In this document: in pieces, positions 1 through 64,000 of the stretch
Layout of the letters: the number at the start of each line of letters is the position of its first letter
How positions within the stretch are numbered: position 1 is the stretch's first letter
Source of the DNA: Escherichia phage vB_EcoS_I14
Strand: one strand, 5' to 3'
DNA length: 64,000 nt
Sequence record: PP892525.1
Program-made: the position numbers and the translations under genes
Notes under the pieces: model-generated
Database searches by the model: none
The model's input: only the letters and a program-made list of their open reading frames with translations
Told to the model about the DNA's origin: nothing

Positions 1-43
1 ACACCCACGCGTACGTAATCCAAAGAAATTGGCAAAAGTCAAA

Positions 44-292
44 TTAACGCATAGAAGGGTCATCAAACCTGTGTTCTGGTCTGAACTCACGGAATCTCTT
101 CCGCGACGCCCGAGATCCATCCGACCACTCCCGCTCAAACTCCGCACGTTTCTCGTCAAACTTACGCTCCCTTTCCGCAATCTCCCGCGTCACTCCCGCA
201 ATATATTCCCGCAGCTTACGTTCAATTGCCGCAGTCGTCCCGAAAGCTCCCGCGAGTATCCCGATAATAAAAGCAATTACAATACTAAACAT
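44..292 (-). CDS. small single-pass membrane protein (hypothetical)
   Basis: 82-aa ORF; N-terminal hydrophobic helix (FSIVIAFIIGILAGAF) followed by strongly charged Arg/Glu-rich tail; ATG overlaps stop of upstream mini-ORF (TAATG). The overlapping + ORF 29..415 is Arg/Pro-rich low complexity and judged an antisense shadow. Confidence 0.45.
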   Translation of the reverse strand: MFSIVIAFIIGILAGAFGTTAAIERKLREYIAGVTREIAERERKFDEKRAEFEREWSDGSRASRKRFREFRPEHRFDDPSMR

Positions 293-321
293 TACTTATA
301 TTCCCGCAGCTTACGTTCAAT
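202..321. repeat. 25-bp direct repeat, two copies (about 202..226 and 297..321)
   Basis: tatattcccgcagcttacgttcaat occurs twice about 95 bp apart; on the - strand both copies encode the IERKLREY motif shared by two adjacent small ORFs. Confidence 0.8.
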
Positions 322-396
322 ACGAGCTAAATGGTTATCCAAGACACATTGTCCTAGAATTACCACAACTAATAAAACAATAATTATTACTCCCAT
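292..396 (-). CDS. mini membrane peptide, 34 aa (hypothetical, below ORF-track cutoff)
   Basis: Hand translation of - strand: MGVIIIVLLVVVILGQCVLDNHLARIERKLREYK; hydrophobic helix plus IERKLREY motif; start and stop both sit in TAATG overlaps with neighbours. Confidence 0.3.
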   Translation of the reverse strand: MGVIIIVLLVVVILGQCVLDNHLARIERKLREYK

Positions 397-524
397 TATA
401 GCCACCCCGCCATAGCTGCTAACCAAAAACCTACGAAGATTAGGAATAATACAAAACCAAATCCGTAAATATTAATCCACGCTTCGTACACTTCTCCACG
501 CCTGTTCTTTCTTTTATTTGACAT
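396..524 (-). CDS. mini membrane peptide, 42 aa (hypothetical, below ORF-track cutoff)
   Basis: Hand translation of - strand: MSNKRKNRRGEVYEAWINIYGFGFVLFLIFVGFWLAAMAGWL; basic N-terminus then hydrophobic helix; GGAG about 10 nt upstream of ATG; stop overlaps next start. Confidence 0.3.
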   Translation of the reverse strand: MSNKRKNRRGEVYEAWINIYGFGFVLFLIFVGFWLAAMAGWL

Positions 525-589
525 ATCTTTTATGCTCCTATGAGTCTGGTATTTGACATATCTTTTATGCTCCTATGAGTCTGGTATTT
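520..589. repeat. perfect 35-bp tandem duplication (2 head-to-tail copies)
   Basis: gacatatcttttatgctcctatgagtctggtattt repeated exactly; on the - strand each copy carries GGAG + ATG, so the initiation region of the 396..524 ORF is duplicated (upstream copy gives a 9-codon mini-ORF). Confidence 0.85.
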
Positions 590-722
590 GGAATACCCTA
601 GCAATTGCAGTGATTAGTATAAATATTCTTATTACACCTTCCCTAGTGTCTTGTGTGGCATCCTGGACTAATTCTGCGCTAGGATTATCTTAAGTGGTGA
701 TAGTTACTAAGGTCGTTTTTAC

Positions 723-956
723 TTAGAAAACTCCCTCACATGTATTCCCTTCAGTAAAGTAGCTTACGGGGGCCCAAAAAGACCCATAGGCCATAATTGG
801 TGACACCAAAAACATATCCCCTTTCCTATCAAAAACATTAGCCTTATATTTCACATGATCTTGTACATAGTAGGCCTCACATTTAATATCTTTAGGACCA
901 AAAGTAGAGCAAGCCGAAAGAAGTACCACTGCCATAGCTAAAAATAATTTTTTCAT
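723..956 (-). CDS. llp: lytic-conversion lipoprotein Llp (receptor-blocking superinfection exclusion)
   Basis: 77-aa ORF with signal peptide and lipobox (LLSAC); divergently placed next to the 640-aa receptor-binding protein gene, as in T5 llp-oad locus; length matches T5 Llp precursor (recalled). Confidence 0.8.
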   Translation of the reverse strand: MKKLFLAMAVVLLSACSTFGPKDIKCEAYYVQDHVKYKANVFDRKGDMFLVSPIMAYGSFWAPVSYFTEGNTCEGVF

Positions 957-984
957 TTACATTCTCCTCTATTTAATTTATAAT
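956..984 (+). promoter_or_regulatory. candidate sigma70-like promoter upstream of pb5 gene (TTTACA-17-TATAAT)
   Basis: Hexamers with 17-nt spacer in AT-rich divergent region; -35 overlaps llp start codon. Confidence 0.3.
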
Positions 985-987
985 ACT

Positions 988-1016
988 ATTATACAGAATT
1001 ATAGCAATATAGGCAA
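988..1016 (-). promoter_or_regulatory. candidate promoter for llp (TTGCCT-17-TATAAT on - strand)
   Basis: Reverse complement of 988..1016 gives -35 TTGCCT, 17-nt spacer, -10 TATAAT, about 30 nt upstream of llp ATG. Confidence 0.4.
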
Positions 1017-1035
1017 TTAAATTTTTGGAGAACTT

Positions 1036-2958
1036 ATGAGTTTTTTCGCTGGCAAGCTAAATAATAAATCTATACTCTCTCTGCGCAGGGGTAGTGGCGG
1101 AGATACTAATCAACATATTAATCCTGACTCTCAGACCATATTCCATTCAGATATGCCTCATGTTATCATAACAGAAACTCACTCCACAGGGTTAAGGCTA
1201 GATCAAGGTGCTGGTGACTATTACTGGTCTGAAATGCCTAGCAGAATTACCCAGTTACATAATAATGATCCTAATAGGGTTGTGCTGACGGAGATTGAGT
1301 TCTCAGATGGCTCTAGACATATGTTATCCGGTATGTCTATGGGGGTAGGTGCTAAGGCGTACGGAATTATAAATCCACAGGTCATGTCCCAGGGTGGCTT
1401 AAAAACACAAATAACAGCTAGTGCTGATCTATCCCTTGATGTAGGTTATTTTAATAGCGGTACTAGCGGTACGATCCCCCAGAAGCTTAGAGATGGTACT
1501 GGATGTCAGCATATGTTTGGGGCTTTTAGTGGACGTAGAGGGTTTGCATCTAGTGCAATGTACTTAGGGGGTGCCGCTCTTTATAAGTCTGCCTGGGATG
1601 GTTCAGGATATGTAGTGCCGGATTCAGGAACTCTAACTATCCCTAGCGACTACGTTAGGCATCCCGGAGCTAGAAACTTTGGATTTAACGCCATATATGT
1701 TCGTGGAAGGTCTTGTAATAGAGTTCTTTACGGTATGGAGGGGCCTAACTATACTACTGCTGGAGCCGTGCACGGTGCTTCTAGTTCTGGGGCTCTTAAC
1801 TTTATGTCTAATCCTAGCAATCCCTCGGCTCCTAAGTACACTGTAGGTTTCGCACGTGCTGATCCCACTAACTATGCTTATTGGGAAAGTATGGGTGATC
1901 CGAATGATGCTGCTAATGGGCCTATAGGTATATATAGTGAGCACCTCGGTATTTATCCATCTAAAATTACCTGGTATGTTACCAATCTAGTATACAATGG
2001 CTCAGGATACAATATTGATAGTGGGCTATTTACTGGCAATGATATTAAACTTAGTCCAAGAGAATTTATTATTAAAGGGGTTAACGTTAATAATACATCC
2101 TGGAAGTTTATCAACTTTATAGAGAAAAACTTCAATGTAGGGAGCAGAGCTGATTTTCGTGATGTTGGGTGTAACTTGAGTATGGGTGCCCCCTCTACTG
2201 GAGTTTCTGGAATAGCCACTTTTGGATTACCAACTGCGGAGAGCAATAACACTCCTAGTATTAAGGGAGGTAACGTTGGCGGTTTGCACACTAATGTTGT
2301 TAGTATTTATAACTTTTTACCTTCAGCATCTTGGTATGTTTCTAGTAATCCTCCAAAAATAGGGAGTAATTATGGGGACGTTTGGAGTGAGAATCTTTTA
2401 CCTTTAAGACTTCTAGGTGGTAGCGGAAGTACTGTACTATCTGGTAACATAGTATTTCAGGGTAATGGTTCCGTGCATGTTGGCACCGTGGGACTAGATC
2501 TTAATAGTAGTAGAAATGGCGCAATTGTATGTACTATGGAGTTCCTGGATGACACATGGTTGTCTGCAGGAGGTATTGGCTGCTTTAATCCTACGGAAAT
2601 GCTATCTAAAGGCGCTGAATATGGCGATAGTAGGTTTAGAATGGGTGGCAATACTATTGATAAAAAACTTCACCAAATATTATCCCTACCTGCAGGAGAA
2701 TATGTACCATTTTTTACTATTAAAGGTACTGTAGTAAATGCTTGTAAATTACAGGCTGCTGGGTATACTCCAACTCCGTACTGGGTATCTGGGTTGCCAG
2801 GATCCGTAGGTCAAATGGGTTACTATACTCTAACATACTATATGAGAAATGATGGGAATAATAATATCTCTATTTGGTTAGAATCCTCTATGAGCAATAT
2901 AATTGGCATGAAAGCATGCTTACCAAATATTAAACTTATAATTCAACGCCTTACCTAA
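1036..2958 (+). CDS. oad: receptor-binding tail protein pb5 (FhuA-binding type)
   Basis: 640-aa ORF, same length and N-terminus (MSFFAGKL...) as T5 pb5 as I recall it; adjacent divergent llp; GGAG RBS. Confidence 0.85.
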
Positions 2959-2968
2959 AGGAGGAAAT

Positions 2969-3451
2969 ATGGCAAATGATGTATTAGTACCAGATCTTAT
3001 GTCCCCTGAAGGGATGGATGTAATTGAAGCATATTTACAGTGTGGCAGCGATGTGCCTTCTGCCGCACGTAGTCTTGGAATGTCGGAAATTGCTTTCCGA
3101 GATATTATGAATCGTAGTGAAGTTAAGAACTACTTAAATGATATTTTTATGGAGAGTGGTTTCCGTAATAGGGATCGTTTATTTGGTGTTCTAGATGAAG
3201 TTATCAAGCGTAAACTAGAGGAGCTAGAAGAAACCGGCATGGGTTCTGACCAAGATATTATGGATATTCTCTGGAAGGCACACAAGATGAAGATGGAAGA
3301 AATGAAAATGATGGTAGAACTGGAGAAAGTGAAGGCAGCAGCCCGTACTCCAGCCAATCAGACCAACATCCAGAATAATATTATTGCTGGAGCTGGGGAT
3401 CAAAACTACATGGACTTAATTACTTCCCTAGCTACTGGAGGTAAGAAGTAA
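2969..3451 (+). CDS. terminase small subunit (putative)
   Basis: 160 aa, HTH-like segment ([17 protein letters not shown]), immediately upstream of and translationally coupled (TAATG) to terminase large subunit; AGGAGG RBS. Confidence 0.55.
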
Positions 3452-4767
3452 TGGAAGTATCAAGACCCTACGTTAACACAGTAGATGTTATTGATTTCGG
3501 AATAGATAAACGTTTCTTTCGTCTACCTGTTTCTGGAATATTAGCGCAAGAAGGCATTACACCTAATGGTCCTCAAATAGCGATTATCAATGCGCTAGAA
3601 GATCCTAGACATCGTTTTGTAACGGCGTGTGTATCACGCCGTGTAGGTAAATCCTTCATCGCATATACTCTTGGGTTTCTAAAATTGCTGGAACCCAATG
3701 TGAAGGTGTTAGTAGTTGCCCCTAACTATTCACTGGCCAACATCGGATGGTCTCAGATTCGTGGTCTCATTAAGAAGTATGGCCTACAAACCGAGCGTGA
3801 GAACGCTAAAGATAAAGAGATTGAGTTAGCTAATGGTTCTCTATTTAAACTAGCTTCCGCGGCTCAGGCCGACTCCGCAGTTGGACGTTCATATGACTTT
3901 ATCATCTTTGACGAAGCGGCGATTTCCGATGTGGGTGGTGATGCCTTCAGGGTTCAGTTGCGTCCTACCCTAGATAAACCTAATTCTAAGGCTCTATTTA
4001 TCTCTACTCCTCGTGGCGGTAACTGGTTTAAAGAGTTTTATGCCTATGGATTTGATGATACATTACCTAACTGGGTATCTATTCATGGTACATATCGTGA
4101 TAACCCACGTGCTGACTTGAATGATATTGAGGAAGCACGTCGTACTGTTAGTAAAAACTACTTCCGTCAGGAATATGAGGCTGATTTTTCTGTATTCGAA
4201 GGTCAGATCTTCGATACCTTTAATGCTATCGATCATGTTAAGGACCTTAAAGGTATGCATCACTTCTTTAAAGATGACGAAGCATTCGAAACATTACTTG
4301 GTATTGACGTTGGTTATCGTGATCCTACAGCAGTTCTTACTATCAAGTATCATTACGATACGGATACTTACTATGTATTAGAAGAATACCAGCAGGCAGA
4401 GAAAACTACAGCTCAGCATGCTGCTTATATTCAGCACTGTATAGATCGCTATAAAGTTGATCGTGTTTTTGTTGACTCTGCAGCAGCTCAGTTCCGCCAG
4501 GACTTAGCTTATGAACATGAAATTGCATCAGCTCCAGCTAAAAAATCTGTCCTAGATGGTCTAGCATGCTTACAAGCGCTATTCCAGCAGGGAAAGATTA
4601 TTGTAGATGCTTCATGTTCCTCATTAATCCATGCATTGCAGAACTATAAATGGGATTTCCAAGAAGGTGAAGAAAAATTATCACGTGAAAAACCACGTCA
4701 TGATGCTAACTCTCACCTCTGTGATGCTCTGCGCTATGGAATTTACTCTATTTCCCGTGGTAAATAA
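3451..4767 (+). CDS. terminase large subunit
   Basis: 438 aa; Walker-A-like ATPase region and C-terminal nuclease-type acidic motifs (IIFDEAA, DSAAAQ); position upstream of portal. Confidence 0.9.
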   Translation: MEVSRPYVNTVDVIDFGIDKRFFRLPVSGILAQEGITPNGPQIAIINALEDPRHRFVTACVSRRVGKSFIAYTLGFLKLLEPNVKVLVVAPNYSLANIGWSQIRGLIKKYGLQTERENAKDKEIELANGSLFKLASAAQADSAVGRSYDFIIFDEAAISDVGGDAFRVQLRPTLDKPNSKALFISTPRGGNWFKEFYAYGFDDTLPNWVSIHGTYRDNPRADLNDIEEARRTVSKNYFRQEYEADFSVFEGQIFDTFNAIDHVKDLKGMHHFFKDDEAFETLLGIDVGYRDPTAVLTIKYHYDTDTYYVLEEYQQAEKTTAQHAAYIQHCIDRYKVDRVFVDSAAAQFRQDLAYEHEIASAPAKKSVLDGLACLQALFQQGKIIVDASCSSLIHALQNYKWDFQEGEEKLSREKPRHDANSHLCDALRYGIYSISRGK

Positions 4768-4881
4768 ATAAGTATAGGAAGGGATACTACTCAGTTGGTA
4801 TCCCATTCCTGCATTTTAAAATCCCCTTTACAAATTCGATACGATTATGTATACTATATTCATACAGTTGAGGAGAACACT

Positions 4882-5319
4882 ATGGCAAGCAATGTAAAAT
4901 ATAAACGCGATGCTATATCCCTTATGAGAGACGGAATAAAAAGTCAATATAAAAAAGACTCTCAATGTGCTATCTGCGGTTGTGCTGAAGAATTAGAGCT
5001 TCATCATTACCATACGGTGTCTCTACTAGTTAAAAAATTTGCTAAAGAACTCCAATTGGATTTCACTGACGAAGAAATAGTCCTTTCAAATAGGACGGCA
5101 TTCTATGATCGATATAGGCATGAGCTAGTAGAAGACACTGTTACCCTTTGTGTACACCATCACCAATTATTACATAAGGTTTACACAAAAGAACCTCCTT
5201 TATTTTCTGCTAATAAGCAAAAAGTGTGGGTTCAAAAGCAGAAAGACAAATTACAGAATCCTCAAGAAAAGACACAAGTCAAGACTGAAACAAAATCAGG
5301 ATTCGCAAGGTTCTTATAA
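4882..5319 (+). CDS. HNH endonuclease
   Basis: Track ORF 4795..5319; likely start ATG 4882 after AGGAGA. CxxC...HH...N...CxxHH motif (CAICGCAEELELHHYH ... CVHHHQLLH) typical of HNH nucleases; sits between terL and portal. Confidence 0.75.
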   Translation: MASNVKYKRDAISLMRDGIKSQYKKDSQCAICGCAEELELHHYHTVSLLVKKFAKELQLDFTDEEIVLSNRTAFYDRYRHELVEDTVTLCVHHHQLLHKVYTKEPPLFSANKQKVWVQKQKDKLQNPQEKTQVKTETKSGFARFL

Positions 5320-6536
5320 TGGGTTTTAAAAGCTGGATTACTGAAAAGCTAAATCCGGGTCAACGTATTATAAGAGACATGGAACCAGTTAGTCATCGCA
5401 CTAACCGTAAGCCTTTTACCACTGGACAAGCCTACAGTAAAATTGAGATTCTCAATAGAACTGCTAATATGGTTATAGATAGTGCGGCGGAGTGTTCTTA
5501 TACTGTCGGAGATAAATATAATATTGTCACGTATGCCAATGGCATCAAGGCAAAGACTCTAGACACTCTCTTAAATGTACGACCTAATCCATTCATGGAT
5601 ATAAGCACATTCCGTAGACTTGTAGTCACTGACCTACTTTTTGAAGGTTGTGCTTACATCTATTGGGATGGCACAGCACTCTATCATGTCCCTGCTGCAC
5701 TAATGCAAGTAGAGGCAGATGCCAATAAGTTTATCAAAAAATTTATATTTAATAACCAGATAGACTATCGCGTAGATGAGATTATCTTTATAAAGGATAA
5801 CAGTTACGTGTGTGGCACAAATTCTCAAATTTCTGGACAATCTCGTGTTGCCACTGTTATTGATTCTCTTGAGAAGCGTTCTAAGATGCTTAACTTTAAA
5901 GAGAAGTTCCTCGATAACGGAACCGTGATTGGTCTTATTCTTGAGACGGATGAAATCCTGAACAAGAAATTGCGTGAGCGTAAACAAGAAGAATTACAAC
6001 TAGATTATAATCCTAGTACTGGTCAGTCCTCTGTCCTGATTCTAGATGGTGGTATGAAAGCTAAACCGTACTCCCAAATATCCTCTTTTAAAGATCTAGA
6101 CTTTAAGGAAGACATTGAAGGATTTAATAAATCTATCTGTCTAGCCTTTGGTGTTCCGCAAGTGCTACTTGATGGAGGTAATAACGCGAACATTCGACCA
6201 AATATCGAACTGTTCTATTACATGACTATCATCCCTATGCTGAACAAACTGACTAGTTCTCTTACTTTCTTTTTTGGTTATAAGATTACTCCTAATACTA
6301 AGGAAGTAGCTGCATTAACACCAGATAAAGAAGCTGAGGCTAAACATTTAACCTCATTGGTTAATAATGGTATTATGACTGGTAATGAAGCTCGTTTAGA
6401 GCTGAACCTTGAACCTTTAGATGATGAGCAGATGAATAAGATTCGTATTCCTGCTAACGTTGCTGGTTCTGCAACAGGTGTATCTGGTCAAGAAGGTGGC
6501 AGACCTCAAGGTTCCACCGAGGGAGATAAAGAATGA
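5319..6536 (+). CDS. portal protein (pb7-like)
   Basis: 405 aa, position between terminase and protease/capsid, start coupled by TAATG; length close to T5 portal. Confidence 0.85.
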   Translation: MGFKSWITEKLNPGQRIIRDMEPVSHRTNRKPFTTGQAYSKIEILNRTANMVIDSAAECSYTVGDKYNIVTYANGIKAKTLDTLLNVRPNPFMDISTFRRLVVTDLLFEGCAYIYWDGTALYHVPAALMQVEADANKFIKKFIFNNQIDYRVDEIIFIKDNSYVCGTNSQISGQSRVATVIDSLEKRSKMLNFKEKFLDNGTVIGLILETDEILNKKLRERKQEELQLDYNPSTGQSSVLILDGGMKAKPYSQISSFKDLDFKEDIEGFNKSICLAFGVPQVLLDGGNNANIRPNIELFYYMTIIPMLNKLTSSLTFFFGYKITPNTKEVAALTPDKEAEAKHLTSLVNNGIMTGNEARLELNLEPLDDEQMNKIRIPANVAGSATGVSGQEGGRPQGSTEGDKE

Positions 6537-7021
6537 TTGATTATAATGGTCTAAAGACCATTTTTGGTGAAAAACTACCAGAATCTCATATCTTCTTTGC
6601 TACGGTTGCTGCGCATAAATATGTTCCTAGCTATGCTTTTCTACGTAGAGAACTAGGACTTTCATCTGCGCATACTAACCGTAAAGTATGGAAGAAATTT
6701 GTAGAGGCTTATGGTAAAGCAGGTCCAGTAGATGTTGTTCCTGGAGCCCCTACATTGCAGGTAACTCCGGGTGAAAATTCAGTAACTTATACAATTACTG
6801 ACGGTACAAATACCGGCTCACCAATCACTCAGTATAAAGTATACTATACTGATGGGGTTACTGCGAAAACCTATAATTCTGGGTCTTCTAAAACAGGTAC
6901 TATTTCTACCTTAGAAGCAAAAGAGTATACTTTCCAGGCAGTAGCTGTTAATGGGGCAGGAGAATCTCCTAAGTCTACAGCAGTAAAAGCTACCCCAACT
7001 GCACCTGGTGTTGGAGGCTAA
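6533..7021 (+). CDS. capsid decoration protein (pb10-like, Ig/FN3-like C-terminal domain)
   Basis: 162 aa; C-terminal beta-rich segment (PGAPTLQVTPGENSVTYTITDG...) typical of Ig-like decoration domains; position portal-protease. Confidence 0.55.
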   Translation: MIDYNGLKTIFGEKLPESHIFFATVAAHKYVPSYAFLRRELGLSSAHTNRKVWKKFVEAYGKAGPVDVVPGAPTLQVTPGENSVTYTITDGTNTGSPITQYKVYYTDGVTAKTYNSGSSKTGTISTLEAKEYTFQAVAVNGAGESPKSTAVKATPTAPGVGG

Positions 7022-7024
7022 TAA

Positions 7025-7657
7025 ATGACACAAGCTGCTATTGACTATGATAAGTTAAAATCAGCACCGGTTCATTTAGATGCTTATATTAAATCTATTG
7101 ATAGCGAATCCAGAGAAGGTGTTGTAAAAATCCGCGGATTCGCTAATACAATTAGTAAAGATCGCGCTGGTGATGTAATCCCTGCCTCGGCATGGAAAAC
7201 ATCTAATGCACTTGCTAACTACATGAAAAACCCGATTATTCTTTTCGGACACGACCATCGTCGTCCAATCGGCAAGTGTATTGATCTTAATCCTACTGAA
7301 ATGGGTCTCGAAATCGAATGCGAGATCTATGAAAGTTCTGATCCGGCTATCTTTTCACTAATTAAAAACGGTGTACTGAAAACTTTTAGTATCGGATTCC
7401 GCTGCCTAGATGCAGAGTGGGATGAAGCTACGGATATATTTATTATTAAAGATTTAGAACTATACGAAGTTTCGGTAGTTTCTGTACCTTGTAATCAGGA
7501 CTCAACATTCAATCTTGCTAAGAGCATGAATGGCCATGATTACACTGAATGGCGCAAATCTTTTACTGCAATAAGTTCTAAAGCTGTCCCAGCTCAAGAA
7601 CGTAATCTTTCTGAACTAGAAAAACTTGCGATAGCTTTAGGCTACGTTAAAGAATAA
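7025..7657 (+). CDS. prohead maturation protease (pb11-like)
   Basis: 210 aa ORF immediately upstream of the major capsid gene; HK97-type protease position; length matches T5 pb11. Confidence 0.8.
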   Translation: MTQAAIDYDKLKSAPVHLDAYIKSIDSESREGVVKIRGFANTISKDRAGDVIPASAWKTSNALANYMKNPIILFGHDHRRPIGKCIDLNPTEMGLEIECEIYESSDPAIFSLIKNGVLKTFSIGFRCLDAEWDEATDIFIIKDLELYEVSVVSVPCNQDSTFNLAKSMNGHDYTEWRKSFTAISSKAVPAQERNLSELEKLAIALGYVKE

Positions 7658-7674
7658 CGGAGAATTATTTAAAA

Positions 7675-9051
7675 ATGACTATTGATATTAATAAGCTGAA
7701 AGAAGAACTTGGTCTGGGTGATCTGGCTAAATCTCTGGAAGGTCTGACCGCTGCTCAGAAAGCTGCTGAAGCTGAACGTATGCGTAAAGAGCAGGAAGAA
7801 AAAGAACTGGCTCGTATGAATGATCTGGTTTCTAAAGCAGTTGGCGAAGATCGTCAGAAGCTAGAAGAAGCTCTGGAACTGGTTAAATCCCTGGATGAGA
7901 AATCTAAGAAGAGCGCAGAACTGTTTGCACAGACTGTAGAAAAACAGCAGGAAACTATTGTTGGTCTTCAGGACGAAATCAAATCTCTGCTAGCAGCTCG
8001 TGAAGGTCGTTCCTTCGTTGGTGATAGCGTAGCTAAAGCACTGTATGGTACTCAGGAAGCTTTTGAAGATGAAGTTGAAAAACTGGTTCTGCTATCCTAT
8101 GTAATGGAAAAAGGCGTATTCGAAACTGAACATGGTCAGAATCACCTTAAAGCTGTAAACACCTCTTCTTCAGTTCAGGTTTCCAGTGAAAACTATGAAA
8201 CTATTTTCTCCCAGCGTATCATTCGTGATCTGCAGAAAGAGCTGGTAGTTGGTGCACTGTTCGAAGAATTGCCGATGTCTAGTAAGATTCTTACTATGCT
8301 AGTTGAACCAGATGCTGGTAAAGCTACTTGGGTTGCTGCTTCTACTTATGGTACTGATGCAACTACTGGTGAAGAAGTTAAAGGTGCTCTGACTGAAATT
8401 CATTTCAGTACTTACAAACTGGCTGCTAAATCCTTTATCACTGATGAAACTGAAGAAGATGCAATCTTCTCTCTGCTGCCTCTGCTTCGTAAGCGTCTGA
8501 TTGAAGCACACGCTGTTTCTATCGAAGAAGCCTTCATGACCGGTGATGGTTCCGGTAAGCCGAAAGGTTTGCTGACTCTTGCTAGCGAAGATGGTGCTAA
8601 AGTTACTACTGAAGCTAAAGCTGATGGTACTGTTCTGGTAACTGCTAAAACTATTTCTAAACTGCGTCGTAAACTTGGCCGTCATGGTCTGAAACTGAGC
8701 AAACTGGTACTGATCGTATCTATGGATGCTTACTACGACCTGCTAGAAGATGAAGAATGGCAGGATGTTGCACAGGTTGGTAATGATGCTGTTAAACTGC
8801 AAGGTCAGGTTGGTCGTATTTATGGTCTGCCGGTTGTAGTTTCTGAGTACTTCCCAGCTAAAGCAGCAGATAAAGAGTTTGCAGTTATTGTTTATAAAGA
8901 TAACTTCGTAATGCCGCGCCAGCGTGCTGTTACTGTTGAACGTGAGCGCCAAGCTGGCAAACAGCGTGACGCATACTACGTTACTCAGCGTGTTAACCTG
9001 CAACGTTACTTTGCAAATGGCGTTGTATCCGGTGCTTACGCTAGCGCTTAA
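7675..9051 (+). CDS. major capsid protein precursor (pb8-like, HK97 fold with N-terminal scaffolding delta domain)
   Basis: 458 aa; coiled-coil-rich N-terminal about 160 aa (delta domain) then capsid-fold region; high codon-adapted composition; followed by strong terminator. Confidence 0.9.
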   Translation: MTIDINKLKEELGLGDLAKSLEGLTAAQKAAEAERMRKEQEEKELARMNDLVSKAVGEDRQKLEEALELVKSLDEKSKKSAELFAQTVEKQQETIVGLQDEIKSLLAAREGRSFVGDSVAKALYGTQEAFEDEVEKLVLLSYVMEKGVFETEHGQNHLKAVNTSSSVQVSSENYETIFSQRIIRDLQKELVVGALFEELPMSSKILTMLVEPDAGKATWVAASTYGTDATTGEEVKGALTEIHFSTYKLAAKSFITDETEEDAIFSLLPLLRKRLIEAHAVSIEEAFMTGDGSGKPKGLLTLASEDGAKVTTEAKADGTVLVTAKTISKLRRKLGRHGLKLSKLVLIVSMDAYYDLLEDEEWQDVAQVGNDAVKLQGQVGRIYGLPVVVSEYFPAKAADKEFAVIVYKDNFVMPRQRAVTVERERQAGKQRDAYYVTQRVNLQRYFANGVVSGAYASA

Positions 9052-9070
9052 TACAGGCTTTTCAGCCGAT

Positions 9071-9097
9071 AAGGAGAGCTTCGGCTCTCCTTTTTTA
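9071..9097 (+). terminator. rho-independent terminator after major capsid gene
   Basis: aaggagagc-ttcg-gctctcctt perfect hairpin with UUCG tetraloop followed by tttttatt. Confidence 0.7.
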
Positions 9098-9110
9098 TTG
9101 GGAAAAATAA

Positions 9111-9623
9111 ATGCAAATCATCACAGCCGAAGATTATAGATTATATGGTGGTTTAAAACGACCTGAATTAGAGTCTGGTGTAGAAATGATGATTACTGCT
9201 GCCAATGCGCTGATTACGAGCCTTCTAGGCATGGATGATGCTGATGCGGTAGACCAGTTAATCAACACAAAACCTACACGTAGGAAATATTTTCTGAGCT
9301 CACCATCTGCTACCTCCGTAACTAAAGTGACGATTAACGATAATGAGATTGACCCAGAGCAGTATAAGCTATACTCTGACGGTATTATCCTTCTCAAATT
9401 TAATCCTCCGGAAGGTTATATGGATGTAGCATATACACAAGGTGGATTCAATCCAATACCTGAAGATCTCAAACTTGCAGCATGTATGCTAGTAGATCAT
9501 TGGCACAAACAAGATTATCGCCAAGCTAAAACAATTGGTGGTGAAACAGTAACCTTCAATAATACTAAATCTGGTATTCCAGAGCATATTCGTACTATTA
9601 TTGAAGTATATAGGAGAGTATAA
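9111..9623 (+). CDS. head completion / head-tail adaptor protein (putative)
   Basis: 170 aa ORF directly after capsid gene in conserved head-to-tail gene order; no motif-level evidence. Confidence 0.45.
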   Translation: MQIITAEDYRLYGGLKRPELESGVEMMITAANALITSLLGMDDADAVDQLINTKPTRRKYFLSSPSATSVTKVTINDNEIDPEQYKLYSDGIILLKFNPPEGYMDVAYTQGGFNPIPEDLKLAACMLVDHWHKQDYRQAKTIGGETVTFNNTKSGIPEHIRTIIEVYRRV

Positions 9624-10390
9624 TGTCTCTTTCCGATCTAGCTAAACAAATTATTAAAGAGCAGCTAGATACTGCAGGACGATCTGAAAATAATAAGAAT
9701 ACTGTTGTGTACTCTGTTGAAACAGGGCTAAAAGATCCTACCAGAGATGGTACTGTTGCTCAAGTATCTTTTAAGTTTTCAAAACCTGTATCCCAAGATC
9801 TTCTTGATGTTAGAACAGCCTCTATACTAAAAGCTGTATCCTCTAGTTTAGATCTTTCGGGAGATTTAGGTGCTCTAGAGAATTTAATACAAGCAACCGC
9901 TGGTAAAAAATCCGCTGTAGGTAAAAAACGTTCTACAGGCAGAGTACAGGTAAACTTTGGGGATCCTAGAGACGTGGAGGATGGATACTCAGGTGCAATA
10001 ACAGGTGCTTCCGGACGTTTCGTGTCTAATAGCAATATGAAGGTTATACTAGAGATAGTTGCTAAAGAGTACTTAATAAAGGATATGAAGAAGACAGGAG
10101 CGCCATTAAAATTTAGAACCGGTCGCTTTGCAAATTCTCTAAAAATTAAGGATGTTATGCTTAGAGACGCAGAAACTAGTAAAGGTTCTCCTGAATTGAA
10201 CGTAACATATAATTATATGACTCGTCCATATTCTGTGTTCAACCCCGCAGTATCTACATATAGAAGATTATCTCTACGACCTTATCCTGGCGCTAGAAAC
10301 CCACAAAAACTTATTGGTGAGGCTATAGCAAAAGCTGCAAGAGACCTGATTCACTCCAGATATAAAATTAAGGTTAATCAAGGAACCTAA
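9623..10390 (+). CDS. head-tail connector / tail completion protein (putative)
   Basis: 255 aa, coupled start (TAATG), synteny only. Confidence 0.4.
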   Translation: MSLSDLAKQIIKEQLDTAGRSENNKNTVVYSVETGLKDPTRDGTVAQVSFKFSKPVSQDLLDVRTASILKAVSSSLDLSGDLGALENLIQATAGKKSAVGKKRSTGRVQVNFGDPRDVEDGYSGAITGASGRFVSNSNMKVILEIVAKEYLIKDMKKTGAPLKFRTGRFANSLKIKDVMLRDAETSKGSPELNVTYNYMTRPYSVFNPAVSTYRRLSLRPYPGARNPQKLIGEAIAKAARDLIHSRYKIKVNQGT

Positions 10391-10393
10391 TAA

Positions 10394-10879
10394 ATGGACC
10401 ATAGAACAAGTATTGCACAAGCTATGGTTGACCGAATCTCTAAACAAATGGATGGTTCTCAACCTGATGAATATTTTAATAACCTATACGGAAACGTTTC
10501 TCGTCAAACTTATAAATTTGAGGAAATACGAGAGTTTCCTTATGTGGCAGTTCATATCGGAACTGAAACTGGGCAGTATCTTCCTTCGGGCCAACAGTGG
10601 ATGTTTTTAGAACTTCCAATCCTGGTGTACGATAAAGAGAAAACAGACATTCAAGAGCAACTTGAAAAACTCGTAGCGGATATAAAAACCGTTATTGACA
10701 CAGGTGGAAATTTAGAATATACTGTTAGTAAACCTAATGGATCGACCTTCCCATGTGAGGCAACTGATATGATCATTACATCAGTTAGTACAGATGAGGG
10801 TCTACTGGCCCCGTATGGTTTAGCAGAAATAAATGTAACAGTGAGGTATCAGCCTCCACGTAGGTCACTTCGCAGATAA
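10394..10879 (+). CDS. tail terminator-like protein (putative)
   Basis: 161 aa ORF immediately upstream of tail tube gene; synteny only. Confidence 0.4.
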   Translation: MDHRTSIAQAMVDRISKQMDGSQPDEYFNNLYGNVSRQTYKFEEIREFPYVAVHIGTETGQYLPSGQQWMFLELPILVYDKEKTDIQEQLEKLVADIKTVIDTGGNLEYTVSKPNGSTFPCEATDMIITSVSTDEGLLAPYGLAEINVTVRYQPPRRSLRR

Positions 10880-10905
10880 GTTACAGATTAGGAGAAAATA
10901 ATTAA

Positions 10906-12312
10906 ATGTCTTTACAACTATTACGTAATACTCGAATCTTCGTGTCTACGGTTAAGACTGGTCATAATAAGACCAACACGCAAGAGATTCTAGTTCAGGA
11001 TGATATTTCTTGGGGTCAGGACAGTAACTCAACAGATATTACTGTTAATGAAGCTGGTCCGCGTCCAACTCGTGGTTCTAAACGTTTTAATGACTCTTTA
11101 AACGCGGCTGAGTGGAGTTTCTCTACTTACATCCTGCCATATAAAGATAAAACTACTAACAAACAGATTGTCCCTGACTATATGTTATGGCATGCTCTTT
11201 CTAGTGGTAAAGCTCTTAACCTAGAAGGTGATACAGGAGCACATAATAACGAAACCAATTTTATGGTTAACTTTAAAGATAACGCGTACCACGAACTGGC
11301 AATGCTGCATATCTACATCCTGACTGACAAAGCATGGAGTTACATCGACTCTTGCCAGATCAACCAGGCAGAAGTTAACGTTGATATTGAGGATATTGGT
11401 CGTGTAACTTGGTCAGGTAATGGTAACCAGCTTATTCCTTTGGATGAGCAACCATTTGACCCTGATACTGTAGGTATTGATGATGAAACTTATATGACTA
11501 TTCAGAGTTCTTATATCAAGAACAAGTTGACTATCCTGAAAATTAAGGATATGGATTCTGATAAGGCATATGATATCCCTATTACTGGGGGTACTTTCAC
11601 CATTAATAACAATATTACGTACCTAACCCCGAATATTATGTCCCGTGTAAATATTCCGATCGGTTCATTTACTGGTGCATTTGAATTAACTGGTTCACTA
11701 ACTGCCTATCTAAATGATAAATCTCTTGGTTCTATGGAACTGTACAAAGATCTTATCAAAACCTTGAAGGTAGTTAACAAGTTTGAAATTGCACTTATCC
11801 TTGGTGGTGAGTATGATGATGAACGCCCGGCAGCTGTGTTAGTTGCTAAACAGGCGCATGTTAACATTCCTACTATTGAGACTGATGATGTACTTGGTAC
11901 TTCAGTAGAGTTTAAAGCTATTCCTACAGATCTGGATACTGGTGATGAGGGTTATCTTGGTTTCTCTAACAAGTATACTAAAACCACTATGGCTAATCTG
12001 ATTGCTACAGGAGATGGCGCTAAAACTCCACCAAAACTAGTTGAATCAATCACAGTTAAATCTGCTGGTAATGTCACCTCAGTGGAGAATAGCAATACTC
12101 TACAGATGTCTGTTGAAGTAACTCCACCAGATGCTACTAATAGTGCTGTAACCTGGTCTATTTCTAGTGGTGATGCAGCTACAATTGATCCAGAATCTGG
12201 TCTATTAACTGCGGACACTACTAAGACTGGAGAAGTTACTGTTAAAGCTGTAGCTAAAGACGGTTCTGGTGTAGAAGGTACTAAGAGCATTACAGTTACT
12301 GCGGGTGGCTAA
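10906..12312 (+). CDS. tail tube protein (pb6-like) with C-terminal Ig-like (BIG2-type) domain
   Basis: 468 aa; C-terminal about 90 aa shows Ig-like pattern (VTWSISSGDAATIDPESGLLTA...TVKAVAKDGSG); position before chaperone and tape measure. Confidence 0.85.
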   Translation: MSLQLLRNTRIFVSTVKTGHNKTNTQEILVQDDISWGQDSNSTDITVNEAGPRPTRGSKRFNDSLNAAEWSFSTYILPYKDKTTNKQIVPDYMLWHALSSGKALNLEGDTGAHNNETNFMVNFKDNAYHELAMLHIYILTDKAWSYIDSCQINQAEVNVDIEDIGRVTWSGNGNQLIPLDEQPFDPDTVGIDDETYMTIQSSYIKNKLTILKIKDMDSDKAYDIPITGGTFTINNNITYLTPNIMSRVNIPIGSFTGAFELTGSLTAYLNDKSLGSMELYKDLIKTLKVVNKFEIALILGGEYDDERPAAVLVAKQAHVNIPTIETDDVLGTSVEFKAIPTDLDTGDEGYLGFSNKYTKTTMANLIATGDGAKTPPKLVESITVKSAGNVTSVENSNTLQMSVEVTPPDATNSAVTWSISSGDAATIDPESGLLTADTTKTGEVTVKAVAKDGSGVEGTKSITVTAGG

Positions 12313-12316
12313 TTAA

Positions 12317-13216
12317 ATGTACTACTCTCTAATGAGAGAGTCAAAAGTTATAGTTGAGTATGATGGTAGGGCATTTCATTTTGATGCCCTATCAAACTAT
12401 GATATACAGACTTCCTACGAGGAATTCAAGACTCTTCGTAGGACTGTTCATCGTAGAACTAACTATGCAGACTCTATTATAAATGCTCAAACTCCCTCTT
12501 CTATCTCTCTAGCAGTAAATTTCAGTAATACTCTTACTGAAGCTAACTTCTTTGAATGGTTAGGTTTTGATAGAAAAGGTAATACTTTCTTACTCCCACT
12601 ATATAGTAGTAATATTGAACCTATTATGTTCAATATCTATATAGTAAATAAAGATAATAACTGTGTATATTTTGAAAACTGTTATGTATCTACGGTAGAT
12701 TTTTCTTTAGATAAGAACATACCAATTCTTAATGTTGGTATTGAGTCTGGGAAATTCTCAGAAGTATCTACCTATAGGGAAGCAGCTTCTATTATACAGG
12801 GTGAAGTAATGTCTTACAGCCCAGTAATAGTTTCTACTAATGGCAGCATCTTACCCGGTCTTATTTCTGCCTCTTTATCTTTCCAACAGCAGTGCTCCTG
12901 GAGAGAGGATAAGAGTGTTTTTGATATAAATAAAATTTATAATAATAAAAGAGCCTATGTAACTGAAATGAATGCTTCGGCAACCATCTCTCTATACTAC
13001 TTAAAACGTTTTGCAGGAGATATGGTTTATAATATAGAACCGGAGATAGATGTACCTTTAACGATAAGAAATAATAATATTTCTATAGATTTTCCTTCAG
13101 CACGTATTACAAAACGCCTAGAGTTCTCAGATGTGTATAGAGTTGAGTGGGATATTATACCTACTGCTTCTTCAGACCCAGTGAGAATAGATTTCTTTGG
13201 AGAAATTAAAAAATGA
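12317..13216 (+). CDS. minor tail protein (p140-like)
   Basis: 299 aa ORF between tail tube and chaperone genes; synteny with T5 p140 (recalled). Confidence 0.5.
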   Translation: MYYSLMRESKVIVEYDGRAFHFDALSNYDIQTSYEEFKTLRRTVHRRTNYADSIINAQTPSSISLAVNFSNTLTEANFFEWLGFDRKGNTFLLPLYSSNIEPIMFNIYIVNKDNNCVYFENCYVSTVDFSLDKNIPILNVGIESGKFSEVSTYREAASIIQGEVMSYSPVIVSTNGSILPGLISASLSFQQQCSWREDKSVFDINKIYNNKRAYVTEMNASATISLYYLKRFAGDMVYNIEPEIDVPLTIRNNNISIDFPSARITKRLEFSDVYRVEWDIIPTASSDPVRIDFFGEIKK

Positions 13217-13617
13217 TTAATTTAAAAGATATTACTCTTGATACTCGTACTATTACTCTTTCCTACCCAGGTATGCCGAACTTTAAACTAGAACTTAACT
13301 ACATGTCTCGTGCTACCTCTAAACGTGTTATTTCTTCTGCTAAACGCGATGAATGGGTTAACGGTACTTTGATTCAGGTACAGGATGACGATAAGTTCAT
13401 TGAAGCCTTTGTTGACGCAGCTATTAAAGGCTGGACTGGTTTGACTGTTGGTGACGTTGAAAAACTGATGCTGATTGAAACAGATGCTGATCCTGCTACT
13501 GAAGTTCCTTTTAGCCGCGATAATGCTGTAATGCTCATGCAGAACTCTGCTGCGTTTGATTCTTGGATCAACCAGACAGTGTTCCACTTAGACACTTTTC
13601 GTAGCCCAAAAGCGTAA
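13213..13617 (+). CDS. tail assembly chaperone (putative)
   Basis: 134 aa acidic ORF directly upstream of tape measure region; typical gpG-like position. Confidence 0.5.
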   Translation: MINLKDITLDTRTITLSYPGMPNFKLELNYMSRATSKRVISSAKRDEWVNGTLIQVQDDDKFIEAFVDAAIKGWTGLTVGDVEKLMLIETDADPATEVPFSRDNAVMLMQNSAAFDSWINQTVFHLDTFRSPKA

Positions 13618-13678
13618 AGAACTTCTAGATGCTGTTGCTGATTTTGCAGATAAATGTATTAAAAGCTCAGCATCTAAA

Positions 13679-14047
13679 ATGACTAAACAACAATACTTAA
13701 TACTTTGTGAGTCAATGGGTATAGAACCGGATCCAAAGGCTATGCCAGTTGAACTCGAAGATTTTCCACCTATTGTATCTATTAGTATGAATATTTATAA
13801 CAGTCTAATTGATTGTTTCATACCAGGTGACTTTCCTATTTTTATAGGTAAGGATAAGGCCGCATTAGGTGTTTTATTTGATATTTATGGGATTACTGAT
13901 CCTATAGAAAAAGAATTTGTTCTACACATTATCAATATATTTGATGCTAAAGCTGTAGATGCTGCACGTAAACGTGCTGAGAAGCATAAACCGCAAAACG
14001 GAAGGATTCCTAACGTTAAGCCACATGCTAGATCTCGTGCACGGTAA
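13679..14047 (+). CDS. hypothetical protein, possible frameshift-extension (gpT-like) partner of chaperone
   Basis: 122 aa ORF in the +1 frame relative to 13213..13617; that frame is open from about 13592; no SD before its ATG. Confidence 0.35.
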   Translation: MTKQQYLILCESMGIEPDPKAMPVELEDFPPIVSISMNIYNSLIDCFIPGDFPIFIGKDKAALGVLFDIYGITDPIEKEFVLHIINIFDAKAVDAARKRAEKHKPQNGRIPNVKPHARSRAR

Positions 14048-14082
14048 AAGTTTCCTCCAATGGGCGTTCCACGATGAGGCTT

Positions 14083-14116
14083 GGCTCTGGGTGATTTGCC
14101 CAGAGCCTTTTTTATT
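14083..14116 (+). terminator. rho-independent terminator
   Basis: ggctctggg-tgatttg-cccagagcc 9-bp perfect stem followed by ttttttatt. Confidence 0.7.
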
Positions 14117-14130
14117 GGGAAAAATAAAAC

Positions 14131-17100
14131 ATGACTGATAAGCTAATACGAGAATTACTAATAGACGTTAAACAGAAGGGGGCAACTCGTACTGCAAAGT
14201 CTATTGAAAACGTATCTGATGCGTTGGAAAATGCTGCTGCTGCTTCCGAACTGACAAATGAGCAGTTAGGTAAAATGCCCAAAACTCTTTATTCCATTGA
14301 GAGGGCAGCAGACAGAGCAGCGAAAAGTCTTACTAAAATGCAAGCTAGTAGGGGTATGGCTAGTATCACCAAATCTATTAATGATATTGGTGATAAACTA
14401 GATTACCTAGCTATTCAACTTATTGAAGTAACAGATAAACTAGAAATTGGATTCGATGGAGTTTCTAGATCTGTTAAAACAATGGGTAATGATGTTGCAG
14501 CTGCAACAGAAAAAGTCCAGGATAGATTATACGATACTAATAGAGCATTAGGTGGCACAGCTAGGGGTTTTAATGATACTGCTGGTGCCGCTGGTAGAGC
14601 TTCTAGAGCTATTGGTAATACTTCTGGTTCAGCACGTGGTGCAACTCGTGATTTTGCGGCAATGGCTAAGATCGGTGGTAGTCTACCTATTATGTACGCA
14701 GCTCTTGCTTCCAACATCTTCGTCTTGCAATCAGCATTTGAACAACTTAAACTAGGTGATCAGCTAAATCGTCTAGAAAAATTTGGTGTTATAGTAGGTA
14801 CTCAGACAGGTACTCCTGTTCAGACCCTTGCTAGATCACTACAAGAAGCTGCTGGATATGCTATTTCTTTTGAGGAAGCAATGAGACAGGCATCTTCAGC
14901 ATCTGCTTATGGATTTGATGCCGAACAACTTAATAAATTTGGTTTAGTAGCTCGTCGTGCGGCTGCTGTTCTTGGCGTTGATATGACTGATGCACTTAAC
15001 CGTGTAATTAAGGGCGTATCTAAACAAGAAATCGAACTTCTAGATGAACTTGGGGTCACCATCCGTCTTAATGACGCATACGCTGATTATGTTAAACAGT
15101 TAAATGCTGCAAACACAGGTATAACATATAATGTTAATAGTCTTACCACTTTCCAGAAGCAACAAGCATACGCTAACGCGGTAATTGCTGAATCTACTAA
15201 GCGTTTTGGCTACCTAGATGAAGTACTACGTGCAACTCCATGGGAGCAATTTGCTGCTAATGCAGATGCTGCACTAAGAAAAATACAACAAGCTGCTGCT
15301 AAGTATTTAGGGCCAGTAATTGATGCTATCAACACAGTATTTTACACTTCTCAGGCTTCTATATCTGCTGAAGCAGCTAGGGCCCAAGAAAAAACTAATA
15401 GACAGATAGACCCTACTAACGTTGGTGCTGTTGCTTTAAGTTTAGCTGCTTCTGAAGAAGGCTATAATAAAGCTCTAGATATGTATAAGGAATCTCTTGA
15501 TAAGCGTAATAAGCTAAAATCTGAGTTCGATAAACGAATGGAACAAGCAGATTTCTATACAAAACTAGCTATACGTCAAGTTGGTGAAGGTATTCCTATT
15601 GGTCTTGCAGCAGCAGGTGCTTCGGAGGCCAATAAGCAATTTGTAGCAGAAACTGCAGCTATGGGTCTACAAGTAACTAGACTTGGTAAGGAAGTAGAGG
15701 ATTCTACGGAGAATCTCAATGCTTGGAAATCAGCGTATCAAGCTGCTGGTGCCGCTGCTGCAAAGGCTAGTCCAGAGTTTCAGAAGCAAATTAATCTACA
15801 GAGAGATACTACTGATCCTGATGCTGTATACGATTTTAACTCTACTGTATTAAAAGGACTAACTGAGCAGCAGAAAGCGTACAATCAGACTAAGAAAACT
15901 GCTAGTGACTTAGCTAATGATATACAGAACGTTGCTCAGAATACAGATACTGCTGCTAAAACTAGTGCTACTTTAGCAGATGCTATAAAAAACATAGAGT
16001 CTCTATCTCTAGGTACTGGTAAGAGTGCTGATGAGTACGTTAAAAATCTCAACCTAGGCTACAATACCTTGTCTGAAATGAAAACTGCGTCTCAGGCCTT
16101 ATCTGAGTACGTTAAACTAACTGGTAATGAAACTAAAAATCAGTTAGCAGTTCAACAGAAAATAGCTGATGTATATAATCAAACTAAGGATAAGGAAAAA
16201 GCTCAGGAAGCTGGTAGACGTTTAGAGTTGCAACAGTTAGAAGAGCAAGAAACTGCTTTACGCCGTGTTCTTCAAACAAACCAGGGAAATAAAGCTGTTG
16301 AGAAAGAAATTGAAAAAATTCAGCTGGAGAAACTTAAGCTTACTAATCAGGGTATGGAGGCCCAGAAGAAGGTTAAGGATTACACAGATAAAATCCTGGG
16401 TGTAGATCGTGAGATAGCTCTCTTAAATAACCGTACTATGACAGATACTCAGTACCGTCTAGCACAGTTAAATCTTGAATTGACCATTGAAAAAGAGAAG
16501 TATGAATGGTATACAAAACAAGCTGATAAGCAGAAAGAAGCTGAGCAATCTAGACGTGCCCAAGCCCAAATTGAACGTGAAATCTGGAAATTCCGCCAAG
16601 ATCAGATTGCTTCAATGGCTGCTGGTAGAGAGGAAGAACAGCAAAGACAATTTACTGCTAAACCATTAATGGGAAATGCGGAGCGCTTACAGGAACAGCT
16701 AAAATTATATGAAGACTTAAAGCAGAAAACATTAGGTAATGCTGCGGCACAAGCGGAATATAATAAAAAGATAGCTGAAACTAGGGCACAACTAGCAGGT
16801 TTAAGGGCACAGAGAAATGCGGAGATGCAAGCTTCTGTTGGATCTTCTTTAGGTGCTGTGTACACTCCTACAACTGGACTATCAGGGGAAGACAAAGATT
16901 TTGCTGATATGGGAAATAGAATGGCTTCTTATGATCAGGCAATCTCTAAGTTATCTGAGCTAAACTCCGAAGCAACTGCTGTGGCTCAAAGCATGGGTAA
17001 TTTAACTAATGCTTTGATTCAGTTCTCAATGAAATCATTAGATACTACTTCCACGATCGCAGCAGGTATGCAAGCTGTATCTTCTGTGATTCAGTATAGT

Positions 17101-17811
17101 GCTAGTCAGCAGGTTAGTGCCATTGATCAGGCTATTGCAGCAGAGCAGAAACGTGATGGTAAATCAGAAGCATCTAAAGCTAAATTGAAGAAGTTGGAAG
17201 CTGAAAAGCTGAAGATTCAACAAGACGCAGCTAAGAAGCAGATTATCATCCAAACTGCAGTAGCTGTAATGCAGGCGGCAACGGCTGTTCCATACCCGTT
17301 CTCTATTCCTTTGATGGTGGCGGCAGGTTTGGCTGGTGCCTTAGCTCTTGCTCAAGCATCTTCTGCATCTGGTATGTCAAGTATTGCTGATTCTGGAGCG
17401 GATACAACTAGTTACCTAACCTTAGGAGAGCGTCAGAAGAATATAGATGTGTCTATGTCTGCTAATGCTGGTGAATTATCTTATATCCGTGGCGATAAAG
17501 GCTTAGGCGGTGCTAACTCTTTCGTTCCTCGTGCTGAGGGTGGTAACATGTACCCAGGGGTTAGCTATCAAATGGGTGAGCATGGTACAGAAGTAGTTAC
17601 ACCTATGGTTCCTATGAAAGCTACACCTAATGATGAGCTAAAAACCTCATCTAACTCAACTTCAGGAAGACCTATCATCCTGAATATTAGTGCTATGGAT
17701 GCTGCAAGTTTTAGAGAGTTTGCTTCTAGTAATAGTAGTGCTCTAAGAGACGCAGTAGAATTAGCTCTGAATGAGAACGGTGCTAGTCTGAAAACATTAG
17801 GAAATTCTTAA
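14131..17811 (+). CDS. tape measure protein (pb2-like)
   Basis: 1226 aa, long alpha-helical/coiled-coil Ala/Gln/Lys-rich protein with hydrophobic segment near C-terminus; position and size match T5 pb2. Confidence 0.9.
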   Translation: MTDKLIRELLIDVKQKGATRTAKSIENVSDALENAAAASELTNEQLGKMPKTLYSIERAADRAAKSLTKMQASRGMASITKSINDIGDKLDYLAIQLIEVTDKLEIGFDGVSRSVKTMGNDVAAATEKVQDRLYDTNRALGGTARGFNDTAGAAGRASRAIGNTSGSARGATRDFAAMAKIGGSLPIMYAALASNIFVLQSAFEQLKLGDQLNRLEKFGVIVGTQTGTPVQTLARSLQEAAGYAISFEEAMRQASSASAYGFDAEQLNKFGLVARRAAAVLGVDMTDALNRVIKGVSKQEIELLDELGVTIRLNDAYADYVKQLNAANTGITYNVNSLTTFQKQQAYANAVIAESTKRFGYLDEVLRATPWEQFAANADAALRKIQQAAAKYLGPVIDAINTVFYTSQASISAEAARAQEKTNRQIDPTNVGAVALSLAASEEGYNKALDMYKESLDKRNKLKSEFDKRMEQADFYTKLAIRQVGEGIPIGLAAAGASEANKQFVAETAAMGLQVTRLGKEVEDSTENLNAWKSAYQAAGAAAAKASPEFQKQINLQRDTTDPDAVYDFNSTVLKGLTEQQKAYNQTKKTASDLANDIQNVAQNTDTAAKTSATLADAIKNIESLSLGTGKSADEYVKNLNLGYNTLSEMKTASQALSEYVKLTGNETKNQLAVQQKIADVYNQTKDKEKAQEAGRRLELQQLEEQETALRRVLQTNQGNKAVEKEIEKIQLEKLKLTNQGMEAQKKVKDYTDKILGVDREIALLNNRTMTDTQYRLAQLNLELTIEKEKYEWYTKQADKQKEAEQSRRAQAQIEREIWKFRQDQIASMAAGREEEQQRQFTAKPLMGNAERLQEQLKLYEDLKQKTLGNAAAQAEYNKKIAETRAQLAGLRAQRNAEMQASVGSSLGAVYTPTTGLSGEDKDFADMGNRMASYDQAISKLSELNSEATAVAQSMGNLTNALIQFSMKSLDTTSTIAAGMQAVSSVIQYSASQQVSAIDQAIAAEQKRDGKSEASKAKLKKLEAEKLKIQQDAAKKQIIIQTAVAVMQAATAVPYPFSIPLMVAAGLAGALALAQASSASGMSSIADSGADTTSYLTLGERQKNIDVSMSANAGELSYIRGDKGLGGANSFVPRAEGGNMYPGVSYQMGEHGTEVVTPMVPMKATPNDELKTSSNSTSGRPIILNISAMDAASFREFASSNSSALRDAVELALNENGASLKTLGNS

Positions 17812-17818
17812 AACTGGA

Positions 17819-17845
17819 GGAGGACTTTGAGTCCTCCTTTTCTTT
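17819..17845 (+). terminator. rho-independent terminator after tape measure gene
   Basis: ggaggac-tttga-gtcctcc hairpin followed by ttttcttt. Confidence 0.7.
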
Positions 17846-17864
17846 ATGGAAAAATAAAAATTTC

Positions 17865-17893
17865 TTGATAAAATTTTCTAATACTATTATAAT
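17865..17893 (+). promoter_or_regulatory. strong sigma70 consensus-like promoter inside late operon (TTGATA-17-TATAAT)
   Basis: cttgataaaattttctaatactattataat; followed by AT-rich leader and strong RBS aaagaggagaaattaactATG at 17903..17923. Confidence 0.6.
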
Positions 17894-17920
17894 ATTGTTA
17901 TTAAAGAGGAGAAATTAACT

Positions 17921-18535
17921 ATGAGATTACCAGACCCATACACGAATCCAGAACTTTCAGGCTTAGGATTCGAAAGTGTTAACCTGATTGATAATGACCC
18001 AGTAATTCGTGATGAGTTACCAAATGGTAAAGTTAACGAAGTTAAGGTATCCGCTCAATACTGGGGTATAAATATTTCTTACCCAGAATTATTTCCAGAT
18101 GAATATAGTGTTCTAGATGCTTTTATTCTAGAATACAAAAGGACTGGTGGTTATATAGATGTTATATTACCACAATACGAAGCTTTTAGAGTTAGAGGTA
18201 ATACTAGTCTAGTAAATATACCTGCTGGACAGAAGGGTTCTAATATAACTATGGATACAAAAGGACTTCTTACAGGTACTCCAAAACCGGGGGATCTATT
18301 TAAGCTGTCTAACCACCCAAAAGTATATAAAATAACATCATTTAATAAATCAGGTAATACATGGTCCATAAACTTATACCCTGATTTATTTATAACTACT
18401 ACTGGAGCGGAGAAGCCAGTATTTAATGGAATACTATTTAGAACAAAACTCATGAATGGTGATGCTTTTGGATCTACACTAAATAATAATGGAACATACT
18501 CCAACATCTCATTAAACTTACGGGAAAGTCTATGA
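17921..18535 (+). CDS. distal tail protein (Dit, pb9-like)
   Basis: 204 aa ORF after tape measure; length equals T5 pb9 (recalled); strong RBS. Confidence 0.7.
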   Translation: MRLPDPYTNPELSGLGFESVNLIDNDPVIRDELPNGKVNEVKVSAQYWGINISYPELFPDEYSVLDAFILEYKRTGGYIDVILPQYEAFRVRGNTSLVNIPAGQKGSNITMDTKGLLTGTPKPGDLFKLSNHPKVYKITSFNKSGNTWSINLYPDLFITTTGAEKPVFNGILFRTKLMNGDAFGSTLNNNGTYSNISLNLRESL

Positions 18536-21381
18536 AAAAAATATTAGATAGTGCTAGAAACTACTTAAAAAATAATAGCAGAATAAAAACTGCTAGTCTA
18601 ATTTCTCTAGAGTTGCCTAGCTCTACTGGTACTAGTACTGCTTTTATTTATTTAACTGATTATTTTAGAGATGTACTATATAATGGTATTTTGTATCAGG
18701 CTGGTAAAGTTAAATCTATTAGCGCACATAAACAAAACAGAGATTTATCTATTGGCAGTCTATCTTTTACTATTACGGGTACAGCGCAGGATGAAGTACT
18801 GAAATTAGTGCAGAATGGTGTGTCCTTTTTAGATAGAACAGTATCAATCCACCAAGCAATTATTACAGAGGATGGTTCTATTTTACCTGTAGACCCAGAC
18901 ACAAACGGGCCTTTATTATACTTTAGAGGTAGAATTACTGGTGGAGGCATTAAGGACAACATTAGTACTTCCGGGGTTGGAACCTCCACAATTACTTGGA
19001 ATTGTTCTAACCAATTCTATGATTTTGATAGGGTTAATGGTAGATTTACTGATGATGCTTCTCATAGAGGGCTTGAAGTTGTAGCAGGGCAATTACTTCC
19101 ATCTAACGGGGCTAAAAGACTTGAGTACCAAGAAGACTACGGTTTCTTTCACGCCAATAAAAGTATCTCTATTCTAGCAAAGTATCAGGTACAGGAAGAA
19201 AGATACAAGCTAAAGTCTAAGAAAAAGCTATTTGGACTATCTAGAAGTTATAGTCTTAAAAAGTATTATGAGACTGTTACTAAAGAAGTAGATATAGATT
19301 TTAACCTTGCTGCTAAGTATATACCAGTAGTTTATGGTGTACAGAAAATACCGGGAATACCTATTTTTGCGGATACGGAATTACATAATCCTAATATAGT
19401 TTACGTAGTATATGCTTTTGCTGAAGGAGAGATAGACGGTTTTCTTGACTTTTCCTTTGGTGATAATCCTATGATTTGTATGGACTCTAATGATAGCTCT
19501 GCTAGAACCTGCTTCGGTGTTAAAAAAGTAGCAGGAGACACCATGCAAAGAATAGCATCAGGAATATCTTCTAGTAGTCCTTCTGTGCATGGCCAGGAAT
19601 ATAAATATAACGATGGTAATGGTGATATAAGGATTTGGACTTATCATGGAAAAGCTGATCAAACGGCTTCTGAAGTATTAGTAAATATAGCGAAGGAGCG
19701 TGGGTTCTATCTCCAAAGTATGAACGGTAATGGGCCTGAGTACTGGGATGCTAGATATAAACTATTAGATACTGCTTATGCGGTAGTACGCTTTACTATT
19801 AATGAAAATAGAACTGAGATTCCAGAAGTTAGTGCTGAGATTCAGGGTAAGAAGGTAAAAATCTATCATTCTGATGGTAGAGTAACTACTAACAGCACTA
19901 GTTTAAATGGTATCTGGCAAACACTTGATTACTTAACTTCAGATAGATACGGCGCTAACATTACTATTGATCAGTTCCCTCTTCAACAATTGATACAGGA
20001 AGCTGCTATCCTAGATATTATAGATGAATCTTACCAAGTATCCTGGCAGCCATACTGGAGATATGTTGGGTGGACTGATCCATTAGCAGAAAATAGACAA
20101 ATAGTACAAATGAATACTATTCTAGACACATCTGAATCAGTATTTAAAAACGTGCAAGGTTTGCTAGAGTCCTACGGTGGGGCTATTAACAATTTATCTG
20201 GTCAATACAGGATTACTGTAGAAAAATATTCTAATACTCCATTAGAGATTAATTTTCTGGATACTTATGGTGATTTAGAGCTATCAGATACTACTGGTAG
20301 AAATAAATTCAACTCAGTTCAAGCATCCATCGTAGACCCAGCTCTTAGCTGGAAAACTAACTCTATTACCTTTTATAACTCTAGATATAAAGAGCAAGAT
20401 AAAAATTTAGACAAAAAATTACAATTATCTTTTGCAAATATAACTAACTACTATACTGCTAGAAGTTTTGCAGACAGAGAACTTAAGAAATCTAGGTATT
20501 CTAGAACTCTCTCATTTTCTTTACCATATCAATTCATCGGTATTGAGCCTAATGATGCTATTGCATTTACATACGACCGTTACGGATGGGATAAGAAGTA
20601 CTTTTTAGTAGATGAAGTCGAAAACTCTAGGGAAGGAAAGATAAATGTTACCCTACAGGAGTATGGGGAAGATGTATTTATCAACTCTGATCAAGTAGAT
20701 AATAGTGGTAATGATATACCAGATATTAGTAACAACGTTCTTCCTCCTAGAGATTTTAAATATACCCCTACACCTGGTGGTTTAGTTGGTTCTATAGGAA
20801 AAAATGGTGAGTTATCTTGGCTTCCAAGCTTAACTAATAACGTAGTTTATTATTCTATCGTGCATTCTGGCCATGCTGAACCTTATATTGTGCAGCAACT
20901 AGAAACAAATCCCAATGAACGCATGATCCAAGAGATAATTGGAGAGCCTGCAGGCTTAGCGATATTTGAAATAAGGGCTGTGGATATAAATGGTAGAAGA
21001 AGTTCTCCAGTAACATTATCTATAGAACTTAACTCTGCTAAAAACCTAAGTGTAGTATCTAATTTTAGGGTAACTAATACGGCTTCTGGGGATGTAACTG
21101 AATTTGTAGGCCCAGATGTAAAACTAGCTTGGGATAGGATACCAGAAGAAGATATAATAGAAAGTATATTCTATACTCTGGAGATCTATGATTCTCAGAA
21201 TAGAATGCTAAGAAGTGTACGTATTGAAAATCAGTATACTTATGACTATTTATTAATATATAATAAGGCAGATTTTGCTCTCCATAACAGCGGTGCTCTA
21301 GGGATCAATAGAAAACTATATTTTCGTATTAGAGCAGAAGGAGATGATGGAGAACAGTCTGTGGAGTGGGCATCCATTTAA
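18532..21381 (+). CDS. baseplate hub protein (pb3-like, Tal-type)
   Basis: 949 aa ORF following Dit; size and position match T5 pb3. Confidence 0.8.
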   Translation: MKKILDSARNYLKNNSRIKTASLISLELPSSTGTSTAFIYLTDYFRDVLYNGILYQAGKVKSISAHKQNRDLSIGSLSFTITGTAQDEVLKLVQNGVSFLDRTVSIHQAIITEDGSILPVDPDTNGPLLYFRGRITGGGIKDNISTSGVGTSTITWNCSNQFYDFDRVNGRFTDDASHRGLEVVAGQLLPSNGAKRLEYQEDYGFFHANKSISILAKYQVQEERYKLKSKKKLFGLSRSYSLKKYYETVTKEVDIDFNLAAKYIPVVYGVQKIPGIPIFADTELHNPNIVYVVYAFAEGEIDGFLDFSFGDNPMICMDSNDSSARTCFGVKKVAGDTMQRIASGISSSSPSVHGQEYKYNDGNGDIRIWTYHGKADQTASEVLVNIAKERGFYLQSMNGNGPEYWDARYKLLDTAYAVVRFTINENRTEIPEVSAEIQGKKVKIYHSDGRVTTNSTSLNGIWQTLDYLTSDRYGANITIDQFPLQQLIQEAAILDIIDESYQVSWQPYWRYVGWTDPLAENRQIVQMNTILDTSESVFKNVQGLLESYGGAINNLSGQYRITVEKYSNTPLEINFLDTYGDLELSDTTGRNKFNSVQASIVDPALSWKTNSITFYNSRYKEQDKNLDKKLQLSFANITNYYTARSFADRELKKSRYSRTLSFSLPYQFIGIEPNDAIAFTYDRYGWDKKYFLVDEVENSREGKINVTLQEYGEDVFINSDQVDNSGNDIPDISNNVLPPRDFKYTPTPGGLVGSIGKNGELSWLPSLTNNVVYYSIVHSGHAEPYIVQQLETNPNERMIQEIIGEPAGLAIFEIRAVDINGRRSSPVTLSIELNSAKNLSVVSNFRVTNTASGDVTEFVGPDVKLAWDRIPEEDIIESIFYTLEIYDSQNRMLRSVRIENQYTYDYLLIYNKADFALHNSGALGINRKLYFRIRAEGDDGEQSVEWASI

Positions 21382-23438
21382 TGATTTCGAATAATGCACC
21401 AGCCAAAATGGTCTTAAATAGTATAATGACTGGATATACAATGGCGTATGTCCAGCACTCTATATATACTGACTATGATGTTATTGGTAGATCTTTTTGG
21501 TTAAAGATAGGAGAAAGTATAGATAGACGTGATTATACTGGTATAGATACTTTCTTCGTAATGATTAATAACCTGACCCCTTCAACCTCCTACGATATTC
21601 AAGGGGCTTTCTATGACTCTATCATTGATTCTGAACTGTTAGAGGCTAAGATTGGTATCAATCTCTCTAATGAGACTAACTTTAGGACAAAAGAGAAGCC
21701 AACAATTGTTGCAGCAAGATCTGAATCAGAACCTGTGGATGTTGGGGTAGGTGCACCGATAGTTATCGTAGAGACAACTGGTGAAGCAAGTTACTGTACT
21801 ATTGAGTTAAAAAGTACAGCTACTGAAGACAGTCCTTGGACTAAGTATTACATTGGGGCTTTAGGTTCTACTATTAAATTTGGTGGAGTTCCTATCGGAG
21901 ATTATAAGATCAGAATATCTGGTCAAGTAACTATGCCTGATGGTGTTACAGTTGATTCTTCTGGGTACTATGAATTCCCTAATATTTTAACTGTAGCGTA
22001 TAATTTTGTTCCTCCCACCGCACCTATCGATATTGTTTTTAAAGCTGCACGAATTGCTGATGGTAAAGAACGATATGACGTTAGAATTGAGTGGGATTGG
22101 GAACGCGGAGCTGGTGCTAATGTTCGTGAGTTCTTAGTTACTTATATAAACTCTGAAGAATACGCTAAGACTGGATGGGCTAAAGCTCAAAAGATAAATG
22201 TTGGTGCTGCCAGAGCTGCAACAATTATATCATTCCCATGGAAAGTTGAGCATACTTTTAAGGTCTCATCAATTGCCTGGGGACCAAATAAACAGGATAT
22301 AACAGACTCTACAGTACAAACTTTTATACTAAATGAAGATACTCCTCTAGATAATAGTTTTGTCAATGAGACGGGTATTGATGTTAACTATGCCTTTATT
22401 AAGGGCAGCATGAAAGATGGAGAAATCTGGAGACAGACATTCTTAATAGATGCAGCTACTGGTGCTATTAACATTGGTCTGCTAGATGAAGAAGGAAAAG
22501 CACCTATTTCTTTTGACCCTATAAACCGCGTTGTTAACGTTGATGGTAAAGTAATTACTAGAGATATTAATGCTGCGAACTTTATCATGACTAACTTATC
22601 TGGTAAGGATAATCCAGCAATTTACACTCAAGGTAAATCTTGGGGAGATAATAACTCAGGTATTTGGATGGGTATGGATAATGCCTCTGCCAAAGCTAAG
22701 TTAGACATTGGTAATGCCACACAGTGGATTCGTTATGATGGTGATACTCTTCGTATATCTAGTGGAGTTGTTATTGGAACTCCTAATGGTGACGTAGATA
22801 TTGGTACTGGGATGCAGGGTAAACAAACAGTATTTGTTTATAAGTTAGCAACATCTCTACCCGCTAAACCACTAGAACAAGATTATCCGCCTCCTGGGTG
22901 GTCAAAAACTCCACCTAATCGTACAGATATGACACAAAATATCTATGCGACTACTGGTACGCTTGATCCAGTTACTAACAAACTTCTTGAAGGTACTAGC
23001 TGGTCTGATGTAGTTCAGTGGAGTGGTACTGAAGGTACTATTGGTGCAGATGGTCAAAGAGGTCCTGGCATGTATTCCTTAGGTATTCCAGGTCTTGGTG
23101 GCTGGGATGATGGACAAGCTAATGCCTTCTTTCAGAATAACTTTGGTAGTCCACCAGTTAGATATGATGTATTGACTGAGTTTAATAGTAATGCTCCGCA
23201 ATCCGCATTTACTCGTCAATGGAATGGTTCCGGTTGGATTAACCCTGCAATGGTTCTTCATGGCAACATGATTGTTAATGGAACTGTGACTGCTGATAAG
23301 ATTGTGGCAGGAAATGCCTTCTTATCACAAATCGGTGTTAATATAATCTATGATAGAAATGCTGCGTTATCAGGGAACCCTGAGGCATACTACAAGATGA
23401 AGATAGACCTAAATAGTGGGTATATCCATATAAGGTAA
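21366..23438 (+). CDS. central straight-fibre protein (pb4-like)
   Basis: Track ORF starts at GTG 21366; an ATG at 21381 overlapping the pb3 stop (TAATG) is an equally plausible start. Beta-rich, FN3-like repeats; about 685-690 aa. Confidence 0.7.
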   Translation: MGIHLMISNNAPAKMVLNSIMTGYTMAYVQHSIYTDYDVIGRSFWLKIGESIDRRDYTGIDTFFVMINNLTPSTSYDIQGAFYDSIIDSELLEAKIGINLSNETNFRTKEKPTIVAARSESEPVDVGVGAPIVIVETTGEASYCTIELKSTATEDSPWTKYYIGALGSTIKFGGVPIGDYKIRISGQVTMPDGVTVDSSGYYEFPNILTVAYNFVPPTAPIDIVFKAARIADGKERYDVRIEWDWERGAGANVREFLVTYINSEEYAKTGWAKAQKINVGAARAATIISFPWKVEHTFKVSSIAWGPNKQDITDSTVQTFILNEDTPLDNSFVNETGIDVNYAFIKGSMKDGEIWRQTFLIDAATGAINIGLLDEEGKAPISFDPINRVVNVDGKVITRDINAANFIMTNLSGKDNPAIYTQGKSWGDNNSGIWMGMDNASAKAKLDIGNATQWIRYDGDTLRISSGVVIGTPNGDVDIGTGMQGKQTVFVYKLATSLPAKPLEQDYPPPGWSKTPPNRTDMTQNIYATTGTLDPVTNKLLEGTSWSDVVQWSGTEGTIGADGQRGPGMYSLGIPGLGGWDDGQANAFFQNNFGSPPVRYDVLTEFNSNAPQSAFTRQWNGSGWINPAMVLHGNMIVNGTVTADKIVAGNAFLSQIGVNIIYDRNAALSGNPEAYYKMKIDLNSGYIHIR

Positions 23439-23444
23439 TAAATA

Positions 23445-23867
23445 ATGAGTACTGAAAATAGAGTTATAGACTTAGTGATAGATGAGAAAGTACCTTATGG
23501 TCTAATGATGCAATTCTTAGATGTTGATGATAGTACTTATCCACCTACAAATACCCCTGTTAACTTAACAGGGTATTCTCTAAGGGGTACTATAAAGACC
23601 GGGCTTGATGAGAACGCGGAAACTTTGGCATCTTTTACTACTAAAATTATTGATGCTGCTCAAGGTGCTATAGCTATAAGTTTACCCGTAGAGGCGGTAG
23701 ATAATATTGGTGAAAAAGCCACCAAAGAGAGAGATAAGTATAACCCTCGCCAACGTTTTGCAGGATACTATGATATAATTATGACACGAGATGTCATAGG
23801 ATCAGCTATTAGCTCTTTTCGTATAATGGAGGGTAAAGTATTTATCAGTGATGGGGTAACTAGATAA
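23445..23867 (+). CDS. collar protein (p132-like, Ig-like fold)
   Basis: 140 aa ORF immediately upstream of lateral fibre gene; length equals T5 p132 (recalled). Confidence 0.6.
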
Positions 23868-26342
23868 TGGCAATAACTACTAAGATTATTGTACAACAAA
23901 TATTAAATATTGATGATACTAAAGCTACTGCTAGTAAATTTCCTAGATACACAGTAACTCTTGGAAACTCTATTAGCTCTATTACTGCTAATGAGTTAGT
24001 ATCCTCTATAGAGGCCGCTGCTAAGTCTGCTGCGGCTGCAAAAGATTCTGAAATAGCTGCTAAAACCTCAGAACTTAATGCTAAGAACTCTGAACAGGAA
24101 GCTGCTATTTCTGCTGGAGCTTCTGAAGCTTCTGCTACTCAGTCTGCTACCTCTGCTACTCAGTCCGCAGCGTCAGCCAATAAGTCTGCAGAATCCGCTG
24201 CCTCAGCTAAAATATCCGAGACTAATGCGAAGACTAGTGAAACTAATGCGAAGACTAGTGAAACTAACTCGAAGACTAGTGAAACTAATGCTGACGCATC
24301 CGCTGCTGCTGCAAAAATTAGTGAGACTAATGCAAAGGCAAGTGAGACTAATGCAGCTCAATCAGCAGCTGATGCAAAACTTAGCGAGGGTAACTCAAAG
24401 GTCAGTGAGACTAATGCAGCTCAATCAGCAGCTGATTCTAGCGGTTTTAGGAATGAGGCGGAAATATTTTCTGGGCAAGCTGCTGCATCGGCATCTGCGG
24501 CAAAAATCTCCGAAACCAATGCAAAAAACTCGGAAACAAATGCTAAGGCTAGTGAAACTACTGCTGCAGGATCTGCAACTTCCGCCAGTCAATCTGTAAC
24601 TACTATTCAAGGACTTAAATCAGATGTTGAGCAGTTAAAATCTGATACCCAGGCTATTAAAAATAGTGCTGTAACAGAGACAACAGCTTTAAAAGCAGAT
24701 GTTGAGCAGTTAAAATCTGATACCAGATGTTGAGCAGTTAAAATCTGATACCCAGGCTATTAAAAATAGTGCTGTAACAGAGACAACAGCTTTAAAAGCA
24801 GATGTTGAGCAGTTAAAATCTGATACACAAGGTATTAAGGATAGCGCGGTATCTGAGACAACAACTTTAAAAAACCAAGCTGCTGCTTCTGCTACACAAG
24901 CGGGTAACAGTGCTGTTGAGGCCGGGCAACAAGCTAGCAATGCTGCTGGTAGTGCAAATAGCTCTAAAGCAGAAGCAGACCGTGCAAAAGCAGAAGCAGA
25001 CCGTGCGGAAGTTGCAGCTAACAGGGCTCCCGATCTTCAACCATTCCCTGACGTATGGATTCCATTTAATGACTCACTTGATATGCTTGCAGGTTATTCA
25101 CCTGGCTATAAGAAAATAACAGTTGGTGAAGATGTTATTACAATGCCTTCTGATAAGGTTGTTAATTTCTCGCGTGCGTCAAATGCAACATACATAAATA
25201 AGCATGGTGAATTTTGCATTGCTAATATCGATGAGCCTAGATTTGAAAAGCAAGGACTCTTAATTGAAGGCCAGCGGACAAACTATATCACTTATAGTAA
25301 TGACCCCGCTTCATTAAATACGGATAAATACCGTAGTGATGTTACTTATAATATTGATAAGTATGGTTTTGCATATGCAACGGCGACAGCAAACGAAAAA
25401 GCACAAAGTGAGTATCCTTCATTATTTTATTGTGAAACAGTAAATGCAATCAACTGTCAGCAAAATGAATACGTTTCTTTATCTATACGAGTAAAGGCAA
25501 ACTTGGGTATCTATATCACACCGCAATTTTATTTAGTAGGTGAGGACGGAGGTCTTATTCTCGGCGCTAGATCTTTCATAAGTTGCAAAACTGGTGAAGT
25601 TTCTTCTGTAGTAGAAGGGAGAGGTACTATAACACATAGAATATATAGAGAAGACAACGGATGGTTGAAAGTTGAAGCTACATGTAAATTTGTAGAACGT
25701 GGTGGTAACTCTATTGGATCTGTAAATTATTGTAGGGAGAATGATCAACCTGTACAGGTTGGGGATACAATATCATTTTGTACCCCACAATTTGAAAAAG
25801 GGTTTTGTGCATCCTCCTTCATTATTACGGGGAGTACACCTGCAACAAGGGCTGTAGATTATATTACTATACCTGCAAGAAATAATTTCTCAGGAACTAA
25901 TATTTCATTACTTGCTGAGGTAAGTATTAACTGGGATAGCTTTCAACTAAATAATACATACCCGATGATAATTGATAATAAGCCATACTACGTAGAAGGA
26001 AAAGCATTTGTTGCGGAATTTGATAGTACCTCCACTACACCTTACGCGTATGTGGTAAATGAGGATGGATCAACTATTTTGTCTAGGGGTTATTCATTTG
26101 AAAAACAATTTTCTCCCCATGTATTTGGTTTTATTTTTAGTGGTAATGGAGATGTCACCTCGTTTGTTAATGGGAATAAGGGTGGTACCTCACACGGTTC
26201 TACCTGGAAAGGAACGGACTCGGACTCGTCAGTAGAAATAGGCGGTAGACCTTCAGATTCAACTAAATTGTACGGTCATATTCGTAACCTTAGAATATGG
26301 AATAGAGTATTAACAGATAGTCAAATGCGGGAGAAAGTTTAA
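23867..26342 (+). pseudogene. lateral (L-shaped) tail fibre shaft gene interrupted by a frameshifting 28-bp tandem duplication
   Basis: ORF 23867..24733 (Ser/Ala/Thr/Asn-rich SETNAKTSETNAK repeats) stops at DTRC*; the original frame continues (frame of ORF 25083..26342) once a 28-nt duplicated segment near 24697..24724 is removed, giving an 815-codon gene. Confidence 0.7.
24622..24875 (+). repeat. tandem 75-nt coding repeats (25-aa DVEQLKSDTQAIKNSAVTETTALKA units) with an extra 28-nt partial copy
   Basis: gatgttgagcagttaaaatctgatac occurs four times; copies 1 and 3 are full 75-nt units, copy 2 is truncated after 26 nt + ca, copy 4 diverges. Confidence 0.8.
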
Positions 26343-26609
26343 GTGAAAGATATTAATTTGCAATTCAAGGATGAAAAACATTATCGGGATGTTGTCGTTG
26401 ATAGTGGGTGGCTTAAGACAAACTACGGTAACGTGTTTATAGATGAAATTGGTTTTATCCCTGTGGTAGACGACCCTAAAAGTAAAACCCCAGCTATTAT
26501 TGGTAAAGAAGGTTATTACATAAATATAAGGATAGTAGGAGATAATATAGACTTGTCAGACATCGAACAATTCATTATTGAGAATCCCGGTGTACGCAAA
26601 TGGGCATAA
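26343..26609 (+). CDS. hypothetical 88-aa protein (GTG start) or in-frame extension of fibre gene beyond TAA
   Basis: Begins with GTG immediately after the TAA of 23867..26342 in the same frame; GGGAGA about 8 nt upstream. Confidence 0.3.
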   Translation: MKDINLQFKDEKHYRDVVVDSGWLKTNYGNVFIDEIGFIPVVDDPKSKTPAIIGKEGYYINIRIVGDNIDLSDIEQFIIENPGVRKWA

Positions 26610-26619
26610 GAGGTGATTA

Positions 26620-28356
26620 ATGACTACTTATACTAATATCCCCCAGGATATTACAAAACTTAAAGACGAAAAGATGGATAAAAACAACAATTTATCCGAT
26701 CTTGCAGACCGTGCAGCAGCATGGTTAAATGTGCGTCCTATTGGGTCCACCCCTCTTGCGGGAGATCCTGTTGGGGACTATGATGCCGCAACTAAACGTT
26801 GGGTAGAGAATAAGATTAACACTGGTACAGTCGGTCCCACTATGAATGGTGTTATGAATTACGGTGTTGGTGATTTCCACCTTCGCGATAGCCGTGCGTA
26901 TATTCAACCTTATGAAGTAGTTTCTGATGGGCAGCTTCTTAACAGGGCTGACTGGCCGGAGCTTTGGGCATACGCTCAAATGGTTGGTGTTATAGAGGAT
27001 TCCGTATGGTTAGCGGATAAATTTCAGCGTGGTAAGTACTCATCTGGGGATGGGATAACAACCTTTCGTGTTCCAGATAAGAATGGGGTGCAGGAGGGAT
27101 CAATACGTGCTCTTTATGGCCGTGGAGATGGTGGGAATAGTGGTGCAAATGGGCAACTGTTCGAATCCGCTGCGCCTAATATCTATGGGCGTATTGCTAG
27201 TTATTCTGGCTCGTCGTATGCTCAGGTATTCAGCGATATCAATCAAGGTGCATTTAGAACAAGTAATGATCTATTCCCTGCTGCGGCAGGTGATGCAATC
27301 CCGATGACGGGTGCAATTTCAATATCTGGGCGCTACAACACCCTTGAGATTGATGCGTCACGCTCAAGCCTGATCTATGGGGCATCAACTGACGAAATCC
27401 TTACACGAAACTTTGTCGGCGTCTGGGTGATTCGTGCATCTGGTGGATTTGTTGCTGCGAATACCTCTTGGAGTGTTATTAATGCTGATAAAGCAACCCC
27501 AGATTCAGGTGTTGTTGTTTCTGGTGGTAGTGTTAAATCTGAATATAAATCGCCCAGTGCAAATGTAACAGCGGAACTAAAATCAAGTAAAGTAATTAAT
27601 GGTGCATGGGGTGTTAGCTTAACTATAACAGATGATAGAGGGATCCCTGTAAGCATTAAGTATGACAGTAATGGTCAGTTTTCAACATCCCATAGGCCGT
27701 CTGGAGTTGGTACAGGGAGCTCTTATAGTCACTGCGCTTATCGCGCGCCAGACTGGTGGAACAACACAGCATATTCTACCTTCGTTCCAATTCTTGGGGG
27801 TGGTAGTGGTAATTCACTAAAGAACTATAGATCTTTTGCTTGTTTTGGACAAATATCTTATCCTGATTCTAGTAATAATTATCCTAGAGCTGCAATTGCT
27901 CAAGTTAGGGATTGGGCACTACCAGATGGTGAACAAGGTAACGGCAAGAGTATTACCGTGTTTACGTTTATTGATAATTCATTTGATATTCAATACGGAT
28001 ACAACGATGGTTCATTAAATTATATCTTTTCAAAATCTCCAATTTGTGATGAAAGATTAAAGAAAAATATTGAATCCATTGATACTAATATTGCAATAAG
28101 CAATATTAAGCAGATGTCATATAAATCATACATCTATAAAAATGACGAGAATGAACAGGTGCGCCGTGGTTTTATAGCTCAGGATTTACAGAAAATAGAT
28201 CCCCAATATGTACGGGAATACGGAGATCCTGGAAGAGAGAAAACGTTAGCCATTGATGAAAACGTTATGTTGCTTGATTCAGTTGCTGCGGTTAAGTGGC
28301 TTATTAATAAAGTTGAGGAGTTGCAAGAAGAAATAAATGTATTGAAAGCTAAGTAA
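26620..28356 (+). CDS. lateral tail fibre receptor-binding protein with C-terminal intramolecular chaperone (peptidase S74-type) domain
   Basis: 578 aa; strong RBS (AAGAGGTGA); C-terminal about 100 aa with DERLKKNIESID...VAAVKWLINKVEELQEEINVLKAK pattern typical of autoproteolytic fibre chaperone domains. Confidence 0.75.
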   Translation: MTTYTNIPQDITKLKDEKMDKNNNLSDLADRAAAWLNVRPIGSTPLAGDPVGDYDAATKRWVENKINTGTVGPTMNGVMNYGVGDFHLRDSRAYIQPYEVVSDGQLLNRADWPELWAYAQMVGVIEDSVWLADKFQRGKYSSGDGITTFRVPDKNGVQEGSIRALYGRGDGGNSGANGQLFESAAPNIYGRIASYSGSSYAQVFSDINQGAFRTSNDLFPAAAGDAIPMTGAISISGRYNTLEIDASRSSLIYGASTDEILTRNFVGVWVIRASGGFVAANTSWSVINADKATPDSGVVVSGGSVKSEYKSPSANVTAELKSSKVINGAWGVSLTITDDRGIPVSIKYDSNGQFSTSHRPSGVGTGSSYSHCAYRAPDWWNNTAYSTFVPILGGGSGNSLKNYRSFACFGQISYPDSSNNYPRAAIAQVRDWALPDGEQGNGKSITVFTFIDNSFDIQYGYNDGSLNYIFSKSPICDERLKKNIESIDTNIAISNIKQMSYKSYIYKNDENEQVRRGFIAQDLQKIDPQYVREYGDPGREKTLAIDENVMLLDSVAAVKWLINKVEELQEEINVLKAK

Positions 28357-28395
28357 AAGAAAACCCCAGTGGACTTTGTCCACTGGGGTTTATTA
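28355..28395. terminator. bidirectional rho-independent terminator at late/early module boundary
   Basis: aaaagaaaa-ccccagtggac-ttt-gtccactgggg-tttatta: 11-bp perfect stem flanked by A-run and T-run between convergent fibre and dUTPase genes. Confidence 0.75.
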
Positions 28396-28411
28396 TTAGT
28401 TAATTGGGTGG

Positions 28412-28858
28412 TTATTTACTTCCTGAACTTCCAAATCCGCATACCCCACGATTAGTCTCTCCTAGTTCGTCAACGATTTCAAAATTATGAGTTGAGTAGT
28501 ATGGTACTACTACTAGCTGGCAAAGTCTTTCAAAATTCTCCAGAGTTTGAATTTCAGAACCGTAGTTGAACAGGTTCATCTTAATAGTTCCACGGTAGTC
28601 TGAGTCAATCACTCCTGCGGTATTTGCAATCATCAGATGACGCTTACCTAAAGAGCTGCGAGGAACTACCAAACCGAACCAACCTCGCGGAATTTCCACC
28701 GCGACACCGGTGTCAATCATTAAGGATTTGCCTGGTGCAATAGCACGTAAATCTGCAGCAGGGTTAGTACCAAAGAATGCTCGTAGATCCATACCTGCGG
28801 CATCTTCGGAACCAATCTTAGGCATACAATCTGGATGGGTTAACTTAATTTTAATCAT
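28412..28858 (-). CDS. dut: dUTP pyrophosphatase (dUTPase)
   Basis: 148 aa; classic dUTPase motifs (AGMDLRA, GVIDSDYRG, GFGSSG). Confidence 0.9.
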   Translation of the reverse strand: MIKIKLTHPDCMPKIGSEDAAGMDLRAFFGTNPAADLRAIAPGKSLMIDTGVAVEIPRGWFGLVVPRSSLGKRHLMIANTAGVIDSDYRGTIKMNLFNYGSEIQTLENFERLCQLVVVPYYSTHNFEIVDELGETNRGVCGFGSSGSK

Positions 28859-29730
28859 TGTCTTGCAATCTCCAAAATATCTTTTGTAAACTTATCTAAT
28901 ACGTCTTGACCTACAGCAGCAATAGCATCCACACAGTAAGTAGGTAAATCAACCAGAATTAGGTTTCGATAAAGCAACTCTTCCGAAGCATTTAAATTCT
29001 GTATATATTTCTGTTTTCCAGGCAATGGAAGCTGATCAATAATATCCAAAACGTTACCAAATTCACGAATAATGTTATATCCTCGTTTTGCTCCGATACC
29101 TTCAACACCACGGATATTATCCCCCAGGTCACCCATAATTGCCTTCAGAGAGATAAACTGCTCTACATCGTCAACATTATGATGCTCATACATATCACGA
29201 AGATGGTATTCACGGCGTGTTGTGAAAGAAAAACGAGAAACTTTATCAGTTAATAAAGTATCCCAGTCACCGTCAGTAGAAATCAGCCAAACGTGGTCAT
29301 ATAGATGCCCGATCAGCTTAACAATATAAGCTGCCATATCATCTGCTTCTACACCACGAATAGTGAAAGTTGGGAATGTAGTTTCACATAGTTCGAAAGC
29401 ATCTTTCAAATACTCGAAGAACTGCTCATCTAACGCTTTCTCCTCTTCCGTACGCTGAGAGTATTTCTCATCTCGATTCCCTTTATACTCTGGAAGATGC
29501 TCTAAGCGGAATGCAGACTTCCCTTTATCTCCTAAAACTATTGTGGTTCTAGCAGAATAAGATTTTGCTAGAGATTGAATCGTAGAAACATAACTTGAGG
29601 CAAATGGTTTTTTACTATTGTTATGCTTGAAGCGAAAGCCTAAGTTAGTTCCATCAACAATCATTAGGTTACGACGGGAAGCCATTTCAGCTTCCTCTTC
29701 TTCAATAAATTTTCCCCAGGATTTACTCAT
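28855..29730 (-). CDS. flap endonuclease / 5'-3' exonuclease (T5 D15-like)
   Basis: 291 aa (same as T5 D15 FEN as recalled); PIN-like N-terminal acidic cluster (MIVDGTNLGFR) and H3TH region. Confidence 0.9.
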   Translation of the reverse strand: MSKSWGKFIEEEEAEMASRRNLMIVDGTNLGFRFKHNNSKKPFASSYVSTIQSLAKSYSARTTIVLGDKGKSAFRLEHLPEYKGNRDEKYSQRTEEEKALDEQFFEYLKDAFELCETTFPTFTIRGVEADDMAAYIVKLIGHLYDHVWLISTDGDWDTLLTDKVSRFSFTTRREYHLRDMYEHHNVDDVEQFISLKAIMGDLGDNIRGVEGIGAKRGYNIIREFGNVLDIIDQLPLPGKQKYIQNLNASEELLYRNLILVDLPTYCVDAIAAVGQDVLDKFTKDILEIARQ

Positions 29731-30212
29731 TATTTAATTAAGTCCTCAACAGATGCATGATGTAGCCACGGCTCAAATAAACCAATTACGATTTCCATGT
29801 CCTTCTTATTTAACACCATATGGGTACGACTCATTAAGTTGTCAACCATCGGGTCTGAGCTATCCAAAGCTATCAACCACTGTCCTCTGTCTTTCTTGAA
29901 TATTAATGCAGGTTTGGAGTTCATCTGCTCACCTTCACGTGAGCACTGCTGCCACCACTTCTCTAGAGTGGATTCACCGACATTAAATAAATTACTTGAT
30001 ATATTATCATCTTTATACCACTTAACTTCGAAGCAGTATTTACTAATGTGTCCGCTTTGAGGTGGAAGGTAGATGTCACCTTTCAGTCCATGGCTCTGGC
30101 CAAAAGCACCAGAGCCAGGAACACGTTCCCACTCAAGACCTGTACGCTCACGTAGAATATCTCTTACCTGATATTCACCACGTTTACCTTTCTCTCTACT
30201 ATCTACAGCCAT
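29730..30212 (-). CDS. hypothetical protein, possible PD-(D/E)xK-type nuclease (D14 position)
   Basis: 160 aa; weak D...EVK pattern (GDIYLP...CFEVKWYK); synteny with T5 D14. Confidence 0.35.
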   Translation of the reverse strand: MAVDSREKGKRGEYQVRDILRERTGLEWERVPGSGAFGQSHGLKGDIYLPPQSGHISKYCFEVKWYKDDNISSNLFNVGESTLEKWWQQCSREGEQMNSKPALIFKKDRGQWLIALDSSDPMVDNLMSRTHMVLNKKDMEIVIGLFEPWLHHASVEDLIK

Positions 30213-30215
30213 GTT

Positions 30216-32054
30216 TTATTCTAAGTAGGAAAATCCTTCTGCATCTTTTTTGACAGTAATCTTATGAGCTAATGGATGCGTATGCCCATGAGAAACAATG
30301 ATAGAGTTTAGACTTTCTTCCTCATTTAATAGTTCAACAAGGGTGTCAAGTCCTTTAGTATCAATAAAGCTAATTACTTCATCAAGGAATAGAAGATTAA
30401 TATTAACTTTACTAATAGATGTTAGTAGCATTCGAATAGCTAACAGAGTTGCTAGGTTGATTCGACTTTGCTGACCAGTAGAGCAATTCTCCATACTAGT
30501 ACGATTTCCATCATTGAAGATTACTACTTGTAATTTTGTTTCATCAAGTTCAAATCCAAGTGCGAACTTACCGCCAGTCATAATGGAAAGGTATTTATTG
30601 ATAAGCTCTTCAAATACTTTCACACTATGCTCTAGTTTATATCCTACTAGATTCTTTAATGCAGTGATCAGAATATCGAGATCAGCAACAGCTTCTGATA
30701 CTCCATCCAGTTTGGAAGTAATCTCAGACATTTCTGCCTCAGCTTTCTCAATCTGTTCTAGTTTCGCTTTATATTTTGCATTGGCTAATTCAACATTTGC
30801 ATTATGCTCTTTGGCAATTGCAACCTTAGAACGGCCATCAGCGATTTCCTGTTCTAGTTGTCGGATTTGCACCTGTAGGTTTTGCACATTGAGTTCTTCA
30901 AAAGAAGTATCACTCATTGAATTTTTGAACTCGTCTCTAGCTGCCACTGCTTTATCCAAAGCATCCTTTGCTCTAGTATACGCAACGTACTCAAGTTGTT
31001 CTTTCTTCAACTGTTCTAGCTTAGCTTCAAGAGATTGCTTCTCTTTGAATAGAGGGTCATATTCTATTCTAGCCATATCCATTGCTTTTTGAGCAGCAGT
31101 TGTATCTAGATGAGTGCCACAGGTAGGACATTCAGTATTTGAAGCCTCTTGCTTGAACTTCTGATAACGTTTCTTAACTTCGCCCGCACGTGAGGTCACA
31201 ATCGTTAGGTCACGCGTAACACTTGAGATCTCTTCGTTTTGGTCAGTGGGCGCAGGCAAATTTTTGAAAGGCTCGAAAGATTGTTCGGCAACTTGTACAG
31301 CTTTGTCCAAATTACGCAATTTAGTAATATTAGCCTCTTGAGACTTGGCTAATGCCGCCTTAATTTTCGATTCAGTAAGTTCTTGTGCTAATGGCTCTTC
31401 ATCAAACTCCGGTACTTCTACAGGTTCCTGCAAAGTTCCCAGATTATTCTTTCCATTAAGGATTTTCGTAATTACAGCCATTTGGCCCTGCAAATTATTT
31501 AAGGTATTTGCTATTTCTTTACGGTCAGCCTTAATAGTTTCTGACATTTCTTTGTACTGTTCTTGATTGAACAAGTTAACAAGAAAAGCCTTACGTGTTG
31601 CGTCTGTTGCTTTTAGAAAGTCTAGATTGGAACCCACTGATTGATAAATTAGTTTGGTGAATGTTTGGAAGTCACCCCCCATAATCTCTTCAATCATCTT
31701 GTATGTTTGAGTTGCTGTATGTCCACTAATATCTTCTCCATTCTTAATAAGAGTTACTTTAGCAGTTGACTTAACTACTTTATGCAATTCATACTCATCT
31801 TCATCTTTCGAGAAGTAAGCGTGCATATCATATTCTTTTTTCGGAGAAGACCAAGAGAACAAAGCATCCTTCTTGATACCTCGAGAGTTCTTATTATAAA
31901 ATAGTTCTTCAATAACAGTAGCAATAGTGGATTTCCCTAGCCCATTGCCACCAATTAGTTGAGTAACTGGATTCTTATCGAAATGAATTACGATGTCCTT
32001 ACCGTAAGACATAACGTTACTAAATTTTAGTGTCTTAATTGTAATCTTTGACAT
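30216..32054 (-). CDS. SbcC/Rad50-like recombination ATPase (D13-like)
   Basis: Walker A (GGNGLGKST), long coiled-coil, CxxC zinc hook (CPTCGT), C-terminal signature/Walker B (LFLDEV); track start 32135, probable start ATG 32054 (MSKITIK). Confidence 0.8.
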   Translation of the reverse strand: MSKITIKTLKFSNVMSYGKDIVIHFDKNPVTQLIGGNGLGKSTIATVIEELFYNKNSRGIKKDALFSWSSPKKEYDMHAYFSKDEDEYELHKVVKSTAKVTLIKNGEDISGHTATQTYKMIEEIMGGDFQTFTKLIYQSVGSNLDFLKATDATRKAFLVNLFNQEQYKEMSETIKADRKEIANTLNNLQGQMAVITKILNGKNNLGTLQEPVEVPEFDEEPLAQELTESKIKAALAKSQEANITKLRNLDKAVQVAEQSFEPFKNLPAPTDQNEEISSVTRDLTIVTSRAGEVKKRYQKFKQEASNTECPTCGTHLDTTAAQKAMDMARIEYDPLFKEKQSLEAKLEQLKKEQLEYVAYTRAKDALDKAVAARDEFKNSMSDTSFEELNVQNLQVQIRQLEQEIADGRSKVAIAKEHNANVELANAKYKAKLEQIEKAEAEMSEITSKLDGVSEAVADLDILITALKNLVGYKLEHSVKVFEELINKYLSIMTGGKFALGFELDETKLQVVIFNDGNRTSMENCSTGQQSRINLATLLAIRMLLTSISKVNINLLFLDEVISFIDTKGLDTLVELLNEEESLNSIIVSHGHTHPLAHKITVKKDAEGFSYLE

Positions 32055-33012
32055 ATTTCGCAGCTCTAGCCAAGATTCTATCAATGTCGCCTTGAGACAG
32101 CTTCTCGACTTCACGGAAGTAAAGTTCAAGTTCACCTAACATATCAAGATCAACAAGATTTAACTTAGCGTCTTTAGTAACTCGATGGTTAATCTTCTTA
32201 TCTAATAAATCAGAGTCTTTGATAGACTTTAATTGAACAACGTCACCAGTAACTTCATAGACTACACGATCATAATCACTAGGTTCCATCTCTTCACCGG
32301 CTCCGATTGTTTTACGAATCAGTTGTGGTAAATCACCTAGTTCAATCCATTCTACTTTTAATGTGTCGGTATCGACGATAAAGCAACCATTTGTACCTTT
32401 TGTGCGTTCTCTATGGAACGATGTAGTTAATGGAGACCCTGGGTAGAGAAGTCTAGTAGATCCGATAGTCTGGCTATTAGTATAAGAATGTAAATCTCCA
32501 GCAATTACAGTATCATAACAGTTGTACTTAGTTAGATCAATTTCTGGTTTTACATGTGGAGGGATTTCACCACGAACATGCGTGAAACATAGTTTTGATT
32601 CAGACGGTTTCCACTTAGACTTATGGATCTCATCATACGGAACAATATCAAATTCAGGGGAACGATATGGTTTGGTAATTACTTCCCACTTTCCACTAGT
32701 TACTTTATTAATAACCCCCGCATAATGATACAGACATGAAATGGTTTTAGTTAACATTTCATGATTTCCAGTAAAGATTTTGCCTGGATGGTCGAGTCTT
32801 GACATGAACTGTTCAAGCAGTTCTATTTCTTCTGACGACGGGTCGGCAACATCAAGTATATCACCACCAGCAATATGAAGATCACAGTTATGATTATGGA
32901 ATATATCATTTAACCGTTCTCCTAGCATCAGGAAGCGACGCTTCTGCCATTCCTTTGGAACTTTATCTTGTCCTAGTTTGATATGATGATCAGCACTAAA
33001 TAATATTCTCAT
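32035..33012 (-). CDS. SbcD/Mre11-like nuclease (D12-like)
   Basis: 325 aa; calcineurin-like metallophosphoesterase motifs (ILFSADHH, GDILD, GNHE). Confidence 0.85.
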   Translation of the reverse strand: MRILFSADHHIKLGQDKVPKEWQKRRFLMLGERLNDIFHNHNCDLHIAGGDILDVADPSSEEIELLEQFMSRLDHPGKIFTGNHEMLTKTISCLYHYAGVINKVTSGKWEVITKPYRSPEFDIVPYDEIHKSKWKPSESKLCFTHVRGEIPPHVKPEIDLTKYNCYDTVIAGDLHSYTNSQTIGSTRLLYPGSPLTTSFHRERTKGTNGCFIVDTDTLKVEWIELGDLPQLIRKTIGAGEEMEPSDYDRVVYEVTGDVVQLKSIKDSDLLDKKINHRVTKDAKLNLVDLDMLGELELYFREVEKLSQGDIDRILARAAKYVKDYN

Positions 33013-33041
33013 TGGTTAAAAAGAAAGGGGCCGAAGCCCCT
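33012..33041 (-). terminator. GC hairpin with GNRA-like loop, candidate terminator/processing site
   Basis: aggggc-cgaa-gcccct flanked by T-rich sequence on both strands, between two - strand genes. Confidence 0.45.
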
Positions 33042-33048
33042 CTATTTA

Positions 33049-33822
33049 TTAGTCGTCCAGATCGCTTGCAGCTTCTGTGTCAATACCTTTCTGGGAGCCT
33101 GCATTGCTATTACCAGATTTGGCATCATCATCTTTATTCTCGCGACCCTCCATGAAGGCTAGAATTGCTTCTCTCTGCTCTTCATAAGTAGGAACCGGAT
33201 AGGTTTGTTCCAGAGAAGGAACTTTTTCGAACTTAATGATGTCGCCATCTTCATCACACATAGCTTCACCGATCAGATCGACATCCGCAGCATATTGCTT
33301 AGATTCCGCACTGTTAGGATCTTGCAGCTTAATCTGGAACTGCATAGCAGCAATCTGCTGTACATCATACTCAGTATCGAAACCTTTACCTTTTTTCTCG
33401 ATAGAAATATCAATATCAAACGGAGTTGCCAGGCTCAGCTGCTTCATGATAGACTGGATGCCTTTCAGAATAGTGGCCTTAACTTCCATTACTTTCAGTT
33501 TGTTATCAGAACGGTCAATAACAAAAGCGATATAGTTTTTCTTCGGTTTCAGCGGAACACGATTACCATCTTTATCCAGCTCTTTCTCGAAGAAGCCCAT
33601 CTCATGAACTGGATCAGCTTTACCACGAACAAAACTCTCTTTGTCACGGTTAAAACGGAGACATTCGAAAGGAGCTACGTTACCCTCTTTATTAGTCAGC
33701 CAATAGACATAACGTGGAAGAACACCAGAAACGATACGAACACGAGTGATACCGTTGTTGAACTTCAGGAATTCGATTTTATCGTTAGAACCGCCAGTAG
33801 TTTCGCCCCAAGACTTAGCCAT
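33049..33822 (-). CDS. hypothetical protein with acidic C-terminal tail (candidate ssDNA-binding or recombination mediator)
   Basis: 257 aa; C-terminus DTEAASDLDD resembles acidic tails of SSB-type proteins; located inside replication/recombination cluster. Confidence 0.35.
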   Translation of the reverse strand: MAKSWGETTGGSNDKIEFLKFNNGITRVRIVSGVLPRYVYWLTNKEGNVAPFECLRFNRDKESFVRGKADPVHEMGFFEKELDKDGNRVPLKPKKNYIAFVIDRSDNKLKVMEVKATILKGIQSIMKQLSLATPFDIDISIEKKGKGFDTEYDVQQIAAMQFQIKLQDPNSAESKQYAADVDLIGEAMCDEDGDIIKFEKVPSLEQTYPVPTYEEQREAILAFMEGRENKDDDAKSGNSNAGSQKGIDTEAASDLDD

Positions 33823-34099
33823 ATTTTATTTCCTCTTTAAAGATTAATTTTGATTTGTTAATTGCGATTAGTGGGTTAGTGTCGATTACTAAACGTGGTA
33901 TCCATACTGGAACATATTGCATGTCCAAACTAGGATCGTTTGTAAACTTGTATTCGGCATAATTTCGTAGACTTAAAATTCCTAGATATTCTGCCAGTTG
34001 TCTAATAGACAACTTATTTGGATTATCAACTATTGTTGATTCATTCAAAATGAATGAGGAACCGACCAATAATTGGTGAGCATCAGGCTCTGTAAGCAT
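33815..34099 (-). CDS. hypothetical protein
   Basis: 94 aa ORF preceded by early-type promoter. Confidence 0.4.
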   Translation of the reverse strand: MLTEPDAHQLLVGSSFILNESTIVDNPNKLSIRQLAEYLGILSLRNYAEYKFTNDPSLDMQYVPVWIPRLVIDTNPLIAINKSKLIFKEEIKYG

Positions 34100-34206
34100 T
34101 CTTTTGAAGAGCTTAATAATTAGGTCGGAATTTCCTCTAGCTAGTAAGTATAGCTTTTCATAATCGAAGAATTTAATTTTTGTTTTCTCCTCGAATTTAT
34201 GTATAT

Positions 34207-34236
34207 ATTATACTAGATTTCAAGAGAATTTAGCAA
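34207..34236 (-). promoter_or_regulatory. early sigma70 promoter (TTGCTA-18-TATAAT)
   Basis: Reverse complement shows ttgcta...tataat followed by conserved atatacataaatt leader; upstream of 33815..34099. Confidence 0.55.
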
Positions 34237-34307
34237 CTAAAATTTTTATTTTTCTGCTTCGGACTTTCTTATCAATCCGAAACTTTCTCTCTCAAATTTA
34301 TGTATAT

Positions 34308-34336
34308 ATTATACATCATTTATGAGCTGTTGCCAA
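34308..34336 (-). promoter_or_regulatory. second tandem promoter copy overlapping helicase 3' end (TTGGCA-17-TATAAT)
   Basis: Same 20-bp -10/leader segment (aatttatgtatatattatac, about 34295..34314) as the promoter about 100 bp downstream. Confidence 0.4.
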
Positions 34337-35672
34337 ATGCAATTTTAGCTAATTGAACTGCTTTCTCCGGAGTCATGGTAATAGTTTTCCACCCGTTGTT
34401 ACGATATACTGACATACGTCCAGAAGCCTGTCTTAGTCCAGTGCCTCCTTTCATAATTAGATCTACAACAATAGGGTCGAGTTTACCTTCAACAATACGT
34501 TGAACACGACCTGCAAGCTGTTCAATGAGAGACTCATTATTAATAAGACTTCCCATTATTAAACAAGATAGCTCATTAAGGGAGATACCTTCAGAGAAGA
34601 TACTCTGAGCTGCTGCAAGTACACAAGGTCCACCTTTTGCTATATCTTCCTGGATTTTTAATCGGTCATCTAAGTGGGTTGCCCCTATAATTTCATATGT
34701 TGTAACACCACGCTGTGCAAGAGCTTCTAGTACTGTCTGGATTAACTCTGTTCTATCGCTTACAATGAGTACTTTATGCCCCATATTCACGTATAAATGT
34801 GCTAGATTTATAATAGTCTCTCGATATTCAGGATGATTATATACATCGTTAGCACGTAATGCCCATGGTACGTTTTGGTTCCCTGATAACTCAACAGGTA
34901 CGGAGTACCTATGGATTGTAGGTGCAACAGTATTATTAACCGGTGGGCTAAAGATCTTATATCCAAAGAAATCTTTGAACATAACTTGTAGACCATCTTT
35001 TCTTTTTAATGTACCAGATAGTCCAATCTTATAGCGAGCACATGATATTTCTAGGAAGTTAGTGAAAGTTGTAGCCACACAATGGTGAACTTCATCAACT
35101 ATAACAGTACCGAATACTTTAGAAAGATTATTCGCATGTTTATTCACTGTTTGAATATTACTGACCACAATTGGTGGATCAATATTGTATTTTCCAGAAC
35201 CTATGATACCTGGTTCAAACCCAAACCATCTACGAACTTCTGCCGCCCACATTTCACGAATAGATGTATTAGTACAAATTACCAAAGTTTTCTGGCCAAA
35301 TTTATATGCAAGTGCAAGGGCTAGGATAGTTTTACCAAATCCAGGCTTACCATTAATAATACAGGTATCATCGCACTCTTCATATATTGGGAGTTGGTCT
35401 TCTTCACGCAGCGTGAACTTAGGTTTTGGTATATCTACCGGAGCTAATGTACGTTTATCGACTAATTCGTATTTTACTCCTTTAGCATCTAGTAAATCCA
35501 GACGCGTGATAGGAATCCACTTAATCTCTTTGGCAACAACACCACTATTCTTATACATAATAGGGTATTTACTAGTCATTGTCTCTATGTGATAAGTGGT
35601 TTGCTTACTACAATAATCCCAAAGTTCATCATCGGGCTTGAAATAGGCTTTATTAGATATAACAACCTTCAT
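34320..35672 (-). CDS. SF2 DNA helicase (D10-like)
   Basis: 450 aa; Walker A (GKPGFGKT), DEVH box (VIVDEVHH), helicase C-terminal motifs. Confidence 0.8.
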   Translation of the reverse strand: MKVVISNKAYFKPDDELWDYCSKQTTYHIETMTSKYPIMYKNSGVVAKEIKWIPITRLDLLDAKGVKYELVDKRTLAPVDIPKPKFTLREEDQLPIYEECDDTCIINGKPGFGKTILALALAYKFGQKTLVICTNTSIREMWAAEVRRWFGFEPGIIGSGKYNIDPPIVVSNIQTVNKHANNLSKVFGTVIVDEVHHCVATTFTNFLEISCARYKIGLSGTLKRKDGLQVMFKDFFGYKIFSPPVNNTVAPTIHRYSVPVELSGNQNVPWALRANDVYNHPEYRETIINLAHLYVNMGHKVLIVSDRTELIQTVLEALAQRGVTTYEIIGATHLDDRLKIQEDIAKGGPCVLAAAQSIFSEGISLNELSCLIMGSLINNESLIEQLAGRVQRIVEGKLDPIVVDLIMKGGTGLRQASGRMSVYRNNGWKTITMTPEKAVQLAKIAFGNSS

Positions 35673-36166
35673 AATTTTATTCTAAGTCTAGGAATTTCAG
35701 GCTCCTCTTGATGGACTTGGTAAATAACAGGGCTATTATTTACCAGAATATAGCTTATATAAGCTGGAACATAGGATAATACAAATGGATATGGAACTTT
35801 AGCTACATAGCATTGGTATTTTCCGTTATAAATTCTAGCTGAATGCAAAACTTTAGAGGTGACAACATCATAGAACGTAGTTTTCTTCCAGTTAATAAGA
35901 TTTCCATCAGAATCTATAAATTGGCTACGCTTTGACCCAACTAATTGAGACAACATTGATATTCTGCCTCTAATAGGGTAGAGCTTGTATGGTAATTCTT
36001 TCCGTTTCTCAAATAGAATAAGCCTACGTTGAGAAAACGTGCCAGGCAACTTCCTGTTATCTAGCACATATTTATTATATCTTGTTGTAATTACGGAATA
36101 ATCACCTTCTTGCTCAATTGATACAAACGCCCGTAAAGCATATACGGGCAATTTGAAATCAAGCAC
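35669..36166 (-). CDS. hypothetical protein
   Basis: 165 aa ORF coupled between DNA polymerase and helicase genes. Confidence 0.45.
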   Translation of the reverse strand: MLDFKLPVYALRAFVSIEQEGDYSVITTRYNKYVLDNRKLPGTFSQRRLILFEKRKELPYKLYPIRGRISMLSQLVGSKRSQFIDSDGNLINWKKTTFYDVVTSKVLHSARIYNGKYQCYVAKVPYPFVLSYVPAYISYILVNNSPVIYQVHQEEPEIPRLRIKL

Positions 36167-38726
36167 CGAGAATCCTTCTCACGTTATCCAGATCTTTACA
36201 TACAGCAATAAACTTATCATCCTTGTATTTGCTGTGATCTGGATGCTCTTTATCCATTGCAGCTAGTTTCTTATACTCGAACTCTGCATCAAGTAATACA
36301 CCCTTGACATAACGAGTATATTCATCATCATCAATACAAGCGATTGATGGGTGCTGCTTCTTCATCTTACCACAAGAGTAGTCACGAGAACCTCCAGCTT
36401 CAGAATCAGAATCAATACCAATCGGACAACCAGGAATACTGATACCACGGTCTTTCTGAATATTACGAATCAGGATTTCATTGTATTGGTCGATCAAATC
36501 CTCACGAACAATAGCAACTACGGAGTCGTGAACCAGCATAACAATCTTCATCTCTTGTTCTAGGCCAAGAGAAATGATCTCATTATCTGCATCTACAGCA
36601 CCTAAAAGGAGGCTATCAGAAGAAGCAGACTGAATGATTGCGTTAAATCCAGAACGGATTTCTTCACCTTGAACACCACGGTCTTCGGAGTGGATATTAT
36701 GCAGACGACGTTTACGACCAAAGTGACTATAGATAAACCCATGATTCTTGATCTGATCATGGCACTTATCAATCCAACGCTTAAGCTGCGGGAACTGACC
36801 GAAGTATGTCTCAATGTACTCTTTAGCATCTGCAACCGTACACTCTACAAACGGTTCGCCTGTCTTAGCAGCCTGTTCCAGAAGAGCTTCGTTAACAGAA
36901 TGAGCTACTTTAGCCGGGCCGGAACCATACAGAATACCAAAGGTGATTGCTTTAGCTGCTTGACGCAGAGCTGGGAATAACTTTTTAACATCACGAGGTT
37001 CGCATTGAAGCTTAAATACCATGTGTGCGATGTTAGAGTGGAAGTCAGGGTATTTATCAGGCTCATTTCTCATGTTGATAAATACTTGTTGCATATTTCT
37101 ATCACCAGATAGAACAGCAGCATAATAAACTTCCGCAGTTGTTAAGTCCCATGCGATTACACGATACCCGGTAGGAGCTACTACACAACCCTTGATAATA
37201 GATTCATCACGAGGTAACTGTTGCAGGTTCAGTTTACCAGAAGAACTCAGACGACCAGAAGTGGTCATGTGTTCGTGGAAGCCAGTACGAATGCAACCAT
37301 CAGCATCAATACTCAGAAGAATCTTCTCAACATAAGTAGAGATCAGCTTAGTCAGCTTACGAATCTCTAGTAGAGTCTTAGCAATTGGATGCTGCGTAGA
37401 CAATTCGTTCAGAGCCTCTGCATCTGTAGAGTCTGCTCCAGTATCCGTCAATTTACCTGTTGGAGTTAACCCAACATAATCAAACAGAAGAACACGTAGC
37501 TGCTTAACAGAGTTTGGGTTAAACGCTTCGTTCTGGTCTTTCTCTAGCTGAACGACTTCTGGATAAGTATACAGCTTCTCACGAGCTTTATTCAGATTAT
37601 GAGTTAACTGGTACTGAGCTTCTTTTAAACGATCAATAGAAATAGGTACACCACGATCCTCAACACGCTGGAGAAATACACAACCAGGCATTAGAACATC
37701 ATAATACAGACTGCAAAGTTTTTCATTCTTCTCAATTTTTGGTAAGAAGAAGTTGTGCAAACGTATGGTGGCATCGGTATCTTTTGCAGCGTAAGGCCAC
37801 ATAATATCAAACGGAATTAAATCATAGGTGAAATCTTCTTTCTTGATTTTATGTGCTTTGCAGTAATCCTCCTTGAACTTATCTAGCTCAAAGTCATAGT
37901 CACCCATATCGGTATACTTCATTGCTAGAGATTTCAAGCCATGAGTACCACGACGCTCATCTAGAACATAATGCTGCAACATTGTATCATGGAGCCTGCG
38001 TTCTTTATGTGCTTTATCAAAAGTAAGTCCCAGATGGTACTTATAAAAGTGCATATCGAACTTCAAGTTGTGAAAAACAATAGTGTGGTTTTCACTATCC
38101 AGAATTTTCTGGAGATAATATACTGCAACCTCTGTGAGACAATCAGAATCGATATATACACCCTGATACTCTTGGTGAGACATAGAAACACCAAGCAGAT
38201 AACCATCTCGACAGTATAGTGCTGAGGTTTCGGAGTCGAATGCGACAGGTCCGATAACCATATTATACACCATCTTGATATATTCTTCCGCCTCGTCAGG
38301 GTCAGTAATAGGACGGTAATCACCAGCTTTTGCAATCTTCTCACGACCATTGATAATATCGTGGATATTCTCTACTGTTGCATCAAAAACTGGTTTCATT
38401 TCAGGCTTAAAGTGTAACTGGGCTGGGCTGATACTCGCAATCCAGTTAGCATATCCATTATACTCTACACGTTTACCAGTATAATCCCCAATGCCTTTCT
38501 TTCCTGCAAAGTATAGGAAAGGTTCAGCACCTACCAGTATAACAAAATCATAATCATTCGGGTCAAATGGGTTTTCTGGTGTTCCAATAGTAATATGCTT
38601 TTTAAGCAAACGACCAGATAACTTCTCGTTACACATATGGAATACATCAACTTCCTCGCCGTATAGCTGGAAATGTTTATCATAACGAGTGTTATTTAGA
38701 GCTTTATCAACTACTGCGATTTTCAA
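36159..38726 (-). CDS. DNA polymerase (family A, with 3'-5' exonuclease domain)
   Basis: 855 aa (same as T5 DNA polymerase as recalled); exo motifs (FDSETS) and Pol I motifs (DYSQIELR-like, KxxxFGxxYG: AKAITFGILYGSG). Confidence 0.9.
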   Translation of the reverse strand: MKIAVVDKALNNTRYDKHFQLYGEEVDVFHMCNEKLSGRLLKKHITIGTPENPFDPNDYDFVILVGAEPFLYFAGKKGIGDYTGKRVEYNGYANWIASISPAQLHFKPEMKPVFDATVENIHDIINGREKIAKAGDYRPITDPDEAEEYIKMVYNMVIGPVAFDSETSALYCRDGYLLGVSMSHQEYQGVYIDSDCLTEVAVYYLQKILDSENHTIVFHNLKFDMHFYKYHLGLTFDKAHKERRLHDTMLQHYVLDERRGTHGLKSLAMKYTDMGDYDFELDKFKEDYCKAHKIKKEDFTYDLIPFDIMWPYAAKDTDATIRLHNFFLPKIEKNEKLCSLYYDVLMPGCVFLQRVEDRGVPISIDRLKEAQYQLTHNLNKAREKLYTYPEVVQLEKDQNEAFNPNSVKQLRVLLFDYVGLTPTGKLTDTGADSTDAEALNELSTQHPIAKTLLEIRKLTKLISTYVEKILLSIDADGCIRTGFHEHMTTSGRLSSSGKLNLQQLPRDESIIKGCVVAPTGYRVIAWDLTTAEVYYAAVLSGDRNMQQVFINMRNEPDKYPDFHSNIAHMVFKLQCEPRDVKKLFPALRQAAKAITFGILYGSGPAKVAHSVNEALLEQAAKTGEPFVECTVADAKEYIETYFGQFPQLKRWIDKCHDQIKNHGFIYSHFGRKRRLHNIHSEDRGVQGEEIRSGFNAIIQSASSDSLLLGAVDADNEIISLGLEQEMKIVMLVHDSVVAIVREDLIDQYNEILIRNIQKDRGISIPGCPIGIDSDSEAGGSRDYSCGKMKKQHPSIACIDDDEYTRYVKGVLLDAEFEYKKLAAMDKEHPDHSKYKDDKFIAVCKDLDNVRRILGA

Positions 38727-38740
38727 ATTTAATCTCCTCT

Positions 38741-38785
38741 TGGTAAGTAAGTATAACTTCAGTGTTTCTTCTCTAACTTACCAAT
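38741..38785 (-). promoter_or_regulatory. 5'-UTR stem-loop upstream of DNA polymerase gene
   Basis: 9-bp inverted repeat ttggtaagt / acttaccaa with about 27-nt loop located between the promoter -10 and the AGAGGAG RBS. Confidence 0.4.
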
Positions 38786-38788
38786 ATA

Positions 38789-38817
38789 TTATATCAAAAT
38801 ATTGGGATAATAGCAAA
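38789..38817 (-). promoter_or_regulatory. early sigma70 promoter for DNA polymerase operon (TTGCTA-17-TATAAT)
   Basis: Reverse complement: ttgcta ttatcccaatattttga tataat. Confidence 0.6.
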
Positions 38818-38819
38818 TA

Positions 38820-39149
38820 CTATTTATAGGTGTGTAGTAATTTACGCATTTCATTGCGCTGCTTTTCTAGCACTCGAAATTCTTCATCTATACACAGAAA
38901 AGCATCTAGCACTTTCATAGATTGCTCAGTATTTTCTACAACAGCCCAATCATATGTTAGGTACACCTCTTGACCTGTATCTTTTACTTTAAAGTAAATA
39001 TAAGATGCAGGCAATTTAGGATCACCAAATAAATGGAAATTCTTTCGTTTATTAATGGACTCCAGTGTTGTAAACCGCTCTAGTTTAACCTCTTTGTGTG
39101 TTATACTATCGTACACCGGAACATCCGCATAAATATATACATATTCCAT
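38820..39149 (-). CDS. hypothetical protein
   Basis: 109 aa ORF between primase and polymerase promoter. Confidence 0.45.
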   Translation of the reverse strand: MEYVYIYADVPVYDSITHKEVKLERFTTLESINKRKNFHLFGDPKLPASYIYFKVKDTGQEVYLTYDWAVVENTEQSMKVLDAFLCIDEEFRVLEKQRNEMRKLLHTYK

Positions 39150-39175
39150 AGTAGCTCCTCAGTTATTTAGGACTA

Positions 39176-40066
39176 TTATACCAAATCTTTAAGCGACTCA
39201 GCAACTAAAATTTCAATACGTTTTGCTAACATATCAATTTCATCTTTGTTTAAATCACCCGGATCTTTGCCTTCTGGCAGAAGAAAGTTAGCAACTACAG
39301 GTGTTAAACGCGTTTTTGTACGAATTAGCTTGGCCAACGCTTGTGCAGCTTTGTTACCAGAAGCATCATTATCTAGTAAGATAACAACAACTTTTACACC
39401 AGCAATAATATAAGGACTGAACTTATCTGCAATGTTATCCGAAGTAAACTGATGTGTACCAAAGCAGCAAGAAGCATAGTCTATACCATTATCCTCTAGG
39501 TTAAGCATATCAAAGATACCTTCAACTAGAATAAGAACTGGAGTATTATATCGTACAGGGAAAATCGGTGGTGAAACTTGTTTTGGTTTTACTAAGTATT
39601 TAGGAGGGGCAGAACTGTTTATAGAACGACCCAAAAATAGGATATTGCGTCCAACAGCATCTGTGATTGGGAATACAATTCTGCCTTCCCAGTCTGCTTG
39701 GTGTTGGAAAGCAAAATATTTCTTCAAGGTTTTAGAACTTATACCTCGGAAATCACCTTCGAAAAGGTAAGCAGATTCAGGAATTGCAAGATTTGTAGAT
39801 CCATTCCTAATCTCTGAAATCTTTTTACGTACCTGCGATAGTCTTGGAGACTGTCGGTACTGAGTCTCGTTAAAATAATGGTAAATGCTCGGTATACCTT
39901 TACCGAAGCCACAACTCAAGCAGTGCATAATACCTGTTTCAGGATCAATACGCAAACTTGGGTGTTTATCGTCATGATCTGGATTGAGACAACAGATGAG
40001 GATGTCCCCACCTGTGTCTTTATATTCAATGCCTTTCAGATCAAGTAGTTCTGTTATTCTACTCAT
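39176..40066 (-). CDS. DNA primase (DnaG-like, zinc-binding + TOPRIM)
   Basis: 296 aa; CxxH...CxxC zinc motif (CCLNPDHDD...CLSCGFG), TOPRIM-like acidic motifs (EGIFD, LDNDASG). Confidence 0.8.
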   Translation of the reverse strand: MSRITELLDLKGIEYKDTGGDILICCLNPDHDDKHPSLRIDPETGIMHCLSCGFGKGIPSIYHYFNETQYRQSPRLSQVRKKISEIRNGSTNLAIPESAYLFEGDFRGISSKTLKKYFAFQHQADWEGRIVFPITDAVGRNILFLGRSINSSAPPKYLVKPKQVSPPIFPVRYNTPVLILVEGIFDMLNLEDNGIDYASCCFGTHQFTSDNIADKFSPYIIAGVKVVVILLDNDASGNKAAQALAKLIRTKTRLTPVVANFLLPEGKDPGDLNKDEIDMLAKRIEILVAESLKDLV

Positions 40067-41535
40067 ATATCGCTGGCCTGTTCACCTGTTGAATTTTCAG
40101 TTTTGTCTTTCTTAGCACGTTTAGGTTGAGCCGGCTTATCCTTCTCAATAGGGATAACGAACTCAGCTTCCATTTGAGATATATCTTCCATTGCTAGGTT
40201 GGTAGTGTTATCCATTCGCAGAGTTTCCCAATTCATTTTAGGCATAAACTTCACGCTATCAGAAGAACGAGTCTTAACGAAGTCAAACATAATAGCACCT
40301 TGACCATTATCAGCTTTAGCAGCATTAAGATTAGCAGCCATGTCTGCGGAATCAAGAATCCCCTTTGACATACGTGTTCTACCATCTTGATCGATCTGGT
40401 AGGGAGCTACGCCAGCCACGTTATGTTTCTGGCAGATGGATTTGAAAGACGAGCTAACAACCATCTGTTCCTTCCAGTCATACATATCAATGGTTTTAGA
40501 ATCTGGAAGTCGGGTTTGGTTAATATAGTCCAGTAAAGCTACTGTAACTTTATCACCATATCTAGCAACTAATTTATTTAATTCTACGTCAACTGTTGTA
40601 ATGGACAGTTCAGGGTCATAAACGATAATCATAGGAGTATGTAGTTCATACCCTTCTATTAGCTTACTCTCCATATCGTAGAAATCACTCATCTTAGCCA
40701 TTGTATACTGTTTAACGAAGTTATCGAAAAGCTCTTCACCCCCGTTGAACATTCTAGCTCTAGTTCTGGCTAATCTCAATAGAGCTGCACCTTCTAGAGT
40801 ATTATTACGCATTGCTAGTGCTGATACCCCGGCTAACATGGCTAGATTACGTCTAAATACTTCATGTTCTTTCATCTCAATTGAGAAGTATGGAGCAATA
40901 TCTCCATTCAAATATTGCTGAACCTGTATGTTTGAACAGATAATGGATTTACCAGTACCACGCCAACCACCAAGCAGTAACGTTTCTGTGCGAGCTAAAC
41001 CAATTTGAGCGTCGAACTCATTACAAATACCAAGAGCGATTAAGTTCAGTTTGGTATCTTCTTCTCTCTGGAAAATACGCATGTTATCTGCGTTGAATAC
41101 TTTTCCAGTATTCGTTACTTTCTCTTCTAATTTTAAGTGAAGGGAGGCAACTCGGTTGAGAATTTCTCCCTGATCCAGCATTGTTAAATCTTGAAGCACG
41201 TCTGTTTCTAGAAGCTTCAGGAATAAATCCTGTGTATATTCAGCCTCTAGGACTTCAAGTGCCTGTTCCATGCTCACTTCTGGAATTTGAGTGTTAGCTA
41301 AGACGACTAGAGCTTGAGAAAGGCGGGCGTTCCTATTAGCTTCAAGCATAAGTGCGTCAATGGACGGCATTGTGTTATATTTTTTATAATAATTCTGGAC
41401 GGCTTGGTAAATTGAGGAGAAAGCGTCATTAAAATGATCTTTATGCAGTTTTGAGAATGTTTCCAATGCTATTTGCTTCTGTTCGGAAGCTAGAAGCATC
41501 TTTAACACTACAGCTTGCACGTTAAACAAGGTCAT
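40063..41535 (-). CDS. replicative DNA helicase (DnaB-like)
   Basis: RecA-like core with Walker A (GGWRGTGKS); track start 41586 would translate terminator hairpin, so ATG 41535 (MTLFNV) preferred. Confidence 0.75.
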   Translation of the reverse strand: MTLFNVQAVVLKMLLASEQKQIALETFSKLHKDHFNDAFSSIYQAVQNYYKKYNTMPSIDALMLEANRNARLSQALVVLANTQIPEVSMEQALEVLEAEYTQDLFLKLLETDVLQDLTMLDQGEILNRVASLHLKLEEKVTNTGKVFNADNMRIFQREEDTKLNLIALGICNEFDAQIGLARTETLLLGGWRGTGKSIICSNIQVQQYLNGDIAPYFSIEMKEHEVFRRNLAMLAGVSALAMRNNTLEGAALLRLARTRARMFNGGEELFDNFVKQYTMAKMSDFYDMESKLIEGYELHTPMIIVYDPELSITTVDVELNKLVARYGDKVTVALLDYINQTRLPDSKTIDMYDWKEQMVVSSSFKSICQKHNVAGVAPYQIDQDGRTRMSKGILDSADMAANLNAAKADNGQGAIMFDFVKTRSSDSVKFMPKMNWETLRMDNTTNLAMEDISQMEAEFVIPIEKDKPAQPKRAKKDKTENSTGEQASDI

Positions 41536-41617
41536 TCTCCTTTGCACGCTTTCGTGCCTTCTAAATGCAAAAAGGGGAAGGAGCATAGCCCCCTCCCCTT
41601 AGGTTTAATTTACCAGA

Positions 41618-42385
41618 TTATTCAGCAGCCGCAGCTTTTGCATCCAGTTTAGCACGCTTAGCGGCACCATCATAGTCCTTAGCAACCAGACCACGACGAG
41701 ACAGCATAGATTTAACACCGCGCTCAGACTTACCAGTTTTCTCAGCGATCTCAGCAACAGTCATGTTAACCAGATCCAGACCTTCTAACAAATCTTCACG
41801 AGTTTTAGCACTTGAAGTTTCCTGTACCGGCATAGCAGCGATACGACCTTCACGAAGCAGGCTCAGAGCTTTACCACGGATCTGCTTGATATTACGACCG
41901 AAGTGAGCAGCAATAGCTTCAATAGTAGCACCAGCAACAACCTGATTAACAAAATCAGTTTCTTCATCCGGAGTGAAGGAACGAACAGCGGCAGCTTTTT
42001 CAGTTGGTTTAACAGAAGCGGTCATTTCCAGACTCAGGATCTTACCCTGTACCTGCTTAGCACCGAACTGACCACCAGCTACAGCAGCAGCGATTTCAGC
42101 ATAGGTATACTGACCAGCATGAGCGTTCAGGAAATCAACCAGTTCAGCTTCCTGCTCGGGAGTCCACGGGGATTTCTGTACTTCGTTAGCTTTCTGTACT
42201 TCAAAACCTTCTTTACGCAGTTTAGAGCCAACAGAGCGAGCAGTAACATCTTTGCCAGTTTCAGCAGCCAGTTCAGCAGCGATAGCAGCTACTTGTTCTT
42301 GAGAGATTACAGCAACACCCAGAGCAGTGGCTTTTGCTTTCAGAGACTCGGTTACACCTTCTACGTTCCAGTTCAGTTTAGACAT
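41618..42385 (-). CDS. hypothetical protein with internal duplicated segment (possible DNA-binding protein)
   Basis: 255 aa, Ala-rich; two related segments (GKILSLEMTASVK / GKALSLLREGRIAAM). Confidence 0.4.
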   Translation of the reverse strand: MSKLNWNVEGVTESLKAKATALGVAVISQEQVAAIAAELAAETGKDVTARSVGSKLRKEGFEVQKANEVQKSPWTPEQEAELVDFLNAHAGQYTYAEIAAAVAGGQFGAKQVQGKILSLEMTASVKPTEKAAAVRSFTPDEETDFVNQVVAGATIEAIAAHFGRNIKQIRGKALSLLREGRIAAMPVQETSSAKTREDLLEGLDLVNMTVAEIAEKTGKSERGVKSMLSRRGLVAKDYDGAAKRAKLDAKAAAAE

Positions 42386-43160
42386 TATTATTTTTCTCCA
42401 ATAGTTCTTTAATCGACAGGATTTCTATCCCATTCGTTTCGGCTTTCTTATAAGATGAGGAAGAACGTTTTGATTCATCCTCACAGATTAGGTATTTGAC
42501 GTCTTTAGTAACGGATTTCTTAACCGTATACCCTAGACTTTCTAAATAGTTTGTTGCATCCGTTCTATTTGCAAAATCTTGCAAAGATCCGGTAATACAT
42601 ACCGCGATTCCATTTGGCTGGGCAACTAATTCATCTGTAATGATGATATTAGCTTTAGTGCCCCTAATACCAGTTGAAAATTTCCACGGTAGTTCGATAA
42701 CATCTTTGCCTTGTGGGGAATTTAGCCAGGCTTTATAATTTTCTCCAGCCTTGCCGTCAGCCTTCACATCGTGGAAGCTAGTGCAATTTTGGGATAATTT
42801 CTTTGCTGCAACCTCTCCAATTAGAGGGATTCCTAAAGAACCGAGAACTGAACCAAAGTCAATGTCTCCGCGAACTTTAGTATTTAATTCGCTAATTAAC
42901 TTAGCGGCAACCTTGCTACCCACGGCTCTAACCAAATCTTCTTCGGTTAGGTAAAATAGTTCTGAAATCTTCGTCAGCTCCAGCTTCTCAATAGTTTTTG
43001 GGCCAAAGCCCTTTAACTTCATTTTTGTACAGAAGTTCTCAATTAACTTACTTGATTGTGCTGGACAGTTGGACTTATTACGACAGAATAATTGTCCGTT
43101 GACAAGATCTAGCTTAGAACCACAAGAGGGACATTGTGTTGGAATTTCGATTTTCATCAA
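42378..43160 (-). CDS. NAD-dependent DNA ligase, C-terminal subunit (Zn finger + HhH)
   Basis: 260 aa; C4 zinc finger (CPSCGSKLD...CRNKSNC) and helix-hairpin-helix (IPLIGEVAAKKL, GIRG). Confidence 0.8.
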   Translation of the reverse strand: MMKIEIPTQCPSCGSKLDLVNGQLFCRNKSNCPAQSSKLIENFCTKMKLKGFGPKTIEKLELTKISELFYLTEEDLVRAVGSKVAAKLISELNTKVRGDIDFGSVLGSLGIPLIGEVAAKKLSQNCTSFHDVKADGKAGENYKAWLNSPQGKDVIELPWKFSTGIRGTKANIIITDELVAQPNGIAVCITGSLQDFANRTDATNYLESLGYTVKKSVTKDVKYLICEDESKRSSSSYKKAETNGIEILSIKELLEKNNNV

Positions 43161-43187
43161 ATTTCTTCCTTATCAATTTATATAAAT

Positions 43188-43216
43188 ATTATAGCAAGTA
43201 TTTAAGCATTTAGCAA
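43188..43216 (-). promoter_or_regulatory. early sigma70 promoter between the two ligase genes (TTGCTA-17-TATAAT)
   Basis: Reverse complement: ttgcta aatgcttaaatacttgc tataat, in the 199-bp spacer separating ligase halves. Confidence 0.6.
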
Positions 43217-43359
43217 CTACAATTTTAACTAACTTTGCTTACCCTCGCCATAACTTTCTATCCCTCAACTGAATGATAATAGTATATACCTAAGCGGCGA
43301 AAATGTCAATAACCACTTTATAATTCCGATATGGTAGATGGGTAGCAAAGGGTTATGTA

Positions 43360-44331
43360 TTAATCGTATACTCGCTCTACTATGCACGGGATTACACCAC
43401 CAGCACGAATCACTCGAATCTGGCAACCGATCTCTAGATCAAGAGAGTTAATATAATCAACGTTATTAAGAGTCGCTTTAACAATTGTAGCGTCATCAAT
43501 AATTACCGGTTCGAAATAACCAACTGGAGTTACTTTACCAGAAGCCCCTACCTGCCATTCAACTTTAGTAAGAGTTGTAATCTCGCCTTCTTCATCCTCT
43601 TTAATAGCGAATGCCCCACGAGGGAATTTATTAGTCCAGCCTTCACGGAAGAATTTGTTGTTGTCATTAATACGAACAACTTTACCGTCCGTCGGAATCC
43701 ATTTAAAGAAGGAACGCACATTAACAACTGTTAAGAAATCTTCATTCTCTAGCCAGAGCATATCTTTTAAATATGATTCTGTAATACCTACAGATTCAGC
43801 AGAACACTGGATACCGTATGCAACAAAGATTAAACCACCTTCCCCGATACGTTGTACGAAATCATCGCTATCTTTGAGGTTAATAGCGCCAGAGGCAAAG
43901 TTACGTTTATTTTCTACTTCTTTTGTAATTAGAACTTCACCAGTAATTTGAGTAGGTACTTTTTGGGAAATCTTTTTAGGGATGTTCAGCAATCTTACGT
44001 TGCTTGTGACATCATTCCCTAGAATGCCATTACCGCGAGTTAGTGCTTGAACAAATTCGCCATTAATATATAACAGAGAAATCGCACAACCATCTAACTT
44101 ATCAGTTTCTACCTGACCTAATGGGTTAAACGGAGGTTTATCCCCACGATTATAATAAACTTTCTGTAAAGAATACATACGATACAGATGTGGAATATCT
44201 CCCTTAGGCCCAATCTCTTCCTCTAGTGGGAATCTTTTAATCAGACGATCATATTCTTCGTCAGAGATTAAAGACATTCCCTGGTAATACGCTTCTTGGC
44301 AACGTTTAATAAAGTCTTTTACATTAGTCAT
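43360..44331 (-). CDS. NAD-dependent DNA ligase, N-terminal subunit (adenylation + OB domain)
   Basis: 323 aa; adenylation lysine motif KLDG (ETDKLDGCAIS) and downstream nucleotidyltransferase/OB motifs. Confidence 0.8.
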   Translation of the reverse strand: MTNVKDFIKRCQEAYYQGMSLISDEEYDRLIKRFPLEEEIGPKGDIPHLYRMYSLQKVYYNRGDKPPFNPLGQVETDKLDGCAISLLYINGEFVQALTRGNGILGNDVTSNVRLLNIPKKISQKVPTQITGEVLITKEVENKRNFASGAINLKDSDDFVQRIGEGGLIFVAYGIQCSAESVGITESYLKDMLWLENEDFLTVVNVRSFFKWIPTDGKVVRINDNNKFFREGWTNKFPRGAFAIKEDEEGEITTLTKVEWQVGASGKVTPVGYFEPVIIDDATIVKATLNNVDYINSLDLEIGCQIRVIRAGGVIPCIVERVYD

Positions 44332-44362
44332 TTATTTGTATCTCTCATTAATTTATATAAAT

Positions 44363-44391
44363 ATTATATAACAAAACTGAGTTGAAAGCAA
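44363..44391 (-). promoter_or_regulatory. early sigma70 promoter (TTGCTT-17-TATAAT)
   Basis: Reverse complement: ttgctt tcaactcagttttgtta tataat upstream of ligase N-terminal gene. Confidence 0.6.
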
Positions 44392-44401
44392 ATACATTTA
44401 T

Positions 44402-44433
44402 AAAGAAAAAGCCAAGAACTAGGCATTCTTGGC
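44402..44433 (-). terminator. rho-independent terminator (- strand)
   Basis: gccaagaa-ctaggcat-tcttggc hairpin; on - strand followed by U-run (complement of aaagaaaaa). Confidence 0.6.
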
Positions 44434-44727
44434 TTTGAGTTCTTCAGCTCGTTTCTGTACTTCATGTAAAACCTCAGATTCGCTAAGAATCTGGGTAAAC
44501 GCATAGAAAAGCTGTGATGTTGTTTCTAGGGTGTAAGGAAAAGAGAAGCCAGATTTCGTTGGAAACCATTCATCATTAATATCAAGAAGCCAGTAACGAA
44601 TACCCATGTATAGATTCCCACGAAATTCAGATACTGTTAATCTTACTTGTTCTCCCTCCTTCTCCCAGAGTATGATGGACTGGTCATCAACGTGTCCTTC
44701 ATAGTTTTGATTTACCTGTTCGCTCAT
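44419..44727 (-). CDS. hypothetical protein
   Basis: 102 aa ORF; terminator downstream. Confidence 0.45.
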   Translation of the reverse strand: MSEQVNQNYEGHVDDQSIILWEKEGEQVRLTVSEFRGNLYMGIRYWLLDINDEWFPTKSGFSFPYTLETTSQLFYAFTQILSESEVLHEVQKRAEELKAKNA

Positions 44728-44742
44728 TTACATATCCCAAAT

Positions 44743-44767
44743 ACACAAAAAGCCCCATATAGGGGCT
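44743..44767 (-). terminator. hairpin terminator (- strand)
   Basis: agcccc-atat-aggggct with T-run on - strand side. Confidence 0.5.
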
Positions 44768-44777
44768 AATTGGTTTC

Positions 44778-45074
44778 TTATCGGCCTACTGGAGAAGCAC
44801 GATCTAACTCTGATTGGAGGCTAGTCACACGACGGACTTTCTCGACAGGAATAAAACGGAAGCTATCATTAGTACGAGAGAAGACAAGGATCTCATCATC
44901 TTTCGCTTTACGAATACGTTCACGTTTAATACGCTCAGCCAGATATTTATCTTGGGCTGGATCAAATTCCATCGTACCCTGAAGGTACGTGGTTCCTTTC
45001 TGACGAAGTTTCTCGTAATGAAGATAAAACTCACCAAATTTTTCACATTGTGCGATAATTTCAGCTTTGGTCAT
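44778..45074 (-). CDS. hypothetical protein
   Basis: 98 aa basic ORF; overlapped by antisense shadow ORFs. Confidence 0.4.
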   Translation of the reverse strand: MTKAEIIAQCEKFGEFYLHYEKLRQKGTTYLQGTMEFDPAQDKYLAERIKRERIRKAKDDEILVFSRTNDSFRFIPVEKVRRVTSLQSELDRASPVGR

Positions 45075-45110
45075 AACTGTGTTCCTTTTGTTGGTGGATT
45101 TATCTAAAAA

Positions 45111-45521
45111 TTACTTAGTGATAGCTCGGATTGCTTCTGCCAGATGAGCAGCCGCTTTACCGGTCAGTTTGTCGATAATTGCATCATCCAGAAAATCTGG
45201 TGCTAGGCCAGCATCAGAGAATGCTGAACGAAGGTCGGCATGAGCTTGGGCTTTGGAAGTACGAGAACCACCAGAAGCTTTTTCTCCAGTAGATGCGCTA
45301 GATTTAGAAGCAGAGCCAGCAGCTTTCTTGATATACAAACCTGCTTTAGTCAGCTTCATACGAAAACCGTTCGGAGTTACACCATTTTCCTGGGCAATTT
45401 CGCTAACAATTTCCATGCTAACACCTGGACGTTCATCCTCTGGGAATTGCTCCATACGAGCAACGTATTCGGAAGACATTTTTTCGAACAGTTCATCAGT
45501 CCACTGAGTTGGAGTAGTCAT
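45111..45521 (-). CDS. hypothetical protein
   Basis: 136 aa ORF downstream of early promoter. Confidence 0.45.
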   Translation of the reverse strand: MTTPTQWTDELFEKMSSEYVARMEQFPEDERPGVSMEIVSEIAQENGVTPNGFRMKLTKAGLYIKKAAGSASKSSASTGEKASGGSRTSKAQAHADLRSAFSDAGLAPDFLDDAIIDKLTGKAAAHLAEAIRAITK

Positions 45522-45578
45522 ATTTTATATTTCCTTAATTAAGAATTAAACAGAATAGTTCTTTCAAACTATGAGAAT

Positions 45579-45607
45579 ATTATATCAAGAATTATAGGAT
45601 TAAGCAA
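45579..45607 (-). promoter_or_regulatory. early sigma70 promoter (TTGCTT-17-TATAAT)
   Basis: Reverse complement: ttgctt aatcctataattcttga tataat. Confidence 0.6.
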
Positions 45608-45627
45608 CTGAAATTTTTCTGTAATTG

Positions 45628-45915
45628 CTACACATCTAGCTCAACGATCTCCCAATCATCCGCCAGAGCTTCTTCTAGGGTTAGGGAGGAGGTTTTCCAT
45701 GTTGCGTCTTTTATATCGAACTTGGTATACCCATCTTCATTGGGCCACCAGGTAAACTCGACAATATCATTATTATCAACATCTACTTTTATAATAGTAG
45801 AGTAATAAGTACGAGAGTCCCAATTACCCCAGCTATCCCGCTGGAGATATTTTACATCTCCATCTTTGAGCAAATCTGTTAGCTTACTCACGGCGTTTTC
45901 CTTTTTCTTTATCAA
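45628..45915 (-). CDS. hypothetical protein
   Basis: 95 aa ORF, Trp-rich, coupled to upstream gene. Confidence 0.45.
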   Translation of the reverse strand: MIKKKENAVSKLTDLLKDGDVKYLQRDSWGNWDSRTYYSTIIKVDVDNNDIVEFTWWPNEDGYTKFDIKDATWKTSSLTLEEALADDWEIVELDV

Positions 45916-46588
45916 GCTTCAGGGCGGCCTTAACAGCTTCGTTAATCAACGTAATAATTTCTTCACGAGTCCACTTGTACCCTAGAGATTTTACGTCAAC
46001 CCCTAGTTTTTCCAGATGTTTAACAGAAGCCAGCTCGTAATTCATATAATGAACGTTCTGTTGTTTGCCTTCCGATAGAAGCCATACACGGTAACAACCA
46101 ACAGGATTATCCATTGCTTTTTTGATTTCACCGATACACTGGTATCCAGGAACCCAAACAAGCTCACCAACTGCAAATTCTTCTGCTACAGCATCATCAG
46201 GAATAATCGGAGGATTCAATGGATCTACAATATCGTTCAAACGAAGTAGAGCACCATAGCGTTCCAGAACAGATTTAACCATTGCTACAGAGCGGTAATT
46301 ACGATCGGCAATTTCTTCAAAAGAATCACCAGATAAATACTGCTCAATAACGTTAGCTAACTCGATGCCTTCAATAAGTGTGCCACGTTTCTTTTTCTTC
46401 ATTTCGGCAACTTGAATTTGGCGATCTTGCCACTCTTCAATCATCCTTTCCATAGTTGGATTGGATGATACGCCGAGCATTTCACATGCTGCTTTCTTAG
46501 TACCACCGTTCTCCAGATGCTCTATAACCTTTTTAAAGACTTCATCAGGGATTTCATGGATATGTTTCTTTCTACGAGAACCAGCCAT
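45884..46588 (-). CDS. putative HTH DNA-binding protein
   Basis: 234 aa; N-terminal HTH-like segment (GGTKKAACEMLGVSSNPTMERMIEEW). Confidence 0.5.
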   Translation of the reverse strand: MAGSRRKKHIHEIPDEVFKKVIEHLENGGTKKAACEMLGVSSNPTMERMIEEWQDRQIQVAEMKKKKRGTLIEGIELANVIEQYLSGDSFEEIADRNYRSVAMVKSVLERYGALLRLNDIVDPLNPPIIPDDAVAEEFAVGELVWVPGYQCIGEIKKAMDNPVGCYRVWLLSEGKQQNVHYMNYELASVKHLEKLGVDVKSLGYKWTREEIITLINEAVKAALKLDKEKGKRRE

Positions 46589-46619
46589 ATTTAAACTCCT
46601 CTCTCAAATTTATAAATCT

Positions 46620-46648
46620 ATTATACAGAAATTTTTTGCACTATGCAA
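46620..46648 (-). promoter_or_regulatory. strong early promoter, closely resembling classical T5 promoters (TTGCAT-17-TATAAT + ATAGATTTATAAATTTGAGAGAGGAG leader)
   Basis: Reverse complement: aaatttatttgcatagtgcaaaaaatttctgtataatagatttataaatttgagagaggag; strongly resembles the T5 N25-type promoter as I recall it. Confidence 0.65.
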
Positions 46649-46656
46649 ATAAATTT

Positions 46657-46899
46657 TTACGATTCCTTGAGCAAAGAAGCAAGTTCAGCATAGACTTTAT
46701 CTAACTCAAAGCCGATGCGAAGAGACACGTTAGTTTTCCGTTGTTTAAGTAACCACTCGGATATGTTAGGGATGCCAGCTAATCTATGTGGTACCACCCT
46801 ACATAGCTTTTCCGAAGTGTCGTAAACAGGAACTTTACGTTCTTTTACTGGGAACTTCCTTGTTTCCCATTTTTTATTCTTCACTGTCATTTCTAGCAC
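46657..46899 (-). CDS. hypothetical protein
   Basis: 80 aa ORF overlapping 3' end of large ATPase gene. Confidence 0.4.
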   Translation of the reverse strand: MLEMTVKNKKWETRKFPVKERKVPVYDTSEKLCRVVPHRLAGIPNISEWLLKQRKTNVSLRIGFELDKVYAELASLLKES

Positions 46900-49663
46900 C
46901 TAGCTCTGCCATTGCTTCATCATGCATATGTTTCTCCTCATCAGTCATAAACTTATACGGGATTGGCATACATTCGATTTTACAATAGGTTCTGTACCAG
47001 TCTACAATATTCTCCGTGTTCATATCCTTACCAATACCCATCATACCAAGATACATTCTGGCATATTTTGGGTTAGCACTCTGACCTGTTTTAAGGAAGA
47101 AATCTTTCTTCTTACCTTTCAGAGCTTCTATGAATGGTTTGATAGTGACATTTGAGCACTTCTTAATATCTTCCCAGAACATCTCGTGCATTTTATGGAA
47201 GAATGCCGCTCGATCATTCGGTTTATCCTTGATATACTGCTCAACATGCTCAACTGTTACATCTTTAATAGACTCAAGATGATAATAGCGAACAAGAAGT
47301 AGTTTAGCTTCATACGCATCTGCATGACGTGGAGCACAATAATCAGGAGTTGAATACAAAATAGCTTTGATTCGCTCTTCCGTATATTCTTTTCCTGCAC
47401 CTTCGATAGTTCCCCAGCTTTCACTGAAAATATCAATAGTTGCACCCTGATCAAGCAAGTAATAACGTAAAGTACTAGTATAGTTCCTAGATTCCAGCTC
47501 CCTACGACGTGCGTATAATTGCTGTGCTAACTCCAGCCAACCTTCATCAATGTTATACTGTTCAGAACCTGCGGAGAATCCACTCGTAGATTTATCAATA
47601 AAATAATAAATGTTCTGGGCACCACGGTCGCGCCTGATTGCTTGGAAACGCATGTTTGGCGCTTGGTTGCTAGTTCTAGTAATAACGAATACGTTATCAA
47701 AATAGTTGAAGTCAACACCACTCGTTACGGATGGACTACATAATAAGCAATCAATTTGTTGGTCAATTAACTCATTAGTTGTGTAATCCAGAATACGTCG
47801 AATATCTACATCAGACGTAGAGTTTGAGTGGATTTCCTTAACTAACGCACCCGTATTACGACGCAACGCCATGCCCTTCTCATTCAGTTCATCCGGCCCA
47901 CAGTCAGATACTAGGATAGATTTCTCCCCCATCTCTAGAGATGTCTGAAGCGCAACCCAAATACTGGATTCATCAGGGAACTCATAAGCATGAGCTTTTG
48001 ACAGCATTTTTCGGTGATGATTATAAAATGCAACCGGTTTATCAAACTCAATCAAGGAACCATATGCTTCAATTGTTTCTGCACTAATATCACCATCAGA
48101 TAATATAATGATTTTTGCAGTTGCAAGAATATCCCGAAGAACCTGAATGCATTCACGACGTTGTTTAACAACCGGGGCGAATAGTAGGTCATTCATTACA
48201 GCATCACATTCATCGATAAAGATTGCATCAATTTGACCAATAAAACTCTTGAACTTATGCAAAGAGTGAATAGTTGTGGACATACGGTCAATAGCACCAC
48301 GCTTAAAATTAAGCATATCTACAGACTTATCATATTGTCCTGCACTAAATTTCTTAGCATTTGAAGACACCAGTGCTCTAGTATTGGTAATTGCTAAGAA
48401 ATTACCTTTAATAACTCCCGAATCTAACCAACGCACAACCGCCGTGGTTTTACCTGTACCTAGACTTGCTTTTACAAAAGTCATATAACCTTCTGGTGGC
48501 ACAGTATTTAATTTCAAGAAGTTATCAGTTTCTAGGGAGTTAGTTTCTAGCTTTTTAAGTGGAATACCTTTTAAAACATCAGGTATATCGCGTTTAGAAT
48601 TATTAACAAACGCTTTCAGAGCCTGTTTACGACCGTTATTAAAGTAATCTTGAATATTACGACTATTATCTTTAGTTGCAATATATTCTGATAAGGCTGG
48701 GCGGATTTCTTTTTCTAGCCATGCAAAATCAACACCATCCTCTAAAGCCCTGTGATAGAGTTTAGGAATAATACGTAGATACACTCCATCCTCAGCTTCT
48801 TCTAGTTCGCTGATAGTTTCTTCTACTTTATCAGAGGCAGCTTTTTTACCCTTAATTTGGTCGAGTAAAGAGTAAAACTCCTCCTTAAACTCACCTCTAG
48901 TTGTTTCATAGTCAACCAGATTATTTGGTAAATTTACTTTAGAACCTTTAACAAATACCAGACGTGAAGCACCCTCCGCCTTAAACGGATCTACTATACC
49001 ATCGGTAAATAACGGATCTGCAAAATAATGGAGCTGTACGGAAGAGTAATAAGCTAAGTCGGCAATATCAAAGCCATACTTTTGTCTACTACTTTCGTTG
49101 ATAGATGTAAATAAGAATTTGATTTGACCCTGAGTTACTTTAACATTAGATTCTAGTATTAAGTGCATTCGGATACCTGGTTTTAGCCCAGCCGAAGATG
49201 ATGCATGAGCGATAAACCCTGCATCAAGAGGAAACATATCCTCACTAATACTATTTAACATTCTAATAATATGTCGAGCCATACCAACAAGATCAAACTT
49301 GTTACAACCACCTGTATCTACAATACCATCCACGTCCATTGCAATTATATGACTTGGGTTAGATACATTAAAGTTGCCCTTCTTACGTCGCACATTATTT
49401 TTAGGTGCAAGACATCGACCTCGTACCGCAACGATATGAGGGTCAGACGTTAAACGCCTCATAAGAGGGAGCATTTCTACTAGGGTTTGAGGATCAACTT
49501 CATCAATTACATCAAACTTGAAGGGCATTGAAGCTGGTTTACCTTCAGGATGCTTTGAGGAAAATCTTTTAGCAAAAAGATAGTCTTCTGCTTTAACTTC
49601 TCGCCAAATGCCTGTGGCTAAGTCGCGATGAAATCCTGCATGACCTTGTAGGATTGAGAACAC
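46874..49663 (-). CDS. large P-loop NTPase (helicase/replication-initiator-like)
   Basis: Walker A (GTGKTT) and Walker B-like (IFIDECD) motifs; track start is TTG 49741; GTG 49663 preceded by AGGAG is the more plausible start (about 929 aa). Confidence 0.6.
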   Translation of the reverse strand: MFSILQGHAGFHRDLATGIWREVKAEDYLFAKRFSSKHPEGKPASMPFKFDVIDEVDPQTLVEMLPLMRRLTSDPHIVAVRGRCLAPKNNVRRKKGNFNVSNPSHIIAMDVDGIVDTGGCNKFDLVGMARHIIRMLNSISEDMFPLDAGFIAHASSSAGLKPGIRMHLILESNVKVTQGQIKFLFTSINESSRQKYGFDIADLAYYSSVQLHYFADPLFTDGIVDPFKAEGASRLVFVKGSKVNLPNNLVDYETTRGEFKEEFYSLLDQIKGKKAASDKVEETISELEEAEDGVYLRIIPKLYHRALEDGVDFAWLEKEIRPALSEYIATKDNSRNIQDYFNNGRKQALKAFVNNSKRDIPDVLKGIPLKKLETNSLETDNFLKLNTVPPEGYMTFVKASLGTGKTTAVVRWLDSGVIKGNFLAITNTRALVSSNAKKFSAGQYDKSVDMLNFKRGAIDRMSTTIHSLHKFKSFIGQIDAIFIDECDAVMNDLLFAPVVKQRRECIQVLRDILATAKIIILSDGDISAETIEAYGSLIEFDKPVAFYNHHRKMLSKAHAYEFPDESSIWVALQTSLEMGEKSILVSDCGPDELNEKGMALRRNTGALVKEIHSNSTSDVDIRRILDYTTNELIDQQIDCLLCSPSVTSGVDFNYFDNVFVITRTSNQAPNMRFQAIRRDRGAQNIYYFIDKSTSGFSAGSEQYNIDEGWLELAQQLYARRRELESRNYTSTLRYYLLDQGATIDIFSESWGTIEGAGKEYTEERIKAILYSTPDYCAPRHADAYEAKLLLVRYYHLESIKDVTVEHVEQYIKDKPNDRAAFFHKMHEMFWEDIKKCSNVTIKPFIEALKGKKKDFFLKTGQSANPKYARMYLGMMGIGKDMNTENIVDWYRTYCKIECMPIPYKFMTDEEKHMHDEAMAELGARNDSEE

Positions 49664-50162
49664 AACAATACTCCTGTGTTGGAAATGAAATAAGTTTTCT
49701 TTAGGACTATTCAGAAAGAATAGAACAACTGTTACTGTCAATTTCTCAACAAATTAATTGCAAATACTGAAGTGGGGTGGCAACTTCCACTTTCACGCTA
49801 CACTGCCGCTTCACTATACCGCACAAATCCTTGAGGATGGCCGCTAAGCCAGATTTGCTCACCTAATGCTTCATGTACTAGCTCATACTAGATGTAGTAT
49901 ACCTTACGTCATCACTTCTCAGAGTTTTTCACTCTTCCCGTCTCACTTCACAACCACCTCACACTAGGTTGCTTCGAGGCCTTACCAGGGTTCCTACGGG
50001 ATGTAGATCGCTAAGTATTCTATTAATTATTTGTTTAAAAACTAACACGTAACAGTTAAAACAACCCTTAATGGGGCAGCCTAACTGTTCCGTATCGCGG
50101 ATTGTAAACAAGAAAAATTAGCAAAATCAATTTTTACTAATGTCTCTCAATTCAATATAAAT

Positions 50163-50191
50163 ATTATATCAAGATTTTGGGCATCCTGCAA
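50163..50191 (-). promoter_or_regulatory. early sigma70 promoter about 500 nt upstream of the large ATPase gene (TTGCAG-17-TATAAT)
   Basis: Reverse complement: ttgcag gatgcccaaaatcttga tataat; transcript would run through the ORF-free region 49664..50160. Confidence 0.5.
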
Positions 50192-50282
50192 GTAAAATTT
50201 TCCGGACGGTGCTATCATTGGTCTTGAGTACGGATAAAACCGAGCCAAAATGACTCGGTAATCAGAGTTCAGCTAGTAAAAA

Positions 50283-50675
50283 TCATTCATCATTTAGGCC
50301 TGGAACATAGATCCCAACACGGTTTAATTGTTCTTTAGCTTCTTTGAGAATATCTGGAGTGTACTCCCAAATATCATCTTCCACCTGTAAAAGATGGGGC
50401 GAACAACCGTCATCCGGCACACGACATATGGCCAAACCACGTGGATGGAACAAAGAGAAATTTAGGGCAACAATTAAACCCATAGCAGACAATTCATTCC
50501 AATCCAATTCCCATTCCCCCGCGTAGCCGGATAGGAAAACACCAACACAGGGATCATCTATTTGCTGCTCCGGAAAAGTGAGGGAGGCTTGTCTTACCCC
50601 CAACCAACGTTGTAGCAGCTTCTCCGCACGTTTCACCAAACTAGGGTCAATCTGACGCCAATATACTTGTTCCAT
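50283..50675 (-). CDS. hypothetical protein (paralog of 50685..51113)
   Basis: 130 aa; shares CxG..V..G..EW.L.W.EL..MGL..ALN..LF.P pattern with adjacent ORF. Confidence 0.5.
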   Translation of the reverse strand: MEQVYWRQIDPSLVKRAEKLLQRWLGVRQASLTFPEQQIDDPCVGVFLSGYAGEWELDWNELSAMGLIVALNFSLFHPRGLAICRVPDDGCSPHLLQVEDDIWEYTPDILKEAKEQLNRVGIYVPGLNDE

Positions 50676-50684
50676 TCTGCCTCC

Positions 50685-51113
50685 TTAAGCAGTTAAACCT
50701 GGGATCATATACCCGAAACGGCGAAGTTTTTGAATCCCCTCATTTACTTCTTCCGGTGAGTAAGACCAACCATAACGTTCATTAATCTGAAAACCAGGAG
50801 ATTCACTAGTTTTATAGTTAACAACGAGGCGGTGCTTAGCAGGCATAAACAGCTTATAATTTAACGCAAAAACTAAGCCCATTTCGTCTAACTCTTTCCA
50901 GCCCACAATCTCTTCAAGACCATCCTCTACCTGAACAATTAAACCAATACAGGGAGCCTCATCAATATCATCTTTAAAAGCAAAGGAGATTTCGTTATTC
51001 TCACACCATATTTTCAAAGAGTTAATAGCCTCATTATACAGGCTAGCTGGGAGGGTACGCCAAAAGTTAACCAAAATTGGGTTAGCCTCTTTAGAGAAGA
51101 CATTATTAAACAT
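50685..51113 (-). CDS. hypothetical protein (paralog of 50283..50675)
   Basis: 142 aa; conserved CIGLIVQVEDG...GWKELDEMGLVFALNYKLFMP block aligned with neighbour. Confidence 0.5.
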   Translation of the reverse strand: MFNNVFSKEANPILVNFWRTLPASLYNEAINSLKIWCENNEISFAFKDDIDEAPCIGLIVQVEDGLEEIVGWKELDEMGLVFALNYKLFMPAKHRLVVNYKTSESPGFQINERYGWSYSPEEVNEGIQKLRRFGYMIPGLTA

Positions 51114-51115
51114 AT

Positions 51116-51622
51116 TTACACCTTAAATTGTTGTAGGGCTTTACACATTTCAAGATCTGGACTAAATTCTAACATATAGCTAACAGCTTTTAAATCTTGA
51201 AGATTTATTCCAGTCCTACCGTTGACTATAACCGTTGGATACTGATACATCATAGCACCCGCATCATCAAGCACACACCAATGTTTGAGCTTATGCTTTT
51301 CAACGAAGCGAAGAACAGAATTGCCCCTAGATAATCCACCCCCAGTAAAATCCGTTGTACCAAGAAAACGATCGATAAGGCCTAATCCGGTCATAATCTG
51401 AACGTTCTCCATCTCATTTCTGACAGAGAACCAAGATGATACTCCAACAATCATTATCGGAGAAGGACGAATAAAGTCCTGAAAAGCCTTGAGAAGCGGT
51501 TTGAAAACCCAGTCACTTCCAAAGAAAATCTTTTCATTATCAGGTGCATGATGGTGGGAGATGCTCGAATTGAGCACCCCATCAATATCTAGAAAAATAA
51601 TTGGAGTATTACTTATTTCCAT
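51116..51622 (-). CDS. HAD-superfamily phosphatase (nucleotidase/polynucleotide-phosphatase-like)
   Basis: 168 aa; N-terminal HAD motif I (IIFLDIDGVLNS) and C-terminal DD motif (WCVLDDAG). Confidence 0.6.
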   Translation of the reverse strand: MEISNTPIIFLDIDGVLNSSISHHHAPDNEKIFFGSDWVFKPLLKAFQDFIRPSPIMIVGVSSWFSVRNEMENVQIMTGLGLIDRFLGTTDFTGGGLSRGNSVLRFVEKHKLKHWCVLDDAGAMMYQYPTVIVNGRTGINLQDLKAVSYMLEFSPDLEMCKALQQFKV

Positions 51623-51818
51623 TTTTGTTCCTTTCTAAGAACGTATCATACTCAACCGTATCAACATATATAACACCATAGTCATCGGATTTATAGTCCA
51701 TTTCCCACAGCTCACAGCGATAGCACCAACTACCATCTGCCCATACAAATATATCATCGGGATGTGTATAAACAGATTTAACTATGGACATATCTGTTTC
51801 CCTTGCTTCTCGACACAT
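51609..51818 (-). CDS. hypothetical protein
   Basis: 69 aa ORF overlapping both neighbours. Confidence 0.35.
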   Translation of the reverse strand: MCREARETDMSIVKSVYTHPDDIFVWADGSWCYRCELWEMDYKSDDYGVIYVDTVEYDTFLERNKNGNK

Positions 51819-52614
51819 AAGGTCTACCCTCTAAATGAGCTTCTACACGAGCAATAAAATCAGGGTCACTAAAAGCATCTACCGCACCTTTACTCCAGTA
51901 AGGGATACCGCGTTCTTCCAACTGGTACATCTCACTACGAGTCATACCTTGATAGCCCGGTTCTGCTGCGAGGGCACTATCATAGTAGTTAACAACCATA
52001 AGTTTCGCAGCAGTCAAATTAAGAACAGGAAATAATTCCCAGTAGAAGTTAATTACTTGGTTAGAGCAACCAACCACAATGATCATATCTTGACTGGTAA
52101 TACCATCAAAAACATTATACATTTCTGCGTATGCAGGAGCATGTTCTCCAAAGAAGATTACATTAGGTTTAACCCATTTATAATCATCTGGATCAATAGA
52201 ATTATACCCTACATCAATAATCCGTTTATTGCTACTATTGTAGCTATCAGCTACAACAACCTCTTTTAAATATCCGTGAATGTGCAGAATGTCACTATGT
52301 GGAACGCCAGCACGCTCAATAAGGTCATCAACGTTGGTAGTCAAGTTTACTACTTGACCTGGATATTGTTTATACCATTCACCAATACGCAAATGTGCAA
52401 GATTGGGTTCAACAGTTTTTAGCTCTTCACGACGTTTGTTGTAAAACATATGGGTTTTATGGTAAAAATTACCACGAAAGGCATGAATATTACATACTTC
52501 TTCTAGATCATAATCATCCCACAATGCTTTACCACTAGCAGTATCAGTACGAAAAGCTCGTACACCACTTTCAACACTCAAACCTGCACCGCTAATAATA
52601 ATTACCCTACGCAT
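51778..52614 (-). CDS. Sir2-family (sirtuin-like) NAD-dependent protein
   Basis: 278 aa; sirtuin Rossmann motifs GAGLSVESGVRAFR, TTNVDDL, IHGY, VVGCSN. Confidence 0.65.
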   Translation of the reverse strand: MRRVIIISGAGLSVESGVRAFRTDTASGKALWDDYDLEEVCNIHAFRGNFYHKTHMFYNKRREELKTVEPNLAHLRIGEWYKQYPGQVVNLTTNVDDLIERAGVPHSDILHIHGYLKEVVVADSYNSSNKRIIDVGYNSIDPDDYKWVKPNVIFFGEHAPAYAEMYNVFDGITSQDMIIVVGCSNQVINFYWELFPVLNLTAAKLMVVNYYDSALAAEPGYQGMTRSEMYQLEERGIPYWSKGAVDAFSDPDFIARVEAHLEGRPYVSRSKGNRYVHS

Positions 52615-52828
52615 TTTTCACCTGTTCTCTGAAGTTTTGCCCAATACTGTCTAATAGCTCAGCTAATTCTTTATTGCCTTTCTCCATTAAGGTATTAGCA
52701 ATAACTTCTAGCATAGTAGCACAGGATTCAACACCATCCTTATAGCCAGTTTCCCAGTGCTGCATTAATGCGTTTTCCAAAGCGGAGTTTAAACCCTTAT
52801 CTGGCAGCATCGGCTTCGAGAATGCCAT
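52607..52828 (-). CDS. hypothetical protein
   Basis: 73 aa ORF coupled to Sir2-like gene. Confidence 0.4.
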   Translation of the reverse strand: MAFSKPMLPDKGLNSALENALMQHWETGYKDGVESCATMLEVIANTLMEKGNKELAELLDSIGQNFREQVKNA

Positions 52829-53000
52829 AAAGTTTCTCCTCTAGTTCCATAACACGATTTTCATAAGAGGCACGCAACTTTTCAATTGCTAGCGCACGCA
52901 CTGTAACCTCATTAGAATTAATAGCTAATTGGGCCAGATCTTCTGTTTCCATACGTCCGTTGTAAATTAAGCGATATTTAAGATGTTTTACGTTTTTCAT
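52797..53000 (-). CDS. hypothetical protein
   Basis: 67 aa ORF. Confidence 0.4.
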   Translation of the reverse strand: MKNVKHLKYRLIYNGRMETEDLAQLAINSNEVTVRALAIEKLRASYENRVMELEEKLYGILEADAAR

Positions 53001-53009
53001 TCTTGTTCC

Positions 53010-53291
53010 TTAGTTCTGTACTGTAAATTCATTCTTATCACAGTGAGCATAATAATACCCGTACATACGATAAATTTTCACAGCCTTAGTAGACCCCTTC
53101 GATTCTTCATAATCGATCCAGAGCCACTTGTCTTTACCTACATAGTGTACCCGAAACTTCTTAACCTTCTTATCATTCCATGTTGCAACAACACGACGAT
53201 AATCAAATCCACCCAACCAATCTAGAGCCTTACGTTCTTCACTAGGCTCTCCAAGATGGGAGACATCTACTTTAGGAAGCAACTCGCTCAT
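53010..53291 (-). CDS. hypothetical protein
   Basis: 93 aa ORF directly downstream of early promoter. Confidence 0.45.
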   Translation of the reverse strand: MSELLPKVDVSHLGEPSEERKALDWLGGFDYRRVVATWNDKKVKKFRVHYVGKDKWLWIDYEESKGSTKAVKIYRMYGYYYAHCDKNEFTVQN

Positions 53292-53320
53292 AGCTTTCTC
53301 CTATCAAATTTATAAATCTA

Positions 53321-53349
53321 TTATATATAAATTTTTGGCTGAAAGCAAA
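53321..53349 (-). promoter_or_regulatory. early sigma70 promoter (TTGCTT-17-TATAAT)
   Basis: Reverse complement: ttgctt tcagccaaaaatttata tataat followed by agatttataaatttgataggag leader. Confidence 0.6.
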
Positions 53350-53390
53350 TAAAATAAAAGCCAGGTCGACTAGCAACCCGGCTGATTAGC

Positions 53391-55265
53391 TTATTTAGCT
53401 CGAATATCCTGATGTTTCACCCTGCCCATAACCTCATGCTGTTTGCCTGGGTTAAATGGACGAGCACCTGGATTTCCAAGATACCCACAAACTCGACGAG
53501 TTACTTCAAGAGTTTCAGGGTCATGATTACCACAGATAGGGCACTTAAACCCATCTTCGGATGCTATTGTTTCACCTAAGAATCCACATTTACCACAAGA
53601 ATCCACTGGAGTATTAATACCGAAGTAATGAACCTTACTAGCAGCATAATTAATAACCCATTCCAGTGCATCTGGGAATCGTTTCATATCCGGTAGTTCT
53701 ACATAGGAAATACACCCACCAGAAGCAATCGGAGTAAAGTTAGATTCATAATCAAATTTGACGTTAGGAGCAACTTTACGTTCCACATCAAGGTGGTGCG
53801 AGTTAGTGTAGTATCCTTTAGACAGAATATCTTCATGCTCTGGGAAATATTCACGGTCTAGACGACAAAAACGATCACATAGGGATTCTGATGGTGTAGC
53901 ATACAGGCTATAACCTAACTTAGTTTCTTCCTTCTTCTGATCGACTCTATCCCGCATGTACTGCAATACACGCTGAACAAACTTGATGCAGGTCTCGGAC
54001 ATTGTGTCTACATCTTTGCCAAACATGAACTGTAGCATTTCATGGCAACCAATATACCCTAGAGATACAGAAGCACGGTTATAGAAATGATCGAATACAT
54101 ATTCATCAGGCTCCAAGCGTAAACCAAAGGCTCCTGACATATAGAGGATAGGTGCAGCTTTAGCTTGGATGTATTTTAAGCGATCAACTCTCCACTCCAA
54201 TGCTTTTAACGCTGTATCCACACGTAGCTCAAGCAAATCAAAGAATAGATCAATATTTCCTTCAGCTTCGATAGCAATTCTAGGCAAGTTTACAGAAACA
54301 ACACCTAAGTTATTACGACCGGCAGTTTCACCATCTTCTGTAGCAGCTAAGAATGAACGACAGCCCATAGAAACTTTATAGTCTCCAGTAACTTCCACAA
54401 CCTTATCATAGCTGATATAATCTGGATACATACGTTCAGCAGTACATTTCATAGCTAACTTCTTGATGTCATAATTAACATCCCCTGGTTTCATATTTAC
54501 GCCATCACGAAGTACAAATACCAGTTTCGGGAAGATAGCTGTACGTTTATTGATACCTAAACCATCCATGCGTACTTTGAGTATTGCTTTCTGTACTAGA
54601 CGTGCTTCCCAAGAAGTTCCCAGACCAAAGCCAAAGGTAATAAATGGACTCTGACCATTAGAGTTGAACATGGTATTGATTTCATATTCTAGACCCTGAC
54701 AGGCATCATAAACTTCTTTTTCAGTCATCTCCGTAGCCATTACTGATGCTTTGGCCTCATCCTTAGTCCAACGTTTTGCAAACGCATGATTTTTGTCATA
54801 GGATTTACGAACATAAGGAGCTAATACTTCATCAAGGCGATCCACGGAAGTACCACCATACTGATGGGAACTAACCTGTGTGATAATCTGAGCTGTAATA
54901 GCCGCCGCAGTAGTGATAGAGTTTGGAGTGCTAATTTCAGCATTACCAACCTTCATACCATTCTTCAACATATCTTCCAGAGCTACCAGACAACAGTTAG
55001 TCATGCCTAATGCAGCATAATCAGCATCATGGAAATGAATATCCCCAATCATATGAGCATTTCGAATCTGAATTGGCATTTCTTCTAGAATCAGATACTT
55101 ACTCAATTCACCTGCAAGCATATCCCTTTGTGTAGGGAAACGTTCTGAGGGTTTATTGGCATTATTAAACAGCAGTTCTTCATCTGCTGACCCTTCGATA
55201 ATCTCTTTGCAGTTTCTAATTAACGCCTGCATTCCTTTATACTTTAGTTCTTCATTGCGATTCAT
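53391..55265 (-). CDS. nrdD: anaerobic ribonucleoside-triphosphate reductase
   Basis: 624 aa; C-terminal glycyl-radical motif (RVCGYLG) and Zn-ribbon cysteines (CGKCGF...CPICG). Confidence 0.85.
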   Translation of the reverse strand: MNRNEELKYKGMQALIRNCKEIIEGSADEELLFNNANKPSERFPTQRDMLAGELSKYLILEEMPIQIRNAHMIGDIHFHDADYAALGMTNCCLVALEDMLKNGMKVGNAEISTPNSITTAAAITAQIITQVSSHQYGGTSVDRLDEVLAPYVRKSYDKNHAFAKRWTKDEAKASVMATEMTEKEVYDACQGLEYEINTMFNSNGQSPFITFGFGLGTSWEARLVQKAILKVRMDGLGINKRTAIFPKLVFVLRDGVNMKPGDVNYDIKKLAMKCTAERMYPDYISYDKVVEVTGDYKVSMGCRSFLAATEDGETAGRNNLGVVSVNLPRIAIEAEGNIDLFFDLLELRVDTALKALEWRVDRLKYIQAKAAPILYMSGAFGLRLEPDEYVFDHFYNRASVSLGYIGCHEMLQFMFGKDVDTMSETCIKFVQRVLQYMRDRVDQKKEETKLGYSLYATPSESLCDRFCRLDREYFPEHEDILSKGYYTNSHHLDVERKVAPNVKFDYESNFTPIASGGCISYVELPDMKRFPDALEWVINYAASKVHYFGINTPVDSCGKCGFLGETIASEDGFKCPICGNHDPETLEVTRRVCGYLGNPGARPFNPGKQHEVMGRVKHQDIRAK

Positions 55266-55295
55266 TATACCCTCCTTCTCTAACTAAGACTACTA

Positions 55296-55324
55296 TTATA
55301 ACTCATTCGAAGGCGGATGTCAAC
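55296..55324 (-). promoter_or_regulatory. consensus sigma70 promoter for nrdD (TTGACA-17-TATAAT)
   Basis: Reverse complement: ttgaca tccgccttcgaatgagt tataat, about 30 nt upstream of nrdD ATG. Confidence 0.65.
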
Positions 55325-55375
55325 AATATTTTACTATAAAGTTCTATAACATGATCTGAGTCAAAAAATTTTATT

Positions 55376-55404
55376 TGCCAACCTCTACTAAAAATAGTAT
55401 AATC
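55376..55404 (+). promoter_or_regulatory. early sigma70 promoter (TTGCCA-17-TATAAT), distal of two tandem + promoters
   Basis: ttgcca acctctactaaaaatag tataat, about 200 nt upstream of phoH. Confidence 0.55.
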
Positions 55405-55516
55405 ACGCACCCGTGTACGCGATATAAAATGATTATCTAGTACCATACATCTCCCAATAAAAGCAAGCAAATTTTTTATTTAAATGCAATATCATAGGCT
55501 TATTTAAAATTGTAGT

Positions 55517-55545
55517 TGCTTTCTCCCGTATATATTGGTATAATA
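55517..55545 (+). promoter_or_regulatory. early sigma70 promoter for phoH (TTGCTT-17-TATAAT)
   Basis: ttgctt tctcccgtatatattgg tataat. Confidence 0.6.
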
Positions 55546-55608
55546 TATTTGTAAGTTGATAAACAAGATCTTTTTGTTGATCCTCTGTTAGCGAAGTACA
55601 CTATAGGA

Positions 55609-56370
55609 GTGTTATTTATGGGAAAAGCACGTCAAAAAAGAGAGAACCGCAATGGTTCAAGAAAGCGTGGCAACAAGTACGAGAGTAACGTAATTCAAGC
55701 AGATTTCTCTGGTGATTACGCCAATCCAGTTGCTAAATCCCTAGTTGGTAAAAACCGTGAGCAAAAATCATATATCAATATGATCAAGAACAACACAGTG
55801 ACTGTGGGTATCGGTGAACCAGGTACTGGTAAAACCTTTATCCCGTCCGTTCTTGCAGCTCAGGAACTCGTAGACATTCACTCAGATATTGAGCAAGTGA
55901 TCCTCGTGCGTCCGAACGAACCTCTAGGTAAATCTCTTGGTATGCTCCCAGGTGATCTAGCAGAAAAGCTAGAGCCTTGGTTGGAACCAATAGCCGATGG
56001 CATGAAATGGGCAATCGGTGATCACGCCTATAAAGGATATGTCGAACGTCAGAAAATCAAATTCCTGGCTATCGAACATGCCCGTGGCCGAACTTTCAAC
56101 AACTCCTATGTAATTGTCGATGAAGCTCAGAATATTTCCGTTGAGGCAATGATTTGTCTTCTAACTCGTGTAGGGCAAGACTGCCGTTTAATTATCTGCG
56201 GAGATATAGCTCAGAAAGACATTAAAGGTGACTCAGGTCTAGCACTCCTTATGGAAGTCTATGAGAAATACGAAAATGCCCCATTCTCAATGATCGAATT
56301 GATTGATAACGTTCGTTCTGTTGAGTCTAAAGCATTCTATGACATCTTTAAAGACATGGGGAAGGTGTAA
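55609..56370 (+). CDS. phoH: PhoH-like ATPase
   Basis: 253 aa; Walker A (GEPGTGKTF), Walker B (VIVDEAQN) and PhoH C-terminal pattern. Confidence 0.85.
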   Translation: MLFMGKARQKRENRNGSRKRGNKYESNVIQADFSGDYANPVAKSLVGKNREQKSYINMIKNNTVTVGIGEPGTGKTFIPSVLAAQELVDIHSDIEQVILVRPNEPLGKSLGMLPGDLAEKLEPWLEPIADGMKWAIGDHAYKGYVERQKIKFLAIEHARGRTFNNSYVIVDEAQNISVEAMICLLTRVGQDCRLIICGDIAQKDIKGDSGLALLMEVYEKYENAPFSMIELIDNVRSVESKAFYDIFKDMGKV

Positions 56371-56371
56371 T

Positions 56372-56593
56372 ATGGGAAACGTCGTTCATCTGAGCCGTAA
56401 AACTAAAATACATCGTACTTCACTGAGTGCTGCTAATATAATTACACGTAAGGAAGGGGAAGAAAGTCCTAAGACAACCCTAGCGTGGAAAATTGTAACC
56501 TCAAATCCAAATAAACCATTCAATTATAATGAGCTGAGCACCTCCATAGATATTCTATTAAAAGAAGTGGCTAGAGCTAAAATAATTGAATAA
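56372..56593 (+). CDS. hypothetical protein
   Basis: Track ORF 56303..56593; ATG 56372 preceded by GGAAGG is likelier start (73 aa). Confidence 0.4.
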   Translation: MGNVVHLSRKTKIHRTSLSAANIITRKEGEESPKTTLAWKIVTSNPNKPFNYNELSTSIDILLKEVARAKIIE

Positions 56594-56677
56594 ACTAAAA
56601 AGCTAGACTGGTAATATACAGGGCCTGGGTATGAAAATACTCGGGCCTTTTCTATCAGAAAATTTTATTTGCCTAAT

Positions 56678-56706
56678 GACCGATAATAAAGTAGAATATT
56701 CCTTAA
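56678..56706 (+). promoter_or_regulatory. early sigma70 promoter for nrdA (TTGCCT-17-TAGAAT)
   Basis: ttgcct aatgaccgataataaag tagaat. Confidence 0.5.
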
Positions 56707-56735
56707 ATCCTGATAACTATAAAAAGGAAAGCCAA

Positions 56736-59066
56736 ATGAGCCATCGCATTGAAAAAGTAATTAAACGTGACGGTACTGTAGAAGACTTTGCTCCTGAAAA
56801 AATCAATGGTTGGGCAGAGTATGGGTGCAAAACAGTTGATGTAAGTTGGTCAGCCATTACTATGGCTGCTCAAAAAACTCTGCCTAAAGGGGTTGTAGAT
56901 TCCGACACTCTGATGGATGCATTAATTAAAGCTGCTGAAAGTCTTATTAAAGATAATCCAGCATATGATGTGCCAGCAAAGGAATTACGTCTTGCGCAAA
57001 TGCGTAAACGCCTTTATGACTCTTTCGAACCACCTTCTCTACGCTTCTTCCATGACCATATGGTTAGCGTAGGTGCATGGGAAGACATGAGTGCATGGAT
57101 TACCGATGAGCAATTTGAAGCTCTGAATCAGGTTATCGACCATGACCGTGACCGTCTTTTTACTAGTGGTGGGCTGAAGCAGTTCTTTGATAAGTATTCC
57201 CGTCGTAACATAGCCACTGGTGAAATTTACGAAACCCCGCAGTTTGCCTACATGGGTATGGCAATGGCGATGCTTTCTCAACCTAACTGGACAATTCTAG
57301 ATGCAATCGACCTCTACAACGCAATGTCACTCCACAAAATCAACGTTCCTACGCCGCCACTGGTTGGTCTGCGCTCTAGTGACCGTGGATTTGCTAGTTG
57401 CTGCCTCGTGGATTCCACTGACACGTTGGATTCAATCGACACCGCCGAGCACATCGTCTTCAAAATGGTCGCAGCCAGAGCGGGAATCGGGTATCATCTT
57501 GAAAGCCGATCAATTGCTGATCCGGTGCGAAATGGGGCATTCCCGCATTCCGGAAAACTGCCATATTATCGACACATTGACCGCTCAGTAAAGGCCAATA
57601 CTCAGCAAACTCGTGGTGGTTCTGCTACAGTGTCTTATCCGTACTTCGACCCTGAAATCATTCAATTGATGCAGGTTAAGCAACAACGTGCTACAGATGA
57701 GAATAAAATTGATAAGATGGATTATTCTCTAAGCTTTAACAATCTTTTGTTAAAACGTTATCTTAAAAACGAAGATATTACGCTAATGTCATACTTCTAT
57801 GCTCCAGAAGTTCATGAAGCGTTTTATAGTGATGACGAGGCTAAATTTGAAGAAATCTACGTGGCAGCGGAGAAACGTGTGGCATCTCTTACAAAGATCG
57901 ACCACGAAGGAAAAACAGTTCCAGCAGCTCCTAAAGTCTCTGCAAAAGAAATCCTAGATACTTGGCTACGTATCCGAATGGAAACAGGACGTATGTATGC
58001 TCATCACATTGGGGAATCTAATCGTCACGGTAACTTCCTTGATCCGATCCGTATGACAAACCTTTGTGTTGAAATTACTCAGCCTACACGCCCGTTCCAT
58101 CACATTACAGAGCTGTACAAGACAAAAGAGCAGCTTAATCAGATGAAGCCGGAGGATATTGGTGAAGTATCCCTGTGTAACTTAGGTGGTGTTGTACTTG
58201 GACGCATGGAATCTCTGGCTGAGTGGGAAAAAACTTGCTACATCCTTCTGAAGTTTGTTGATACAATTATTGAAATTCAGGATTACCCGTTCCCAACTAT
58301 GGAATATACGGCTAAGAAACGTCGTAATGTTGGTATTGGCCTGATGAACGCAGCAGGTGCAATGGCAGCAGAAGGTCTGGCTTACGAAGGTATTGAAGCT
58401 CGTAACTGGATCCACCGTGAGGCTGAAAAACTGTCTTACTTCCTGCATAAAGCCTCTGTACGCCTGGCTAAGGAACAGGGTGCATGTGAGTGGTTTGATC
58501 GTACTAAACCATCTAAAGGAATTCTGGTAATCGACACGTACAAGAAAACTGTTGATGAGTTGGTATCCGTAGGTCTAGAAATGGACTGGGAGTCTCTGCG
58601 TGCAGATATTCTGAAATACGGTATGCGTAACTCTGTTCTGACTGCTCAGATGCCAGGAGAAAGTTCTTCTGTTCTGTTAGGTGTTACTAACTCTATTGAA
58701 CCGCCTCGTAAGATTGTATCTATCAAGGGTAGTGCAGTGAATAAAGTAATTGCAATTGCCCCGGGTGCAACCGATTGGGAAACGTTAATGAGCTATAAAC
58801 TGGCTTATGATGTAGATCGTATAGAGTGGATCAAATGGGTAGCAACTATGCAGAAATTCTTCAGTCAGTCTATCAGTACGAATATGTACTATGACTACAC
58901 CAAGTTTGAGAATGAAATCATTCCTGGCCCAGTAGTAGTTCGTGATTTCATGACTGCTGTTAAATACGGGTGGAAAACTTGGTATTATGCTAACTTCAAC
59001 ACCGCAAATGGTGGTGGTGCTGGAGAAGAAGCAGCCGGTTGTGCATCAGGCGGTTGTACTATTTAA
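56736..59066 (+). CDS. nrdA: ribonucleoside-diphosphate reductase large subunit
   Basis: ATP-cone start (MSHRIEKVIKRDGTVEDF) after AAGGAAA RBS; track ORF begins 35 codons earlier at 56631; class Ia catalytic motifs (NLCxEI, C-terminal CxxGGC). Confidence 0.85.
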   Translation: MSHRIEKVIKRDGTVEDFAPEKINGWAEYGCKTVDVSWSAITMAAQKTLPKGVVDSDTLMDALIKAAESLIKDNPAYDVPAKELRLAQMRKRLYDSFEPPSLRFFHDHMVSVGAWEDMSAWITDEQFEALNQVIDHDRDRLFTSGGLKQFFDKYSRRNIATGEIYETPQFAYMGMAMAMLSQPNWTILDAIDLYNAMSLHKINVPTPPLVGLRSSDRGFASCCLVDSTDTLDSIDTAEHIVFKMVAARAGIGYHLESRSIADPVRNGAFPHSGKLPYYRHIDRSVKANTQQTRGGSATVSYPYFDPEIIQLMQVKQQRATDENKIDKMDYSLSFNNLLLKRYLKNEDITLMSYFYAPEVHEAFYSDDEAKFEEIYVAAEKRVASLTKIDHEGKTVPAAPKVSAKEILDTWLRIRMETGRMYAHHIGESNRHGNFLDPIRMTNLCVEITQPTRPFHHITELYKTKEQLNQMKPEDIGEVSLCNLGGVVLGRMESLAEWEKTCYILLKFVDTIIEIQDYPFPTMEYTAKKRRNVGIGLMNAAGAMAAEGLAYEGIEARNWIHREAEKLSYFLHKASVRLAKEQGACEWFDRTKPSKGILVIDTYKKTVDELVSVGLEMDWESLRADILKYGMRNSVLTAQMPGESSSVLLGVTNSIEPPRKIVSIKGSAVNKVIAIAPGATDWETLMSYKLAYDVDRIEWIKWVATMQKFFSQSISTNMYYDYTKFENEIIPGPVVVRDFMTAVKYGWKTWYYANFNTANGGGAGEEAAGCASGGCTI

Positions 59067-59074
59067 TAAAAACA

Positions 59075-59102
59075 AGGGGATCTTCGGGTCTCCTTTTTCT
59101 TT
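59075..59102 (+). terminator. rho-independent terminator after nrdA
   Basis: aggggatc-ttcg-ggtctcct hairpin (UUCG loop, two wobble pairs) followed by ttttcttt. Confidence 0.55.
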
Positions 59103-59112
59103 GAAATTTTAC

Positions 59113-59141
59113 TTGCTAATCGCTACCAGATTTGCTATAAT
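59113..59141 (+). promoter_or_regulatory. early sigma70 promoter for nrdB (TTGCTA-17-TATAAT)
   Basis: ttgcta atcgctaccagatttgc tataat. Confidence 0.65.
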
Positions 59142-59172
59142 ATTCCTGAAATAGTGAGAAAGAGGAAAATCA

Positions 59173-60318
59173 ATGACTACTTTACTAAACCTGAACTGGG
59201 ATCATACTAACGCTGACCTTTTCCTGGGAGATTCTCTCGGTATCGCAGATTATGTACGTGTAGCACATCCAGAACTAGAACGTCTGGCACTACTGCAACG
59301 CTCTCAATTTTGGACTGAAACTGAAATCAGTCTGGAAGCAGATAAGAAACAATGGCCTAATCTCCCACGTGAAATTCAGGAAATTACACTCCTGAACTTA
59401 GCATGGCAAACCCAAACCGACTCCTTTATCAGTCGTGCCCCTGAAGCAGCTATTATGCCGCTTGTAAGTCGTCCAGAATTGGAAGGTATGCTCAAGCAGT
59501 GGAGCTACTTCGAAGATCTGCATAGTCGTGCTTATAGTAATATTATTCGTAATGTGCTGACTGATCCAGCAGAATTTATTGATTCTGTAACCAAAAATCA
59601 AGAAGCATTCGCACGAATCGCTGATTCTGTTGAGCTATTTGATGAGCTATATCAGTTAGGCCAGTATTTCATCGCAGTACGCGATCATCGTGGTGACAAT
59701 ACATATCCAGAAACTGAGTTCCCTGAAGTTAAACGTGAAACTCAGGCTAAACTATTAGACGCTTACTTTGCGATCTATGGTCTGGAAGCAATGCAGTTTT
59801 ACGCATCCTTTGCATGTACTTTTGCATTAGCAGAGAATGATATTCTGCAAGGTATTGCTAAAAATCTGCAATTAATCGCTAAAGATGAAGCTCTGCACAC
59901 TCAGATGTCCAAAGCAATCATCCAGATTATGTTCCAGCAGTTTGACAAAGATCTGGTGGATGAAGCAGTGGCTAAAGCACCAGCACAGCTCCTGAAAACT
60001 CTGAAAACTGAAATTGAATGGGGTCATTTCATTTTCAAAGGTCGTAGTCTGATTGGCTTGAATGCAGAACTTCTAGAAGAATATCTGTACTTTGTGGGGC
60101 GTAATGCATTTATGCACATCGGTGTAGAATGGCCTAGTCATTTACCAGTAATCACCAAGAACCCCATTCCGTGGATCATGAACTGGCTGGATACCACTTC
60201 TTTACAGCCTGCTCCACAAGAAATCCAGATTGGTGCAGCATATCGTGTAGGTCAAGTCACCGAAACCTCTACTGATACTCTGAAAGATCTGGGTAATGAA
60301 TTTGGAGATTTCTTATGA
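59173..60318 (+). CDS. nrdB: ribonucleoside-diphosphate reductase small subunit
   Basis: 381 aa; ferritin-like di-iron motifs (ExxH pairs, e.g. EALHTQ) and radical-site region. Confidence 0.85.
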   Translation: MTTLLNLNWDHTNADLFLGDSLGIADYVRVAHPELERLALLQRSQFWTETEISLEADKKQWPNLPREIQEITLLNLAWQTQTDSFISRAPEAAIMPLVSRPELEGMLKQWSYFEDLHSRAYSNIIRNVLTDPAEFIDSVTKNQEAFARIADSVELFDELYQLGQYFIAVRDHRGDNTYPETEFPEVKRETQAKLLDAYFAIYGLEAMQFYASFACTFALAENDILQGIAKNLQLIAKDEALHTQMSKAIIQIMFQQFDKDLVDEAVAKAPAQLLKTLKTEIEWGHFIFKGRSLIGLNAELLEEYLYFVGRNAFMHIGVEWPSHLPVITKNPIPWIMNWLDTTSLQPAPQEIQIGAAYRVGQVTETSTDTLKDLGNEFGDFL

Positions 60319-60848
60319 TTACAGCAATGTATGCAGTTGGGCCGAATGGGGAGTTCGGCCTCCACGGTAAACTTCCGTGGGGTTCCTTCAAAGAAGAACT
60401 AGATGCTTTCTATTCTCAACTGGACGTGTTGAATCCAGATAACATCATCATTGGTGCTGGTACTTATTTAGCTCTTCCATACGCCGTTAGGGAACGTATG
60501 ATTGGAGCTTCTGATCTATTTATTCGTGCTGATCGTCCACTGCCAGACGATATTACACATGGTATTTACACCCCAATTTCTAAGATTGGGGATACATTGC
60601 CTACGTTCTTAAAAGATCAACAGACAGTGGTTTTAGGTGGCGCAACATTACTGTACGAAATGTATATTCACGGTCATATTGAAAGTGCTTTCGTATCCAC
60701 AATCTTTAGTGATCAAAAACTAGAGGCAGATGTACATCTGGATAATACGATTCTAGATTACAACTATGAATCTACTCGTTTAGTTTACGCAACTGGCGCA
60801 AACAGTGATAACAGCCTGCGATTTGTACAGGAATTGGTTACTTATTAA
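60315..60848 (+). CDS. dihydrofolate reductase
   Basis: 177 aa; DHFR N-terminal pattern (AVGPNGEFGLHGKLPW) and GG/T motifs; coupled to nrdB and thyA. Confidence 0.8.
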   Translation: MITAMYAVGPNGEFGLHGKLPWGSFKEELDAFYSQLDVLNPDNIIIGAGTYLALPYAVRERMIGASDLFIRADRPLPDDITHGIYTPISKIGDTLPTFLKDQQTVVLGGATLLYEMYIHGHIESAFVSTIFSDQKLEADVHLDNTILDYNYESTRLVYATGANSDNSLRFVQELVTY

Positions 60849-61687
60849 TGCAACAATATTTAAAAATTCTAACAGATGTAATTTTACTGGGTGAACCACG
60901 TAACGATCGTACAGGAACAGGCACAGTTTCAATTTTCGATTCCTATGCTAAGTTCGACCTACGTGAAGGATTCCCTGCCGTAACTACTAAACGTCTAGCT
61001 TGGAAATCGGTAGTTGGGGAACTCTTATGGTTCCTATCTGGATCTACAAATCTCCATGATCTGCGTGTATTCACGTTTGGGCGTGACCAAGGACAGTGGA
61101 CTATCTGGACCCCAAATTATGAAGACCAAGCTATAAGCATGGGTTATGACAATGGTAATCTAGGACCAGTATACGGTAAACAATGGCGCAACTTTGGCGG
61201 ACGAGATCAGATTTTAGAACTCATTGAGGGACTCAATAATAATCCACATAGTCGTAGACACCTAGTATCTGCATGGAACGTTGCTGAACTGGATAAGATG
61301 GCACTACCACCATGTCATTATGGTTTTCAGTGTTACGTAAGTAATGATGGATACCTAGATCTTAAATGGACACAACGTTCTGTAGACTGTTTTCTAGGCC
61401 TACCTTTCAATATTGCTAGTTATGCTTTATTAACACATATACTAGCAAAACTGACTGGACTAAAACCTCGTTATCTCATCTTTAGTGGTGGAGATACACA
61501 TATTTACAGTGATCATATAGAGCAAGTAGAGGAGCAAATGAAACGTAAACCACGTCCTCTGCCAACTCTAGTAATGCCAGAATTTGTAGATCTCTATGAT
61601 TTATTAGAGAATAATACTGCGGCTTGGTCCTTCCAGCTTGAAGGATATGATCCGCATCCAGCTCTTAAAGCTAAAATGTCTTCTTAA
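60848..61687 (+). CDS. thyA: thymidylate synthase
   Basis: 279 aa; catalytic PPCH motif (LPPCHYGFQCYV), RxxxxSAWN (RRHLVSAWN). Confidence 0.9.
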   Translation: MQQYLKILTDVILLGEPRNDRTGTGTVSIFDSYAKFDLREGFPAVTTKRLAWKSVVGELLWFLSGSTNLHDLRVFTFGRDQGQWTIWTPNYEDQAISMGYDNGNLGPVYGKQWRNFGGRDQILELIEGLNNNPHSRRHLVSAWNVAELDKMALPPCHYGFQCYVSNDGYLDLKWTQRSVDCFLGLPFNIASYALLTHILAKLTGLKPRYLIFSGGDTHIYSDHIEQVEEQMKRKPRPLPTLVMPEFVDLYDLLENNTAAWSFQLEGYDPHPALKAKMSS

Positions 61688-61693
61688 TTTAAA

Positions 61694-61716
61694 TAGCCCT
61701 TCGGGGCTATTATATT
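61694..61716 (+). terminator. hairpin terminator after thyA
   Basis: atagccc-ttcg-gggctat followed by tatattt. Confidence 0.5.
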
Positions 61717-61726
61717 TAAATTTCAT

Positions 61727-61755
61727 TTGCTTATTTAGTGAAATTTAAATATAAT
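61727..61755 (+). promoter_or_regulatory. early sigma70 promoter (TTGCTT-17-TATAAT)
   Basis: ttgctt atttagtgaaatttaaa tataat. Confidence 0.65.
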
Positions 61756-61780
61756 ATATTTTATAAATTGGAGGTATATA

Positions 61781-62062
61781 ATGATTTCAGCCAAAGAAGC
61801 TCAAGAACTTGCAGGATTAACAGAAGTACCCGCATTTCTAAAGTTTATAGAAGAAAAGATTGTAGAAGCTGCTAAGTCTGGAAATACAGAAGTAATTATT
61901 CGAGATAATCCTTACGCTAGGTGGCTATATAATCCTAGAGAAATGCCAGGAGCCGCTAAATCGGTACTAAAAACCTTATCGGATAAGGGGTATCATCTCT
62001 CACAATACTACCGAGAAGCCGCCTTTGTAGACATGGGTCTTAAAATTAGTTGGGAGGTATAA
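61781..62062 (+). CDS. hypothetical protein
   Basis: 93 aa ORF with GGAGG RBS; stop overlaps RNase H start. Confidence 0.45.
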   Translation: MISAKEAQELAGLTEVPAFLKFIEEKIVEAAKSGNTEVIIRDNPYARWLYNPREMPGAAKSVLKTLSDKGYHLSQYYREAAFVDMGLKISWEV

Positions 62063-62538
62063 TGTCGGTTTTCCACATTTACACAGATGGTGCTTGTAAG
62101 TCTAACCCAGGTCCGGGTGCTTGGGGTTTTATTGTCTATGATGGTAACGACGATCGTTTAGGTTCTAAATCTGGTTATAATCCTAAAACCACAAATAATG
62201 AGATGGAACTCACAGCTATCGTAGAAGCCCTACGTTGGTCTGTTAAAAAAGATAATAGACCAATTGCTATCTATACTGACTCTGCTTATTGCAAAAATGG
62301 CATGGAAAGTTGGATGTTTTCTTGGCAAAGGAAAGGCTGGAAGAAAGCAGATGGTGAAGTCCCTCTTAATCTAGAACTTTGGCAGGAAGCATTTAAATTA
62401 ACACAGCAGTATATCAACTTTCATAATACTAACCCTACCTTTATTAAGGTTAAAGGACATTCTGGTATTAGTGGTAATGAAGCTGTAGATGCATTGTGTA
62501 ACACAGTTATTACTGAAGCTGAAATGGCTGAGATGTGA
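62062..62538 (+). CDS. ribonuclease H
   Basis: Track ORF starts at TTG 62050; ATG 62062 after GGGAGG preferred. RNase H motifs (YTDGAC, ELTAIVEAL, TDSAY, GHSG..GNEAVD). Confidence 0.8.
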   Translation: MSVFHIYTDGACKSNPGPGAWGFIVYDGNDDRLGSKSGYNPKTTNNEMELTAIVEALRWSVKKDNRPIAIYTDSAYCKNGMESWMFSWQRKGWKKADGEVPLNLELWQEAFKLTQQYINFHNTNPTFIKVKGHSGISGNEAVDALCNTVITEAEMAEM

Positions 62539-62558
62539 TAAATAAATTAAAAATTTTC

Positions 62559-62587
62559 TTGCTTAAAGCCCTCTAATTTAGTATAAT
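62559..62587 (+). promoter_or_regulatory. early sigma70 promoter (TTGCTT-17-TATAAT)
   Basis: ttgctt aaagccctctaatttag tataat. Confidence 0.65.
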
Positions 62588-62614
62588 ATTCTTATTGAAA
62601 GTGAGGAGGGCTTT

Positions 62615-62893
62615 ATGCGAATTTATAACTCAAATTCACTAGGATTTAAACCATTGAGAAAACGTGCACAATCACCTCGTCAAATAAGAAAGGCTAATAT
62701 TGGTGAGCCAGAAACACGTCTTCCACCTCCTCCAGAGCAACGTTTAGTTTATCTGGATGAAGAATTAGCTGAACGCGAAAGAAAAGCTCAGGAAGAGATT
62801 GAGCGTAAGAAAATGTGTACTGCTCCGGCGTATAATAAAGGAGCGTATCAATATGTCTCAGATGCTGAACAAGCTAAGATGGTTGGTAGATAA
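62615..62893 (+). CDS. hypothetical protein
   Basis: 92 aa ORF with GAGGAGG RBS. Confidence 0.45.
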   Translation: MRIYNSNSLGFKPLRKRAQSPRQIRKANIGEPETRLPPPPEQRLVYLDEELAERERKAQEEIERKKMCTAPAYNKGAYQYVSDAEQAKMVGR

Positions 62894-62911
62894 TTTTTAA
62901 AAAAAATTCAT

Positions 62912-62940
62912 TTGCTAAACGCTTCAAATTCTCGTATAAT
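62912..62940 (+). promoter_or_regulatory. early sigma70 promoter (TTGCTA-17-TATAAT)
   Basis: ttgcta aacgcttcaaattctcg tataat. Confidence 0.65.
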
Positions 62941-62978
62941 ATACTTCATAAATTGATAAACAAAAAGGAAAATAAATA

Positions 62979-63494
62979 ATGGCTAAGCAGAAAAACGCAA
63001 AAACTCAAGCAGCTCCGGCAGTTAAAACTTTCCCACAGACCGAGGCTAATCGCAAAGCTCGTCTGGAACGCCACCTGCGTAAGCATCCTACCGATGCTCA
63101 GGCTGCGCAAGCACTGAATAGTCCGGCTCCGATTCGTCAGAAGCCTAAAGCTAAAAATGCCACCCGTAAATCCTACAAAATGGTTATGTATGTAGAAAAT
63201 TACGGCCACAAATCTGTCTCAGTTTCCCTGAGCTTTAACGCTGGGGCTGAATTGTTCTCTCGTAATGGTATGTCCATGAAAGACTATGAGAAAGCAGTTA
63301 ACCAGAAGCGTAAACCAACAGCAGATGTATTACGTGATACTCGTGGACAGTTTGGTTCTGTTAAGCCAAATATCTTTGGCGTAGAGTATAGTAAAGATAA
63401 TGTTCGTGCTCTGTGTTACGGTGTAGGCATTAAGTTCACTGGTGATTCTGCTCGTAAATCTGCTAAACCAGCTCGCAAGCGTAAAGCGAAGTAA
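62979..63494 (+). CDS. hypothetical basic protein (possible nucleic-acid-binding)
   Basis: 171 aa, Lys/Arg/Ala-rich N- and C-termini; codon usage like highly expressed genes. Confidence 0.45.
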   Translation: MAKQKNAKTQAAPAVKTFPQTEANRKARLERHLRKHPTDAQAAQALNSPAPIRQKPKAKNATRKSYKMVMYVENYGHKSVSVSLSFNAGAELFSRNGMSMKDYEKAVNQKRKPTADVLRDTRGQFGSVKPNIFGVEYSKDNVRALCYGVGIKFTGDSARKSAKPARKRKAK

Positions 63495-63558
63495 TAGATA
63501 AATAGGGGCAGAAGCCCCTACAATCTACTAATTCTCTAACTAATCAAGGATATTTTTT

Positions 63559-63774
63559 ATGTTCTCTAAGAAACCACGTTCTGTTACTGAAATCGTTGCT
63601 TCCTTTACCACTATCACTGATGAGCTTCAAGCTCGTATTGAGGCTGATCAAAAAATTGCTGCGGATATTCAGAAACAGCAGGAAGAACTCGCTTTAAAGT
63701 TGGCTGAAACCAACAAGAGTGAAAAATCTGCCCAAACTATTATGGAAAATATCTTTAAACTGCTGGGCAAGTGA
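63559..63774 (+). CDS. hypothetical coiled-coil protein
   Basis: 71 aa ORF flanked by GC hairpins. Confidence 0.4.
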   Translation: MFSKKPRSVTEIVASFTTITDELQARIEADQKIAADIQKQQEELALKLAETNKSEKSAQTIMENIFKLLGK

Positions 63775-63783
63775 TTTAAATCA

Positions 63784-63806
63784 GGGGGCGAAAGCCCCTC
63801 TTATTT
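63784..63806 (+). terminator. GNRA-loop GC hairpin, candidate terminator
   Basis: ggggc-gaaa-gcccc followed by tcttattt. Confidence 0.4.
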
Positions 63807-63815
63807 GGAGAAACT

Positions 63816-64000
63816 ATGCGTAATTTTGTAGCAAAGAATGATTTTAACCGTGCTAGCACTCATAAGTCCGCTAGAGATTATACACGACTTTCTAGTCATG
63901 AGGTAATGGATACCTGTTATGAAGAGCTGGAAGGTAGCTGGAATGAATGGCCCGGCCTCTCTATGGAAGAGAACTGGGATGTCAGTGAGGATATGCTTCC
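63816..64000 (+). CDS. hypothetical protein (3' end beyond window)
   Basis: Open frame from ATG 63816 (after GGAG) to window end; not in ORF track because truncated. Confidence 0.3.
   Translation, partial: MRNFVAKNDFNRASTHKSARDYTRLSSHEVMDTCYEELEGSWNEWPGLSMEENWDVSEDML

Follow-up and report, generated by a model that had tools for sequence, protein, structure and literature searches.

Small early membrane proteins that a virulent phage can do without in the laboratory are exemplified by Imm and Sp of phage T4, which act in superinfection exclusion and offer a functional analogy to the genes considered here, although no sequence or profile similarity links the two sets. The closest described system is an array of mini-genes of phage T5, annotated in 1994 as orf1-orf4 (X75922) and in 2005 as T5.159-T5.162 (NC_005859), where each entry carries the remark "contains single transmembrane domain". 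In T5, the order is llp, a spacer, the coupled mini-genes with overlapping stop and start codons, and the terminal repeat, which begins 41 nt past orf4 in the T5 annotation. A search of the literature on T5.159-162, the neighbors of llp, T5 spanins and holins, and genome-wide screens recovered only the CRISPRi-ART tables as bearing on these genes, and no data on expression, localization, or phenotype. In that screen, T5.159-162, like llp, scored 'Not Fit' (PMC11879866 supplement), but so did many structural genes, so that the score is weak evidence of dispensability.

The mini-gene array beside llp and its relatives

The window analyzed here, a 64,000-nt stretch of the genome of Escherichia phage vB_EcoS_I14 (PP892525.1), comes from a T5-like phage (Tequintavirus) and corresponds to the right end of the unique region, in an orientation reversed with respect to T5; in alignment, its position 1 is where the AKFV33 record ends. 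The plus strand carries oad/pb5 (1036..2958 in the ORF listing), and the minus strand carries llp (723..956), which encodes a 77-aa receptor-blocking lipoprotein of the FhuA/T5 type (phrog_1119, E=5.5e-19; llp/lpp in the T5 annotation). A promoter, TTGCCT-17-TATAAT, is predicted on the minus strand at 988..1016, 32 nt upstream of llp, which equals the distance of the promoter annotated in T5 X75922. ORF A (396..524), ORF B (292..396), and ORF C (44..292) succeed one another on the llp strand, with overlapping stop and start codons, in the interval that separates llp from the terminal repeat. The ORF listing bears out the first-pass annotation of this DNA, which had described three minus-strand ORFs of 42, 34, and 82 aa joined by TAATG motifs: the stop codon of A (TAA 398..396) overlaps the start of B (ATG 396..394), and that of B (TAA 294..292) overlaps the start of C (ATG 292..290), which is an overlap of -1 at each junction. 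The length of B is counted from its ATG; a TTG-extended form has 44 aa (292..426).

The same annotation had presented the trio as unannotated, and for the gene family this does not hold, given that the genes were recorded in T5 in 1994 (X75922 orf1-4) and again as T5.159-162, and that homologs are annotated in many relatives. The profile matches span essentially the entire products: residues 1-42 of ORF A align with positions 1-42 of the 42 in phrog_8596 (E=1.7e-30), residues 1-34 of ORF B with positions 1-34 of the 35 in phrog_6369 (E=6e-18), and residues 1-82 of ORF C with positions 1-81 of the 81 in phrog_6447 (E=1.2e-42), a family labeled 'membrane protein'. The same PHROG labels are attached to T5.159-162 in a published re-annotation (CRISPRi-ART supplement, PMC11879866). 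A megablast search of 50,697 phage records yielded 363 T5-like records that match the trio region; the exact ORF A sequence is present on Logan/ENA contigs, the exact ORF B protein is annotated in NBEco002, L6jm, and Sen-E22, and all 80 homologs of ORF C come from T5-like phages. The trio is, then, an already known yet uncharacterized gene cluster of T5-like phages, homologous to T5.159, T5.160, and T5.162.

Outside this family, nothing was recovered. Searches for remote homologs in Pfam, NCBIfam, PADLOC, PDB sequences, and a word-indexed set of 5.8 billion proteins returned only the T5-like family or noise, and a profile search run exhaustively against 1.84 billion representatives produced nothing beyond the trio's own T5-like family. 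As for defense and superinfection-exclusion families, PADLOC gave no matches at E<=1, Pfam and NCBIfam gave sub-threshold noise, and the PDB gave none.

The layout of the window differs from that of T5 in gene number. T5 has four genes and the window three, the missing one being T5.161 (phrog_5851), which is cleanly absent in the alignment with T5 and has no tblastn match in any part of the 64 kb. The end of ORF B also differs, reading IERKLREYK in the window and IETLLTEKRK in T5. By contrast, the three-gene layout itself is shared with vB_Sen-E22, where it is annotated identically (42-34-81 aa), and with AKFV33, Lindwurm, NBEco002, and several IMG/VR and Logan contigs. The named three-gene relatives have the TAATG overlaps and an ORF B protein identical to that of the window, but their ORF C has 81 aa rather than 82, and they possess neither of the two repeats discussed below. 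They also carry llp and receptor-binding protein (RBP) genes of the BtuB type (a BF23-like module), whereas those of the window are of the T5/FhuA type. A third form, with five genes, occurs in SUT_E1520, SP01, and one IMG/VR genome; in SUT_E1520 and SP01, the additional members are T5.161 and B', a 51-aa paralog of B that also belongs to phrog_6369 (z=6-10). To judge from these comparisons, the copy number of the array appears to vary through paralogy, with three-, four-, and five-gene versions in existence.

The combination of a FhuA-type llp with a three-gene array that the named relatives carry beside BtuB-type modules marks the window as a mosaic. Alignments indicate a SUT_E1520-like segment across llp, the spacer, and ORF A, joined to an AKFV33-like ORF B, with T5.161 absent as in the AKFV33 lineage. 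The closest genome overall is that of SUT_E1520, at 95.7% identity over 11.4 kb, and nothing nearer was found; a near-identical sister genome, sought for dating the two repeat events described below, was likewise not found.

The 198-nt spacer between llp and ORF A (525..722, minus strand) has a history of its own. In another T5-like locus, L033, it holds an intact ORF of 89 aa (phrog_16810, E=3.8e-42) that ends just past the ORF A ATG, whereas the corresponding frame in the window, T5, and SUT_E1520 is interrupted by stops and by deletions of 24 nt and 54 nt; a remnant is still detectable in the window at 674..552 (tblastn E=2e-7). This comparison shows the "intergenic" spacer of T5 to be a decayed phrog_16810 gene.

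At the opposite end of the array, ORF C is variable: at least four alternative versions of its C-terminal 15 residues exist, and some relatives have frameshifted or internally deleted alleles, which speaks for dispensability. An HNH homing-endonuclease gene is found in certain relatives, joined to the end of ORF C via an ATGA overlap.

Selection, coupling, and transcription

Pooled pairwise pN/pS values from 26 homologous loci support the reality of the three frames. For ORF A, the value is 0.18 in the annotated frame and about 0.9-1.6 in the shifted sense frames; for ORF C, the respective values are 0.32 and about 0.9-1.2; for ORF B, the annotated frame gives 0.17, the shifted sense frames being uninformative owing to the small number of variants. 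The stop/start overlaps are retained in all 26 loci that possess the ORF A start motif, as -1/-1 in three-gene and -1/-4/-8 in four-gene arrays. Purifying selection of this kind implies that the trio matters in nature, so that the term 'dispensable' should be restricted to laboratory conditions. The first-pass annotation had proposed conservation among T5-like genomes as its own check, and this check comes out in its favor, the trio being homologous, coupled, under purifying selection, and matched by PHROG profiles over the full length. Taken together, these data support the trio as genuine, translationally coupled genes for single-helix membrane proteins adjoining llp, insofar as comparative sequence analysis can establish this.

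The longest ORF in the interval lies on the opposite strand (29..415, plus strand, 128 aa), and its frame is free of stops in most relatives, which might suggest that this is the actual gene and that the small minus-strand ORFs occur by chance. We regard this as extremely improbable. The pN/pS of the plus-strand frame is 0.97 across ORF C, compared with 0.32 for ORF C itself, the sample across ORF B being too small to discriminate; furthermore, the minus-strand ORFs fit PHROG profiles over their full length, and the stop/start overlaps of the minus-strand chain are conserved. The plus-strand ORF was accordingly rejected on pN/pS and is a by-product of the GA-rich codons of ORF C, the composition of which alone keeps it open in the relatives.

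Neither a terminator nor a convincing additional promoter is predicted between llp and ORF A, and none is annotated there in T5 (NC_005859), so that the trio is most simply placed within the early llp transcription unit; llp, A, B, and C probably form one transcription unit that would be driven by the llp promoter. No Rfam family or tRNA was found in the region or in the spacer.

The explanation that we favor, and consider likely, is that the trio belongs to a right-end accessory cluster of coupled mini-genes for single-pass inner-membrane proteins, expressed early from the llp promoter, and that the repeats found in it are private to the strain. Under this explanation, A would be T5.159, B would be T5.160 in its AKFV33-type allele, and C would be T5.162, in the three-gene form that lacks T5.161; the genes would be transcribed together with llp from its early promoter, and ribosomes would load at the Shine-Dalgarno (SD) sequence of ORF A and then reach B and, subsequently, C via the TAATG overlaps.

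From the standpoint of gene discovery, the value of the locus is modest, since it consists of a recognized, if uncharacterized, cluster together with repeats that are private to one genome or artifacts. Nevertheless, annotation of the mini-genes is inconsistent, with only A annotated in AKFV33, only C in Lindwurm, and all three in Sen-E22, and the selection data justify annotating them uniformly.

Repeats private to this record

The features that had drawn attention to the locus, namely, the repeats, the overlaps, and the duplication, are not due to chance. The initiation region of ORF A lies within a perfect tandem duplication of 35 bp, in line with the original description: TRF reports 515..590 with 2.2 copies and 100% matches, and the two copies (555..589 and 520..554, minus strand, followed by a partial AAATA) are identical letter by letter, although a general repeat search reports the duplication in a shifted register at 94%. 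The genuine initiation signals of ORF A, both SD and ATG, are those of the downstream copy (520..554). The upstream copy (555..589) supplies, as had been noted, a second AGGAG-ATG and, with it, a 9-codon upstream ORF (uORF), MSNTRLIGA* (559..530, ATG 559..557; 24 aa and 530..604 in the TTG-extended form), the stop codon of which sits 5 nt upstream of the ORF A ATG.

The duplication has no counterpart elsewhere. Its junction occurs in 0 of 50,697 phage records and in 0 IMG/VR contigs; among 31 loci compared, the window alone carries it and all 30 others lack it; and alignments show it to be absent from T5, SUT_E1520, AKFV33, Sen-E22, and Lindwurm. Even L033, which combines the same ORF A allele with T5-type RBP and llp genes and a three-gene array, has neither this duplication nor the patch in ORF C described below. 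In SP01, the identical 35-nt unit of the ORF A initiation region occurs once, in the context CC-AAATA-CCAGACTCATAGGAGCATAAAAGATATGTC-AAATA-AAAG, and the unit is single in the five-gene array of SUT_E1520 as well. A 5-nt direct repeat, AAATA, thus flanks the duplicated unit and constitutes a classic substrate for replication slippage, which points to slippage between these microhomologies, on an allele like that of SP01, as the origin of the duplication. An alternative origin, by unequal crossover of a FhuA-type with a BtuB-type parent, was considered and rejected, because the copies are identical to each other and match the SP01 allele, while the segment differs between the two module types at several sites.

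The doubled initiation region, to which the first-pass annotation had drawn attention, is not supported as a designed feature, on account of the confinement of the duplication to a single genome, its slippage anatomy, and the presence of a second, gene-breaking duplication in the same window. As a conserved regulatory leader peptide, the uORF was sought in the 31 loci, the phage collection, and IMG/VR, and is present in the window alone, so that a leader function has no evolutionary support. In an RNA fold model, the two copies pair slightly with each other and both AUGs are buried, the unpaired probability changing from 0.22 to 0.00; the duplication probably has little net effect on ORF A.

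The second repeat, 25 bp in length, was also confirmed exactly as described, at 202-226 within ORF C and at 297-321 at the 3' end of ORF B (both on the minus strand). The chance expectation of such a repeat in 1 kb is estimated at about 4e-10. The further proposal that the encoded IERKLREY is a common feature of the last two genes is contradicted by the relatives, in which ORF C reads AAINKHR(E/K)Y, and the ORF B sequence appears in C only in the window. More precisely, among the other loci with an ORF C, this juxtamembrane motif is AAINKHR(E/K)Y in 24 of 25 and AAIDRHRKY in the remaining one, basic in every case, and two family alignments show at least 90% conservation of residues N24 and H27. 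The window departs from this near-invariant motif in having AAIERKLREY (from AAINKHREY, with one codon gained), and it alone carries ATTGAACGTAAGCTGCGGGAATATA at the motif site. A 56-nt probe spanning the patch has no match in the phage collection, and the exact 82-aa protein is missing from about 15 billion sequences. Conversely, an ORF B ending in ...ARIERKLREYK* is native to the AKFV33 lineage, which identifies the copy at 297..321 as the donor and that at 202..226 as the recipient. That B and C are ancient paralogs with a common IERKLREY was rejected, the similarity between them having z=1.6 in the relatives, as against 9.3 in the window. Comparison of the alleles indicates, instead, that gene conversion or template switching copied a short patch from the 3' end of B into C, over a distance of 95 nt. 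The event would have made use of ATT and CGGGAATATA, identities already present on the flanks, and overwritten the INKH motif.

A further perfect tandem duplication, of 28 bp, lies far from the array, within a tail-fiber gene (24696..24751). The relatives are 28 nt shorter at this site, and removal of one copy restores an 815-aa tail-fiber ORF from a 288-aa truncation. With two private perfect duplications in one record, one of them destructive, the 35-bp duplication is better viewed as a mutational or technical accident than as an evolved leader. The 35-bp duplication and the 25-bp identity are, accordingly, recent strain-specific mutations or artifacts and no part of the gene system.

Between mutation and artifact, we lean toward the former. 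The proposition that the 35-bp duplication, the 25-bp patch, and the 28-bp duplication all stem from sequencing or assembly, the real phage being single-copy throughout, is improbable, though not far-fetched: all three features are perfect, private to the record, and found in no relative, one of them breaks an 815-aa gene, and the exact ORF C protein recurs in none of about 15 billion sequences. Yet a tandem duplication at AAATA microhomology is a standard product of replication slippage, a frame-keeping 12-nt substitution with a +3 indel would be odd as an assembly error, and lateral tail-fiber loss is a common laboratory adaptation in T5-like phages, which also counts against artifacts. The artifact proposition concerns the window-specific features only and leaves the gene identities of the trio untouched. 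In either case, the record is a candidate for resequencing, given that it contains two short perfect duplications and that one of them disrupts a tail-fiber gene.

Membrane topology and possible functions

Each of the three peptides contains, as the first reading of the sequence had it, a single hydrophobic helix, with one 19-residue window apiece at a mean Kyte-Doolittle value of 2.3-3.1; T5 likewise has one transmembrane (TM) helix in each counterpart of A, B, and C. The arrangement of charge differs among the three. ORF A starts with a basic N-terminus (MSNKRKNRRGE...), including the cluster KRKNRR, and is hydrophobic in its C-terminal half, where the TM helix lies, whereas B and C are hydrophobic from the very start and continue into charged sequence, the tail of B being short. 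By the positive-inside rule alone, A is probably N-in, with a cytoplasmic N-terminus, and B and C are probably N-out, with their charged helical tails in the cytoplasm. An AF2 model of ORF C, based on a 14-sequence alignment, shows an unbroken helix at residues 2-70 followed by a disordered tail, with a mean pLDDT of 72.7.

The position of the trio next to llp, the probable co-transcription with it, and the membrane character of the peptides all invite the reading that had been proposed at the outset, that the trio is an unrecognized accessory of Llp in superinfection exclusion or receptor masking, with the duplicated leader uORF tuning its expression; with only 5 nt between the uORF stop and the start codon of ORF A, termination-reinitiation would even be permitted. 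We find this reading unlikely in view of several lines of evidence. The genes can hardly count as unrecognized after their annotation in 1994 and 2005, and a function of the leader, which is present in 1 of 31 loci and in none of the 50,697 records or IMG/VR contigs, has no evolutionary support. An identical array accompanies the non-homologous llp/RBP modules of the FhuA type (T5) and the BtuB type (BF23), which makes a receptor-specific role unlikely. Moreover, co-expression of Llp and FhuA alone gives the blocking complex (PMC9586334), the 'Not Fit' score of the T5.159-162 knockdowns likewise points away from a receptor-specific role, and B and C would probably have their charged domains in the cytoplasm, away from both FhuA and Llp.

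A role in lysis timing, as holin-, antiholin-, or spanin-like proteins, is a still weaker contender and appears quite improbable. Holins, antiholins, and i-spanins are typically small proteins that have a single TM helix and a charged tail, ORF C is predicted to be a membrane-anchored long helix, and the lipoprotein gene upstream superficially resembles that of an o-spanin partner. But T5-like phages encode a separate holin-endolysin-Rz-like spanin cassette elsewhere in the genome (PMC11664485), which in itself lowers the standing of a lysis role, and the function of Llp has been solved and is a different one, receptor blocking (PMC9586334). The trio has no match to lysis families in PHROG, Pfam, or NCBIfam, holin families included, and there is no endolysin gene in its neighborhood. 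To judge by the title of Decker 1994, the trio lies in an early unit with llp, and knockdown of T5.159-162 was without effect in the T5 screen (PMC11879866 supplement).

Among functions consistent with the accessory-cluster explanation, our tentative guess is a laboratory-dispensable, receptor-independent modification of the inner membrane or envelope that takes place alongside Llp-mediated lytic conversion rather than in aid of Llp. A more specific version, on which we would not place much weight, is that the array of three to five genes (phrog_8596/6369/5851/6447) could add to T5 lytic conversion a second layer that does not depend on the receptor. The peptides would then block a step common to T5-like infections or TonB-dependent traffic, candidate targets being the formation of the inner-membrane channel for DNA entry and energization by ExbBD/TonB, on which the binding of Llp to FhuA appears to depend; an arms race among related phages would then account for the gain and loss of paralogs. 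The considerations behind this version are limited to the position of the array, its timing, its membrane location, and purifying selection. Being compact, dispensable, and under purifying selection, the four-PHROG cluster would be an easy target for deletion or expression in work on T5 lytic conversion.

Flanks and alleles of the mini-gene array

The spacer between llp and ORF A, the first of the three mini membrane-protein genes (window 525..740, - strand), is a decayed phrog_16810 gene, as it is in T5 and in SUT_E1520, the phage with the closest overall genome. An intact, 89-aa version of this gene is found at 1242..1511 of L033, a Logan contig (ERR2868471) with the same ORF A allele and three-gene array, and its stop there overlaps with the start of ORF A. 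Several relatives carry, at the other end of the array, a 157-aa HNH homing endonuclease (phrog_99) joined to the end of ORF C via an ATGA overlap (homologous loci L032, 2162..2635; L034, 1224..1697; and L007, 1443..1916; also L019, from SP01, and L022), and in the HNH-bearing relatives, the tail of ORF C differs at the C-terminus (...RFRMSESGDKPVDRRSS). The mosaicism and conversion tracts at this locus may be driven by the neighbouring homing endonuclease. An insertion reduces ORF C to 74 aa in Lindwurm and the homologous locus L027, and the ORF C of L031, which has an internal deletion, comprises 55 aa. Annotation of the mini-genes in GenBank is uneven: the AKFV33 record (HQ665011) includes only ORF A, that of Lindwurm (OK143207) only ORF C, and that of Sen-E22 (MT311645) all three.

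Promoter-like and antisense features

A promoter-like TTAGCA-16-TATAAT match lies at window 395..422, on the - strand. Its -10 hexamer arises from the ORF A/B stop-start overlap CTATAATGG, a sequence that varies among relatives (ATTTAATGG in some, ATATAATGG in others), and the match is probably due to chance. A 128-aa antisense ORF (window 29..415, + strand), open in most relatives, is kept open because ORF C abounds in GAG, CGG and AAG codons; the pN/pS of the antisense frame, measured across ORF C, is ~1, and we therefore rejected this ORF as a gene.

The window end

About 30 nt at the window end (within 1..43) are unlike those of all relatives (ACGTACGCGTGGGTGT vs ACACATGGAGGTGTGT). Given that the AKFV33 record stops at the same base as window position 1 and that, in T5, 41 nt separate orf4 from the start of the right terminal repeat, position 1 probably marks where a genome record ends, at the boundary of the terminal repeat.

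A tandem duplication in a tail-fibre gene

A tail-fibre gene (context 23867..26342, + strand) is frameshifted and cut to 288 aa by a perfect 28-bp tandem duplication within it, two copies of CAGATGTTGAGCAGTTAAAATCTGATAC at window 24696..24751. Relatives are 28 nt shorter at this site, and removal of one copy in silico restores an 815-aa ORF; the duplication arose either by mutation during laboratory adaptation or through faulty assembly. Imperfect tandem repeats of 21, 63 and 75 nt, detected with TRF, are densely packed in the tail-fibre coding region (window 24100..25010), and this block likely represents a repetitive fibre shaft.

Follow-up and report, generated by a model that had tools for sequence, protein, structure and literature searches.

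The promoter between the tape-measure and Dit genes of Escherichia phage vB_EcoS_I14 is very probably the orthologue of the T5 late promoter P-G25

Introduction

As a first-pass annotation of Escherichia phage vB_EcoS_I14 had pointed to a consensus host-type promoter and a very strong ribosome binding site (RBS) in the midst of the late structural operon, we asked what this segment is, whether it can be expected to work as a promoter and where its sequence comes from. The analysis covered one stretch of 64,000 nucleotides (sequence record PP892525.1), which is called the window in the following. Its first 25 kb, which form the late region, are 92-95% identical to the best among the matches listed, and the window is that of a T5-like Tequintavirus. 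With a probability of roughly 0.93, the segment in question is the orthologue of the T5 late promoter P-G25, followed by the natural start region for translation of the distal tail protein, Dit. Judged by analogy with T5, the site can be regarded as real, functional and ordinary, and as a previously known one that bears a name in the T5 reference genome. Its discovery value is accordingly small, with the promoter mapped in vivo in T5 and both promoter and RBS already in use as biotechnology parts. Slightly new are a spacer that is better conserved than the genes beside it, the variable discriminator and a public genome that lacks 24 nt of the element.

Promoter anatomy and flanking genes

Direct reading of the sequence located TTGATA-17-TATAAT at 17865-17893, between the tape-measure terminator and the Dit gene as had been described (Table 1). 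With a -35 hexamer close to TTGACA, a -10 hexamer matching TATAAT, a total of 11/12 consensus positions and a spacer of 17 nt, which is within the range of 16-18 nt, the assignment as a host-type (sigma70) promoter is borne out. The core lies 25 nt past the terminator hairpin and 27 nt ahead of the Dit start codon, and behind TATAAT the sequence continues with attgtt and ATTAAAGAGGAGAAATTAACT up to the ATG at 17921.

In a scan of 12-24 kb the site at 17865 was the top consensus match (11/12). When the whole window was scanned on both strands, eight sites with at least 11/12 matches were observed, compared to 3.1 +/- 1.6 in first-order Markov simulations, from which the chance expectation was taken. 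Since about three such sites are expected in the simulations, the hexamers alone are not beyond chance, and what raises the promoter above chance is where it lies, how well it is conserved and that T5 has an annotated promoter at the homologous site. Among the matches elsewhere in the window, a perfect 12/12 TTGACA-17-TATAAT (-35 at 55323, minus strand) faces an NrdD-like gene (53391-55265), and an 11/12 TTGCCA-17-TATAAT (-35 at 55375, plus strand) faces a PhoH-like gene (55609-56370); these back-to-back promoters in 55266-55608 form a divergent early-promoter pair.

Upstream of the -35 hexamer, the A/T-rich block at 17846-17864 may act as an UP element. An AT-rich block at -43, AAAAATT, belongs to the T5-type promoter consensus (PMC3326045), and T5 promoters are marked with an UP element in the legend of Fig. 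S5 in Klimuk 2020 (PMC7472727). The transcription start was placed with the help of the T5 reference record AY543070, in which three promoter features of 75 nt each carry the -35 hexamer at feature positions 21-26. As these features fit a frame of -55 to +20 with an A at +1, A17900 is the predicted +1 in this phage.

In the leader that would result, the Shine-Dalgarno:anti-Shine-Dalgarno duplex reaches -9.1 kcal/mol, which is rank 9 when the 60 gene starts of the window are compared. The Dit start region, at -1.3 kcal/mol, is nearly unstructured with a stability no greater than that of shuffled sequences. The RBS, previously called very strong, is therefore strong indeed, but with rank 9 of 60 it is not extreme. 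A structured leader or riboswitch was rejected, as the leader comprises just 21 nt and is essentially unstructured.

On the upstream side, the tape-measure open reading frame (ORF) codes for 1226 aa and ends with TAA at 17809-17811. The terminator stem, with 11 pairs in the terminator scan, starts 5 nt past this stop codon and runs into the tail TCTTTAT. Folding of 17808-17852 led to a minimum free energy of -16.7 kcal/mol (z -3.1 compared to shuffles). A G+C-rich hairpin, a U-rich tract, here interrupted, and the direct vicinity of a stop codon are the features of a rho-independent terminator, and in T5, AKFV33 and Stitch such a terminator is annotated at the corresponding place. The identity of the flanking genes as tape measure and Dit, already proposed in the first-pass annotation, was confirmed by the match to phrog_3779 and by matches to pb9 structures, respectively. 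Downstream, the pb3-like gene starts in overlap with the stop codon of Dit, and translational coupling of the two is probable.

A match to the Rfam family ctRNA_pND324 at 17815-17894, which spans the terminator hairpin and the A/T-rich part of the promoter, stayed below threshold (24.2 bits compared to a gathering score of 45, E = 0.47) and was treated as chance. Further observations were made at the other end of the tape-measure gene. Between the chaperone-gene terminator and pb2, T5 has T5.141, an additional ORF of some 750 nt (AY543070 95777..96587). In the corresponding part of the window (14047-14131) the tape-measure gene begins 24 nt past the chaperone-gene terminator and a counterpart of T5.141 appears to be absent, which may reflect an insertion in T5 or a difference in annotation. 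A 59-aa ORF in another frame (13959-14138) extends over the end of the gene for the tail assembly chaperone (13679-14047) and may be a frameshift extension of it; a strong terminator-like hairpin (14083-14107) is located within this ORF.

Table 1. Features of the tape measure-Dit junction and its neighbours (positions in the window).
Feature	Position	Strand	Basis
Tape measure/pore-forming tail tip protein gene (pb2 homologue)	14131..17811	+	phrog_3779, E=0, full length; homologous to T5.140 Pb2
Intrinsic terminator: hairpin 17816-17840 (GGAGGAGGAC-TTTGA-GTCCTCC...) and T-rich tail TCTTTATGG	17816..17849	+	terminator scan, RNA fold
A/T-rich block ATGGAAAAATAAAAATTTC, about -54 to -36, UP-element-like	17846..17864	+	sequence reading
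-35 hexamer TTGATA, 5/6 of TTGACA	17865..17870	+	sequence reading, consensus scan
A/T-rich spacer of 17 nt between the hexamers	17871..17887	+	alignment with T5
-10 hexamer TATAAT, 6/6	17888..17893	+	sequence reading, consensus scan
Discriminator ATTGTT	17894..17899	+	alignment of relatives
Predicted transcription start +1, A, 7 nt past the -10 hexamer	17900	+	AY543070 feature frame
Leader of 21 nt, AUUAAAGAGGAGAAAUUAACU, with Shine-Dalgarno GAGGAG at 17906-17911, 9 nt ahead of AUG	17900..17920	+	sequence, Shine-Dalgarno pairing
Gene for the distal tail protein Dit (pb9 homologue), opening the transcription unit	17921..18535	+	PDB 8hqz, 7qg9, 4jmq, E 1e-132 to 7e-114; phrog_1302, phrog_31
pb3-like gene, overlapping the Dit stop codon	18532-21381	+	ORF positions

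Identity to the T5 late promoter P-G25

The T5 reference record AY543070 labels the homologous 75 nt "promoter P-G 25" (92013..92087, complement), and this feature is located between the rho-independent terminator that follows Pb2 and the T5.139 start. It is this GenBank annotation that ties the name PG25 to the sequence. An independent T5 record, AY587007, names the homologous place "putative late promoter T5P39", and in the record of AKFV33 both a terminator and a promoter are annotated there. Alignment to known T5 promoters, suggested as a check in the first-pass annotation, revealed a clear relationship, as 74 of the 75 bases of the P-G25 feature are identical in the window and the only exception is the spacer base T17879, which is C in T5. 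Orthology is thus indicated both by this identity and by the position between the Pb2 terminator and pb9. P-G25 itself is said to have been defined originally by Gentz and Bujard in 1985 and by Brunel et al. in 1983.

The correspondence extends to the other late promoters. Coding-strand sites with at least 11/12 matches occur in the late region only at 956, 10695 and 17865, and these three match one-to-one the T5 promoter upstream of oad, P-J5 and P-G25. The P-J5 homologue (10695-10723) lies a short way ahead of the gene for the major tail protein (10906-12312).

From these features the following course of events can be proposed. Transcripts of the tape-measure gene would be stopped, at least partly, at the intrinsic terminator 17816-17849, with ends at 17841-17849; the efficiency of this terminator is a presumed element of the scheme. 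The E. coli sigma70 RNA polymerase would bind the A/T-rich upstream block together with TTGATA-17-TATAAT and start transcription from P-G25 at about A17900. The mRNA, with its short unstructured leader of 21 nt and a good Shine-Dalgarno sequence, would then drive expression of Dit and of the tail-tip genes downstream (pb3-like, pb4-like and following).

Conservation among relatives

A region of 181 nt around the site was found to be 100% identical in dozens of T5-like genomes, and the promoter/RBS sequence is present in 116 phage records at an identity of at least 99%, with 442 records showing a match. The spacer of 109 nt between the tape-measure and Dit genes shares 91.7-95.4% identity with T5, Stitch, phiR2-01 and others, compared to 74-81% for the adjacent 300 nt of tape-measure and Dit coding sequence in the same genomes. 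Across the Demerecviridae, the terminator-promoter module between the two genes is more conserved than the genes that surround it.

Within the module, the terminator stem, TTTTCTTTATGGAAAAATAAAAATTTC, the -35 and -10 hexamers and AAGAGGAGAAATTAACTATGAGA are invariant or nearly so among 32 Markadamsvirinae relatives, with the -35 TTGATA being strictly invariant in this set. The A/T-rich block at 17846-17864 is likewise invariant or nearly so among the Tequintavirus and Epseptimavirus relatives compared, and the -10 TATAAT is invariant in every relative compared, those from Klebsiella and Vibrio among them. In a Klebsiella Sugarlandvirus, a terminator and TTGAAA-17-TATAAT (11/12) are present between the tape-measure and Dit genes, and Vibrio phage Ceto has TTGACT-16-TATAAT (11/12) at this place. 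As the arrangement, either with a terminator or with the promoter alone, recurs in the Klebsiella and Vibrio relatives, a promoter between the tape-measure and Dit genes is a conserved feature of Demerecviridae. In the Klebsiella phage pKMKP103, a "hypothetical protein" of 32 aa is annotated over the homologous terminator-promoter spacer (L033:599-694); this is probably a spurious gene call on a regulatory region.

Transcription in T5 and late timing

All three gene classes of T5 are transcribed by the sigma70 holoenzyme, and strong sigma70 promoters have long been known ahead of both early and late genes (Klimuk 2020, PMC7472727). In the same study, primer-extension products of early promoters were detected at 20 min, those of PG25 appeared from 30 min and were still accumulating thereafter, and P-J5 and P-G25 served together as late markers. 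A strong sigma70 promoter ahead of a late gene, which the first-pass annotation had considered unexpected, is thus a known property of T5, where it carries the name P-G25 (AY543070; PMC7472727). The transcription start in vivo, for which primer extension had been suggested, has been demonstrated for PG25 of T5 in this published work (PMC7472727). By analogy, the promoter at 17865 would also be late in this phage. The delayed firing of the late sigma70 promoters of T5 is a recognised puzzle, to which the window adds nothing new.

According to Klimuk 2020 (PMC7472727), the discriminator is the main difference between early and late T5 promoters. Among the relatives compared here, it is in the discriminator that the promoter varies (ATTGTT vs AATTGTATC), and the invariant stretch of the 109-nt spacer is TTTTCTTTATGGAAAAATAAAAATTTCTTGATAAAATTTTC. 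It is conceivable, but in our opinion rather doubtful, that the cis-determinant of late timing is the conserved terminator-promoter spacer, or the placement behind a terminator, and not the discriminator. If true, the module would offer a handle on how T5 keeps near-consensus sigma70 promoters silent.

Four other explanations of the segment were weighed, and the data speak in favour of none of them. Expression of Dit and the tip genes might come mainly from read-through that starts at the P-J5 homologue at 10695, with P-G25 acting just as a booster. The upstream TTGACA-17-TATACT is equally good, and termination in between may be partial due to the interrupted T-tract in TCTTTATGG. However, the promoter elements are invariant while the neighbouring codons drift, which argues for selection on the promoter, and transcripts initiated at PG25 have been detected in T5-infected cells (PMC7472727). 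We therefore consider a main role of read-through unlikely.

Being of near-consensus sigma70 type, the promoter of this phage might also fire once the second-step-transfer DNA has entered the cell, and would then not be late-specific. The sequence has all features of a strong constitutive promoter, and a review lists Pj5 and Pg25 as strong constitutive promoters used in Cupriavidus necator (PMC8570001). Against this stands the appearance of the PG25 product in T5 only at 30 min, that is after the 20 min of the early promoters (PMC7472727), together with the fact that the window differs from T5 P-G25 at a single spacer base, and so we regard firing from DNA entry onwards as very unlikely. A chance match to the consensus without promoter function, for which the roughly three sites of at least 11/12 expected compared to eight observed leave room, is effectively refuted and hardly credible for an intergenic site directly after a terminator and directly before a gene, whose conservation far exceeds that of its flanks and which in T5 is an annotated promoter and gives rise to transcripts in vivo (PMC7472727).

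Relation to expression vectors

The first-pass annotation had also noted a near identity with the promoter and RBS of T5-derived expression systems. This likeness has to be divided: it holds for the RBS, with 24-25 identical nt, but not for the promoter core, which differs. The sequence ATTAAAGAGGAGAAATTAACTATG at 17900-17923 is base for base the RBS ("RBSII") of the pQE, pQIK and pCA24N vectors, and in the vectors it begins directly behind the EcoRI site, with the base that matches the predicted +1 of P-G25. In the literature the element of pQE30 and pDS56/RBSII is referred to as "synthetic ribosomal binding site RBSII". Base for base, this widely used "synthetic" RBSII is the natural leader of a T5-type Dit gene. 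We assume that pQE vectors continue with ATGAGA (Met-Arg of "MRGS-His6"), by which the identity would reach 27 nt. RBSII is presumably derived from the RBS under the T5 promoter PG25, as we understand the Bujard/Roche descriptions; a literature search led to no paper that states this derivation. As the sequence is found in many phage records, derivation from phage to vector is the most likely direction. The element also appears in published primers: GAATTCATTAAAGAGGAGAAATTAACTATG, with 24 identical nt, is part of those for pQIK, which derives from pQE, and for pCA24N, the vector of the ASKA library.

A search in complete E. coli genomes gave one match, the 4668-bp "plasmid unnamed3" (NZ_CP097216.1, locus 330-520) of E. 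coli strain BE311 from piglet faeces. This plasmid is a pQE-type vector with the order XhoI-AAATCATAAAAAATTTATTTGCTT-lacO-...GAATTC-ATTAAAGAGGAGAAATTAACTATGA, and it shares 25 nt with the window (17900-17924). Its promoter has the -35 hexamer TTGCTT with a lac operator directly behind it, and this core is not shared with the window. The BE311 vector furthermore carries an Lpp-OmpA-type fusion, TEM bla and a T5/lac promoter with one lac operator and without a -10, a state that corresponds to the operator-to-operator promoter deletion reported for such vectors (PMC2655282). When the promoter/RBS region was searched against the natural plasmids of PLSDB, chance A/T-rich matches and no vectors were found.

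The identity to RBSII is of practical relevance, as it can trigger false calls of vector contamination. One T5-like genome, IMGVR_UViG_2974606035_000001 (109,306 bp; L009:1380-1570), is otherwise identical to the window around the site and lacks exactly the 24 nt of ATTAAAGAGGAGAAATTAACTATG, so that the RBS and the start codon of Dit are removed. This gap is most likely an artefact of vector screening or trimming, not biology. For the window itself, vector contamination or a chimeric assembly, to which 24-27 nt identical to pQE/pDS vectors could point, was rejected as practically excluded: the elements that flank the RBS in the vectors, namely EcoRI site, lac operator and His-tag, are missing, a full-length Dit is read in frame from the ATG, the sequence recurs in the 116 phage records mentioned above, and all 14 exact 27-mer matches in IMG/VR sit in contigs of 107-122 kb, which is the size of T5-like genomes, with the same contig names as the Dit loci.

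Comparison with known systems

The closest known system is P-G25 of T5, which shares with the window its position, the -35 and -10 hexamers, the spacer length of 17 nt, the leader and the RBS. The two differ in that the flanking genes are just 74-80% identical, and that timing and start site of PG25 have been measured in T5 and are predictions for this phage. The P-J5 homologue at 10695-10723 resembles P-G25 in its class, strand, 17-nt spacing and the A at the predicted +1. Unlike P-G25, it has the hexamers TTGACA/TATACT and lies inside a coding ORF (10394-10879) with no terminator ahead.

The RBSII vectors (pDS56/RBSII, pQE, pQIK, pCA24N) contain the same ATTAAAGAGGAGAAATTAACTATG, but joined to a tag and to a different promoter. 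This vector promoter, known as the "T5 promoter" in the pQE type, shares just the upstream A/T-rich block with the window (ATAAAAAATTTATTTGCTT vs AATAAAAATTTCTTGATA) and has a lac operator where the window has its spacer. We take it to be a lacO-bearing derivative of PN25, a pre-early promoter, which would belong to another temporal class and another locus (the first-step-transfer region) than P-G25. As the BE311 copy has lost its -10 region, the difference in the core was read from the -35 hexamer and the operator behind it.

T4-type phages and others with their own sigma factor or polymerase solve the same task, namely the late switch-on of virion genes. The late promoters of T4 have no -35 element and require gp55/gp33. 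In contrast, a complete sigma70 promoter is present at the site described here, and every gene class of T5 relies on the sigma70 holoenzyme (PMC7472727).

Follow-up and report, generated by a model that had tools for sequence, protein, structure and literature searches.

Gene content of the lateral-fibre operon

The window analysed here is a stretch of 64,000 nt from the genome of Escherichia phage vB_EcoS_I14 (PP892525.1), which is placed in the genus Tequintavirus (T5-like) by its gene order and its Pfam matches. A 24-kb stretch of the window is matched over at least 80% of its length by 248 phage records, with identities of up to about 95%, and because the genomes nearest to the window are only about 93–97% identical to it, a near-isogenic comparator is absent. 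The lateral tail-fibre genes and the features associated with them are arranged as follows.

23445–23867, forward strand: ltfC, encoding a 140-aa collar protein to which the lateral fibres are anchored (Pfam PF23926 LtfC, E = 5.5e-15)
23867–26342, forward strand: ltfA-type lateral tail-fibre gene, 2476 nt as given (gene order and homology)
23867–24733, forward strand: 5′ part of ltfA, with a 288-aa product and a premature TGA at 24731–24733 (ORF list)
24714–26342, forward strand: continuing frame of ltfA, corresponding to the C-terminal 539 residues of the repaired protein (translation and ORF list)
25857–26324, forward strand: Concanavalin-A-like/Laminin_G_3 domain of LtfA (Pfam PF13385, E = 8e-9; residues 655–810 of the repaired protein)
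26343–26609, forward strand: conserved 88-aa gene between the two fibre genes, function unassigned (ORF; the gene is shared by relatives)
26620–28356, forward strand: second lateral-fibre gene, LtfB-like, 578 aa (Pfam PF13884 Peptidase_S74, E = 3.9e-14; synteny with relatives)
28361–28391, no strand assigned: bidirectional terminator-like hairpin closing the fibre operon (stem of 14 pairs with a run of T after it on each strand)

The start of ltfA at 23867 coincides with the end of the gene that carries the PF23926 match, ltfC, and it is on this position, together with homology over the full length, that the gene is assigned as the Tequintavirus lateral tail-fibre gene. An identical LtfC protein is encoded directly upstream of ltfA on many Tequintavirus contigs, and ltfC is followed by ltfA, as in the window, on 10 related contigs. 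The coordinates of the Laminin_G_3 domain were obtained by conversion from the repaired form of ltfA described below, and this domain is likely to be the receptor-binding end of LtfA. The conserved 88-aa gene that follows had no match in a Pfam search; its Shine–Dalgarno-like sequence, GGGAGAAAG, lies inside the end of ltfA. The gene for the 578-aa LtfB-like protein, which has a C-terminal intramolecular chaperone domain (Peptidase_S74), likewise has a Shine–Dalgarno-like sequence of its own, and the hairpin at the end of the operon occupies a position that matches terminators in the Lindwurm annotation.

This order of ltfC, ltfA, a small ORF and a fibre gene with an S74 chaperone is shared with the two-protein fibre of the DT57C type, which is composed of an LtfC collar, LtfA and LtfB, and the full-length LtfA homologues are 87–92% identical; the difference lies in the Laminin_G_3 domain found in the C-terminal half of the window LtfA. 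In DT57C the N-terminal segment of LtfA threads into the LtfC ring or collar and is followed, from near residue 40, by a trimeric helix or coiled coil (PMC10713586), and LtfB docks on LtfA (PMC4728585). We note that a frameshift error in the T5 reference sequence has been reported by Ayala et al. for the neighbouring gene ltfC (PMC10713586).

The C-terminal two-thirds of LtfA (24723–26339, including the Laminin_G_3 end) is 74–84% identical, in a match that covers about 64% of the query, to the lateral fibres of siphoviruses with genomes of about 60 kb and of E. coli prophages, all of which carry a different N-terminal domain (PF08400). This relationship suggests that receptor-binding modules have been exchanged between phage groups. 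As to the LtfB-like S74 gene, two overlapping ORFs, one of 313 aa and one of 249 aa, stand in place of a single ORF of about 576 aa in the Logan contig ERR13966362_839 (1932–3607) from a related phage, perhaps because this second lateral-fibre gene is frameshifted there.

The repeat block and the split reading frame

The two parts of ltfA meet within a block of tandem coding repeats, in which three overlapping features are distinguished.

24621–24872, forward strand: block of 75-nt coding repeats (Tandem Repeats Finder periods of 75, 103 and 28; unit layout by script)
24621–24826, forward strand: perfect 103-nt (75 + 28) tandem duplication, (A B A)(A B A) (Tandem Repeats Finder, 100% identity, exactly 2.0 copies)
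24696–24751, forward strand: two adjacent 28-nt A copies, one of which is extra sequence absent from relatives (alignments with seven relatives)

The repeat unit is composed of a 28-nt segment, A, and a 47-nt segment, B, and the order of these in the window is A B A A B A B″. The 28-mer A (CAGATGTTGAGCAGTTAAAATCTGATAC) is present in four mismatch-free copies, at 24621, 24696, 24724 and 24799, where none would be expected by chance, and the second and third of these are directly adjacent, with 24696–24723 identical to 24724–24751. Tandem Repeats Finder accordingly lists a 28-nt period at 24696–24752, with 2.0 copies at 100% identity, within the 75-nt coding repeat. The letters that meet at the junction of the two A copies are ...AAATCTGATAC and CAGATGTTGAGC..., which can also be written as TCTGATAC and CAGATGTTG, and only 1 nt at this junction is shared with the parent sequences (the Tandem Repeats Finder span is 57 = 2 × 28 + 1).

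The same bases also form the perfect 103-nt tandem duplication, which had gone unmentioned in the sequence-only reading and which is bounded by mismatches on both sides (T/C at 24620/24723 and C/A at 24724/24827). Two histories are therefore possible, and the block may be read either as a gain of 28 nt in a three-copy allele or as a gain of 103 nt in a two-copy allele; both lengths are of the form 3n + 1 and both yield the identical sequence. One related viral contig (L014) does have a two-copy allele. No exact repeat in the repaired three-copy allele, A B A B A B″, is longer than A B A, which measures 103 nt and recurs at an offset of 75, and the ends of the duplication in the window coincide exactly with the ends of this repeat. 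The copies are 100% identical at both the 28-nt and the 103-nt periods.

The upstream ORF (23867–24733) encodes 288 aa and ends with ...KSDTRC at the TGA at 24731–24733, and its product aligns collinearly with the opening third of the intact genes (815 aa) that relatives carry. From 24714 the third forward frame runs uninterrupted to a stop at 26340–26342, and the two frames overlap at 24714–24730 (AAA TCT GAT ACC AGA TGT TGA). Deletion of one A copy gives a single ORF of 2448 nt encoding 815 aa with a C-terminal Laminin_G_3 domain, and this is the repaired ltfA to which we refer throughout. That an internal restart might rescue the fibre was considered and rejected, as the first ATG, GTG or TTG start codon of the continuing frame is found only at 25083 (ATG) and initiation there would give a 419-aa fragment without the tail-attachment part. 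The sequence-only reading had described a 28-nt partial copy inserted among 75-nt repeats, a gene that terminates after DTRC at 24733 and an original frame that continues intact to 26342; the insertion is confirmed by the exact copies, by Tandem Repeats Finder and by a clean gap relative to other phages, and the two statements about the frames agree with the position of the TGA and with a translation that is open from 24714.

We also note that the first third of ltfA (24114–24543) is made up of 21-nt and 63-nt tandem coding repeats with SETNAK-type motifs (Tandem Repeats Finder: 63-nt period, 2.9 copies, 81%), and that other public contigs also break there (L096 and L097).

Comparison with related phages

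Comparison with related phage fibre genes had been proposed in the same reading, and the extra 28 nt prove to be missing from seven relatives (ESCO40, APCEc03, PH204, AKFV33, NBEco002, FFH_1 and an ENA contig), whose alignments show a clean 28-nt gap; BLAST over the full 2476-nt gene also gives a 28-nt gap. In ESCO40 and APCEc03 the gene is annotated as one intact 2448-nt CDS, and it is intact and 2448 nt long in NBEco002 and in the ENA contig. An impression gained from megablast, that many relatives are 103 nt shorter, was rejected, since full-length blastn shows 2448-nt genes and L014 alone has two copies. Fibre proteins of about 815 aa from ESCO40, FFH_1 and two more relatives share 87–92% identity with the repaired LtfA over 100% of its length, and the repaired LtfA is 56% identical to the 'lateral tail fiber protein' of IrisVonRoten. 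The 75-nt copies in the relatives differ from one another at several positions, and the third A copy of the window is present in no relative.

After removal of the 28 nt, ltfA aligns without gaps to four relatives, and the dN/dS ratios against these are 0.15–0.28 upstream of the shift, 0.08–0.19 downstream of it and 0.05–0.22 in the C-terminal globular part. These values indicate that the downstream half of ltfA is under strong purifying selection, with neither decay nor any other lesion to be seen. Purifying selection that acts up to the present on a part of the gene that would go untranslated implies that the lesion is either very recent or unreal.

The condition of the remainder of the window was assessed by tblastn with 50 Lindwurm genes, 48 of which have a single-frame match; ltfA is the only gene that is split across frames. 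One partial match (6533–7021) corresponds to an intact 162-aa ORF with a divergent C-terminus. The idea of a generally poor assembly was therefore rejected, 48 of the 50 genes being in a single frame and ltfA alone being split. An otherwise clean assembly argues against a random sequencing error and is compatible with either of the main hypotheses considered below.

No second instance of the junction was found in the public collections that were searched. The 18-nt junction has only five matches in viral contigs, all unrelated and attributable to chance, and none in metagenome contigs; no related viral contig was found to carry the junction of the two A copies. Viral contigs also lack the A-to-B″ junction that is specific to the window, and nothing in the phage collection matches the A-to-B″ stretch at more than about 96% identity. 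A protein look-up has neither the exact 288-aa product nor the exact 578-aa product on record.

Two other departures from Lindwurm emerged from this comparison. The 162-aa ORF (6533–7021), which follows the portal gene, matches Lindwurm over its first 73 residues only, and its C-terminal half is a different module that is rich in T, G and V. A counterpart of the Lindwurm HNH endonuclease gene (43157–43615) is absent from the window, where 45634–45891 and 46588–46877 were compared, and a small ORF that neighbours the missing gene is only 38% identical to that of Lindwurm; this difference looks like the presence or absence of a mobile gene.

A contig-joining artefact as the probable origin of the extra 28 nt

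We favour the interpretation that the 28-nt insertion was produced when the ends of a contig were joined, and that the phage itself probably has an intact 2448-nt gene encoding an 815-aa LtfA. The true ltfA would have three 75-nt copies, as in the relatives, the first two of which would be identical to each other and to the start of the third, giving a perfect run A B A B A of 178 nt. A de Bruijn-graph assembler would be unable to count the copies in such a run, and a circular-looking assembly of the T5 type would break there, leaving a contig with A B A (103 nt), the longest exact repeat, at its start and again at its end. If the end were then pasted to the start untrimmed, on joining or on rotation, the product would read ...A B A followed by A B A B″, which exceeds the true A B A B A B″ by 28 nt and shifts the frame. 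The sequence-only reading had offered an assembly error in a repeat as one of two options, and it is this option that we retain, in the more specific form of an untrimmed contig-end overlap at a perfect repeat.

The artefact was simulated by a non-branching walk through a de Bruijn graph of a circularized 30-kb piece carrying the repaired three-copy allele. When k is 55, 77 or 99, the walk halts at the repeat on either side and leaves a contig whose two ends are both A B A (a 103-nt overlap), and the naive join of these ends contains the observed block exactly; a direct concatenation check also reproduces the block from the three-copy allele. With k = 21–31 there is no match to the block in the window, since other short repeats intervene. 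A true two-copy allele, in a contig that runs from the start of the first A round the circle to the end of the second, reproduces the sequence on paper; this form of the artefact is less likely because in the simulation the walk passes unbroken through a two-copy allele when k ≥ 55, and for k = 21–31 the joins differ from the window sequence. An artefact of this kind predicts that the duplication should end on repeat ends, as a random duplication would rarely do; by our own estimate both ends of a random duplication would be in phase in fewer than 1 in 1000 cases, or about (2/75)^2.

Public assemblies of related phages break at the same locus. Among the Logan and ENA contigs that encode an identical LtfC, 5 of 10 stop within the 75-nt block and a further two in the 21/63-nt repeats that immediately precede it. 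Of the 10 contigs with an identical 88-aa gene, 9 start inside the 75-nt block; ERR4504456_362, a whole-genome contig of 108,226 bp, has both its ends within the block. The GenBank 'complete genomes' of phC17 (OQ680481.1) and phA11 (OQ680478.1) also have their record ends in the block, with untrimmed overlaps of 114 and 66 nt respectively, and the phC17 record begins and ends no more than 1 nt away from the limits of its exact repeat of 41 nt. A record of this type, if rotated without trimming, would acquire an internal tandem duplication of the kind seen in the window. Short-read assemblies of T5-type genomes usually consist of one circular-looking contig, which is then rotated by the authors to a conventional start, and an untrimmed join is thus a realistic step. 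T5-type genomes have long terminal repeats (PMC10644984), and it has been noted that short-read assemblies made with SPAdes can yield artefactual terminal repeats (2026 INPHARED phage database preprint, doi 10.64898/2026.05.06.722914). Contig-end overlaps of this SPAdes type and the duplication in the window are alike in being perfect, in having a length set by the repeat or k-mer structure and in lying at the assembly break point of the group; the duplicate in the window is, however, internal and not at the ends of the record, and an extra joining or rotation step has to be assumed. From the layout of the sequence, the break-prone locus and the exact reproduction by simulation, all of which are observed, we infer that the present record was assembled and joined in this manner.

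Some features weigh on the other side. The model requires that the repeat copies of this phage be unusually uniform, which is an assumption about the true allele, although uniform copies would themselves explain why the assembly broke. The ends of the phA11 record do not fall exactly on repeat boundaries, so that assemblers evidently do not always stop there. Moreover, the perfect copies, the intact downstream frame and the uniqueness of the sequence are equally predicted by a very recent real duplication.

Alternative origins of the duplication

Fibre-less mutants of T5 are classical, and a real, very recent tandem duplication in the sequenced stock, of 28 nt in a three-copy allele or of 103 nt in a two-copy allele, with inactivation of LtfA, is an alternative that we regard as possible but doubtful. 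The frameshift is present in the sequence as given, the intact downstream frame and the low dN/dS are compatible with a recent event, the remainder of the window looks cleanly assembled, and two-copy and three-copy alleles are both found in nature. The earlier statement that lateral fibres are dispensable on rough hosts accords with reports that E. coli C600 and hosts like it need no lateral fibres (PMC4728585, PMC10713586); the ltf locus has been described as a hot spot for mutation where passage on C600 selected for a deletion, and the ltfA–ltfB deletion of DT530(1) is a T5-like lateral-fibre mutant selected on a rough host (PMC4728585). Such mutants have in common with the window the operon affected and the phenotype to be expected, in which adsorption that depends on O-antigen would be lost and the phage would remain viable on rough E. 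coli (PMC4728585). The documented ltf mutants are homologous-recombination deletions, in-frame changes in repeat copy number and engineered nonsense mutations, however, and none is a 28-nt out-of-frame duplication. The slipped-strand mutation that the sequence-only reading had put forward fits poorly and is the weaker of its two options: slippage between 75-nt units would give in-frame changes of 75 nt, of the frame-keeping kind reported for the repeat copy number of DT571/2 LtfA (PMC4728585), whereas the change here is +28 nt against a three-copy allele or +103 nt against a two-copy allele, neither a multiple of 75, and the new junction lies outside homologous sequence, with only 1 nt of microhomology. 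No mutational mechanism accounts for the placement, under either history, of both ends on the ends of a perfect repeat, as the joining artefact does; no independent occurrence of the junction was found among viral and metagenome contigs; and a perfect tandem of 206 nt is hard for short reads, such that a correct short-read record of a real duplication is not the expected outcome.

A different role for the extra sequence would be a programmed +1 ribosomal frameshift, giving both a short and a full-length LtfA, or an unstable duplication that serves as a reversible on/off switch for the fibre, and we consider either to be highly improbable. The frames overlap at 24714–24730, and a single +1 shift there would in principle restore the full protein. 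By inspection alone we recognized in this overlap no slippery motif (+1 or −1) with a stimulator, and there is neither a known +1 slippery pattern nor a long run of A or T for transcriptional slippage; the gene contains three further copies of this 28-mer, all read in frame; none of the relatives examined has the insertion, and in all those compared one uninterrupted frame crosses the site. On these grounds, the lack of a motif and the lack of conservation, we rejected both programmed frameshifting and transcriptional slippage. Perfect tandem duplications revert readily, and a real duplication could conceivably be kept as an unstable copy, with the fibres off where they are useless and on again after precise loss of the copy; fibres are indeed needed on some hosts and not on others (PMC4728585). 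The host range of a T5-like phage would then be under a simple, heritable on/off switch, but no second instance of the junction was found in the public collections searched, and we give the idea very little credence. That there is anything functional in the duplication seems to us extremely unlikely.

Consequences for the fibre and for the sequence record

If the duplication were real, LtfA would be truncated after residue 286, with the addition of two out-of-frame residues. By analogy with DT57C (PMC10713586), the stub would still have the segment at its N-terminus that binds LtfC, with some 245 residues of coiled coil, and would lack the remainder of the shaft and the Laminin_G_3 receptor-binding end, leaving stub fibres. 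The 578-aa protein might be lost as well, if it docks on LtfA as DT57C LtfB does (PMC4728585). Any polar effect on its gene and on the 88-aa gene could come only from Rho, because both have Shine–Dalgarno-like sequences of their own. Loss of O-antigen binding by the lateral fibre would be tolerated or selected on rough laboratory hosts, and the phage would be expected to grow on rough E. coli and to fail on hosts that require O-antigen binding by this fibre (PMC4728585; PMC10713586). It would then be one more case of the well-known loss of lateral fibres in T5-like phages on rough laboratory strains.

If, as we think probable, the extra 28 nt arose when contig ends were joined, the record wrongly depicts a fibre-less phage with a split ltfA, and it could mislead the prediction of host range and the choice of phages for therapy. 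The finding is an ordinary one under either main reading and raises no new biological question; its value lies mainly in quality control, as a flag for a record that is likely to be mis-joined.

The same repeat block harms other public Tequintavirus records, and those of phC17, phA11 and PH204 start or end inside the gene. In phA11 and phC17 the split ltfA is annotated only as a misc_feature, 'similar to tail fibers protein'. The record of PH204 (OR492254.1; positions 1–810) starts about 400 nt into ltfA, in the upstream repeat region, with the 5′ part of the gene at the opposite end; the annotation covers the 3′ part alone, which is listed as a hypothetical protein.

Follow-up and report, generated by a model that had tools for sequence, protein, structure and literature searches.

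Adjacent ligA and ligB genes of a T5-like phage encode a probable two-subunit NAD+-dependent DNA ligase

The window analysed here, a stretch of 64,000 nucleotides from Escherichia phage vB_EcoS_I14 (PP892525.1), carries a locus that we identify, with high confidence, as encoding the NAD+-dependent DNA ligase of a T5-like phage in its split (heterodimeric) form. The region is 96.7% identical to T5 in nucleotide sequence over 3.7 kb, which marks the phage as a close relative and not T5 itself. Because ligB carries a clear BRCT domain, the complete LigA domain set is present, divided over ligA and ligB. The domains are not gathered on a single polypeptide, as they are in the LigA family: they lie in two ORFs that are out of frame with each other across a 202-nt gap. 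The split ligase is real, probably functional and already known, having been annotated in T5 since about 2005 and solved on nicked DNA in a relative from Providencia phage PR1. The observation is thus correct but not new, since the T5 annotation and the solved relative precede it.

Results

Domain content of the two subunits

The original prediction, made from the DNA sequence alone, placed two ligase ORFs on one strand of this region, and the ORF list bears this out, with both on the minus strand (Table 1). Its adenylation/OB half of 323 aa with a KLDG motif was likewise recovered. Phage LigA matches the Pfam families DNA_ligase_aden (PF01653, E=2e-23) and DNA_ligase_OB (PF03120, E=3.6e-22, aa 252-321), and the KLDG motif lies at aa 78-81, with the active-site lysine K78 aligned to K115 of E. 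coli LigA. Alongside this KxDG lysine, the nucleotidyltransferase motifs III, IIIa, IV and V are present, the motifs found being TRGNG, TGEV (aa 130-133), KRNFASG (aa 142-148), DGKVVR (aa 215-220) and FAIK (aa 241-244). One residue in motif IV counts against the assignment: phage LigA has R220 where E. coli LigA has K290, and an arginine is also found in the PR1 enzyme. The OB fold is seen in the alignment of aa 214-320 to residues 284-390 of E. coli LigA.

In E. coli LigA, the residues Y22, D32, Y35 and D36 bind NMN and confer specificity for NAD+. The alignment shows that phage LigA carries the domain Ia residues YY...SDEEYD; its aa 15-28 (YYQGMSLISDEEYD) are paired with 'YYV.ADPEISDAEYD' in the T. 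filiformis ligase and with 'IPDAEYDRL' in E. coli LigA, the segment's own score being weak. Nearly the whole protein, aa 4-323, matches chain A of PDB 9HU3 (E=6e-104).

Table 1. Features of the ligA-ligB region. Nucleotide positions are those of the window, and aa positions those of the subunit named.
Feature	Position	Strand	Description and evidence
Intrinsic terminator 5' of ligA promoter, end of PC4-like gene	44436..44408	minus	Same site annotated as terminator in phage Lindwurm
Promoter upstream of ligA	44391..44363	minus	TTGCTT-17-TATAAT; T5 annotation (L009 3008-3082) maps to window 44337-44411
ligA	44331..43360	minus	323 aa; subunit A of the NAD-dependent DNA ligase (domain Ia, adenylation, OB); ORF list, Pfam, PDB 9HU3 chain A
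ligA domains (approximate)	Ia aa 1-45; nucleotidyltransferase aa 46-246; OB fold aa 247-323		
Non-coding spacer	43158..43359	minus	202 bp to ATG, 199 bp to TTG; stops in three frames, without terminator
Distal spacer promoter (T5 P-K 28b)	43309..43281	minus	TTGACA-17-TATACT, 11/12 matches (promoter scan)
Proximal spacer promoter (T5 P-K 28a)	43216..43188	minus	TTGCTA-17-TATAAT, extended -10 TGnTATAAT
ligB	43157..42378	minus	259 aa + stop; NAD-dependent DNA ligase subunit B; ORF list, Pfam, PDB 9HU3 chain B
ligB domains (approximate)	C4 zinc finger aa 1-33; HhH aa 34-160; flexible linker aa 161-181; BRCT aa 182-259		
D5 gene (T5.118)	42385..41618	minus	DNA-binding protein; ORF list, T5 annotation
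Intrinsic terminator closing the ligA-ligB-D5 unit	41600..41572	minus	13-bp stem with 8 G-C pairs, then T run

The second half had been described as a protein of 260 aa, lying 199 bp from the first and showing no evident BRCT domain. The two lengths hold if ligB is read from the TTG at 43160. Translation most likely begins at the ATG at 43157; this codon is preceded by the ribosome-binding site AAGGAAG, and T5 and relatives have it as their annotated start. Counted from here, the protein has 259 aa and the separation is 202 bp. The statement about the BRCT domain has to be withdrawn. Residues 184-255 of LigB score 33.3 bits with PF00533, whose cut-off is 21.3 (E=5.8e-8); the same stretch can be aligned with residues 585-666, the BRCT domain, of E. 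coli LigA, and it folds as a BRCT domain in the AlphaFold model. The model as a whole has a pLDDT of 83, with low confidence for aa 163-178 only, and its fold matches both 9hu3_B and 2owo_A, the latter at E=2e-7. The Pfam matches of LigB to ZBD and HHH_2 were weak and fell under their cut-offs; the zinc finger and the HhH domain are supported by the alignment of aa 3-122 to residues 402-529 of E. coli LigA and by the zinc-finger cysteines C9, C12, C25 and C31, which are invariant across 23 homologues. The match to chain B of 9HU3 was obtained at E=6e-81.

Position of the cut

Alignment to bacterial LigA, proposed together with the prediction as a check of the domain boundaries, places the cut in the linker that joins the OB fold to the zinc finger. 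Position 320 of phage LigA corresponds to residue 390 of the E. coli protein and position 3 of LigB to residue 402, the end of phage LigA being equivalent to residue 393. LigA stops 3 residues past the last aligned OB-fold residue, and in LigB just 2 residues precede the point where the zinc-finger alignment begins. Judged from these alignments, the cut is exactly within the short linker, and at most about 6-8 linker residues would be missing. A cut in this linker, with subunits of 323 and 259 aa, is characteristic of the split type, whose subunits have about 320 and 250-260 aa.

One could envision that the spacer is removed or bypassed to yield one polypeptide, by a self-splicing intron, a split intein, translational bypassing, or frameshifting or readthrough. 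Group I introns or inteins do sometimes interrupt phage genes, and gene 60 of T4 is translated by bypassing 50 nt, both of which speak for such a mechanism. We nevertheless give it almost no chance of being correct. Signatures of an intron or intein, which the original prediction had suggested seeking in the spacer, were not found there. An Rfam search of 42300-44500 at E<=10 returned no match in the spacer to any family, introns included, and two chance-level matches outside it; therefore, there is no intron or other known RNA in the spacer. Neither the C-terminus of LigA nor the N-terminus of LigB has surplus residues to spare for intein halves. Moreover, ligB is in the +1 frame relative to ligA, and whichever frame is read, the gap contains stop codons. 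The gap itself has just 202 nt, most of which is taken up by two promoters, and its variation in relatives from 37 bp to 1 kb, in some with unrelated ORFs, does not fit a conserved splicing element. Finally, the PR1 structure consists of two chains, one with 339 residues and one with 248.

The spacer promoters and the transcription unit

The spacer had been predicted to hold a consensus early promoter. A promoter-like site is indeed present, except that the promoter scan and the T5 annotation both give two such sites and not one. Both would be strong promoters of the sigma-70 type. The T5 annotations of P-K 28b and P-K 28a map to positions 43255-43329 and 43162-43236 of the window, respectively, and the proximal promoter is followed by a 30-nt leader that includes the ribosome-binding site of ligB (43171..43165). 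Overall, the scan returned 7 promoter-like sites against 8.9 expected by chance in this AT-rich region, so that the promoter call rests on score, conservation and the T5 annotation. With respect to conservation, the spacer has 0/202 differences from T5, against 4-5% divergence in both genes. The distal promoter is kept in Sugarlandvirus, Serratia phage Slocum and PR1. The proximal promoter is kept 5' of ligB in all eight aligned lineages (8/8), including Vibrio phages with gap ORFs, and also in distant metagenomic split lineages. Every split lineage sampled has a promoter directly 5' of ligB, including cases with a gap of 37 bp. In the latter, the ligB message would be leaderless or nearly so, because the -10 element ends 5-9 nt ahead of the ligB ATG.

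The -10 element of the ligA promoter, together with the downstream 19-25 nt, is repeated at the proximal ligB promoter and forms a 25-nt direct repeat (43169-43193 and 44344-44368). We ruled out that this repeat is a recombination scar, because the window contains 9 copies of the motif where 0.13 would be expected, almost all of them (8/9) on the minus strand, that of the early genes; it is a shared early-promoter consensus. A spacer match to an Aeromonas phage proved irrelevant, as it concerned a promoter-like 39-mer in a tRNA region.

The ATG of D5 overlaps the ligB stop codon by 8 nt (ATGTCTAAA), and for this reason D5 and ligB are taken to be co-transcribed and probably translationally coupled. 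The D5 product has a Pfam match to Sigma70_r4_2 (E=1.1e-6). The terminator scan detected none between ligA and ligB; terminators flank the unit on both sides. The gene order of the region (PC4-like gene, ligA, ligB, D5, DnaB-type helicase, primase) is that of T5.

Conservation of the split and cargo of the gap

A comparison with related phages, also called for by the prediction, showed the split at the same site in every Demerecviridae genus sampled, namely Tequintavirus, Sugarlandvirus, Priunavirus, Novosibvirus, Jesfedecavirus and Thalassavirus, as well as in unclassified Demerecviridae. At least 80% of the 2.8-kb region is carried by 428 phage records. These data bear directly on the doubt, raised with the prediction, that resequencing might reveal a continuous ORF, and more widely on the proposal that the split is a sequencing or assembly artefact, or else a gene decaying after a recent insertion, with at least one half non-functional. 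That the halves sum to a complete LigA domain set would accord with this proposal, as would the unsplit versions of 555-578 aa from metagenomes, of which two show the T5 gene order. It is effectively refuted, and we assign it a negligible probability. The same split recurs in hundreds of independently sequenced phages of several genera, and about 100 protein clusters (50% identity) consist of stand-alone proteins of ligB size. Each half has its own ribosome-binding site and ATG, and both are under purifying selection. Compared with the T5 genes, ligA has a dN/dS of 0.03 (50/972 nucleotides differ; 99% amino-acid identity) and ligB one of 0.15 (31/780; 97%). The PR1 pair, moreover, was solved as a heterodimer on DNA.

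The unsplit metagenomic ligases (for example, P0149 on contig L013 and P0223 on contig L018) are 35-40% identical to both halves. They have the same compact domain set in one ORF, with a linker of 10-15 residues at the T5-type cut site. Two of the contigs (ligases of 557–568 aa) share the T5 order of a 234-aa gene, D3, a T5.114-like gene, a PC4-like gene, the ligase and D5; DnaB and primase follow D5 on L018 only, L013 ending inside D5. At the junction, the unsplit forms have no intergenic promoter, although promoter-like sequences lie close to it within the coding sequence. Fused and split forms are intermingled in a neighbour-joining tree built from the ligB region; because this tree is unbootstrapped and rests on 259 columns, it gives no count of split or fusion events.

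In Vibrio and Proteus relatives, one or two ORFs lie within the gap. Scans against Pfam and PHROGs identified them as DprA-like (phrog_768), NADAR (PF08719) or of unknown function. The DprA-like gene has moved between the gap and the upstream side of ligA, given that it occupies the gap in Vibrio phages and lies 5' of ligA in Serratia phage Slocum and Proteus phage Stubb. The gap ORFs and this mobility would be in keeping with a gene broken into pieces by insertion of a homing-endonuclease gene or mobile cassette, of which the T5 spacer is a remnant. We regard such an origin as improbable. No gap ORF matches a nuclease family, and an origin from a homing endonuclease was rejected, the ORFs being DprA-like, NADAR or members of unknown families. 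A tblastn search with the Vibrio and Proteus gap proteins found nothing significant in the short T5-like spacers or in the whole window. The sole element common to all gaps is the promoter adjacent to ligB, and not an ORF. In any case, this hypothesis concerns the origin of the split only and is compatible with a two-subunit enzyme.

Discussion

The prediction of a functional two-subunit NAD ligase whose second half has its own promoter is supported by the intact ORFs, purifying selection on both, the conserved motifs, the T5 promoters and the PR1 structure. In the enzyme that we propose, subunit A, with domain Ia, the K78 nucleotidyltransferase and the OB fold, would react with NAD+, yielding the enzyme-AMP intermediate. 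Subunit B would supply the DNA-clamping modules (C4 zinc finger, HhH and BRCT) that single-chain LigA needs after self-adenylylation. Both proteins would meet around the nick, as E. coli LigA wraps its domains around nicked DNA. In line with this scheme, a LigN fragment with domain Ia, nucleotidyltransferase and OB only self-adenylates and cannot ligate (PMC1684257).

E. coli LigA (PDB 2OWO, nicked DNA-adenylate) has the same domain order of Ia, nucleotidyltransferase, OB, zinc finger, HhH and BRCT, and it shares the KxDG active site, the C4 zinc finger and the NAD+-specific domain Ia residues. It differs in being one polypeptide of 671 aa, whereas the phage enzyme consists of two and is more compact (323+259 = 582 aa), and its identity to the phage halves is about 25-30%. 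Closer counterparts are found among phages, since the proteins are homologous over their full length to both chains of 9HU3 and to LigA and LigB of T5. In T5 (GenBank AY543070, AY692264), ligA (T5.116) and ligB (T5.117) have the same order, strand and architecture, with P-K 28a and P-K 28b in a spacer that is 100% identical and the same PC4-like and D5 flanks. The architecture had been called unusual, which is true among ligases generally; it is not novel, as ligA and ligB have been annotated since the T5 genome records. A 2006 paper (PMC1684257) calls the T5 enzyme a split ligase and credits its discovery to Wang et al. (2005, Virology 332:45), and a T5 helicase paper names both ligase subunits. 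Our literature search found no paper reporting nick-joining by T5 LigA and LigB, and none behind PDB 9HU3 or on the promoter names K28a and K28b.

The ligase of Providencia phage PR1 (PDB 9HU3 and 9I5I, released 2026-01-14) is a close homologue, both chains matching over their full lengths with about 54% identity. The entry 9HU3 is entitled 'PR1 phage heterodimeric DNA ligase in complex with 21-mer nicked DNA containing phage nick sequence', and alignment showed its chain B to be 100% identical to PR1 ligB. The title and chain content of this entry show that the PR1 subunits associate on nicked DNA. By analogy, the LigA and LigB pair of the present phage may be expected to seal nicks. PR1 has the same split point and a gap of about 190 bp with an annotated promoter. 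It differs in belonging to the genus Priunavirus, in the slightly different length of its subunits (339/248 aa in the crystal constructs), and in a terminator annotated just after ligA, where none is detectable in the window.

From the sequence and the T5 annotation, we infer the following transcription scheme. One early promoter would drive ligA, with no stop signal for transcription after it. P-K 28b and P-K 28a would serve as two further strong early promoters, whose extra transcripts would cover only ligB and D5, and transcription of the unit would end at the terminator that follows D5. Because the spacer promoters would add these transcripts, expression of ligB and D5 could exceed that of ligA and be independent of it. 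Judged from the promoter layout, the dosage of LigA and LigB may be unequal.

One hypothesis for why the ligase gene is cut is that the split did not arise as a neutral accident and is instead conserved for its use in regulation, which we consider rather unlikely. The strong sigma-70 promoter of ligB would then drive ligB and the overlapping D5, and the Zn-HhH-BRCT subunit would be made in excess or on another schedule. If this is true, free LigB could have a role of its own, without nick sealing, in occupying the site-specific nicks of T5-type genomes; alternatively, its BRCT domain could recruit replication factors.

As a discovery, the locus adds little, given that the enzyme has been annotated for two decades, the T5 record already gives the spacer promoters their names and a structure of a homologous heterodimer on nicked DNA is available. 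What is added here is the constant cut site, the ever-present ligB promoter, the variable gap cargo (NADAR, DprA-like) and the unsplit forms in the same gene order, a comparative picture that is useful for asking why the split is retained. The architecture is nevertheless of biological interest: the phage ligase is a natural experiment indicating that LigA can function with its catalytic core on one protein and its DNA-clamping tail on another.

Results

The upstream half of the split ligase, ligA, had been described as a 323-residue adenylation/OB protein with a KLDG motif, and this description held. In Pfam, the ORF hits the adenylation domain (E=2e-23) and the OB fold (E=3.6e-22) of NAD ligases, and KLDG occupies residues 78 to 81, with K78 aligned opposite K115, the active-site lysine of E. 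coli LigA. Further nucleotidyltransferase motifs (TRGNG, TGEV, KRNFASG, DGKVVR and FAIK) are present, and YYQGMSLISDEEYD in the N-terminal segment was aligned to the NMN-binding helix of domain Ia. By its sequence, subunit A possesses all that is required for step 1, the reaction with NAD+ that yields ligase-AMP on K78.

The downstream ORF, ligB, also exists as predicted, but the 260 residues originally assigned to it were counted from a TTG one codon 5' of the ATG; from the ATG, where relatives have their annotated start and which has the ribosome-binding site AAGGAAG ahead of it, the product has 259 residues. Its proposed zinc-finger/HhH content was confirmed by the alignment of E. coli LigA residues 402–529 (zinc finger and HhH domain) with ligB residues 3–122, and none of the four zinc-finger cysteines varies among 23 homologues. 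The original remark that no BRCT domain is evident was incorrect: Pfam BRCT matches ligB at 33.3 bits (cut-off 21.3, E=5.8e-8), and the LigA BRCT domain (residues 585–666) aligns with ligB residues 169–253. An AlphaFold model (pLDDT 83), which matches structures 9hu3_B and 2owo_A, shows a zinc ribbon, a helical HhH domain and an alpha/beta BRCT fold, with a disordered linker at residues 163–178. Together, ligA and ligB comprise the complete LigA domain set, and subunit B supplies the DNA-clamping and BRCT modules.

Because ligA residue 320 corresponds to E. coli LigA residue 390 and ligB residue 3 to residue 402, the cut falls within the short linker that joins the OB fold to the zinc finger, with only a handful of its residues unaccounted for. 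The gap measures 202 nt to the ATG. The two genes are, as claimed, separate ORFs on the same strand: the ligB frame is +1 relative to ligA, and stops occur in all three frames of the gap. No Rfam family was matched in the gap, and no surplus residues that could form intein halves were found at the ligA and ligB ends. These results either rule out readthrough, frameshifting, an intron and protein splicing or make them very unlikely. Between the spacer promoters there is an 8-codon ORF (MARVSKVS, 43220–43246, minus strand) that has the ribosome-binding site GAGGGA; it is probably without meaning, since its start codon is not kept in the KpGranit and Slocum spacers.

Coordinates of the ligase genes, associated signals and comparison loci
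Feature	Location	Strand	Remarks
ligA	44331..43360	minus	323 aa; upstream member of the pair
ligB	43157..42378	minus	259 aa; downstream of ligA
P-K 28b, distal spacer promoter	43309..43281	minus (coding)	sigma-70-type, TTGACA-17-TATACT
P-K 28a, proximal spacer promoter	43216..43188	minus (coding)	sigma-70-type, TTGCTA-17-TATAAT, extended -10
Terminator	44436..44408	minus	upstream of ligA promoter
Terminator	41600..41572	minus	downstream of D5
NADAR-domain protein	L011:1692-2309		Proteus phage Stubb, in gap; PF08719, E=1.6e-31
DprA-like protein	L006:3713-4285		Vibrio phage JSF12, in gap; phrog_768
DprA-like protein	L008:3801-4361		Vibrio phage Athena, in gap; phrog_768
DprA-like gene	L005:1930-2496		Serratia phage Slocum, just upstream of ligA
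62-aa ORF	L002:2825-3013		Shigella phage SSP1, adjoins ligA upstream; phrog_8267, unknown function
90-aa ORF	L003:2833-3105		Escherichia phage HK6, adjoins ligA upstream; phrog_35018, unknown function
Short gaps	L014:765-801, L015:631-667, L016:1-87, L017:1-140		metagenomic contigs
Unsplit NAD+ ligase	L013:2151-3857		568 aa; T5-syntenic metagenomic contig
Unsplit NAD+ ligase	L018:5001-6674		557 aa; T5-syntenic metagenomic contig

The promoter predicted in the spacer proved to be two sites, both annotated in the T5 record (GenBank AY543070), which lists the genes as ligA (T5.116) and ligB (T5.117) and also places a promoter upstream of ligA. The names P-K 28a and P-K 28b go back to the collection of T5 promoters that Gentz and Bujard described in 1985. 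A 25-nt repeat is common to the ligA and ligB upstream regions. It represents the -10 and downstream consensus that the early promoters share; its motif occurs nine times in the window, where chance would give 0.13. A terminator scan found none between ligA and ligB. The ligB stop and the start of the next gene, D5, overlap by 8 nt (42378–42385, ATGTCTAAA), which suggests that the two are translationally coupled.

The 2.8-kb ligase region matched 515 phage records, nearly all T5-like Demerecviridae. Identity to T5 is 100% for the spacer taken with short flanks and 96.7% for the wider region. Differences from T5 number 50/972 in ligA, 31/780 in ligB and 0/202 in the spacer (43158–43359), where about nine would be expected at the 4–5% divergence of the genes. 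The region upstream of ligA (44332–44418) differs at 1 of 87 positions, whereas the flanking coding sequence is 4–5% divergent. Such conservation points either to promoter regions under strong constraint or to a patch of recent recombination. The proximal promoter, TTGC[T/C]...TGnTATAAT, is kept in all eight aligned lineages, including the Vibrio and Proteus phages with gap ORFs; the distal one is conserved among the enterobacterial members.

Comparison with related phages placed the split at a single site throughout those sampled: Tequintavirus, Sugarlandvirus, Slocum, Providencia phage PR1, Stubb, and Vibrio phages JSF12, 234P1 and Athena. The closest 120 ligB homologues listed from a collection of 5.8 billion proteins are all shorter than 265 residues (117 have 247–263; the remaining three are truncated), and an exhaustive representative search gave about 100 clusters of stand-alone ligB-sized proteins at 50% identity. 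The dN/dS values against T5 are 0.03 for ligA and 0.15 for ligB. Judging from these sequence comparisons together, the split is real and functional.

In some relatives the gap is a cargo slot. Besides the DprA-like protein, the Vibrio phage gaps hold small ORFs of unknown function. No recognizable nuclease was found among the gap ORFs of the Vibrio phages and Stubb, and no remnants of these ORFs were detectable in the T5-type spacer. NADAR takes its name from NAD and ADP-ribose, and its position beside an NAD+-dependent ligase may be no coincidence; to suppose something similar of the DprA-like protein is speculation. In Slocum and in Stubb the DprA-like gene is found immediately 5' of ligA. 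In some close relatives a small ORF directly abuts the 5' side of ligA; it is absent from the window (~44332).

Distant split lineages from metagenomes have gaps as short as 37 bp (L014 and L015). The short gaps hold a near-consensus TTGAYT-17-TATAAT. Because the -10 element ends 5–9 nt before the ligB ATG and no Shine-Dalgarno sequence precedes ligB in these lineages, the ligB message is suggested to be leaderless or nearly so. The representative search also recovered compact unsplit ligases of 555–578 residues. Those of contigs L013 and L018 are 35–40% identical to both halves, have a 10–15-residue linker at the T5-type cut position, and stand in the T5 gene order (234-aa gene, D3, T5.114-like, PC4-like, ligase, D5), which continues with DnaB and primase in L018; the L013 contig ends inside D5. 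TTGACA-17-CATAAT is embedded within the zinc-finger codons of L018, and TTGACG-17-TATAAT lies ~250 nt past the junction in L013; these may be internal promoters for D5. Fused and split forms are intermixed in a rough neighbour-joining tree that is too weak for event counts.

Discussion

A functional two-subunit NAD ligase, as originally proposed, is supported by the conserved split, the dN/dS values and the structure of the PR1 homologue (PDB 9HU3, 9I5I). There, a 339-aa 'DNA ligase (NAD(+))' chain and a 248-aa 'DNA ligase subunit B' chain match ligA and ligB at E=6e-104 and 6e-81, and chain B, as read from the alignment, is 100% identical to PR1 ligB. The entry, 'PR1 phage heterodimeric DNA ligase in complex with 21-mer nicked DNA containing phage nick sequence' (released 2026-01-14), has the two chains together on nicked DNA, and the window's two proteins would likewise assemble at a nick and seal it. 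Single-chain LigA enzymes can self-adenylylate without the C-terminal region but need it for overall ligation (PMC1684257 and references therein). A Haloferax LigN fragment with the Ia, adenylation and OB domains self-adenylated and did not ligate, and LigN activity could not be reconstituted from two pieces (PMC1684257). The same 2006 paper treats the T5 enzyme as a split ligase and credits its discovery to Wang et al. 2005. Since the split ligase is present in annotation, literature and a solved structure, it is already known, and as a new finding it is of low interest.

We think it improbable that the split is kept for regulation and that LigB has a separate function, for example at site-specific nicks in T5-type genomes. 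The predicted and annotated spacer promoters are consistent with the proposed independent transcription of the second half: ligA would have one promoter and ligB-D5 three, so that output of ligB and D5 could exceed that of ligA or be independent of it. D5 carries a sigma-70 region-4-like helix-turn-helix (PF08281, E=1.1e-6), and strong dedicated promoters here would be justified by its T5 annotation, a DNA-binding protein needed for replication and late transcription.
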